Part shown: positions 1 to 37,267 of the stretch, in pieces
Layout: each line of letters starts with the position of its first letter
How positions within the stretch are numbered: position 1 is the stretch's first letter
Source: Guillardia theta CCMP2712
Lineage: Eukaryota > Protista > Cryptophyta
Assembly (NCBI RefSeq): GCF_000315625.1
Contig: NW_005434431.1
Location: forward strand, 26,996-64,262
Direction of reading: 5' to 3'
Length of the DNA stretch: 37,267 bases
The notes under the pieces: model-generated
Told to the model about the DNA's origin: nothing
The model's database searches: none
Seen by the model: only the letters and a program-made list of their open reading frames with translations
Translations under genes and position numbers: made by a program

Positions 1-747
1 TGCATCTTCTATAGATTCCGATCGTGGAGAACACCATTTCAATCCTCGAACACACGTTTTTCGCGTGTTGTGTATCCCTTTTCTTCGCATTAAGTGTCGC
101 ATAAAATCATGTTTTGGTTCGCTGACTCAGCTTTTGAGTTTGTCGCATTCATCACTTTTTATATTTTTTTTCAAGAAAATAAAAAAACCAAACCCAAGCA
201 AATATTAACCACTGGAGGTACAATACTCATCACGAGTTTAGGAGACGAATTTGTGATTTTGGAATTTGGGATTCCTTGTGGAATCCTTTTGACGTATAAA
301 GGTTAAAATCTCGTAGTCACTGCATTGAATCAATGAACCGATGACACTGTTGTTCATACATCTGCTTTCCACATTTCCTCTGATTTCCAAGAAGACAACC
401 TTTTGCAACGCCGCCAGCCGCAGAAAGCGCGAATGAGAGTCAACATGTATTACCACAAAGATGAACACCCATCTACTATCCACTAAGCTCTTCCGATGAA
501 AACCACAGAAACAGAGTCATGAGCCTCTCGCGGGCGGGAGTTAAAGCCTTAATTTAAGGGGTACTCACGTATTACATTTTGTGCTGGGAAACATAACACG
601 TAACACATATGTACCCCCTATCTGCACTATATATTCATGTATAACCACCGGGTACTCCCACTCCACCTGTAATAGGAGGTTCATGAATTTGAGTCAATTT
701 CGAATTGCTTCTATATCGGGCTTGAAGCGCTTGCGAGAATCAAAGGA

Positions 748-1032
748 ATGATGCAGTCCTCCACACAGAACCTCACCCTCGGCGCGGCGTACCCAAACCC
801 GCTCACCTATGGTGACATCGACCATTATCTCAGTGCTGTCGAGTATGACACCGAGGTCTCCCCAGAGGAGTTGCATCAGCAGATCACAAAAGCCGCGCTG
901 AGATTCGTCCGGTCTAGGAACATCCCCGTGGACTCCAAGATCTACACGAAGGCAATCACATTCATGAATTCCAACTTCTGTCACATCAAGGGGGTCGAGA
1001 ACTATCTTGCAAAGTTGCTTGTTACGAAGTAG
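748..1032 (+). CDS. Small hypothetical protein (94 aa from ATG 748; frame is open back to 676, so an upstream exon is possible)
   Basis: Uninterrupted ORF with protein-like composition, followed by AATAAA at ~1039. No recognisable domain. Confidence 0.55.
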   Translation: MMQSSTQNLTLGAAYPNPLTYGDIDHYLSAVEYDTEVSPEELHQQITKAALRFVRSRNIPVDSKIYTKAITFMNSNFCHIKGVENYLAKLLVTK

Positions 1033-1035
1033 TGT

Positions 1036-1060
1036 GAAAATAAAAACGATTCTTTATTTC
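1036..1060. terminator. Shared bidirectional 3'-end/polyadenylation signal between convergent genes
   Basis: gaaaataaaaacgattctttatttc carries AATAAA on both strands as an imperfect inverted repeat in the 26-bp gap between two stop codons. Confidence 0.5.
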
Positions 1061-1577
1061 AAGAAAGACTCTCAACAGTCTCTACACCGCAGCTCTCCCA
1101 GAACCCGACGCTCTCGGGCAGTGGGTTCCATGCCTCCCTGATCCGGAGCTTCTGTACAAACAGGCGACCGAGCCCCTGTCTCCGCATGTCTGGCCTCACC
1201 CAGATACACTCCGCGATATCGTCTTGCATGATGCAGTAGCAGGGCAGCAGGTAATCACCGGGGTCACCGTTCATGTCCACACAGAAAAGAGGATCGAGCT
1301 TGCACCCCAGACGAAACATCTCCTCGGTCTCGATTACCTTGAGTCCATAAAGTGTTTTCTCTTTGAAAGCATTCAGAATAGTGTTATACGGCACATTTCC
1401 TGGGCTGCCCTCAATGATCTGTCGGAAGATGATCCAGAAATCACCCTCGTCCTCAACCCTGAAAGCGGTGGCATCCCCGTAGTGTTCCTTCCACAACACA
1501 CGCAACATCGCGTGTGAGATGCGATAATTCCTATGGAAGCTACACAAGCCTTCATACATCGGCCATTGTTCTTGCAT
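1059..1577 (-). CDS. GNAT-family N-acetyltransferase, intronless, 172 aa
   Basis: C-terminal IWVRPDMRRQGLGRLF (acetyl-CoA-binding motif A, R/QxxGxG) and PESVGFWESCG (motif B). Confidence 0.8.
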   Translation of the reverse strand: MQEQWPMYEGLCSFHRNYRISHAMLRVLWKEHYGDATAFRVEDEGDFWIIFRQIIEGSPGNVPYNTILNAFKEKTLYGLKVIETEEMFRLGCKLDPLFCVDMNGDPGDYLLPCYCIMQDDIAECIWVRPDMRRQGLGRLFVQKLRIREAWNPLPESVGFWESCGVETVESLS

Positions 1578-1579
1578 GA

Positions 1580-2005
1580 TGGGGTACTCAACGACTTGCC
1601 TTGAAGTTTTTTCGGGGTGGGGGGGGGGGGTATTTTTGGTACCATATACGGGTGGGGGAGGATGCTGGGGTGGGGGGTGGGGGTCGAAGAGTTTCCGAAT
1701 GATTCGGAGGGGGTCCGAAGGGAAGCGAATTACAATAAACTTTAGGGGGGCTAAAGTTGCCTAGAGAAGGGGGTAGGGTAGAGGATAATGGCCAAGAGGT
1801 GGGTAGGGGTGGGGTGAAGAGGCGCAAGTCCCTGCAGGGGTGGTGATATGGAAAAGTAGGAATGAGGGGTACATGGGATGATGAAAGGAATATGGAGGGG
1901 TGGGCTAAAAGGGGGCAATGGAAGATCAGGGGTGATCTTTACTCCTGCTGCAAGAAGATACCACCACCCGTCCTTACAAAGAAGAACTGGGGTGGGTGGG
2001 GTAGT
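1580..2005 (+). promoter_or_regulatory. G-rich, strand-skewed divergent intergenic region with GGGTA/GGGTG runs (G-quadruplex-prone)
   Basis: Dense G3+ tracts between the divergent starts at 1577 (-) and 2160 (+). The regulatory role is inferred from position only. Confidence 0.4.
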
Positions 2006-2159
2006 CAGCGAGTCAATCTTGGAAAAACGGATTGGTCGGGACGATTATAACAGGAGAAGGAAAGTTGTTACAAGACGACAACAACAACAAGTCTTGACGG
2101 TCTTGCGAACATCCCCCACACAACCATAACTCCGTTGACGAACAACCACACAGAAAATC

Positions 2160-5100
2160 ATGTCCAGCGCAGACCTTGCTTGCATTCCTGCAGGCCAACC
2201 AATGGTATGTGTTCCTTGCATGCTATGAAATGTTGACTTGATGATCGAGTGACTTTCGGGTGCAGAGCAACTTGGAAAGGCTGAAGAGCCTCCAGGCTGG
2301 TCTGTCAAAGAACCTTGCGGCAGTGACTCGGACGCTCTCCGGATCCAAACAAATCATCGAGGATGCAGAGACAGAAGTCGTAAAATATTTCGCTACCGTC
2401 CCGACAGACGAGGTACGTCTCCTCTTCCTCTCCTCCCCGTCCACTCTTCACCGTGACTGACCCCCTCCTCCTCTCCTTGTCCTCCCGCTCGCTGTCCTCC
2501 TCGCTCTTGACTCCTCGCGCTCCCTCCCCCAGTTGTCATCCAAGATCGCCTTCACCTTCAAGCGCTTCGACTCCGATCAAGGCGGCTTCCTCACGAGGTA
2601 TCGCCACTCCGCTACTGTCTGACGCAGCGAGCTGACGAGATCCAGGAATGACCTGGCGAGGGCGTTTGCGTTCATGGGGAAGCGGGTGAGCACGGAGGAG
2701 ATCGAGGCGTTGATGGACATCTACGACACCAACCGGGACGATCACATCGACTCGGTGCTTGCCATGGACGCTGCGAGAGGGGGGAGAAGCTGATGGGACT
2801 GCATGGGTGGCAGGGGGAGTTTGAGCACATGGTGCGGGTCAAGCTCAAGATCCCTTGCAAGCCCGACTGTCAAACCTGCAAGAAGATGTTCTCGTCTCCG
2901 AGCAGCAGGCCGGGAACATCCGACACGAGCGTACGAAGTCCGTCGGTGGTTTGCAAGTACGATTGCGGTTTCACGGGGACGGTAAGGCAGGTAGCAGAGC
3001 ATGAGTGTAGCTGCCCGCTGGCTCCATCATCGTCGACCTCTAACTCCAAGTTCTCCTCGAACAAGACCAAGTCAAGCCTATTCAACCGAACCCCCTCGGA
3101 CCCTACGGCTATGAGGGCAAGAAGGCAGACGGTAGCACTGGCGCGCCGCAACACGAAGTTCTATCATGTGCACGACAACGAGGGTGAAAGCACAATAGAG
3201 CAACGGCTGAGGAAACTCGAGCAGACAATCTCGAGCCATGAGATCTCGATATCGCGGACGCTCTCGACAGGAAGCAGGTAGGTCATAGTACTCCCGAATC
3301 TGCTCCCTCCCTCTCTCCTTTACAGTCTCTCTCTCTCCTTGTTCACAGCCTCTCTCTATAAGCCCTCTGCGATGCTGTCTGTGCTCGCTCATTCCTTTCC
3401 TGCCCTCAGCGTCCTGGAGAACAACAGCATGGTTGTCTTCGGAAGGCTGAGCGGCCTGTCGCCAGAGAAGGTGGGCGGCTCTTCTCTCAGGGGCAGACGC
3501 TGAGCCCTTGGGTTGCAGTTCGCGCAGAAGGTGCAAGACTTGTTCAAGTCCATCGACGTCGACGGGTCCAACTCGCTCTCTCGGTACCATCCGACCTGCC
3601 GGTGAGAGGGAGGGAGTGACTGGCGTAGGTCGGAGCTGCATAGCGCGTTTGCTCGGATGGGGCATGCCATGTCGAGCGAGAGCCTGGACAAGTGGATAGC
3701 GAGCTGCGACTCGGACGGGAACGGGGAGCTGGACATGGTGGGGAGGAGGGAGCCTGGAGGAAGGCAGAGGGACGACTGAGAGATGTGTGTTGCAGGAGGA
3801 GTTTTGTCACATCGCTTGCAAGGTGAACAAGTACCGCTGCCCGGCCACCTGTCCGGTATGCAAGCGGTCACCGGAGAAGGACGTGGACGACGACAAGGCT
3901 GCGGAGGAGAAGCGAAGGCTCAACTACGCTCAGCTGATGAAAGAAGTCATAGAGCCAGTGTGCAACCTCGCAGCGATCTACATCAAAGCGCAGGACGCAG
4001 ACTTCGACTTCAAGACGATCGAGCCCTTCATGGAGATCGTGACCTTCAGCGACGGCAACAGAATCTCCAAGAGCGGCAGCCTCACGGAGTCCATCATCTT
4101 CATCCTCCGCGGGCGGGTGGAGAAGCGGAAGAACAACGTCAAGCTCTCCATGCACAGCCGAGGGGATCACTTCGGGTCGCAGGAGATCCTAGAGCACAGG
4201 CCCCGACCGCACGACCTGATCGCTTGCGGGGCGTGCACGTGCTCGCAGCTGAAGCAGAGCCATCTGAAGCGAGCTGGGGTGATGCTGAAGCAGCTCGTGG
4301 AGCAGTTGGAACACACGATGCTTGATCACAGGCCGAAGGAGGCGGAAGCGACGTCGACAGTCTCACAAGGGGGCAGCGCTATCAAACCGATCGCTAACAA
4401 GATTGAGATAGTTCACAAGAAGCAAGAAGCTGCGCCAGGAGCTGGAGGGATAGACAGCCCGAACACCAAGAAAGATCTTCAAGACGTTCTGAGTCAAGTT
4501 GGGTCCCTGCTGGCTCGCGTGCCCTCCTTGAAAGCGACCAACGCCTCCTTCTTCGGCTCCCTGAGCGGGTTGAGTGGGATGGAGGTATTGACATTGACTG
4601 ATCCCCTACTACCTTCTTTCCCTCCCTCCTTACCTCTTGCTCTCCCGGTCCCTCTCCTCCCTCCTTGTCTGCGCCCTCGCTCCTACCTCCTTCCTCCCTG
4701 ACCTGGGGTGTTGCAGTTCTCTGCCAAGCTCAGAGAGATCTATGACGTGATGGACGCGGACAAGAGCGGCAAGATCGACCGGTAGAGTAGCACACGCAGC
4801 GGGGCGCGAGGGGCTGACGGGGAGCAGGAACGAGATCCAGGATGCTTTCCGCAAGATGGGGAAGGAGATCTCGGATGAGACGCTGGACAGCTTCATCGAG
4901 CAGACGGACGTGGACGGGGACGAGCAGATCGACCTGGTGAGAGACCAGAGAGACGAGCGGAGGAGGGAGAGGAGGAAGTGACGGCGAGAGCAGGAGGAGT
5001 TCGAGCACCTTGCGAGGGCACTGTACGAGCTTGACTGCGTGGAGGGCTGCAAGGTGTGCCGGATGTTCCCTACGTTGCAACGTGAAAAGAAAGCAAAGAT

Positions 5101-5893
5101 GAGAAGCATGATAGAGACGGTGAGGCGCGGGAGTGTGAGTGAGGCTGTGACGGAGAGTCTGCAGTCGAGCCTGCAAACTTTCTCGACGACGCTGATGGAC
5201 GGGTGGGCGCTACAAGATCAGCTGAAGGGGATGATCGATGACAGCTTCACTCGCCACTACTCCACTGAAGCCACCCTCGTCGACTCCTCCTCGTTCTCCT
5301 CCTCGTCCTCCTCCTCGTCCTCCTCGTCAGTGGTCAGATCCAACAGCGATCAGTGAGTTGCTTGATGTTGCACCAGAGCGATGACGATCGGAGCAGGTCG
5401 AACTTGCGTGTCTCATCATCTTCCGACGACAACAAGCAGGATGAGGAGAGGAAGGAGGAAGTCGCGCCAAAGCTCGAGAGCAGAGAGGAGCGGATGCGAC
5501 GCATGGCAGACGAGCTTAAGATGGAGTCAGCCAAGATGCACAACAGGAGGAGAAACTCCGAGCTCCATGTGAGTCTCTTGTGCGAGGCCTGTGCCCGCCT
5601 GCTGACGCTGCTGCTGTCTTGCTGTGACTGCAGCACATCGAGTTCCGCAACAAGATCGACAGGGACATCAACTTGGCCAAGAGCTACGAGAAAGGAGCGG
5701 TAGGAGAGGGGAGAGAGAAGCGAGAGGAGGAGGCGGGAGGGGGACTCGGGAGGAGGAGGGGGAGGGTGCCTGACGGTGCTGGCAGGGAGGGTCGGGCATG
5801 ACGCAGGCACAGCAGACTACCAACGAACTTCTGCACATGTTTGAGAAGGCGAAAAGGTTAGGGTATGTGAGGGACGGTGAGGATGTAGAGTAG
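2160..5893 (+). CDS. Multi-exon Ca2+/cyclic-nucleotide signalling protein: three EF-hand pairs, a cNMP-binding domain and Cys/His-rich motifs
   Basis: Spliced EF loops DSDQGGFLTRND, DTNRDDHIDSGE, DVDGSNSLSRSE, DSDGNGELDMEE, DADKSGKIDRNE, DVDGDEQIDLEE. CNB-like FILRGRV...GDHFGSQEILEHRPR. Short GT-AG introns join the exons in frame. Stop at 5891-5893, then AATAAA at ~5899. Confidence 0.8.
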
Positions 5894-6040
5894 AAGACAA
5901 TAAATGAACGTGTGATGATGTTTCCATTTTGTCATCAAGCTGAGAACTCCTCTTGCCCCTGCTCCTGCTCGACTCACCGGCTGCAAGCCTTCCTCTCCCT
6001 CCCTCCCCTTCCCCCACGATGCTGCATGGTCACTACCAAG

Positions 6041-7235
6041 TCAAGGTACCCTGAGGATTTTAATCTCCTTCATCGCCCCCTTCTCCTGCCACATCGGCCC
6101 CGCATCGTCGCCATGGCCTCAGGTCGCTCATCGTCGCCATGGCCTCAGGTCGCTCATCGTCGCCGTGGCCTCAGGTCGCTCATCGTCGCCATGGCCTCAG
6201 GTCGCTCATCGTCGCCGTGGCCTCAGGTCGCTTATCGTCGCCGTGGCCTCAGGTCGCTCATCGTCGCCGTGGCCTCAGGTCGCTTATCGTCGCCGTGGCC
6301 TCAGGTCGCTCATCGTCGCCATGGCCTCAGGTCGCTCATCGTCGCCATGGCCTCAGGTCGCTCATCGTCGCCATGGCCTCAGGTCGCTCATCGTCGCCAT
6401 GGCCTCAGGTCGCTCATCGTCGCCATGGCCTCAGGTCGCTCATCGTCGCCATGGCCTCAGGTCGCTCATCGTCGCCATGGCCTCAGGTCGCTCATCGTCG
6501 CCGTGGCCTCAGGTCGCTCATCGTCGCCGTGGCCTCAGGTCGCTCATCGTCGCCATGGCCTCAGGTCGCTCATCGTCGCCATGGCCTCAGGTCGCACATG
6601 CTCCATCACTCTGCTCGCGATCCGCTTGAGCCTCTCGTGCGACTCATAGCGAGAGACGGGCAGGAAGATGATATGCTCCATCATCCACTTCACGCACGGC
6701 AGCCGCTCCTCCTCCTCCTCCTCCTCCTCCTCCTCCTCTCCCCCTTCCCTCCTTCTTGCCCCTTTTTCCACCTCTTCCTCTCCTCTTCTCCTGCTTCTAG
6801 CTTCCTCCTCCTCTCCTTTGGTCCGCCTTCGCCTTGTTCTCTTCACCAGTGTGATCTGCGTAGATCCTGTGCTTGCGTCGATGCCATCTGCCTGCGTTCA
6901 CCACACGTGTGAAGAGACGAGGGAGAGGAGAGAAGAGGAGTGGAGAGGAGAGGAGAGGAGCGGAGGAGCCAAGGGACCTGAAGCTTGGTGACGAGCGAGC
7001 GAGGGTTCTTGACGAGTATGGGAAAGATCCAGAAGGAGTGCGACGAGGCGTCGAGGCCTGGCAGGAGGATGTTGGAGCCCACCAGCGGCTGAAGCAGCTT
7101 CACCATCTTCTGCCAATCACGAGGGATAAGAAAGTAGTAGGAGCAGGAGCAGGAGCAGGAGCAGGGAGGCAGGAGGCAGGAGGCAGGAGGCAGGAGGCAG
7201 GAGGCAGGAGGCAGGAGCAGGGAGGCAGGAGGCAA

Positions 7236-7275
<40 letters not shown>

Positions 7276-7327
7276 CAGGAGGCAGGAGGCAGGAGCAGGA
7301 GCAGGAGCAGGAGGCAGGAGGCAGGAG

Positions 7328-7373
<46 letters not shown>

Positions 7374-8368
7374 CAGGAGCAGCAGGAGCAGCAGGAGCAG
7401 CAGGAGGAGGTTACCATGCCGCACGTCCTGTTGTCTTGGTTGCCCCCGTTCAAGTGTCTTTCCATCCTCACGAGCATGGAGCGGAGGAGGGCGAGGCAGG
7501 GCCTTCGAGCGACTTTGCGGAGGAGATGGTGGGGAGAGACGTGCCTAGAGGATGTGAGGGGCAGAAGAAGCGAGCTGCTGCTGTCACCTGCCGAAACTTC
7601 GGACGAGGCCGACGAAGAGCCTCTGGTGGTCGACACCGAGGAGGCGGAGGATGAATATGATGAGCCCTGGGTACCAGGTCACAGGGACGGGAAGGGAGGA
7701 GGAGGAGAGCGCACAGAGCGGGAAGGGTCGTTGCAGGCAAGTGAGGATGAAGAACTTGAGACATCGGAAGAAGTAGCTGACGGTCCTCTGCCCCGACCAC
7801 CTTGACACTCTCAGGTCAGAACAAGTCAGAGGAAAGGAGAGCAGAGGAGAGCAGAGGAGAGCAGAGGAGAGCAGACGCAGGGACCACCGCGCATGTTGCT
7901 TCCTCAGCCTCCTGCAGAGCTCCTCCTCCTTCACTTTCATGATTGCCCCCTGCTAACTTGTCAGGCCAATGAAGAGCAGCAGGAGGAAGAAGGAAGCGGC
8001 AGCGGTGGTATAATAGGAGGGAAAGAGGAGGAGGAGGAGGAGGAGGAGGAGGAGGAGGGAGGGGGGAGCTGACCTGGAAGGCTGTCGCATACTTGATGGG
8101 GCCGAAGCTGAACAAGCTGACATCCACGTCCGGATGCCCCTGGTACTTGACGGGAGTCAGACGGCAGCTGCGGGTCACGTGGCCTCACCTGAGAGCTATC
8201 GAGAGCCTCCGCGCAATCCTCGACAAGGAAGAGACCATGCTCTCTCGCGATGCGAACAATCTCCGTCATGTCGTTCCTGTCATCATCTTCAATCTCTTCC
8301 TCCTTCTCACGATTGTCTTCATCATCTACATCATCACCATCACCGTGAATACATCATCATCATCATCG

Positions 8369-8441
<73 letters not shown>

Positions 8442-9430
8442 GTTGATCATCATCAACAACAACAACAACAACAATAACAACATCATCAACAACACCCCAG
8501 CTTACCTCGCTCCATAAACATGTGCGATGAAGATCATTCGAGATCGGCTGGTCACGGCGGATCGCTGGCGGGCAGGTCAGGTCGGTCAACCACGTTGGAC
8601 TCACCAGCTGCTGCATGTCGACATGGAGAGTGTTGATGGAGAGATCGACGGGGATGCAAACCTGAGAAAAGGTGAAGAATCGAAGAGGACGTGGGAAGAG
8701 GAGAGGGAGGAGCAGCAGCAGGAGCAGCAGCAGCAGGAGCAGGAGCATGGACTTGTTTCGTCGTCTGTTACCAGCCCGTGGAGCTCGAGGATCGCGGGGA
8801 TGTCAGGGATGTTCAACGCTGAGATGAGAACCTCCGACCCTCGAGGAAGAGACAAAGTCTGCAAGAGAAGATGCAGCCCGCTGAGCGACAAGTCAGAGCG
8901 AGCAGCAGGAGAGGAGAGGAGGGGAGGGGAGAGGGGGAAGGGGTGAGGGGGAAGGGGAGAGGGCAACTAGAGGAGATGAGGGCAGTAAGGGTGTGAAGGT
9001 ATTTGCCTCTACTCCTCTCTCCTCTCATTCCTTACCTGCGGACTGACAGCAAAGGGATCGAGTGATTCGCTCCTCCCCACAGGTTCACTATCGCCTCCTC
9101 CACTTCCTGCCTCTTCGTCTCTTGCCAAGACAAACAAGCCCGCATGCCGAAGAAAGCATCGCCGGGACCAGCATGTATCTGATTGACAACAAGGAGAACA
9201 AAAGACGCTTCAATCAAATAGTCCTCCTCCTCCTCCCCTCCTCCTCCTCCCCTCCTCACCTGAAGTGCGCAGTATTGTCGGAACCTTTCAGGAATCATGC
9301 CCAGCGTCGTCAATCGGACCTGCCTCTACATATCGACAGCTGACAGACTCTCGTCGCATCGCTGGATCGACATGGCGAGAGTCACCGGAGGACTTGGCAG
9401 ATCTGAAGTCACCGTCAACTTGAAGCTCAT
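6041..9430 (-). CDS. Multi-exon PLP-dependent aminotransferase, DegT/DnrJ/EryC1/StrS family
   Basis: Exons encode LPRGSEVLISALNIP, PVDL, AHVYG, GLFLVEDCAEA (PLP Asp) and FSFGPIKYATA (Schiff-base Lys), then SFWIFPILV and IFLPV. Start and last exon are tentative. Confidence 0.85.
6103..6595. repeat. 26-bp minisatellite, ~19 copies (catcgtcgccatggcctcaggtcgct), probably intronic
   Basis: Direct tandem repeat with only a/g and c/t variants and no spacers. Flanked on the minus strand by a gtgcga donor and a ggcag acceptor. Confidence 0.95.
7140..7410. repeat. (CAGGAG)n/(CAGGAGG)n low-complexity intronic repeat
   Basis: Mixed 6/7/9-bp units lying between aminotransferase exons. Confidence 0.9.
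8352..8493. repeat. (CAT)n then (CAA)n microsatellite, intronic
   Basis: About 30 CAT units followed by CAA units. Confidence 0.95.
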
Positions 9431-10173
9431 GGTGTGGTTGCCTCTTTTTCTCGTCGCTCTTCTCGCTCTTCTCGTCTATTTCACATCTTGACTCCAGCCA
9501 CTTCCTCTGCATGTTCTACCAGAGCCCTGACGGGAGATGCCATTGACTAGCTCCCTCTGATCCCCTCACGACATGTTCTCCCTTCCCTTCTCCTTTCACT
9601 TCGGTCTCTTCGCCTCTCCCTCCCCTCTCCCTCTCCATTCGCTTCGTTTGTCCTACATAAATTCCTCCTGTTTCCATGGTGACGCTACAAACTTGAAAAA
9701 TCAAGCCCGCCTCACCTTGGGAATTTTATCTTTTCCGCGAGGGGAACATGGATGGATCACTTCGGTTCAATTGCAATCAATTATTGAAATTTAATAGTAA
9801 TATATCATCTTTGACACGAAATATATGAAATAATTGTGAATATTTGAAAATATTCAGGCGCACGTGAAGAGTGGGATGGAGGGGAAGAATGGTGTAGAGG
9901 GGGACCAACAGGTCGGGGAGGAGGAGAGGGAGGAGGAGAGAGGAGAGAAGAAGAGAGAGGAGAGAAGAAGAGAGAGGAGAGACTATAAGAGAGAACAGAG
10001 AGAAAAGAAGAGGAAGCAGGAGTGAGGATGCGCAGCGAGAAGAAGGAAGGGGGAGGCAGGCAGGTCAAGAAAGGGCAAGTGAAAGGGACCGAGAGGAACG
10101 CGTGGCTGAGTGAAACCGCAAGAGACTTGAACCTGACAGGCTCGTGTTGCAGGTCATTCTGGTCAGAAGTTCA

Positions 10174-13100
10174 ATGGCGGCGAGACGAGGGCGAGGAGGG
10201 TCGGGATCTGCTCAGAAACAGGGGAGAGGAGCTGCTAAGGGAAAGTTTGGGGGAGAGGGTAAGGTCAGGAAGAATCCAGGCACATTCAAGGGAAGAGGAG
10301 GAAAGAGTGGCGGCAACAGATCGTTTGAAAGCCATGGAAAGAAAACCAGATCGATTTTGAGAAGAAGAAGAATTTCCATGACCACAACAAGGGAAAAGCG
10401 AATTTTGAGAAGGGCAAGTCTCCTGCAAAGGGAAAGAAGTTTTTCAAGAAGAAGGGAAGAAGAGATGAGGAAGACAGAGATTCAGATGACGTCGAGGAGG
10501 AGTTGGACATTGATGAGGGTGTGACAGACGAAGAGACAGAGCACCAGGGGAACAACAGCTCAGCGGATGAGAGCGACGACGTTGGAGGGAGGATGGAGGA
10601 CGTGGAGGAGGATGCGTTCGACTCGAAGCAGAGCTTTCCCAGCATTGCATCGACTCAGCAAGAGGAGGGAGGGGAGGAGAAGGGGAAGAAGAAGTCAAAA
10701 TCAGGAGGCTTCGAGTCCATGGGCTTCAGCTATCCCGTCTACCGAGGAATCAAGATGAAGGGATATAAGGTCCCCACCCCCATCCAGAGGAAAACCATCC
10801 CCCTCGTCCTCCGCGGTCACGATCTGGTCGCCATGGCCCGCACAGGGTCGGGCAAGACAGCTGCCTTCCTGCTGCCCATGTTCGAGAGGCTCAAGGAGCA
10901 CTCGGTCAAGGTCGGCATCCGCGCACTCATCCTCTCCCCCACCCGCGAGCTCGCGCTGCAGACGCTCAAGTTCGGCAAGGAGCTGGGCAAGTACACGGGG
11001 CTGAGGATGGCGCTGCTAGTGGGGGGCGACAGCATGGAGGATCAGTTCGCAGCGCTGGCGCACAACCCGGACGTGGTGATCGCGACGCCAGGGAGGCTGC
11101 TGCATCACCTGGAGGAGGTGGGGCTGACGCTGCAGTCTGTGCAGTACATCGTCTTCGACGAGTGCGACCGGCTGTTCGAGATGGGGTTCGCTGCCGAGCT
11201 GCGAGCCATCATGAAGAAGGTGTCGGACAACCGGCAGACCCTCCTCTTCTCCGCCACCCTCCCTGCCGCCCTCGCCGAGTTCGCTCGAGCAGGGCTCAAG
11301 GATCCGGAGCTGGTCAGGCTAGACGTGGAGACGAAGGTGTCGGATCAGCTGAGAATGGCGTTCCTGTGCGTGAGGGCAGAGGAGAGAGACGCGGCGCTGC
11401 TGTACCTGGTGAAGAACAAGATCAAGCAGGGGATCAAACCATCATCTTCGTCGCCACCAAGCATCATGTCGAGTACGTCCATGCTCTCCTCGCATCGGTC
11501 GGCATTGAGGCCTGCATGTTGTATGGGGCGATGGACCCGGCGGCCCGCAAGATCGCCATCGGGAGGTTCCGGGCGAAGCTCTCGCAGTACCTCATCGTGA
11601 CCGACGTGGCTGCTCGCGGCGTTGACATCCCGCTGCTGGAGAATGTGATCAACCACAACTTCCCCGGCAAGGCCAAACTCTTCGTCCATCGAGTAGGACG
11701 CGCGGCAAGGGCAGGAAGGAGCGGAACAGGTGAGCGGAGGAGGTTGGGGTGGAGGATGTGAGTGGAGGAGAAGAGCTGACAGGGCCGCAGCGTACTCGCT
11801 CGTGGGCCCGGAGGACGTGGCGTTGATGATCGACCTCCACCTGTTCCTCGGACGACCCCTGCAGACGTCGGACCAGTCGGAGGAGGAGAACTCGTTCGAG
11901 GCCTTCTACGGTAGGATGCCGCAGTCCCTGCTCGACGAGAGTCAGGAGATCGTCCAGCGGCTGCTGCACGACAACTCAGACCTGGCGGCTGCTCTCGCGG
12001 TCGCTCAGCGAGCGCTGGGGCTCTACAAGAAGACGATGGAGAAACCTTCGTCGCAGTCGATCCGGAGGGCCAAGGAGATGGACGAGGATGCGATCCACCC
12101 CTGGTTCCTCTCCGACGTTGACGCGTGCGAAGTCGCCGGGCAAGGGCGTCAGTTTCTCAAGGCCCTCCAGCATTTCCGCCCCCAGCAGTCGGTGCTGGAG
12201 GTTCACGACGGCACCAAGAAGGTGGCGGCCTCAGTGTCGCAGCAGATGCGAGCTCAGTTCTCCTCTGCCGTCGAGGCTCGTCGGCGAGCGCAGCAGTACC
12301 TGTCGATGACCGAGCAGATCAAGCAAGACCTCTCCGAGGAGCTGGTCGAGTCCCGCTCGCCTCCTCCCCTCGAGGACCATGCAAGCCAGAAGCGCGAGAG
12401 GCCGAGGGCCCTGAGCTCGGAGCCCAAGAAGAAGAGGAGCAGGAGCGCGATGGAAGAAGCGAAGCGACGGGACATGGAGAGCTTCCGGCTGGCGGGAGAG
12501 AAGGCTGACGCCAACACTGAGAAGGGGCTGACCATCCGCGAGGCTGCCAAGGACAGGCTGCAGAGCATCGAGCAGATGATCTTCGAGATGGACCCGGACG
12601 AGGAGGGGACGCTGCTGAAGAAGAGAGCTGTGCTGCGATGGGACTCGCGCAAGAAGAAGTTTGTCAAGGACTTTGACAGGACGCAGGACAAGACAGACGG
12701 GAAGGCGCGGATGAACGAGGCAGGAAAGAAGATCAAAAAGGGATATCGTCTTGGCCTCTACGACAAGTGGAAGGAGAGAAGGTCTGCTGCTCCTCCTGCT
12801 TTCCCCCCCCTCCCCCCCGATGTGCTTCCCTCCTCGTGCTGACACGAATGTCCCTGCAGCAAGGCGAGGATTCAGCTGGAGGGCGAGGAAGAGGACAGCT
12901 CTGTTCATCAGTCGCTTCCAGACTTCCGCAGCCGCAGGTCTCCTGCCTCCGCTCCTTCCCCCTCGTCTGAGAGCTGACGAGCGCGCAGGTTCAGGCACAA
13001 CAAGGGAGAGGCAGCGGCTGGAGGAGAAAAGCGGGGCCCGAGAGACGAGCTCAAGAGCAAGGATCAGATCAGGAAGGAGCGAGAGAAGAAACAGAATCTC

Positions 13101-13485
13101 AAAGAGAAGAACATGCCCAAGGCTCTTCGCAGGCTAGTCCCATCCACATCCTCGTCCCCTCCCTCACCCCCTCTCCTCATCTTCTCTCCCTCGCCTTCAC
13201 CTTATGGCATCATGTGTCTGATGACGATGCGTGCAGGAGGCTCGAGCAGAAGAGAAAAGAAGCCAACAAGGGCCCGAAGGTAACTCTCCCCTCCTCGCCT
13301 GTCCTCCCTGCCTCCCTGCCTCGCCTGCACCCTCGCCTCACCTCCTCCTTTTCCTACAAGTTTACCCTCTTCATCTACCCCCCTCCTCCCTCCCTCGACA
13401 CATGTCCTATCACCATGCACTGATTGTTGTCCAATAGGGCAAGCCTCATATCACAAAGGCCTCGATCCGCAAGTCCAAACGATAA
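10174..13485 (+). CDS. DBP10: ATP-dependent DEAD-box RNA helicase DBP10/DDX54 (two apparent single-base frameshifts)
   Basis: [71 protein letters not shown], plus the DBP10-type C-terminal WDSRKKKFV...YDKWK. Confidence 0.93.
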
Positions 13486-13666
13486 GGAGGAAGCGGAGGA
13501 AGAGGAGGAGGAGGAGGAGGAGGAGGAGGAGGGTGTAAACTTTGATCAATACAACAAGAATTTCACAACTTTGAGATGTAAACAAGGGTTATTTATTCAC
13601 TCACACTTATACTATATTACATCACATCGAGGCTGCTATGTACATCCTGAACTAGGTCTAGCTCTT

Positions 13667-13876
13667 TCAAACCTTCTCCTTGTGACCGCAGCTAATTATA
13701 CGGTCCTCTGCTTCCTCCCGCAAGGCTTCTACCTTACAGCGAGCAGAGAGGATGTTTTGCAGCACGAAAGACTTGCGAGGCGCCGGGGAGGACGTCGGAG
13801 ATCTGGTGCTGAGAGCGCTGGGGAGGGAAGGCTCCACGAGGGTGATGAATCGAGCAGGTCGGGCTTGGATGGTCAT
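13667..13876 (-). CDS. Microprotein paralog 1 (69 aa, MTIQARP...KSFVLQNILSARCK...)
   Basis: Shares the FVLxNILxAR motif with two neighbouring ORFs. ATG at 13876 in tcgATG context lies inside the longer called ORF 13667..14179. Confidence 0.65.
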   Translation of the reverse strand: MTIQARPARFITLVEPSLPSALSTRSPTSSPAPRKSFVLQNILSARCKVEALREEAEDRIISCGHKEKV

Positions 13877-14349
13877 CGAGACAGACGAAGGGAGAGGAGG
13901 ACTGATTGTACACGAGGAGACGTCGAAGAGAGTTCGACCGTGATGGCGTGGCAGTGGCAGGTGATGGGAGAGGAGGCGGTGAAGGAAAGAAGAAGAGGCG
14001 GCGGGGGGGGCAGGTACGTGCAAACGATTAGGAGCAAAACCGCCACGAGGTTGTGAACTTTTGTTTGCTGAAACGGAACGGTTCACATCCGTACGGTAAC
14101 TCCTGCTGCGATCACGAGGTTCTCGCACGAGCTGTTTACTACACCGGCTGCCTCCTTCAACAGCCACGTGCCCAGTCATGGCGGGTGATTAGACCGACTC
14201 CTTGGCCCGCTTGTCCCCACGTGACATTCACTTCTCGTACATGAAAAGGAGTCTTTTCGGATGTTGACCAGGAGCAAACGAGCTGTAAGGGTGGGCTTCC
14301 CTTTCCCCTATTTCCCTCCCCCGCTCTGGCTCGTCAGTTCAGTCTTACC

Positions 14350-14544
14350 ATGGCACTCAAACCTGTGCGCGGGGCTGCTGGCATGCAAAGACCAATAGCC
14401 TCGATGATATCTATAACCGATGAAAGTTGGTACTTGACGACTCATTCCTCGATCGATGCTGTCAGGCAAGACAAACCTACCAACTTTGTTCTGAACAACA
14501 TACTGAATGCGAGGAAGAAGTTAGATTGTCAAGTCCTGGCATGA
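14350..14544 (+). CDS. Microprotein paralog 2 (64 aa, ...TNFVLNNILNARKK...)
   Basis: Shared motif. accATGg start context. Confidence 0.7.
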   Translation: MALKPVRGAAGMQRPIASMISITDESWYLTTHSSIDAVRQDKPTNFVLNNILNARKKLDCQVLA

Positions 14545-15432
14545 CCCTATTCACATCTCTAGATATGCGGCTTGTCCTGAATCGCATCGCTGGATCAGCA
14601 GCCCTTATGTTCATAGGCTCGTTTGTCTCTTGTATTCTTTCTCGTCTTCTTTTCTACCGTATAATTGATGTTGTAAATACATGAACTAAAACCGTAAGTC
14701 AAAGTAGATTGTTGATGCCGCATGTCAATCATTCTTGTATCATGCAATACAAGATGGAGCCTTGATCCAAATGCGTTTGAACCAGAACTGCTCTGCCAAA
14801 CTATGGGCAGGGCTTGAGCAGTACAGAATATAAAGAACACTCTGTACTTTTGTGCTCTGACGAGATGCCTAGGCAGACAGGGTCTTGATCGTGGTCGTCT
14901 TGTTGCCTTGGCCTAGGGGAAGCTGGGTGAAGAGTGAACATATCACAATCAAGCAGGAAGCCTTGTCGCCTGATGACGCGATATCATATCGTTTACTGAC
15001 AATGGTGAGTTTGAAGTGGTCACCCGGGGCTCTACCTCGTTTCAATTCCCAACCTCTCTTCAATTCTATTATCAGCTATCTCACAGCTATCAGTGACGTG
15101 CCGGATGGTCTATAGCCAAGAATTCAAAGACCTTGTGCTGAATCCTTCAAAGATACACACCTTGCACTTCCATCGTGCGAGCGTGAAAGTCGGCGGCCTC
15201 AGCAATGACTCCCAACGTCGTCGACGGACAATACTGACCTCTTCATCGCTCGTGCTGTTGTTCCTTCATGAAACGGGGGCTCTGACTTCGACTCGCTTTC
15301 GCATCGGTTCAATCCCTGTCACGTTACCTACTCCGAAACGTTGCGATCTAGAGAGCCATTCCACAAGTTCCAAAAGCGCCTCGTTTCACCTACTTCCTAC
15401 CGGTCGTCCTCGTTGCTAGGTTTACGCCATCG

Positions 15433-15642
15433 ATGAAGCTTTGTCCTCCCCCCGCCTCTAGGAGATCAGTGCGCCTTGGCAACGTAAGCTGGACGGAAGC
15501 TGGACCTCCCAGTCAGCAGTACATCGCCGACCAGACGCAGTCAAACTTCGTGCTGGCAAACATTCTTGCTGCCAGGAAGAGATGCAGGTCGAACAAGAGC
15601 AACCGCAAAGTCGACAACATCTGCACGTTGTCATCGCCATGA
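15433..15642 (+). CDS. Microprotein paralog 3 (69 aa, ...SNFVLANILAARKR...)
   Basis: Shared motif. tcgATG start context. Confidence 0.7.
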   Translation: MKLCPPPASRRSVRLGNVSWTEAGPPSQQYIADQTQSNFVLANILAARKRCRSNKSNRKVDNICTLSSP

Positions 15643-16111
15643 CATCTCCTTCAAGCACGGAATAACTTGTGCTGCAAAAACAATACGTTCAAATGTGCAA
15701 GTAGGAAAAACGATTCGATATGCGTCTTCAAATGCGGACATGTTTCTATGTAATTTAGTTCCAACAGACTCTTCAGGTAGGCATCACTAATATCACGATG
15801 AATAAATATTACAGACACCAACTCATCAAACCAACAAGAATTTCAATCATCTTTGACTATTCTCATCATCTCATCATTTGAAATGAAAAACCTGCTCCTA
15901 TTCGAATTTCAACATGAGTGTTTCGAGCAACATTGATCCCTAATCCTATCTTCCAATGTTCCCTCTCTTCCCTCTCTTCCCTCCCCTCCCCCTCCTTGTA
16001 CAGCTCAAACATCACTCTTAGGTCAACACGCAGTTGGTTCTGTGACGTTCTTGCTTGAGCTGCTGCACTTTGTTAACGTGAACTACATTTCTATCCTCAT
16101 CTCCACCAGCG

Positions 16112-16486
16112 ATGTCGTTCACTATCTGGCAGCCATCTCTTGTTTCCTGTCCATCTATCGAGAATCATCTTCTTTCCTGCTACTTTCTGCTTCCTGCTTG
16201 TACCATCTGCAAGCTTGAGTGGCTTCATCCATCGGCTCCTCGTTCCTTCTGTTTCCGCGACCTTCTCCACCTCTCTTGCGCATCCTGTCGCAACTCGATA
16301 TCTCCTCAACTGAAGCCTTTTGTGCTCGCGGGTTTGCTTTGTTCTACTTCTGAAGGCACATATGACGTTCCCTTCAATCCTCCTCCTTCAAGAATCTTGC
16401 CCGGATTCCTCTCAGTCTGTTCCAGTCCCCTTCAACCCTCTACCGGCCTCCTCTCCCCTCCCACCTCTCTCTCCAGGAGAGACTGA
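16112..16486 (+). CDS. Possible small Cys-rich protein (two CxxC pairs)
   Basis: gcgATG start with CTIC and CASC pairs. No other support. Confidence 0.35.
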   Translation: MSFTIWQPSLVSCPSIENHLLSCYFLLPACTICKLEWLHPSAPRSFCFRDLLHLSCASCRNSISPQLKPFVLAGLLCSTSEGTYDVPFNPPPSRILPGFLSVCSSPLQPSTGLLSPPTSLSRRD

Positions 16487-16989
16487 CAAGCCTCCCTACA
16501 CCATCACAGTCTACACGTCTGTTCCGACCATGTTCCGAGCAGGTCACAGTCCGAGTTGCCGCCAGTTGGGTTCCGAGCGAGTTCCATTCCGGGTAAGTGA
16601 GGGGACGAGGTCCCGTTGGGATCCTGGCTTCGAAGTCTTAGCCAAGCCCTAGCTGCCCTAGGAATTGAGGTCCTAGTATCTGTCAAATGCCACGACATGA
16701 GTAGGCTGAGCAGTCATGAAGTGAGGATCCGGGGAGGAGAGGAGAGGAGAGTAAGAGAGCAGGAGAAGGAGGGAAGGAGGAGGAGAGAGAGAGGGAGCAT
16801 CTGGTGAGCAAGGATCAGACACTGGAGCATGAATCAGACAAGCGTCAATCACGCATACTGTTGCCTTGCAGGCTTAGTGATGTGAATGTTGATGGTGTTG
16901 TTGCAGGATGCCTTGAAGGAGCAAGCCATTGCGTGAATATTCAAAGTTGACAAGTGAATGCTCTGCATCAAGTTTGACAAGTGACAATC

Positions 16990-18626
16990 ATGGACTCTCT
17001 CAAGCTTCTCCAAGCTCTCGCCCTCCTCTTTGTCTTGACATCTGCTGTGGCCACGTCGAGCGACGGGTCTGATGTGTACGAGTGGGCTGCTGCCAACGGA
17101 GCGAACGTGAGCAAGGTGGTGCTGAGAGATGACGGGGAAGCAGGTCCAATCCTTCACGCGAAGGAAGACATCGAGGCAGGCGAAGTGATCCTCTCGCTGC
17201 CAGCGAACCTTCTCTTCCCTACACGTGTCTCCGATCACTCTCCGGTCGTGCACATGATTGAGAACACAACCATCGGAAGGATCACCGCCATCTGCTTGTA
17301 CCTCATCTCCGAGAGAGCTGACTCCAGCTCTCACTGGAAACCATGGCTGCAGTCGCTCCCTCCTCGCTTCTTCCACGCGCTGTCCTACAGCGAGGACGAC
17401 ATGCTTCACTTCCAGGCCTCGTCGTTCAAGGAGCTGCGAGACAGGAAGAAGAAGAACGTCCGACAAGAGTACGAGCAGACCGTCGCTCCTCTCCTCCACA
17501 AGCTCCCAGCCTTCGACCCTCTGCTCGCAGCAGTCGACAAGCCTCAAAATGTGACGAGAGAAGACTTCACGTACGAGGCCTTCGAGTGGGCTTACTCGGT
17601 CGTGACCACTCGCGGCATCTTTCCCGGGCTGCTGGGAGAGGAGGAGAGAGAGGGAGAGGTTCCACTGCTCGTCCTCGGCCCCCTCGCCGACAGCTTCATC
17701 CATGGCGCCAGCGGGGTCAAGATCTCCTACGACGCCCAGGAGCATCGCTGCGTCTTCTCTGCCCTGCACAAGGTGGCCAAGAACTCTCCCATCTCCATCG
17801 GCGTCGGTATGTCCTCTAACATGGAGCTGCTCGCCAACCGCGGATTCATGATGCAGAACAACGGGAACAACTTCGTGCTGATGAAGTTCCAGCTTGACAG
17901 GAACAGCGACATGCACGCGAGCGCGAGAGAGTCGATGATGAAGCAGCTGAATCTCTCCAACCCCATGACGTACGTCGTCAGGTATGGCGAGATGCCGCAG
18001 GGCCTCCTCGCCAGCCTGCGCATCCAATCGCTCTCTCCTGTAGAGTTCGGGTCCTACGGCAAGGCTCTCGCTACCCCCGTGACGCTCGAGAACGAGTGGC
18101 GGGCATATCGGCTGCTCATCTCCTCGTGCAACAGCATCCTCGCCATGTACCCCACGTGAGCTCACGCGCATGCGGCTCGCGGCTGACAGCTGACGGATGA
18201 GAGCAGGACCATCGAGGAGGACGAGATTGTGCTGACACAAACGAAGACGAGTAGACACCTGCGAGCTGCTGTCCTGCTAAGAAGAGAGGTACGTGCCGCT
18301 CGCTCCCCCGATGACTCCTCCACTCTCCGCAATTCTCGTCCTCGTCCTTCTCTGAGGCGCAACCGACGCAGGAGAAGTTGATCTACGAGTCGATCAAGAC
18401 GTGGGCCAATGGTGAGAGAAATTCGTCGACTCCTCCTCCTCCTCCTCCTCCTCCTCCTCCTCCTCCTCCTCCTCCTCCTCCTCCTCCTCACTCCTCCTCC
18501 TCACTCCTTCTTCTCCTCACTCCTTCACCTCTCCTTCCTCTCCCTCTCCCTCACATCCTCGCAGACGCCTGGGCTTCCATTCTGTACGCATCCGCTGCTC
18601 CTGCCGACGGGTCTAGCTCCCAATGA
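16990..18626 (+). CDS. SET-domain protein of the Rubisco-LSMT/SETD3 class with an N-terminal signal peptide
   Basis: AKEDIEAGEVILSLP, SHWKPWLQSLP, FEWAYSVVTTR, PLADSFIH, NMELLANRGF, and YPTTIEED (LSMT substrate-binding lobe). Hydrophobic leader LLQALALLFVLTSAVA. Three short 3' introns. Confidence 0.88.
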
Positions 18627-18781
18627 GGAGAGAAGGAGGAGGAACAAGAAGGAGACAGTAAGAGTTTCTCGAGAAAGAGGATGAGCTGAGGTGACTTGGA
18701 ACTTTACGCACACTATCTTAACAAACGCCTACTTGGGCTTCTCCCCCACCAACAAGCATCTTTTCGCTCACGAGGCTGAGC

Positions 18782-20868
18782 TCAGATCGGATCTCTCTTG
18801 ACGTCAGCGATGAGGTCGCGGATGTCTTCCATCTTCACTCGTGGGGCTCCAGCAGACCAGTCAGCCTCGTCCAGCCTCTCCCTTGCCCGCTCAACCCACC
18901 ACCTGCTCATGCCTTCACCTCCTCAGGTCCTCTTCCTCTCTCCGCCTCCCCCTCCCTCCCTCTCCCTCTCCTCCAACCACCTTGTCCAGCTCGTTCCTCC
19001 TCCTCACCTCTCGTCATCAGAGCTGCTGGCGCATCCGGTCTCTTTCCTCTTCTCCTCGTACCTCTGGTGGTACTCGCGCGCTCGCCTGAAGTTTCCGGCG
19101 AGCAGAGAAGCATCGCCGAGCCACTTGAAGCAGGCGCGAGTCTCAGCAGCCATCGCTTGCTCCTCGGCGATGCTCAACGCCTTCTCCAGCTGCTCCGTCG
19201 CCTCTCTCAGGGCGCGACGAGCGAAGTACCGCTTGCCCTGGTTGAAGTAGAGGAAGAAAGCTTTGCGGTGCTCCTCCTTCTCGTCCTCCTCCCGCCGCCC
19301 AAAGTAACTGACAGAGAACGTCAGGAGGGTGTCAGGGGAAGCAAGGGAGAGACCTGAGCTGCTGCTGCTCTACGCTTCTCCTCCTCTCTCGCATCATCGT
19401 CTCGTAGGGAAATGTGAGCTGCTGCTTGTCTGTCGGCCACAGCACGTCGCTTGTGAGCCTCCTCGTCTTGTAGAAGAGCGCGTCTTGCTTGCTCCTGCTG
19501 TACAGAAACTCTTCCTCTTCCCACTTGCGCGCGTCTGACGTCACGCGCTCGAAGCCTTGTCGGGGGTAGAGCTGCTGGCGAGCGACGCTCAGAGTTTCTT
19601 CCTGCCGACCACACGACAAGATCAGACGACATCAGATGACACCACAAGATCAGACGACATCAGATGACACCACAAGATCAGACGACATCAGATGACACCA
19701 CAAGATCAGACGACATCAGATGACACCACAAGATCAGACGACATCAGATGACACCACAAGATCAGACGACATCAGATGACGCGACAAGATCAGACGACAT
19801 CAGATGACACCACAAGATCAGACGACATCAGATGACACGACAAGATCAGACGACATCAGATGATGAGATCCCAGCCGAACTCACGTGAAGCCGAAGTGAG
19901 GTAGAGAAGAACAAGACACCCTGCCCCTCCTGCCCCTCCTGCCCCTCCTGCCCCTCCTGCCCCTCCTGCCCCTCCTGACCCTCCTGCCTCTCACTGCTTC
20001 GAGGCAGCAGCGTTGTTGCATGCTCTTCGATCTTCCCTGCAACCAACGACGTTCGGAGCTGAAGGGGCTGACGGGAAACTTCAGCGATGCCTGCAGATCG
20101 CAGCGGAGGGCGACAAGTGCTGGCCATGTTGAGCGTCCTGCCGGCGAAGGAGGAGGAGAGGGAGGAGTGGTGGAGGGAGAAGGAGGAGAGGGAGGGAGCT
20201 GCGGCCTCCTGTGCTAGCTTCATGTTGCTTCTGACAATCTCTTCTCGCTCTCGCAGCATGTCACGCAGCTTGAGGGAGAGGTCGAGGGTCACTCCCCCGA
20301 TGAAGTCGTTCCCGTCCTCGTCCCAGTCGTAGACGAGGAGCTCGAGCTCGGAGTCAGGCGAGAAGAGGTCCATCAGGAACGTCTCCTCCCACACGGGGTT
20401 CAGCGTTCGCATCTTCCGGCTCGTGACGTGCTGGGAGACAACTCTCCTCCTCCCCGTCGTCCCGTCCTTGAGCAGCATCTCACAGAAGGGATCTGAGCTC
20501 CCCGTCAGCCCGTCCTTCACCGCAAGGCCCTCCGCTCGCTTGATGCAGATCTTGAGCGTGGCCAAGGCCTCCTTCCTCCTTCGCACTTCTTCCTTCCTCC
20601 CTCGCACCGCTCCGGCATGAGGAGCGACAGGACAGAGAGAGGAGATGGTGGCGGCAGCGTCAGTCTGGCCCCTTCGGTGAAGTTCTTCTTCCACATCCTT
20701 CAAGAGGCGGAGAGCATCACCAGCCGTTGGGACACGTTCAAGCAGGAGGAGAACCTCGTCCGGTCTGCTTTGACGAGCCAACAGCAGCAGCTCCTCCTTT
20801 AGCCTCTTGCTCGACGTCCCCGTCCTCACCGGCGGTTCAATCACATCCTGACTAGCTCTCCACTCCAT
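18782..20868 (-). CDS. C2-domain + TPR-like protein (multi-exon; start uncertain, next to a gap)
   Basis: C2: AEGLAVKDGLTGSSDPF...TLNPVWEETF...VYDWDEDGNDFIG. Downstream helical repeat: YFNQGKRYF...ATEQLEKALSIA...LGDASLLAGNFRRAREYHQR. Confidence 0.8.
19616..19864. repeat. 28-bp minisatellite, ~9 copies (acaagatcagacgacatcagatgacacc), intronic
   Basis: Tandem repeat between a minus-strand gtgagt donor (~19884) and a ggcag acceptor (~19602). Confidence 0.95.
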
Positions 20869-20981
20869 TAAGGAAGAGGCAAGTTGAGAGCCTCTCCCTC
20901 TCCCTCTCCCTCTCCCTCTCCTCCCTCTCCCTCTCCCTCTCCCTCCCCCTCCCCCTCCCCCTCCCCCTCCCCCTCTCCCTC

Positions 20982-21492
20982 NNNNNNNNNNNNNNNNNNN
21001 NNNNNNNNNNNNNNNNNNNNNNNNNNNNNNNNNNNNNNNNNNNNNNNNNNNNNNNNNNNNNNNNNNNNNNNNNNNNNNNNNNNNNNNNNNNNNNNNNNNN
21101 NNNNNNNNNNNNNNNNNNNNNNNNNNNNNNNNNNNNNNNNNNNNNNNNNNNNNNNNNNNNNNNNNNNNNNNNNNNNNNNNNNNNNNNNNNNNNNNNNNNN
21201 NNNNNNNNNNNNNNNNNNNNNNNNNNNNNNNNNNNNNNNNNNNNNNNNNNNNNNNNNNNNNNNNNNNNNNNNNNNNNNNNNNNNNNNNNNNNNNNNNNNN
21301 NNNNNNNNNNNNNNNNNNNNNNNNNNNNNNNNNNNNNNNNNNNNNNNNNNNNNNNNNNNNNNNNNNNNNNNNNNNNNNNNNNNNNNNNNNNNNNNNNNNN
21401 NNNNNNNNNNNNNNNNNNNNNNNNNNNNNNNNNNNNNNNNNNNNNNNNNNNNNNNNNNNNNNNNNNNNNNNNNNNNNNNNNNNNNNNNNNNN
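20982..21492. other. Assembly gap flanked by C/T-rich low-complexity DNA
   Basis: Run of N. Confidence 1.
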
Positions 21493-21575
21493 TCCCTCCC
21501 TCCCTCCCTCCCTCCCTCCCTCCTCCCCTCCCTCCCTCCCTCCCTCCCTCCCCTCCCTCCCTCCCCTCCATGTTT

Positions 21576-23820
21576 CTAGGCTTGGCTTTCATTCAATTCC
21601 TCAGCATCTGCTGCGTGGGCGTCGCATCCTGCCTTGGCTCGCTTGATCTGCGGGTGTCCTGCCGGCAGGAGCCTCCTCCTCGTCTCGAACGCCTGCAGGT
21701 ACCAGCCGTGCGCCCTCCTCCTCGCCTCCGCCGTGTCCTCAATGAAGCGCCGCCTTTGAGTCAAGTATGAGCTGGGGAAGGAGGTGATGAAAGAGGGCGG
21801 AACGAGCCCACCTGTTGCCCAGGCAAACTCCGAGGTCGATGGCACAATCAGCCTTGAGCTCCTCGTGGCCGACCTGCAGGAGAAGAGGTGAGCGAGAGGA
21901 GGAGACAAGCGACGCGCCTGGCAGATGAGCTGGTGCGCCTGCTCGAAGAGAGAAGTCGCGCTGTCATACCACCGACTGCTAGAGGGTGAGATAAGCGAGA
22001 GGAGGAAGCAGAGCACCATGCTTCTTCGGAGTCAGCGAGGTAGGCAGCCTTGACGTAGTGGCACCTTCCCATGGCCTGCACATGCGTTAGAACCAAGCAG
22101 AGCAGCTGCTGCAGGGTCAGAATCTCCGCACCATGAGCGATCTGGCATAGCAGAGGTCCCAAGCTTGTGTTCTTCTCTGACTCCTCACAATTTCTTGTGC
22201 TCTTCGAATGGCACGCTCACCCTGTCACGAGCTTGTGAGTCGCAAATCATCTCCCCCCCTCCCCCTCCCCCTCCCCCTCCCCCTCCCCCCCCCGCTTCCT
22301 CGCATCAAGAGACCAATGAGACGATATCCTCGAATTCTGTCCAGCGCAATCTGTTGCCGTAGATGAGCAACAGCATGTAGTCGTGATTGATGCTGCTTGT
22401 GAGCGAGAGAATATCCCATGCAACGTTGGAGCTGAAAAGAGATGCCAGTAAACAGCACGACAAATGTGTTTCAGAACAATCATAATCATCTCCATCAACT
22501 TCATCATCAACAAGAATAAAACATTATCACTACCATCATTATCATCCCCATCATCAACGATTACTCACCCGTAAATCATGAGGGCTTCACTGAGCATCAT
22601 CGGCTGCTCTACTTCAGCTCGAGTAGCAGCTGAGCGATCAAGCATCTGCAGCAGGACATGTAAGAACGAGAAAGCGCAAGGAGAGGAGACCTCAAAGGTA
22701 GCTTTGCTGAACCATTCCGCCTTGATGGAGCTCAGCTTCATCTGCTCCACCTGAGAGCAGCAAGAGAACAACCAGGCGGCACCTCCATGCAGAAATGTTT
22801 CGTCGACCTCTCGCTCTCAAAGGTCCTGGCGAGCTCCAGCAAGACTCTGCCCTGAGTCAGACCAGCAGCACAAGACAGCGGCAAGCCGTCAGCTTCCTCA
22901 CCGTGAGATCAACGGAGCAAGCGACTCATCCTCCTCAACCCTCTTCTTCGCTTTCTCCAGAATGGTGTGGAGCACTGCCTTCAAATCCTATTCGAGCTTC
23001 AGCTACACGCCTCCTCTTCTCCTTAGCTACACGCCTCCTCTTCTCCTTAGCTACACGCCTCCTCTTCTCCTTTGCTACACGCCTCCTCTTCTCCTTAGCT
23101 ACACGCCTCCTCTTCTCCTTAGCTACACGCCTCCTTCGCCGCGTCTGGTTCACCTCTGCTAGCGTCAGCATCGCCATGCCCTGGCAGGCTGTCAGTCACG
23201 AGAGCGACGCGGCTAAGGAACCTGATCGTCGTCGCAGTTGTCGGGCAAGCTGTGCGCGTCTGAAGCAGCAGACGAAGGGAGAGACGAGATCAGAGGAGCG
23301 AGAGATCAGAGGAGCGAGAGATCAGAGGAGCGAGAGATCAGAGGAGCGAGAGATCAGAGGAGCGAGAGATCAGAGGAGCGAGAGATCAGAGGAGCGAGAG
23401 ATCAGAGGAGCGAGAGATCAGAGGAGCGAGAGATCAGAGGAGCGAGAGATCAGAGGAGCGAGAGATCAGAGGAGCGAGAGATCAGAGGAGCGAGAGATCA
23501 GAGGAGCGAGAGATCAGAGGAGCGAGAGATCAGAGGAGCGAGAGATCGGTGGAACCCTCTTGCGAATGATCACTCGTGCAGCGGAGAACTAGTGCAGACG
23601 ATCAGTCGCCTCGAAGAATCTTCGTCTGTCATAGCCGAAGATTGTCTTGTCCAGAGATTGGATCATCTTGAGATTGGCACGGTTGAGAAAGGAAGAGTTG
23701 GGATAGTAACAGCACGAGAGAAAAAGATACGGCATCGGAAGAGATCTAGATGGGTCGGACCAGCAAGTGGCCAAACTCGATCTTACACGAGGGCGGCCGA
23801 TCCCGTGGGCCGATGATCTG
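21576..23820 (-). CDS. Multi-exon hypothetical protein with TPR-like helices (5' end in gap)
   Basis: Exon-like segments MGRCHYVKA, YDSATSLFEQAHQL, AIDLGVCL and YLQAFETRRRLLPAGHPQI (kinesin-light-chain-like TPR end), separated by short introns. Confidence 0.55.
23001..23134. repeat. 24-bp minisatellite, ~5.5 copies (agctacacgcctcctcttctcctt)
   Basis: Direct tandem repeat. Confidence 0.95.
23286..23547. repeat. 16-bp minisatellite, ~16 copies (gagatcagaggagcga), probably intronic
   Basis: Perfect tandem repeat between a minus-strand gttcca donor and a cttcag acceptor. Confidence 0.95.
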
Positions 23821-24327
23821 NNNNNNNNNNNNNNNNNNNNNNNNNNNNNNNNNNNNNNNNNNNNNNNNNNNNNNNNNNNNNNNNNNNNNNNNNNNNNNNN
23901 NNNNNNNNNNNNNNNNNNNNNNNNNNNNNNNNNNNNNNNNNNNNNNNNNNNNNNNNNNNNNNNNNNNNNNNNNNNNNNNNNNNNNNNNNNNNNNNNNNNN
24001 NNNNNNNNNNNNNNNNNNNNNNNNNNNNNNNNNNNNNNNNNNNNNNNNNNNNNNNNNNNNNNNNNNNNNNNNNNNNNNNNNNNNNNNNNNNNNNNNNNNN
24101 NNNNNNNNNNNNNNNNNNNNNNNNNNNNNNNNNNNNNNNNNNNNNNNNNNNNNNNNNNNNNNNNNNNNNNNNNNNNNNNNNNNNNNNNNNNNNNNNNNNN
24201 NNNNNNNNNNNNNNNNNNNNNNNNNNNNNNNNNNNNNNNNNNNNNNNNNNNNNNNNNNNNNNNNNNNNNNNNNNNNNNNNNNNNNNNNNNNNNNNNNNNN
24301 NNNNNNNNNNNNNNNNNNNNNNNNNNN
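23821..24327. other. Assembly gap
   Basis: Run of N. Confidence 1.
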
Positions 24328-24521
24328 CCCTCCCTCCCTCCTCCTCCCCTCTCTCCTCCTGCCTTCTTCTCACATCTCTTTGTTTCTCCGGCTCCCAGCT
24401 CTTGTCAGAGTGATGAGCGCAACATTAAAGAAAAAGATTTACTGAAATTAGACCAACAAGAGGCGAGAGGCACAGGGGGCGTCGCTCCTCCCTTCCTCTT
24501 CTCGTCTTGTCGATGCTCGGC

Positions 24522-26713
24522 TTAGAAGGCTGTGGGGATGGAAGTTGGCAGCTCAGCGTACTGGGTCGACGTCAGAGGAGAAGGGAACAGACTGATGGGG
24601 TGAGACGAGAACAGCAGAAGGCGGAAGCAGGAGAGGGAGGAGAGGGAAGTGTCACCTTCAAGGCGTTGATGGTGCCGTTGAGGATAATAAAGGAGCCAAC
24701 AATCTGAGCTGTGCGGATGAGAACAGCCCGAGGGAACGCGATCGCAGCGAAGGTTGCCATGGCCTTACGGGTGCCCGGAGAGAAACTGCAGGTGCGCGTC
24801 ACGAGACAAGACGAGGGAGCAGGACGAGGAGACATCGCGCACAGGATGCAGTCAAAGACGCGCAAGCGAGGACAAGAGGCAGGGGGGAAACCTGGTCGGG
24901 ATGCGGCTCTCAGACTGAGAGACGAGCGACTCAAGGTGCTGCATGTAAGTCTTGGAGGGAGTCATGAGCTTGAGCGTCGAGAGGTTGTGGGGGATGTGCG
25001 AGAGGTACCCAGACAAGACTCCTGAGATCATCGACCCGAACGCCGTGCGAAGAGCTTCTGACTGAACGATGCTCTGAGGAATGCGCTCCTCCCAGTAGTC
25101 ACTAGTTCCTCACGGGTCAGACATTGGACGCGGGGGGAAGGAGGGAGGAGAAAAGAACCAGCGGGGACTAAGGAGAATGCGAGCAAGAAAGGGATTGATG
25201 AGGGAGGAGGAGAAGAGAGGGAAGGGGGGAGGGCAGGGCAAGGGGAGAGGAGAGACGGACAGACCTCATCTGATTGAGACCAAGTCCGAAGATGACCTCG
25301 CGCACAAGACGCCATGAAATGCCTCGCATCCACCTCGTCGTGATGGGCTCCGGGTTCATGTGCCCGGCGTTGGAAGCTTCCAACACGCTGCTGAGAGGAG
25401 TCATGAGGATACCTGCACAAGTTCAGTCTCCAGCCGCCGCCCCAATGCGCTGAGTACCTGGAGCGAAAGACATTCCGAGACGGACGGCGGTTGGGTTAGA
25501 AAACTCCTCGGGTTTTACCTGAAAAAGCGAGGCTAGTCAGCGTGACCACATCTACGCCGTTGTCACCTTGTAGTCCATGTACTGGCGGAGCCCCTTGAAG
25601 CCGTTGATGTATAGGATACGAGCAGGACACTGAATGTGCATGTTGGGAAAGAGCTTGCCCCAGTGACCGGACAGACGAGCATTCATGGCCGCACTGTACC
25701 GGGGTAAGGGGAGTGAAGGGACAAGGAAGCAACTCACTTGAGGCCAGATCGATAGAAGCTCTCGATGGAAGCAGCGATGGTGACGGCAATCACGTTGGTC
25801 TTCTTGGGTCGCTGCTCCAGGAGAGGAGTGCGCATGAGCCATCGGACTTGATTCGCCTGTCTCCTCACTTCCACTGCCAGACTCTGAACCACTTCTGTGC
25901 TGAACTGAGGGCTCTCCAGGTGCTTCTTGAGCACAGTGGCAGGAAGCGAGTACATGTAGCCGTTGCTCATCGCTTTGGCGTTGGCAAACGCTGGCTCTTC
26001 GTGCAGGACGTGCAGGGCACCGATGGCGATCTTGCGGTTGCCGAACTTGTCTGGCTCTGTGTTGCCGAACATGTCCACGACCTGATGGCTTTGATCATTG
26101 ACGACTCGCTCGCGCCGGATCTGACCGTCGGCGATGAAGAACGCTCTGACCCGACACAGTCAACGTAGCCAGGAGACGCTCCTCGCACTCACCTGCTCTG
26201 AGGCCATCCCTGCTCCAGAATGGTCTGACCCTTGCTGAACTCTTCTTTGGACATGTCTTGTGCAAGCTGACAAACGGCAAACATTAACATCAAGAAGAAT
26301 ATGAATGAACGTGTCACTCCAATCAATCAGTACTCAGAACCCTAAGAGTACTTTGGGTTTAGCGCACATCGATTTTCACTCTTTAGAGGTCAACAGGCAT
26401 CGTGTAGGCAGAAAAACTCTTGACAAACATCCCATGAATACATATATGATCGTCTATATACAAAGATTCGATCCCCTTCACCATTTTTCATCCTGATTCA
26501 GATTCATCGTAACTAGCATAGAGATGTTTCGACGCCTGAACACACTTTGCTATTGCAAAAGTTCCACATCGCAACGGGTGAATAGGTGGAGGCGTGTAGA
26601 GGAGGAAAACGTCTCACCTTTCTGAGAGTGCTCTCAGAGCAAGCATGGAACATGGAGCTCTGCCGCAGCAGCCTGATCGCCTCGTCCTGCTCATCCCGGT
26701 TGTTGATCCCCAT
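24522..26713 (-). CDS. Multi-exon fusion: cyclic-nucleotide-binding-homology domain + mitochondrial-carrier-like membrane domain
   Basis: N-terminal LRQSSMFHACSESTLRKLAQDM...FSKGQTILEQG...FFIADGQI (CNB fold). C-terminal MTPLSSVLEA, WMRGISWRLVREVIFGLG, GYLSHIPHNLSTLK and FPRAVLIRTAQI resemble degenerate SLC25 repeats. Confidence 0.7.
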
Positions 26714-26734
26714 GCCTGCTCCACGCGCTCCCTC

Positions 26735-27425
26735 ACCCCTGACACCACCCCTACCCTACCCTACGCTACCTCACGCTACACTACCCTACCCTACCCTACC
26801 GTGTTGCCTTCGCACCGGAATTTCAGATTCATCTACCCCATCCTTTGACCCCACCCCCTACGTCAGGTGGTCAACCCTCACATACTCCAAAAGAGGGATG
26901 TGGGACGGGTCTGAAACTCAATATTACCCACCCTACCCCTTCTCACAGCAATCCTCCTTTTGTTACCCCTATACCCTAACTCAACACCCCCACCCCCACC
27001 CTGAAAGTGATACGGTGAAGTAAGCCTTTCCTCTACACAGTCACTACCCCCTACCCCCCTTTCTTCCCCAATTCAAGAGTTGATGGGTTGCCCCATGTCA
27101 GAAACACCCTACCCACCCTTGAACTCCCGACATGATATCACTAAAATAGAGGGGTCATCGGAAGACGTGACCTTCAACCACCGGTGGTTCTGTAGCCAAA
27201 GCTCACCTTCTACACCCCTGCCTCTGTGACAACCACCCCTACCCTTCCCAGGTGAGCTCGAAAATGTAGGCGGTGCAGGTTTCACCGGTAGGTTTTCCTA
27301 GTCAAGGTCCTAAAGTATGAGGTAGGGTACTTTCAAGGGGGCGTTGCAAGGTAGTAAAGGGGTAGGGTACTACACCCCACCCAGGTGAAATCAGGTACGT
27401 TAGCGGTACCTCAGGACCCCTTTTC
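26735..27425. promoter_or_regulatory. Divergent intergenic region: (CCCTA)-rich left part switching to GGGTA-rich right part
   Basis: ccctaccctaccctac runs at 26748-27250 and ggtagggtac motifs at 27320-27370. The role is inferred from position. Confidence 0.4.
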
Positions 27426-27976
27426 GCTGATGAGTCTGTCGGTTACACTACCGTTTTATTCTTTGTTCAGCAAAATAACCGCTATAACCGTAGGCGTGCC
27501 GCCAAATTCAAATCTTTAAAACCTAATGGGAACGCTGGAGAACAAGGGAGGGAGGGAGGGAGGGAGGGAGGGAGGGAGGGAGCGAGGGAGCGAGGGAGCG
27601 AGGGAGCGAGGGAGCGAGGGCAGCAAGGCAGCAGGGCCAGCATTGGCACAAAACAAGAATAGGCTGAGGTAGCATAACCATACTCGAGCAACTGAGCCCA
27701 AACATGTAGCTGATGGCTTTCGCTCCTACGTGGAGACAGTGATGTGATGTATTGCCAGGTATGATCTCCTACTCCAAGAAAACCAAGCAACAAGGCACAA
27801 GCCCCGTTGCTGCCCCAATGAATTTTCAAACAAGTTGAGACCATCCCGTCTTCCCGGTGCGCACAAACCTCTCCCCAGAGCATCCCCTTCTGCTTCGGAG
27901 ATCCTGATGGCAACAGCTATGCAAAGCCAGGTGAATGTAAGAGGAAGGACTCTCAGGTATCTCACCATGTAAGCAG

Positions 27977-29312
27977 ATGAAAACAAGGCCTACAAGCGCA
28001 GTGACGAGCAAGCACGGCGAGATATCAGATCAGACAATTTTGAATGAACTATTCGCTCTCCAAACATCTCCTTGCGTGAACAAGATATCGACTTCTCCAT
28101 CTTCTTCTGTGCTTTGCTTGAACAGAGCAAACTGTGAGATTAGCGCGTCTGAGGGGCTGAGCCCTCGTGCAAGTAAGTTTGAGGACGAAAGCTACGCAAC
28201 TCCTCCGACTGTCTACAAGGGTGCAAGAAGACTTGAGGATGAAGAAAGTCAGGATGAAGACACGCTTGATGGTATGAAAGATGACGAGGAAAGCAGCATC
28301 GGCTAACAAGTCCTGGCTCAGATTACTCGGAACAAGCATCCTCACGACTTGAGATGTGCGTATTGGCTCTTGTTCTGCTACAGGAGGATGGGAGGTAACG
28401 GAGCTCGCAGCAGGCTGGGCAGCTGGTCTCCTCGCATGGAGGGCAAGCAACTTGAGGAGGGCTCCAGCTCCTCGTTGAGGCCTCGGGACCAGAAGCTGGA
28501 GGCTCAAAGGAGGTGAAGCGAAACCCCCGCAGTGCTGCTGCTCATGCTGCGCAGATACCGCGAAGAACTCGACATGCAGGTAGAGGAGAAGCGCGCGCAG
28601 ACGGCGAAGGCAGGAGGAAGAAAAGCTGCAGGGGTTTGGGTGAGCAAGCAGCAACAGTCGCGATTGCCCCGGGTAAGGAAGAGAGGAGAAGGAAGGAGAT
28701 GAGCGTGATGCAGAGCAGGACATGAGCGCGACCCCGTCTCCTCTGTTTGCTATGACGGGAAGACTGAAATCCATGCACTGGGGAGCTCGTGAGGTGGAAG
28801 AGTGGAAGGAGCAGACGGAGAAGAAGAAGAAATATCGGGAGGAGCTGCTGGAGCAGATCGAGAGGAGGAAGTTGGAAGGGAGGAGGGAGCAGGACAACAT
28901 CTGCAGGAACCTCTTCGCAGAGCGAGCAGACGATGAGAGTGAGACGTCGGTCCCCGTGACGCCCAACAAGAGGTGAAGCAGACTTGTTAGCAACCTGAAC
29001 TCACTCAATGACCAGCACCGAGACGGAGATATACGACCAAGACCTCGACTACGAGCAGGAGGTGTTGGTGGGTGAAGATGAGCCTTTCATCCTTGACGAC
29101 TTGCAGAATTGGACGGGGAGGAGAAGCGAAACGAGCGAATCAGGTGAGTCATGTTGCTTGTTTACATCATAGAACATGAAAGAACTCTCACAGTTTCTTC
29201 TCTGAAGCTGCTGGAGAGGCGAAGAGGAGATGGTGACAAGTGCAAGGTGAAGAGAGTTCCCTCTCTGCCCATGGACTTTCTCAACCGATCGCTGGGGTGC
29301 AAGAGGAAGTGA
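27977..29312 (+). CDS. Multi-exon hypothetical coiled-coil protein with two YREELxxQ[VI]E motifs
   Basis: YREELDMQVEEK and YREELLEQIERR in separate exons, with plausible GT-AG introns. Boundaries are uncertain. Confidence 0.5.
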
Positions 29313-29355
29313 CCATTGCAGTCCTCTCCTTCCATTACAAAAATGAATCGTCGTT

Positions 29356-31452
29356 TTACTCCCTCCTCCTCCTCTCATCGGGTGTCGCATTCTTTCCCTC
29401 CTTCCTGTCTCTGATCAGCGGGTTCGCCGCGTCTCTCCTTCCTCTCATGCTCGTCACACCCTCCTCCTGCCACAAGTCCACGCCCTGCGACTTCGGCGAA
29501 GCCTCCTGCACTGCTCGCTTGATCTCTGCGATCTGACGGAGACGTTGCAGGAGAGAAGCGTCTTCTTGCACGTGGGAGAGCTGCAGGAGAAGCGAGCGAG
29601 AGGAGGCGTCCTGATGGAGCTTGGCGATCTCAACCTGCATCCTTGAAATGACTTGACCGAATTTTTCCACCAGCCTCCTCTCCTTCTCCTTCCATTCCTC
29701 GCTCCCCTCACTCTCGCCCTTCCTCCCCTCCCGTGTGCTGTCGTTGTCTCGAAGGTCGACGAGCTCTCGCAGCTGCTGGTTCTCTCGCAGCAGAGCCTCG
29801 TTGGCGTCCATCAGCTGCTCCATAGTGCGGAGCAGGCCAAGCTGCTTGCTCGAATTCGTTGAGGAGCCTCGGAGGGGCAGAGCCATGGTCTGCATCTGAA
29901 GATTGAATCAGCGAGGAAGGAAGGTGAGAAGGACGATGAAGGGAAGACTATGATGATGATGAGCAGGAGGAGGAGGAGGAGGAGGAGGGAATAAAATTGA
30001 TCATGGTATTGAGGAAGAAGAAGAAGAGGAGGAAGAGGAGGATAGCGGAGCGATCAAGTACGAGTGGAGGCAGAGAGTGGGGAGTAGTTCACCTTGCTCG
30101 AGCGGAGGGCGAAGTTAAGAGTGGAGTAAGTCTCTTCAGTGTTGGCCTGGAGGGGAGAGATGGAGGCGATCAGAATCACCCGCGTCTCTCCCAGCAGATC
30201 CTCCGACAAGAGCCTGGTTAGCTTGCTGTCCCGAAGTGGAACGTGAATATCTCCTCCCTTTTCTCCTCCTCCTTTCTCTCCTCCACCGCCGCCGCCGCCT
30301 GCTAGCGCAGCCACACACTTGCCAAGCACGCTGCACGGAGTTGTAAAGAGAAGAGAAGAGAAGACGAGCAGACCTCAGGGACAGATTGATGTTCTTGGCT
30401 TCATCCAGTCTGAGTCCCGAACTTCCTGACTTTGAGAGTCTTTCGCTCCCTGCGAGATCTGCGGTGGATGAGGAGGAGGCTGAAGGCAAACCCGCATGAG
30501 TCATGCGCATGTTGACATCTCACCGACAAACGTCAGCACTGCAGACCGATGGTTCTGCTTCATCGCGTGGGGTCCCAGAAGCCTCTGTGAGTGATGAGGA
30601 GGAGGGAAGAGGAAGCAGACGGAGGGACCTGCTCGACCTTGACCTTGACGAAGACATGACTGCGACTGCTGACGTTGTTGGTCAGAGTCTTGGACACAAC
30701 TCGATTGCACCTTGAATCGAACAAGTTAACCAGCTCTCGCTCAATCGGTTCGTCACCAAGCATCTCTCAACAAGGCGATGCCCTCGCTGGTTGACGCTAT
30801 GTACCTCCATGTCGCATCCTTGCAGACAGCAGATGCGTCAACAAGGGACCGCAAGCAGGCAGGAGGAAGTCACCTGCACGAAGATGCCTTGCTCGCCCTC
30901 CCTGATCTTGAGCTTCTTCTTCTCTGACGTCAGCAGATCCTTGACCTGCGAACCTTGTCCCTAAGACCCCAGCTGCTGCCCACCTCTCTTGACCTGATCG
31001 AGATAAATCTGAAAGACGCAGAGAGAGATGCGGTACTGCATGTTCTCCTCGTCTCTTCTGATCGTCTCAAAGATTCTCTCAAGAGATCTCGGCAAGATTC
31101 CGGCTTGTTGCACGTTGCGCGATGACAGGCAGTCATCCCAGAACGACTCGCCGCCAAAGATGGTGAAGGTTTTCCCAGCACCTGTTGGTCCGTAGGCCAG
31201 CAGAAGGCCGTTGCTTCCTCGCATCACTGACTCAACCATGTCCTCGGCAGCCGCGATGAAGGTCTGACCTTGACTAGCGGCTGGCGACAGCACCTCGTCG
31301 AACCTGTACTGTCTCGTGCCGTGGGACCGCAAGCTGAGCGTCTTGTCGTCTATGATCTTCACGCAAGTCTCTTCGTCGCTCTCTGCTGGTCGTACACGGA
31401 CGATAACCCTCACTCTCCCATTCCCACTGCTCTTGCTGGCAGTTCTGCTCAT
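29356..31452 (-). CDS. Kinesin motor protein (N-terminal motor, short coiled-coil tail)
   Basis: RVRVIVRVRP, YGPTGAGKTFT (P-loop), SSRSH (switch I), DLAGSER (switch II), HVPLRDSKLTRLL and ETYSTLNFA. Confidence 0.95.
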
Positions 31453-31869
31453 CCTGCTGATGTCAGCAGTCAGTTCTCAGTCCTTTAGAAGGCATCCACA
31501 GTGGGCTGGTCCATCCCAACGGGACTCGGGCTCTCCCAACCCCACATCTGAGTCCTCCGTCATACATCCCTCCCTCCCTCCCTCCCCTCCCTCCCTCCCT
31601 CCCTCCCTCCCTCCCTTACCTCTCACCTCCTCCCTCCCTCCCTCCCTCCCTCCCTCCCTCCCTCCCTCCCTCCCTCCCTCCTCTTTAATTTTTGACGTAC
31701 AGTTGAAAACTGAAACTGAGCCGGCCCGCCCCGGATGTGCCGGTGGCACTCCGAGGGGCCCGGGTTCCGAAGTTCGGCCGCTGCTCACCGTGGCACCGCC
31801 GGTCACGGTGCCCGGTGACCGCCGGGCCGCGCAATGGCGCAAGCTTGTCCTCTTGCGAGCCTCTCCGTT

Positions 31870-32450
31870 TCAAACGCCGATCCTCCAAGCTTCCCACGGC
31901 GCATGACAACCTTACTCGTACAGTCAAGGCGATGCTCAGCGAAGCCGGCCTCATGATTGCATCCTCCGAGGCTCGATACAGTCGGGGATCCTCGGCCCGT
32001 CTCGACGGCAGGTACCCTCCCATCCTCATTTGCAACTATCATTGAAGTTTTACTCGCAGAAGGCAAAAAGTGCCTCAAGCAGAACAAAGCAGGAACAAGC
32101 TAAACCTCCGACTCAGTGCATGCACACAGCGCACAGCGAGAAGCTGCACAAACACACACAACAACTGAACCTTTGCTCATATCGCCGGTGGGTCTGAGCA
32201 GTACGAGTCGGACGTCCCCACTTGCTGCTTGTTACCCCTCCTACAGACTGTTGCTTGCCCCTGAGTCCTGCTTGTCTGCGCGGCTTCGCGCGTGGGCTGG
32301 CGGTGCCGGGCCCGGGTCTGCTGAGTTTTGTTGTGTGTGTTTGCCAGTGTGCAGCTTCTCGCTGTGGCGCTGGCCAGTGTGTGCGGCAGGTTTAGCTTGT
32401 TCCTGCTTTGTTCTGCTTGAGGCACTTTTTACCTTCTGCTAGTAAACATT
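31870..32450 (+). mobile_element. CRE-like non-LTR retrotransposon 3' fragment (RLE region + 3' UTR) interrupted by an antisense 3'-end copy at ~32048-32170
   Basis: AHDNLTRTVKAMLSEAG resembles the RLE RHD/N motif. DNA matches 34030-34150. 32050-32160 is the reverse complement of 32330-32446. Confidence 0.7.
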
Positions 32451-32679
32451 CTAGGAGGACTGTTTGCATCACATAGAGCGGTACCGTCAGCATGCGCCCA
32501 GCCTCCATGTGTCCGCTGTCCCAGCGGCGGACCCCCGGGCAGCGCCGGCTCCTTGTCGGCGGCCGCAGTGCCCTTTCTCCGTCCGCGGCCTCTGCGGCGG
32601 TGGACGCCTCGACCGCCGTACTCTGACGGCTGCCTCCGGGTACCGTGTATGAGGGCGTTCACGTCCCCTGCTGTACCGA

Positions 32680-33775
32680 TGTCACGTTGACATCCATCAC
32701 ATTCCGTCGGACACTGGCAGATCGGCATGCGGTGGGCCATGGAGATAGCAGTCGAGCATCTGAGCATAGCGGTGCGGGAAGGCCTTGAGGGGATAGTAGC
32801 TCGAGACTCGCATAGCGGTGCGGAAAGGCCTTGAGGGGATAGTAGCTCGAGACTCAGCTACGTCCTGCGTCATCAGGCACAGCAGCCGGGGCAGGTGGGA
32901 TCGCCGCGCCATCTGCAGCCGGTGCAGGAGCCTTCACACGACGGTATGCTTCTGGGCACGGAGAGATCTCGAGCAGTGATGAGGAGAGGGCAGCGTCCGT
33001 GACATTGGCTGGTCAGAGTACCAAGCCTTGAAGCGAGGAAGCGAGCGATAGCCGTATAGTAAACAGCGGGGTGTAGACCCTCAGAGGGCGTGAACTCGTC
33101 CCCTCCCCGACTATGCGGAAGCTCCCGCTTGAACCTCGCAAACTCTAGCAGGTCGGGATGCGCAGAGAGGTACTGCGAGGAAGGCCAGCGGTGGTATTTC
33201 TCAAGCGCCAGGTGGACAGAGAGGTCAAAGCGACGAATCTGTGACTGGACCCGCGGGAGAAACGGAGATGACCCCTGGAGGAAGAAGCGGAGCTTCTGGA
33301 GATGGCTCGCCCTCACCAGCGTCTTGAACATGAAGCCATGCTGGACGAGCCCGAGCTTCGAGAGCTCTTCGTTGAGGGTAGAACTTCGGAAACCTTCGCT
33401 CGGAGCTGACTGGCTAGCATGAAATCCATCGGTGCCGATAGGCAGGCCGCCAAGTGTAATCCCGCCAGTGACGACCTCGAAGTGAAGAAGTTGAGTCTTG
33501 AGACGGCGCTTAAGGCTCTTCGTAAATCCATTAGCCTTCTTCAGCTGCGAGAGATCAGGGTGTTGATTCAGTAGGAGGGGATGTAAACTTTCGACTCGCG
33601 AGGTTGAATCTCTAGCTTCAGATCAGCCAACATGCATAGGATTTACTGGCAGAAGGTAAAAAGTGCCTCAAGCAAAACAAAGCAGGAACAAGCTGAACCT
33701 CCAGGCACACAGCGCACAGCGAGAAGCTGCACAATCACACACAAAACACAAGCCCGAAAAGAACCAGCACTGCTT
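32680..33775 (-). mobile_element. CRE-like retrotransposon fragments on the minus strand: a 3' end (33635-33775) joined to a 5'-truncated, internally deleted RT-thumb to Zn-knuckle segment
   Basis: MLADLKLEIQPRESKVYIP, and MFKTLVRASHLQKLRFF... which is near-identical to 36355-36545. MPICQCPTECDGC. Confidence 0.85.
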
Positions 33776-33789
33776 GCACCCAGACGCGT

Positions 33790-34290
33790 CTTGCAGTCTA
33801 CCATCTTCGCTCATTTCCTGAGCGAGACCTGAGCCACTCTCCGATGCGAGTCTCGAGCTACTACCCCCTCAAGGCCTTCCCGCACCGCTATGCTCAGATG
33901 CTCGACTGCTATCTCCATGGCATGCCGATCTGCCAGTGTCCGACGAAATGTGATGGATGTCAGCGCGAGCTCGATCCCTCCGTTGCTGCACATCATCTCC
34001 AGACCTGCAAACGCTGGTCTTCAGAGCGTCATCGATACAGTGGGGGATCCTCGTTCTCGACGGCAGGTACCCTCCCATCCTCATGGCCGCAAGATGAAGG
34101 GCGATATCCACATCCCTGGAATCCGCGATCGAGGGTCCGAGCAGTACGAGGGCTTGATGGCGGACGTGACGTTGGTCCACCCTTACATTGGTAGCTCTGC
34201 CGACCTGACCAAGTGGGGGGAAGTCAACCTCGACGCCCTCCATGTTGCAGCGTCTGAGAAGATTCGCAAACATCGCGCTGCATATGCTAT
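33790..34290 (+). mobile_element. CRE-like retrotransposon C-terminal fragment: Zn knuckle + restriction-like endonuclease
   Basis: CDGC...HHLQTC, then KGDIHI...MADVTLVHP...AASEKIRKH (PD-D-K type RLE). The first ~150 bp recur at 37118-37266. Confidence 0.8.
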
Positions 34291-34453
34291 GCCTCTATGC
34301 CAATGGTCCTACCAAGGACGCGCTTATCAAGCGCCAGTGCCGACGTTTCTTGAAGGGTGAATGGAAAGCTCTTTTCAAGCGCTATCTGCCTGCTGCAGAA
34401 ACCCATGGGAAGAAGCAAGCAAAGGGGGCGCGGCAGCCTTCACCGCCCCAAGG

Positions 34454-34454
<1 letters not shown>

Positions 34455-34527
<73 letters not shown>

Positions 34528-34875
34528 TTCGGCGGTCACCTCGGCACCTGCAGCCCTCGTCCCTCCCACAGCAGCAGCTGCAGGAGTCCGAGCAGCTGCA
34601 ACCGCCCCAGCAGCCCTCGCGAGGGCGGCGGCAACGGAAAAAACAGCAACGGCGGCGGCAGCCACATCCGCAGCCGCCGCAGCCGCAGCCGCAGCCGCAG
34701 CCGCAGCCGCAGCCGCAACACCACCGCCACCAGCAGCAACCGCAGCAGCCGCAGCCGCAGCCGCAGCACCCGCGTCAGCAGCAGCAGCAACCGCAGCAGC
34801 AGCAGCAGCAGCAGCAACGCCAGCGTCAGCAGCAGCAGCAGCAGCAGCAGCAACACCAGCAACAGCAGCGACCAC
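34455..34875 (+). repeat. (CAG)n/(CAGCCG)n microsatellite encoding poly-Q/QP inside the retroelement ORF
   Basis: About 23 uninterrupted CAG plus mixed CAG/CCG/CAA arrays, in frame with FLKGEW. Confidence 0.95.
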
Positions 34876-35700
34876 AACCGCGCGGGCCGAGGGAGCAGCG
34901 GCAGTCCGGCCAATCGTCTCAGGAGTCTGAGCCTGCTCCTCCGCCGCGACCTACGCTGTCCCTCACCTCTGCGAGCGAGCGCCAACGACAGGCATCAGTT
35001 CACTGCGGGTGACCTTCATCGGGCGGTACGGACACTACTGAGCTCCGGCATCTACAAGGCTGAATCTTTCGCTGATCTTCTTGCTGAAGCACAAGAGAAG
35101 TTCCCTGATGGTGCGTCGCCTGCCTTTGGAAGTGCTTCCGCGGATCATCTCACCCAGCAAGCGCTTGCAGTGCTGCAGGTGGATTTGACTGACATCCTCG
35201 ACACCACTAGCCTGATCCAGGCGATCAAGCGCTACAGCTCCTTTGCGGGGACCGATGACCAAGGGTGCCAGGATTCGGCAACACCTGTCACCCCTTTCTA
35301 GTCATCCTGCAGCTTTGAAGCTCTACTGCCAACAGCTATAGGATTTATTGGCAGAAGGTAAAAAGTGCCTCAAGCAAAACAAAGGGTCCTTCTTGGCCGG
35401 ATGCCGGATCTTCTTATTCCTGCCCTGTCAGCCATTCGTCGAGGAGGCAGATTTATTCCCCTCTCCAAGGGAGCTGATAAACCTGGTCTCCGGCCAATTG
35501 TCATCGGTTCTGCACACCGTCGACTCGCGACGAAGCTTGCTTTGGCAGGGATTCGCTCATTTCTTGACCAGCACTTCCTCTCGTCTCACCCTCGAGCGAT
35601 TCAGTTCGGGCTCGATCGAGACGGCTGTCTGAAGTTCTCGCAAACCGCGTCAGCGCTCCTGCCCCTTCACGCTCGCGGTGATGATGAGGATGTGCCAACC

Positions 35701-35800
35701 NNNNNNNNNNNNNNNNNNNNNNNNNNNNNNNNNNNNNNNNNNNNNNNNNNNNNNNNNNNNNNNNNNNNNNNNNNNNNNNNNNNNNNNNNNNNNNNNNNNN
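35701..35800. other. Assembly gap (100 N, size probably nominal)
   Basis: Run of N. Confidence 1.
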
Positions 35801-37267
35801 CCGCCAGGCTCTCTTCGATGCAATCGAGGGACGTGCGAGTCGCGACTACTTTGATGGGAGCATCACTGAAGGCGCAAGCTTGCCCTCTTGCGAGCATCTC
35901 CGTTTGTTCGCCTCCTACCTCTCCAGCTACTATGGAGACTCTGCTGACCTTCGACTCTTTCACAAAAGTCAGTCAGCCTCCGTTCAGTGTACCTCGGGCG
36001 TCTGTCAGGGCGATGTCCCCTCCAGCGTGTTTTTCTGCCACAGTATCCACCCCCTGCTCCTCCATATCGCAGAGCTTTTTCCCTCTGTTCGAGTCTTGGC
36101 CTATGCTGACAACGCTCGCGAGTCGAAAGTTTACATCCCCTCCTGGCATCAACACCCTGATCTCTCGCAGCTGAAGAAGAGCCTTAAGCGCCGTCTCAAG
36201 ACTCAACTCCTTCACTTCGAGGTCGTCACTGGCGGGATTACACTTGGCGGCCTGCCTATCGGCACGGATGGATTTCATGCTAGTCAGCTCCGAGCGAAGG
36301 TCTCTACCCTCAACGACGAGCTCTCGAAGCTCGGGCTCGTCCAGCATGGCTTCATGTTCAAGACGCTGGTGAGGGCGAGCCATCTCCAGAAGCTCCGCTT
36401 CTTCCTCCAGGGGTCATCTCCGTTTCTCCCGCGGGTCCAGTCACAGATTCGTCGCTTTGACCTCTCTGTCCACCTGGCGCTTGAGAAATACCACCGCTGG
36501 CCTTCCTCGCAGTACCTCGCCGCGCATCCCGACCTGCTAGAGTTTGCCGCAGGTTCAAGCGGGAGCTTCCGCATAGTCGGGGAGGGGACGAGTTCACGCC
36601 CTCTGAGGGTCTACACCCCGCTGTTTACTATACGGCTATCGCTCGCTTCCTCGCTTGGTACTCTGACCAGCCCATGTCCCGGATGTTGCCCTCTCCTCAT
36701 AGCCTGGACGTTCACTGCTCGAGATCTCTCCGTGCCCAGAAGCATCCTCTGGCGACCTTCTTCGTTGAGGCGCACGACTTCGTTCATAATGCTGGAGCGA
36801 TCCTCTACCGTCGTGTGAAGGCTCCTGCACCGGCTGCAGATGGCGCGGCGATCCCACCTGCCCCGGCTGCTGTGCCTGATGACGCAGGACGCCCCCCGGC
36901 ATCTGTGGTACACATCCCTGGTTTGCGCGCTCTCGTCGACTCGTCTCATGAGCACTTCAAGCTTCATTCCTCCGCCTGCGCAGCGAAATGTGACCCCTCT
37001 TGTCATGCGCGTCTTCCCTCGCCATGTGCATGCTCGCGCTGCGCTGACCGATCAGCAGCGTGATAACCTCACCTTGCACAGCCGCAGGACACACTCGCTC
37101 AAGTCGCAGGATAGGGTCTTGCAGTCTACCATCTTCGCTCATTTTCCTGAGCGAGACCTGAGCCACTCTCCGATGCGAGTCTCGAGCTACTACCCCCTCA
37201 AGGCCTTCCCGCACCCCTATGCTCAGATGCTCGACTGCTATCTCCATGGCATGCCGATCTGCCAGTA

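What the first reader, a model, noticed from the sequence alone, without database searches (positions are those of the whole stretch)
2533..5062. Thrice-repeated module: EF-hand pair capped by H-x9-C-x3-C-x2-C
Seen after splicing by eye: each calmodulin-like EF-hand pair ends with identical His/Cys spacing. The three are EFEHMVRVKLKIPCKPDCQTC (~2818-2879), EFCHIACKVNKYRCPATCPVC (~3799-3861) and EFEHLARALYELDCVEGCKVC (~4998-5059), while the intervening residues have diverged. Modules 2 and 3 are also preceded by FGxLSGLS. Inference: the His on the exit helix plus three Cys form a Zn site (or redox switch) coupled to a Ca2+ sensor lobe. I do not recognise this as a described domain.
Basis: partly seen in the sequence, partly recalled or inferred. 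Interest (0 to 1): 0.78.

Follow-up and report, generated by a model that had tools for sequence, protein, structure and literature searches.

The report
EF-hand pair with His-Cys3 cap
A cryptophyte alga has a small family of signalling proteins in which a calmodulin-like calcium-binding lobe always ends in one histidine and three cysteines at fixed spacing, probably a zinc site; I found this combination in no domain library, solved structure or paper that I could search.

Summary
Window 2533-5062 holds three EF-hand pairs. Each is split into exons of exactly 65 and 109 nt. Each is followed, at the start of the next exon, by E-F-x-H-x9-C-x3-C-x2-C (3 pattern hits, 0 expected by chance).

The module is not private to this gene. 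Five further genes (C34, C48, C130, C91, C52) also carry it. That gives 10 distinct modules, 23-47% identical in the cap, all with E, H and the three Cys at the same spacing, and mostly the same intron positions.

A transcript-derived Hanusia phi protein confirms one EF2-to-cap splice junction in frame. An intron-less copy (C91) scores as a full EF-hand pair (9.8e-17). Calmodulin and centrin structures align only up to the His. AlphaFold2 models the cap confidently (pLDDT 87-88).

The cap matched nothing in Pfam, the PDB or the papers searched. No relatives were found outside Guillardia and Hanusia, but those searches were insensitive.

Zinc binding is inferred, not shown, and the ligand geometry could not be measured. 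RNA evidence for the window gene itself is lacking.

Verdict: a real, lineage-restricted new variant of the EF-hand domain. The scan had not noted it before.

The parts
2266..2412 (+). Upstream exon ending in F-x-x-V-x-x-x-E, the lead-in helix before module 1. A possible first exon with an ATG lies about 60 nt upstream.
   Evidence: Open frame and GT donor at 2413. Similarity to the C55 paralog starts at 2263. The start codon is inferred only.
2533..2597 (+). Module 1, exon E1 (65 nt): EF-hand 1 entering helix and loop.
   Evidence: AG/GT bounded and in frame. Aligned with six other E1 exons.
2646..2754 (+). Module 1, exon E2 (109 nt): EF1 exit helix, linker, EF2 loop.
   Evidence: Pfam EF-hand_7 E 0.0025, partial. 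Alignment A4.
2814..2882 (+). Module 1 cap: EF2 exit helix with His, then C-x3-C-x2-C (start of exon 2814-3277).
   Evidence: Pattern hit 2817-2879. Invariant E, H, C, C, C in A1 and A8.
2952..3014 (+). Separate TRAF/Sina-like finger, C-x3-C-x11-H-x-C-x-C, in exon 3. It is not part of the repeated module.
   Evidence: Read from the translation. Pfam Sina_ZnF 17.5 bits, below the cut-off of 32.
3410..3470 (+). 61-nt exon with FGxLSGLS, the lead-in to module 2.
   Evidence: AG/GT bounded and in frame.
3519..3583 (+). Module 2, exon E1 (65 nt).
   Evidence: Weak EF-hand hits.
3629..3737 (+). Module 2, exon E2 (109 nt).
   Evidence: Pfam EF-hand_7 E 0.0033. Alignment A4.
3796..3864 (+). Module 2 cap (start of exon 3796-4584).
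   Evidence: Pattern hit 3799-3861. Identical in C55 and in metagenome contig L008.
4039..4272 (+). Cyclic-nucleotide-binding domain between modules 2 and 3.
   Evidence: Pfam cNMP_binding E 1.4e-08, 35 bits, above the cut-off, residues 82-159 of exon 7. 86 cNMP-domain hits in the exhaustive HMMER search.
4552..4584 (+). FGxLSGLS lead-in to module 3 (end of exon 7).
   Evidence: Translation of 3796-4584.
4717..4781 (+). Module 3, exon E1 (65 nt).
   Evidence: Pfam EF-hand_1 E 0.00057. Alignment A3.
4828..4936 (+). Module 3, exon E2 (109 nt).
   Evidence: Pfam EF-hand_7 E 0.00017. Alignment A4.
4994..5062 (+). Module 3 cap (start of exon 4994-5353).
   Evidence: Pattern hit 4997-5059. Conserved in C55 and L008.
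5063..5356 (+). C-terminal tail with a poly-Ser run. It ends at TGA 5354-5356, or continues if the GTGAGT donor at 5352 is used.
   Evidence: Frames read. C55 similarity resumes at 5466-5870. The true end is not resolved.

Best explanation
The window encodes a cytosolic multi-domain signalling protein of roughly 800 residues in the cryptophyte Guillardia theta. It carries three copies of a lineage-specific domain. Each copy is a calmodulin-like EF-hand pair whose last (exit) helix bears an invariant His. The chain then turns and ends in an invariant C-x3-C-x2-C knuckle. The most likely working is that His plus the three Cys hold one Zn2+ ion in a small Cys3His site. That site would pin the chain end back onto the exit helix of EF-hand 2 and make the lobe a stable, self-contained unit. 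Because the His sits three residues after the Glu at position 12 of the EF2 loop, metal occupancy or oxidation of the cap could also tune Ca2+ affinity or the lobe's opening. Shown: the module, its conservation, its EF-hand nature, its absence from the libraries searched, and a confidently modelled compact cap. Inferred: metal binding, the identity of the metal, and any coupling to Ca2+. The module spread by duplication together with its introns. It is combined with cNMP-binding domains (two genes) and IQ motifs (one gene), so the family probably works in Ca2+/cyclic-nucleotide signalling.
For: Pattern: 3 hits against 0 expected. All three modules have identical 65/109-nt exon structure. The same holds in C34, C48 and C130, and nearly so in C91 module 2, with 65/106 nt. 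E, H, C, C and C are invariant in 10 aligned rows with 23-30% identity to the first row. A tenth distinct module, C52, has a new intron inside the cap. Leave-one-out profiles recognise 5 of 6 caps at 29-37 bits. In 110 kb of six-frame translation around the family genes, the peptide pattern occurs only in the modules, plus one hit that runs through stop codons. The intron-less C91 module gives Pfam EF-hand_7 at 9.8e-17 over residues 43-107. Calmodulin chains align with E down to 1e-20 but stop 1-2 residues after the His. The AF2 model has mean pLDDT 82. The cap blocks 101-110 and 111-120 score 88 and 87, with a helix at 95-106, a loop, and a short helix at 115-118. The best structural matches are centrin and calmodulin lobes (Z 9.6, rmsd 2.2 over 74 residues), ending at model residues 107-109, before the first Cys. 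The Hanusia phi transcript-derived protein P0089 confirms the E2-to-cap junction in frame and the full motif in its second module. Against the 91%-identical metagenome copy, pN is 0.039, pS is 0.093 and intron divergence is 0.083. Of the five cap-less EF-hand genes of the same genome whose EF2 exit helix could be read, four lack His at that position. Precedent: Cys-containing Zn sites in the S100 EF-hand proteins S100A2 and S100A3, with effects on Ca2+ response (PMC2686732, PMC6637284).
Against: No metal was measured and no coordinates were available, so the four ligands were not shown to converge. The splicing of the window gene has no RNA support: 2 reads only. In Hanusia phi, the first module of the C91 ortholog reads C-x3-C-x6-C, and 24 residues that hold the third Cys are missing. 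In G. theta those 72 nt are bounded by GT..AG, so the cap may be dispensable or alternatively spliced in that module. Module 2 of the window scores poorly against the profile of the other caps, at 5.9 bits. The family is so far seen only in two closely related genera.
Confidence: 0.55

Rival explanations
1. The cap is a regulatory redox or metal switch rather than a structural site. The Cys3His site releases Zn or forms disulfides on oxidation, and this changes the Ca2+ response of the lobe.
For: The evidence is the same conservation as for the main reading. The His lies on the EF2 exit helix, right after the Ca2+-ligating Glu. In S100A2 and S100A12, Zn changes the Ca2+ response (PMC2686732).
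Against: Nothing in the sequence separates a switch from a structural site. No thioredoxin-like or other redox partner is encoded in these genes.
Confidence: 0.15
2. The three Cys bind an iron-sulfur cluster. C-x3-C-x2-C is the spacing of the radical-SAM [4Fe-4S] motif, and here His would be the fourth ligand.
For: The Cys spacing is identical in all modules.
Against: There is no Radical_SAM or other Fe-S family hit in any exon. The motif follows a helix of a roughly 70-residue EF-hand lobe, not the first strand of a TIM barrel. The motif is repeated three times in one protein, next to cNMP-binding and IQ elements.
Confidence: 0.06
3. The Cys cluster, which is followed by basic residues, is a site of S-acylation or another lipid modification that anchors the lobes to membranes.
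For: A Lys, Arg or Gln usually follows the last Cys. Cys clusters next to basic residues are typical of palmitoylated proteins (general knowledge).
Against: Acylation sites do not need fixed spacing or an invariant His ten residues upstream. The cap is internal in most copies. AF2 models it as an ordered element packed after the helix.
Confidence: 0.08
4. The conserved residues serve only protein packing or partner binding, without metal. Alternatively the window gene is a decaying duplicate, so the motif there has no function.
For: There is almost no RNA for the window gene. A near-identical second copy exists on C55.
Against: The frames are open across about 780 codons with intact splice sites. 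pN is lower than pS against the metagenome relative. An invariant Cys3His set in a presumably cytosolic protein is a classic metal signature (general knowledge).
Confidence: 0.12

Closest known systems
Calmodulin / centrin / troponin C EF-hand lobes (Pfam EF-hand_7, PF13499)
   Same: The module has two canonical 12-residue loops. Pfam E is 9.8e-17 for the contiguous copy. Calmodulin chains match with E down to 1e-20. Structural matches reach Z 9.6, rmsd 2.2 over 74 residues.
   Different: The known lobes end or pass into a linker where the cap begins, and none carries His-x9-C-x3-C-x2-C. Here the lobes occur singly, as repeated units inside long multi-domain proteins.
S100A2 / S100A3: EF-hand proteins with Cys-containing Zn2+ sites
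   Same: Each is an EF-hand pair that also binds Zn through Cys (and His), with effects on the Ca2+ response. S100A3 has the highest Cys content and Zn affinity of the family (PMC2686732, PMC6637284). This is a functional analogy for a Ca/Zn lobe.
   Different: S100 proteins are small vertebrate dimers with a 14-residue pseudo-EF loop (general knowledge). The modules here have two 12-residue loops, a different ligand spacing, and no sequence match to any S100 chain in the cap. This is not membership.
EF-hands followed by a zinc domain: C1 in diacylglycerol kinases and RasGRP, ZZ finger in dystrophin and ZZEF1 (general knowledge)
   Same: The architecture is alike: a Ca2+-binding EF-hand pair directly followed by a Cys/His zinc element.
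   Different: C1 (about 50 residues, 6 Cys and 2 His) and ZZ are independent two-zinc domains with their own Pfam models. No such hit was found. The cap is about 20 residues with a single Cys3His set, and one ligand lies inside the EF-hand helix itself.
TRAF / Sina-type zinc fingers
   Same: Exon 3 gives a weak Sina_ZnF hit spanning cap 1 and the downstream C-x3-C-x11-H-x-C-x-C element.
   Different: The score is 17.5 bits against a cut-off of 32. The ligand order in the cap is His first and then three Cys, with no 11-residue spacer. Caps 2 and 3 give no such hit.

Membership tests
EF-hand domain pair (PF13499) | Score above Pfam's gathering cut-off over a full helix-loop-helix pair. | tested here: met
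   The contiguous family member C91 module 1 scores 61.5 bits, E 9.8e-17, profile positions 1-67 of 67. The window's own modules give only partial exon-wise hits of 16-22 bits, because each is split by two introns.
EF-hand domain pair (PF13499) | 12-residue loops with acidic or polar ligands at positions 1, 3, 5 and 12, and Gly at 6. | tested here: met
   Alignments A3 and A4 show Asp at position 1 invariant in both loops, and Glu (Asp in module 1 EF1) at position 12. C91 module 2 has a loop one residue shorter, so it is probably inactive.
EF-hand domain pair (PF13499) | Four-helix EF-hand lobe fold. | tested here: met
   The AF2 model has mean pLDDT 82. Centrin and calmodulin lobes match at Z 9.0-9.6, rmsd 2.2-3.2.
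S100 proteins | N-terminal 14-residue pseudo-EF loop in a small protein of about 100 residues. | tested here: not met
   Both loops have 12 residues. The modules sit in proteins of several hundred residues.
TRAF/Sina zinc finger (PF21361 and relatives) | C-x(2-6)-C-x(11-12)-H-x(3-5)-C ligand order, and a Pfam score above the cut-off. | tested here: not met
   The score is 17.5 bits against a cut-off of 32, and only for module 1 together with a downstream element. The cap's ligand order is H, C, C, C.
Radical SAM (C-x3-C-x2-C cluster motif) | The motif lies in the loop after the first strand of a partial TIM barrel, with a PF04055 match. | tested here: not met
   No such Pfam hit at E up to 1. 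The motif follows an EF-hand helix.
C1 / ZZ zinc domains that follow EF-hands | A Cys/His domain of about 45-50 residues binding two Zn, matched by its Pfam model. | tested here: not met
   No C1 or ZZ hit in any cap-bearing exon. Only four conserved ligands lie within about 20 residues.
Structural Cys3His zinc site (generic) | Four ligands in tetrahedral geometry around Zn, with stoichiometric metal. | not testable with these tools
   The structure tool returns confidence and secondary structure only. No coordinates and no metal are available.

The most novel reading that the evidence does not exclude
The cap makes each EF-hand lobe a dual Ca2+/Zn2+ (or Ca2+/redox) sensor. This would be a new class of metal-coupled EF-hand domain, invented in the Guillardia/Hanusia lineage. 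It would be deployed as a repeatable cassette in proteins that also read cyclic nucleotides and bind calmodulin-like partners through IQ motifs, so that one polypeptide integrates several second messengers.
Probability: 0.2. Interest if true: 0.7.

Novelty: new variant of a known kind. Interest (0 to 1): 0.5.

Why it matters
EF-hand lobes are among the best-studied signalling domains. A conserved built-in Cys3His site, with one ligand on the Ca2+-site exit helix, would be a compact natural example of cross-talk between Ca2+ and Zn2+ or redox state. It would also be a ready-made scaffold for sensor engineering. In addition, it shows how a roughly 85-residue cassette, introns included, has been copied within and between genes of a cryptophyte and joined to cNMP-binding and IQ elements. 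That points to a signalling network in these algae that has not been described. The reach is limited as long as the family is known only from two close genera and no metal has been measured.

Tried and rejected
- **RNA evidence.** One raw-read RNA-Seq run and three contig sets were laid on 1600-5880. Only 2 reads were laid and no joints were seen.
- **Exhaustive HMMER search with exon 7.** It gave 87 hits. All but a 90%-identical metagenome ORF match the cNMP-binding region and not the cap, and none of them carries the motif. A cap profile would have been the better query for this single job.
- **Word search with a cap profile.** The first row was exon 3, so the length window was 85-270 aa. 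It gave 162 candidates, none at E up to 10.
- **Word search with exon 7.** It found only the metagenome ORF P0001.
- **JGI metagenome scan with a 3-cap alignment.** 128 stretches matched the patterns and none was confirmed.
- **PDB search with the cap profile.** No hits at E up to 10.
- **ESM Atlas, by features and by shape.** Only ordinary EF-hand clusters came up.
- **Literature searches.** Nothing was found on such a module.
- **dN/dS against the C55 paralog.** Rejected as unreliable. Introns are 99.7% identical while a few exon patches are strongly divergent or indel-rich, so the forced alignment produced false stops.
- **MAFFT with all exon fragments.** E1 exons and caps were misplaced, so that alignment was not used.
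- **L052 (contig C223).** It has EF-x-H followed by a (Cys-Ser)n run, and no C-x3-C-x2-C was found downstream. It was not counted as a family member.
  - The joined (spliced) protein of the window gene was never built for a search or a fold. Every search was exon by exon, by reference.
Full report
**What is in the window**

The region is part of a spliced eukaryotic gene on the + strand. Introns bounded by GT..AG that keep one frame open give these exons:
- 2533-2597, 2646-2754, 2814-3277
- 3410-3470
- 3519-3583, 3629-3737, 3796-4584
- 4717-4781, 4828-4936, 4994-5353

The three EF-hand pairs have the same gene structure. Each has a 65-nt exon (entering helix and loop of EF1), then a 109-nt exon (rest of EF1, linker, EF2 loop). 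The next exon opens with the EF2 exit helix and the Cys motif.

A degenerate DNA pattern for E-F-x-H-x9-C-x3-C-x2-C hits 2817-2879, 3799-3861 and 4997-5059 and nothing else. None is expected by chance.

The other parts of the gene are as follows.
- Pfam finds partial EF-hand pair matches in each 109-nt exon.
- Pfam finds a cyclic-nucleotide-binding domain above its cut-off in exon 7.
- FGxLSGLS precedes modules 2 and 3. Module 1 has a looser version at the same exon end.
- An upstream exon (2266-2412) and a possible short first exon can be read.
- The gene may run on past the TGA at 5354-5356 through a GTGAGT donor. Neither end is settled.

**Organism**

Two results fit a Guillardia-type cryptophyte. 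The assembly has 87.1 Mb in 669 contigs. A family member is 85% identical to a EukProt protein of Hanusia phi.

**The module is a family, not a coincidence in one gene**

Searching the window's own genome exon by exon gave two kinds of result.
- A near-identical paralog lies on contig C55: 95-98% identical in DNA, all three caps kept, and two substitutions between the Cys of cap 1.
- More distant modules lie in five other genes: C34, C48, C130, then C91 with two modules, and C52.

That makes ten distinct modules. In the cap alignment the rows are only 23-30% identical to the first, yet E, H and the three Cys are invariant.

Leave-one-out profiles recognise five of six caps at 29-37 bits. In about 110 kb of six-frame translation around these genes, the peptide pattern occurs only in the modules, plus one hit that runs through stop codons.

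The intron positions behave as follows.
- The two intron positions and the 65/109-nt exon sizes are shared by C34, C48 and C130.
- They are nearly shared by C91 module 2, which has 65/106 nt and a one-residue shorter EF2 loop.
- C91 module 1 has lost both introns.
- C52 has fused E1 and E2 and gained an intron inside the cap.

The unit was therefore copied with its introns and is older than the gene family's expansion.

Domain partners recur:
- cNMP-binding again in C130 (5e-17)
- two IQ motifs in C48 (2e-07)

Among the five cap-less EF-hand genes found by the same search whose EF2 exit helix could be read, four lack His at that helix position. His and the Cys cluster therefore go together.

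**Is the splicing real?**

For the window gene I could not show it. One raw-read RNA-Seq run and three contig sets gave two reads and no joints. The indirect support is of three kinds.
- The frames stay open over about 780 codons.
- Against a 91%-identical metagenome contig (L008), nonsynonymous divergence is 0.039, below synonymous divergence (0.093) and intron divergence (0.083). The EF-hand exons are almost unchanged.
- The transcript-derived Hanusia phi protein P0089 joins EF2 to the cap exactly at the predicted junction of C91 module 2, with the full motif.

**What the module is**

The intron-less C91 copy gave a contiguous reference (L037:994-1794:-).
- It is a full EF-hand pair for Pfam: 61.5 bits, E 9.8e-17.
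- Calmodulin chains of the PDB match with E down to 1e-20. Every alignment ends one or two residues after the His.
- I built an AlphaFold2 model on an alignment of this copy with E2 exons and caps of the other modules. Each row was an unaltered translation. Mean pLDDT is 82.
- In that model the exit helix spans 95-106. A loop follows, then a short helix at 115-118 carrying the second and third Cys. The blocks 101-110 and 111-120 have pLDDT 88 and 87.
- Solved centrin, calmodulin and troponin C lobes superpose on residues 31-109 (best Z 9.6, rmsd 2.2 Å over 74). They stop before the first Cys. ESM Atlas models behave the same way.

The cap is thus an ordered add-on to a normal EF-hand lobe.

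**Mechanism**

His lies three residues after the Glu at position 12 of the EF2 loop. A continuous helix cannot bring it next to a Cys ten residues on. So the chain must turn, as modelled, and fold the C-x3-C-x2-C knuckle back on the helix.

One His and three Cys form a complete tetrahedral ligand set. The proteins have no evident secretion signal and carry cytosolic signalling domains. I therefore take a single structural Zn2+ site as the most likely reading (0.55). A regulatory Zn or redox switch is the next reading (0.15).

S100A2 and S100A3 are a precedent for EF-hand pairs with Cys-containing Zn sites that alter the Ca2+ response (PMC2686732, PMC6637284). They are not relatives.

An Fe-S cluster, lipid modification or a non-metal role cannot be excluded from sequence alone.

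**A point against strict conservation**

In Hanusia phi the first module of the C91 ortholog lacks 24 residues that include the third Cys. It reads C-x3-C-x6-C. In G. theta the corresponding 72 nt are in frame and bounded by GT..AG. So either that stretch is removed from some transcripts or Hanusia has a deletion.

**Comparison with known families**

No Pfam model covers the cap.
- Only a sub-threshold Sina_ZnF hit appears. It depends on a separate TRAF-like finger downstream of cap 1.
- A chance metallothionein hit appears on cap 3.

A profile of the caps finds nothing in the PDB at E up to 10. Full-text searches found no description.

Searches for relatives elsewhere found only near-identical metagenome ORFs and the Hanusia protein. 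These negatives are weak for three reasons.
- The word search filters by length and needs shared 5-mers.
- The module is split by introns in genomic DNA.

Everything was done exon by exon, by reference.

**Verdict**

This is a real, conserved and apparently undescribed variant of the EF-hand domain, so far confined to Guillardia and Hanusia. A Cys3His zinc site is probable but untested. Interest is moderate (0.5).

Noticed in passing
window 2952-3014 (+): A separate C-x3-C-x11-H-x-C-x-C element sits in exon 3, after a Ser/Pro-rich linker. It resembles a TRAF/Sina finger, but the Pfam score (17.5 bits) is below the cut-off.
   Followed up: partly
window 6103-6599: A 26-bp tandem repeat has 19 copies at 97% matches, just downstream of the gene. 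It reads open in several frames and produced long spurious ORFs.
   Followed up: partly
window ~32719 (-) and ~33931 (+): Two inverted copies of a Cys-rich peptide motif (C-x-C-x3-C-x2-C followed by Gln-Arg) lie in open frames of 142 and 165 aa. They are unrelated to EF-hands.
   Followed up: no
window 1059-1577 (-): An ATG ORF of 172 aa carries an acetyltransferase-like R-R-Q-G-L-G motif. It is probably the neighbouring gene on the other strand.
   Followed up: no
L037 (G000:C91), minus strand, about nt 1371-1442 of the locus: An in-frame 72-nt stretch bounded by GT..AG lies inside the cap of C91 module 1. It is absent from the Hanusia phi transcript-derived ortholog. It is either an exitron-like alternative splice or a deletion, and removing it takes out the third Cys.
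   Followed up: partly
L039 (G000:C52:522826-525930): This is a tenth module. EF1 and EF2 share one exon, and a new intron splits the cap after the first Cys-Pro. It shows intron loss and gain within the family.
   Followed up: partly
G000:C55:~3900-6200 (-) compared with window 2263-5870: The paralog has introns 99.7% identical to the window, while patches of exon 3, the upstream exon and the tail differ strongly. The pattern suggests patchy gene conversion or fast-evolving low-complexity segments.
   Followed up: partly
window 4039-4272 (+): The phosphate-binding cassette of the cNMP-binding domain looks atypical by eye: the usual Arg-Ser/Thr-Ala is replaced. Ligand binding may be altered.
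   Followed up: no

Follow-up and report, generated by a model that had tools for sequence, protein, structure and literature searches.

The window, the 37,267-nucleotide stretch of DNA analysed here, is part of the 87.1-Mb, 669-contig genome of Guillardia theta CCMP2712 and carries a cluster of three short open reading frames. ORF 1 (13667..13876, - strand) encodes 69 aa plus a stop codon, with a pI of 9.7; ORF 2 (14350..14544, + strand) encodes 64 aa plus stop; and ORF 3 (15433..15642, + strand) again encodes 69 aa plus stop, with a pI of 10.5. All three full-length products are basic (pI 9.5-10.5). Each contains one copy of the motif FVLxNILxAR, which reads FVLQNILSAR in ORF 1 (13739..13768, - strand), FVLNNILNAR in ORF 2 (14485..14514, + strand) and FVLANILAAR in ORF 3 (15547..15576, + strand). 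Both the reading frames and the shared motif are as a first-pass annotation, made from the sequence alone, had described them. The back-translated F-V-L-x-N-I-L-x-A-R pattern finds exactly three matches in the window (13740-13768 on the - strand, 14485-14513 and 15547-15575 on the + strand), compared to none in 100 dinucleotide-preserving shuffles, and eight in the whole 87-Mb genome, where the reversed control pattern has none.

The three ORFs are transcribed, each on its own strand, as the first-pass annotation needed for its claim that they are genes. We examined the region 12600-17100 in one stranded raw-read run and three assembled transcriptome runs, drawn from four studies. A neighbouring + strand gene (12600-13468) has four splice joints and places its first mates on the + strand, so in the stranded library the first mate reports the RNA's own strand. 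One contig has a loose end at 13468, which we traced to a fold-back error in the assembly of this neighbour. The first mRNA (13577..13961, - strand) is unspliced, polyadenylated and approximately 385 nt long. It was assembled in two studies, as 13577-13950 at a depth of 256 (neighbour, 20) and as 13621-13961 at 368 (neighbour, 13), and the stranded raw reads cover it 21-49x on the - strand, compared to 1-2.7x for the neighbouring gene. The poly(A) tail of this - strand RNA appears in fifteen reads as a loose T15 end before 13577, and an AATAAA signal (13592..13597, - strand) lies approximately 15-20 nt 5' of this poly(A) site. ORF 1 begins at the first ATG of the transcript; it is the internal-ATG part of a longer open frame, whose upstream ATG in the same frame, at 14179, lies outside the transcript.

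The second mRNA (14340..14694, + strand, approximately 355 nt) is likewise unspliced and is represented by contigs 14340-14694 (depth 94) and 14347-14691 (depth 133), with stranded reads on the + strand and a TGTAA at 14672-14676 (+ strand) near its 3' end. Since the observed 5' end leaves just 3-10 nt ahead of the ATG at 14350, translation of ORF 2 may start instead at the in-frame ATG 14383, giving a product of 53 aa (MQRP...). The third mRNA (15411..15819, + strand, approximately 410 nt) is unspliced and less abundant: two overlapping contigs, 15411-15610 and 15583-15819, have depths of 7-8, the stranded reads again fall on the + strand, and an AATAAA at 15801-15806 (+ strand) lies just 5' of the 3' end. 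ORF 3 begins at the first ATG of this mRNA, and in mRNAs 1 and 3 alike the poly(A) signal comes after the stop codon. RNA from copies 1 and 2 reached 5-30x that of the neighbouring spliced gene in X19, X2 and X4 (three runs from three studies), and not in X1; for copy 1 the ratio to the neighbour ranges between runs from approximately 0.3 to approximately 29. Within 13500-16000 we found no splice joints in the RNA data of the four studies, in agreement with the earlier description of the ORFs as intronless. The own unspliced mRNA of each ORF rules out the reading that they are first exons of larger genes. We conclude that these are three complete, monocistronic, intronless microprotein genes, neither exons nor uORFs, whose mRNAs are predicted to be translated.

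These genes had been expected to be missed by gene finders. A word-indexed search of a 15-billion-protein collection that includes the NCBI Guillardia proteins returned none of the three window proteins, which are therefore products of unannotated genes. Upstream of 20 members of the wider family described below, the only promoter words found were CT-rich tracts and a weak TTTACTAC, present in 6/20 and absent from the window copies.

The motif is conserved as a peptide. The first-pass annotation had noted that its conserved residues use different synonymous codons, and had taken this as a sign of selection on the peptide rather than of a DNA repeat. Among the three window copies the codons vary between TTC/TTT, GTG/GTT, ATC/ATA/ATT, CTC/CTG/CTT, GCT/GCG/GCC and CGC/AGG, and the same variation extends to 28 distinct family copies. 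In these 28, the conserved motif codons have mean entropies of 0.36 bits (position 1), 0.21 bits (position 2) and 1.11 bits (position 3), and all four third bases occur in the codon for the invariant motif Ala. Comparison of the window copies revealed no DNA-level repeat beyond the motif itself, which shows up as an imperfect inverted match of 26 nt. Synonymous sites are saturated between the copies and the motif is nevertheless kept. Codon-periodic conservation together with this saturation indicates selection on the peptide and not a DNA repeat, and the earlier argument therefore holds.

Close paralogue pairs have dN/dS values of 0.15-1.0, calculated from small counts; the whole-ORF value of the C55 pair is 0.93, and the C6 gene and its metagenome orthologue give 1.04 from only 15 substitutions, these lying outside the motifs. 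Whole-ORF values near 1, as seen in some pairs, indicate that constraint is weak along most of the chain. In the C28-type protein, for which Guillardia, metagenome and Hanusia sequences are available, the x positions of the motif vary while its fixed positions are unchanged. The proteins thus consist of short constrained islands within a weakly constrained chain.

The window trio is one cluster of a much larger family. We built profiles A1, A2, A3 and A5 stepwise and searched them against six-frame translations of the genome, a search that had been proposed as a means of revealing further homologues. With profile A3 we obtained 58 matches on 21 contigs at E<1e-3; relaxing the threshold to E<=0.05 raises the count to 67. 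The family that had been proposed from three copies is therefore real, but the trio is not private: it belongs to a small-protein family of approximately 58-60 or more members. Nearly all matches are small open frames; they mostly lie close together, in groups of 2-9 that include both orientations. The largest clusters hold nine (C3) and five (C97) copies, and C57, C55, C22, C18, C13, C358, C8 and the window hold three each. In C3, units the size of a gene (300-900 bp) have been duplicated; in either orientation they are 93-99% identical. To keep the assignment of the window ORFs from being circular, they and their subfamily were left out of a further profile made from 20 members of other subfamilies; against it, the window ORFs rank as the top three of the window's 750 open frames (E=4e-7, 9e-6 and 0.01). 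Clustering in both orientations is seen in the window and elsewhere in the family, and short, intronless, monocistronic mRNAs are what we see for the window trio. Some family members have already been deposited as 'hypothetical protein'.

Family ORFs are approximately 50-130 aa long, and every member contains a core of approximately 12 residues, [F/A/S][V/C]-L-x-[N/S]-I-L-x-A-R-x-[K/R], which in the window trio is the central helix motif. Longer members have more: an N-terminal motif resembling S-F-S-I-S-L-P-x-P-S, a well-conserved upstream motif, [KR]-x-hydrophobic-[RK]-L-(S/N)-P-x-Q-x-x-Y-L, and a C-terminal motif, S-x-x-D-V-T-E-G-A-x-x-L-L, with a D-[VI]-T-x-G core. Clear copies of the upstream and C-terminal motifs, both carried by the longer relatives, were not found in the window trio. 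From alignment A5 we took the 24 sequences that lie outside the window and built a profile of their N-terminal halves. Scored with it, copies 1 and 2 did no better than shuffled sequences, 42/200 and 44/200 of which reached their scores. Copy 3, likewise outside the profile, is marginal (2/200 shuffles reach its score), and so, in the same test, is its weak copy of the upstream motif, RSVRLGNVSW (15460..15489, + strand). The earlier statement that the N-termini are unrelated is therefore essentially right, holding for copies 1 and 2 and being borderline for copy 3, and we regard the trio as a minimal, helix-only branch of the family.

Structure prediction gives the architecture that the first-pass annotation had suggested, a disordered chain with a single helix. 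With the family alignment as input, AlphaFold2 models copy 3 as one helix over residues 34-58, with a pLDDT of approximately 92 over residues 41-50, and as disorder elsewhere, so that the confident part of the predicted helix coincides with the motif. The hydrophobic moment of the window motif helices is 0.8-1.6. For P0008, a 103-aa relative, three helices are predicted, with a pLDDT of 87-96 over residues 21-60; its low pTM (0.32) suggests an extended rather than a globular shape. A homodimer prediction for copy 3 gave no answer (score 0.00) and weighs on neither side. Comparison with known proteins gave no sign that the motif is a fragment of a known domain or transposable-element protein. 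Seven members scanned against Pfam at E<=10 matched no domain and no transposon protein, and the family profile searched against PDB sequences gave a single, chance-level match to a segment of tyrosylprotein sulfotransferase (NFVLNNTLEIKKK, 17.9 bits, E=0.033). For P0008, the ESM Atlas feature search gave no usable match, and Foldseek comparison of its model with the PDB and with the ESM Atlas fold library gave non-significant matches to extended helices only.

An exhaustive HMMER search of 1.84 billion representative proteins recovered eight proteins: five Guillardia 'hypothetical proteins', one from Hanusia phi and two from metagenomes that are closely similar to Guillardia copies. The Hanusia phi protein (EP00960_P046873, EukProt; 118 aa) is orthologous to the C28 gene over its full length. 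In word-indexed searches the wider profiles gave four matches each and the window trio gave no match; these searches added two further proteins from metagenomes, which match the C6 and C28 genes at 89-90% identity. Outside the Guillardia genome the family is thus represented by the Hanusia phi protein and approximately 3-4 metagenome proteins only, and the only genera so far known to carry it are Guillardia and the closely related Hanusia. A literature search on this gene family returned nothing relevant. We consider GUITHDRAFT_150361, _149058, _107222 and _112215/_112217/_112219, together with Hanusia EP00960_P046873, to be true homologues of the window trio: they resemble it in size, in carrying the helix motif, in lacking introns and in being clustered. 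Unlike them, the trio is in no gene set and is without clear upstream and C-terminal motifs.

Taken together, the first-pass interpretation of the trio is partly supported. The explanation we favour, to which we assign a probability of roughly 55%, is that these are genuine transcribed protein-coding genes, old tandem and inverted duplicates, in which the motif helix serves as a docking module for a conserved partner. If the mRNAs are translated, as we infer, a conserved cellular partner would offer a hydrophobic groove onto which the helix folds or into which it inserts. The fast-diverging Pro/Ser-rich flanks could tune affinity, localisation or turnover, and in the longer relatives the flanks may supply additional short contact motifs. 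The many paralogues would then be interchangeable or competing ligands of the same partner, acting as adaptors or titrators. A nuclear site of action is weakly suggested by the basic stretch that follows the helix, and by no other feature. Small disordered chains with conserved, short islands of partner contact are familiar from PP1 inhibitor-2, p27Kip1, calpastatin and the plant microProteins. Those families have few paralogues, however, and share no sequence kinship with the present one, and sixty paralogues would be unusual for the ligands of one housekeeping partner. Moreover, self-association and the binding of membranes or nucleic acids are equally within the reach of a single amphipathic helix, and a family drifting towards loss could give the same dN/dS values near 1.

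Beyond adding three transcribed genes to the annotation of Guillardia theta, the family is a large, lineage-restricted group of small proteins, predicted to be disordered, that is united by a single 12-residue helix. Such families systematically escape gene finders and domain databases and may be major regulators in protists; if no partner exists, the present one is an ordinary orphan family.

It is tempting to speculate on the identity of the partner. One specific version of the docking explanation, which we regard as quite unlikely, is that the proteins are ligands of the Tup corepressor: an eh1-like helix would bind the WD40 pore of Guillardia Tup, and the stand-alone microproteins, as decoys or adaptors, would modulate the repression exerted through Tup. 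When bound to TLE1, the eh1 motif is a short amphipathic helix (PMC1939712), and the window motif is likewise predicted to be helical. The F-V-L-x-N-I-L of the window keeps the eh1 spacing F1-x-hydrophobic3-x-x-hydrophobic6-hydrophobic7, and the D/E-N/S pair at positions 4-5 and the disordered surroundings are also eh1-like; family sequences such as SCLDNILA and FVLDNILK resemble the published eh1 sequences FSIDNILA and FSIENILG (PMC1939712). However, the family departs from the published consensus, FS[VI]xx[IL][LM] (PMC4943189). F1, I6 and L7 of the window copies match it, whereas V2 and L3 do not, position 2 being V or C and position 3 being L in the family. A9 and R10, the most conserved positions of the family, are not eh1 features. 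The carrier differs as well: the motif resides in stand-alone microproteins (53-69 aa for the window ORFs) rather than in a sequence-specific transcription factor of the homeobox, forkhead or T-box kind, and the family proteins have no DNA-binding domain.

There is no TLE_N (Groucho) match in the Guillardia genome, which speaks against an eh1-type interaction; instead there are two Tup_N genes (contig C2, approximately 799-804 kb), in agreement with Copley 2016, where Guillardia is listed among the holders of Tup (PMC4943189). Phe is absent from most of the wider family, which is a departure from eh1; Copley 2016 proposes possible binding of Tup to Phe-less eh1-like helices, and warns that without an aromatic residue many amphipathic helices match, so that the resemblance is unspecific (PMC4943189). 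Other close parallels are the yeast MATalpha2 IxIxxLL motif and the Tup motifs of the form [VI]xx[IL][LM] proposed by Copley 2016, which have the same hydrophobic spacing and do not need Phe (PMC4943189); as for these motifs, the candidate partner Tup occurs in the same organism. The MATalpha2-type motifs are N-terminal in DNA-binding factors and poorly specified. There is a similarly small chance that a large eh1-like family titrates or redirects the Tup corepressor, as a protist counterpart of Groucho-eh1 repression that works through free decoy peptides. If the helix is a ligand of a conserved machine, with Tup as the most concrete candidate, it would offer a tractable handle on co-repression outside animals and fungi, as well as an example of short-motif 'decoy' microproteins that arose by massive tandem duplication. 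The WD40 region of Guillardia Tup is spread over many small exons and also contains an assembly gap.

The remaining explanations dispense with a docking partner or place the contact elsewhere. These could be abundant disordered proteins, comparable to dehydrins or protamines, that self-assemble or bind membranes or nucleic acids and have no specific protein partner. The abundance of the mRNAs of copies 1 and 2, the high copy number of the family, the basic pI and the presence of one amphipathic helix in a chain predicted to be disordered are all consistent with this, yet we think it unlikely: the fixed polar residues N/S5 and R10 and the invariant small Ala9 point to a stereospecific contact, and the longer relatives have further sequence-specific motifs. 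We hold it very improbable that the genes are non-functional, that is, transcribed pseudogenes, non-coding RNAs, fragments of transposable elements or exons of larger genes. While the dN/dS near 1 of some pairs, the taxonomic restriction of the family and the recent gene-sized duplications in both orientations in the C3 cluster would fit such a reading, copies that are synonymously saturated still show codon-periodic conservation of the motif, the ORFs are intact and start at first ATGs, they have no splice joints to other exons, and a full-length orthologue exists in Hanusia. Transposable elements or DNA repeats in particular are at odds with DNA similarity that, among the window copies, is limited to the motif, with the concentration of variation at third codon positions in the family, and with the lack of any Pfam or transposon-protein match.

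Finally, the upstream motif of the wider family raises the possibility of a HORMA/Mad2 partner. Mad2-interaction motifs such as KILRLSGKP in Cdc20 and KVLHMSLNP in Mad1 follow the pattern (K/R)(I/V)(L/V)xxxxxP. The upstream motif (KLLRLSP, IKILHVSP) resembles them, and HORMA genes are present in the genome (C52, approximately 247 kb; C8, approximately 745.6 kb), so that this motif could be a closure motif and the helix a second contact. We give this reading very little credence. In the relatives the Pro comes two residues earlier than in the pattern, the corresponding segment of copy 3, RSVRLGNVS, has no Pro, and in window copies 1 and 2 the upstream motif does not reach significance. Sixty Mad2 ligands would also be without precedent. 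The Guillardia HORMA genes themselves are multi-exon genes, split into many small exons.

The helix-motif family has duplicated recently elsewhere in the Guillardia theta genome. On contig C57, three identical copies of a 103-aa member (GUITHDRAFT_112215, _112217 and _112219; loci L029-L031) lie within 408192-419150 at a spacing of about 5.3 kb, the product of a tandem segmental triplication that is very recent; among their gene models, one of 157 aa has a differently extended C-terminus. On contig C3, nine family genes occupy about 10 kb in both orientations (990500-1001202; locus L053). Because gene-sized units of 300-900 bp in this cluster are 93-99% identical in both orientations, the arrangement suggests that local duplication, inversion or gene conversion is still ongoing there.

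In the window, a fourth, unspliced and low-abundance transcript lies between copy 2 and copy 3 on the minus strand (14935-15252), as seen in contigs from two studies and in stranded reads. No ORF of the family lies in it; a 15-codon ORF, MKRSVLSVDDVGSHC, begins at its first ATG, and the start of this ORF bears a loose likeness to the N-terminal strand motif of the family. The transcript may be a decayed family member or a non-coding RNA.

We also searched for sequence words in the 250 nt 5′ of the start codons of 20 family members, where CT-rich tracts of the CCTCCTC type are common. Six of these 20 regions contain the word TTTACTAC, against a maximum of 5 in shuffled sequences; the word is absent from the 250-nt regions upstream of the window copies.

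With respect to the candidate partner of the helix, the published presence of Tup-like corepressors in Guillardia theta (PMC4943189) is confirmed by a pair of genes on contig C2 (locus L052), each with a Tup_N domain (799017-799247, plus strand; 803592-803833, minus strand) and WD40 exons. The two are paralogous and convergent, with an assembly gap between them. The Groucho domain TLE_N has no match in the genome.

Beside copy 1, one transcriptome contig of the spliced plus-strand neighbouring gene has a loose end at 13468 that matches the reverse strand of 12463-12492; the contig folds back on itself, and its loose end is an assembly artefact rather than a splice. The 3′ ends of the neighbouring gene and of microprotein mRNA 1 face each other a few bases apart (13436-13600): the neighbouring gene has TGTAA signals near 13534 and 13577, and mRNA 1, on the minus strand, has its poly(A) site at 13577. 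A (GAG)n run (13485-13539) lies in the last exon or 3′ UTR of the neighbouring gene.
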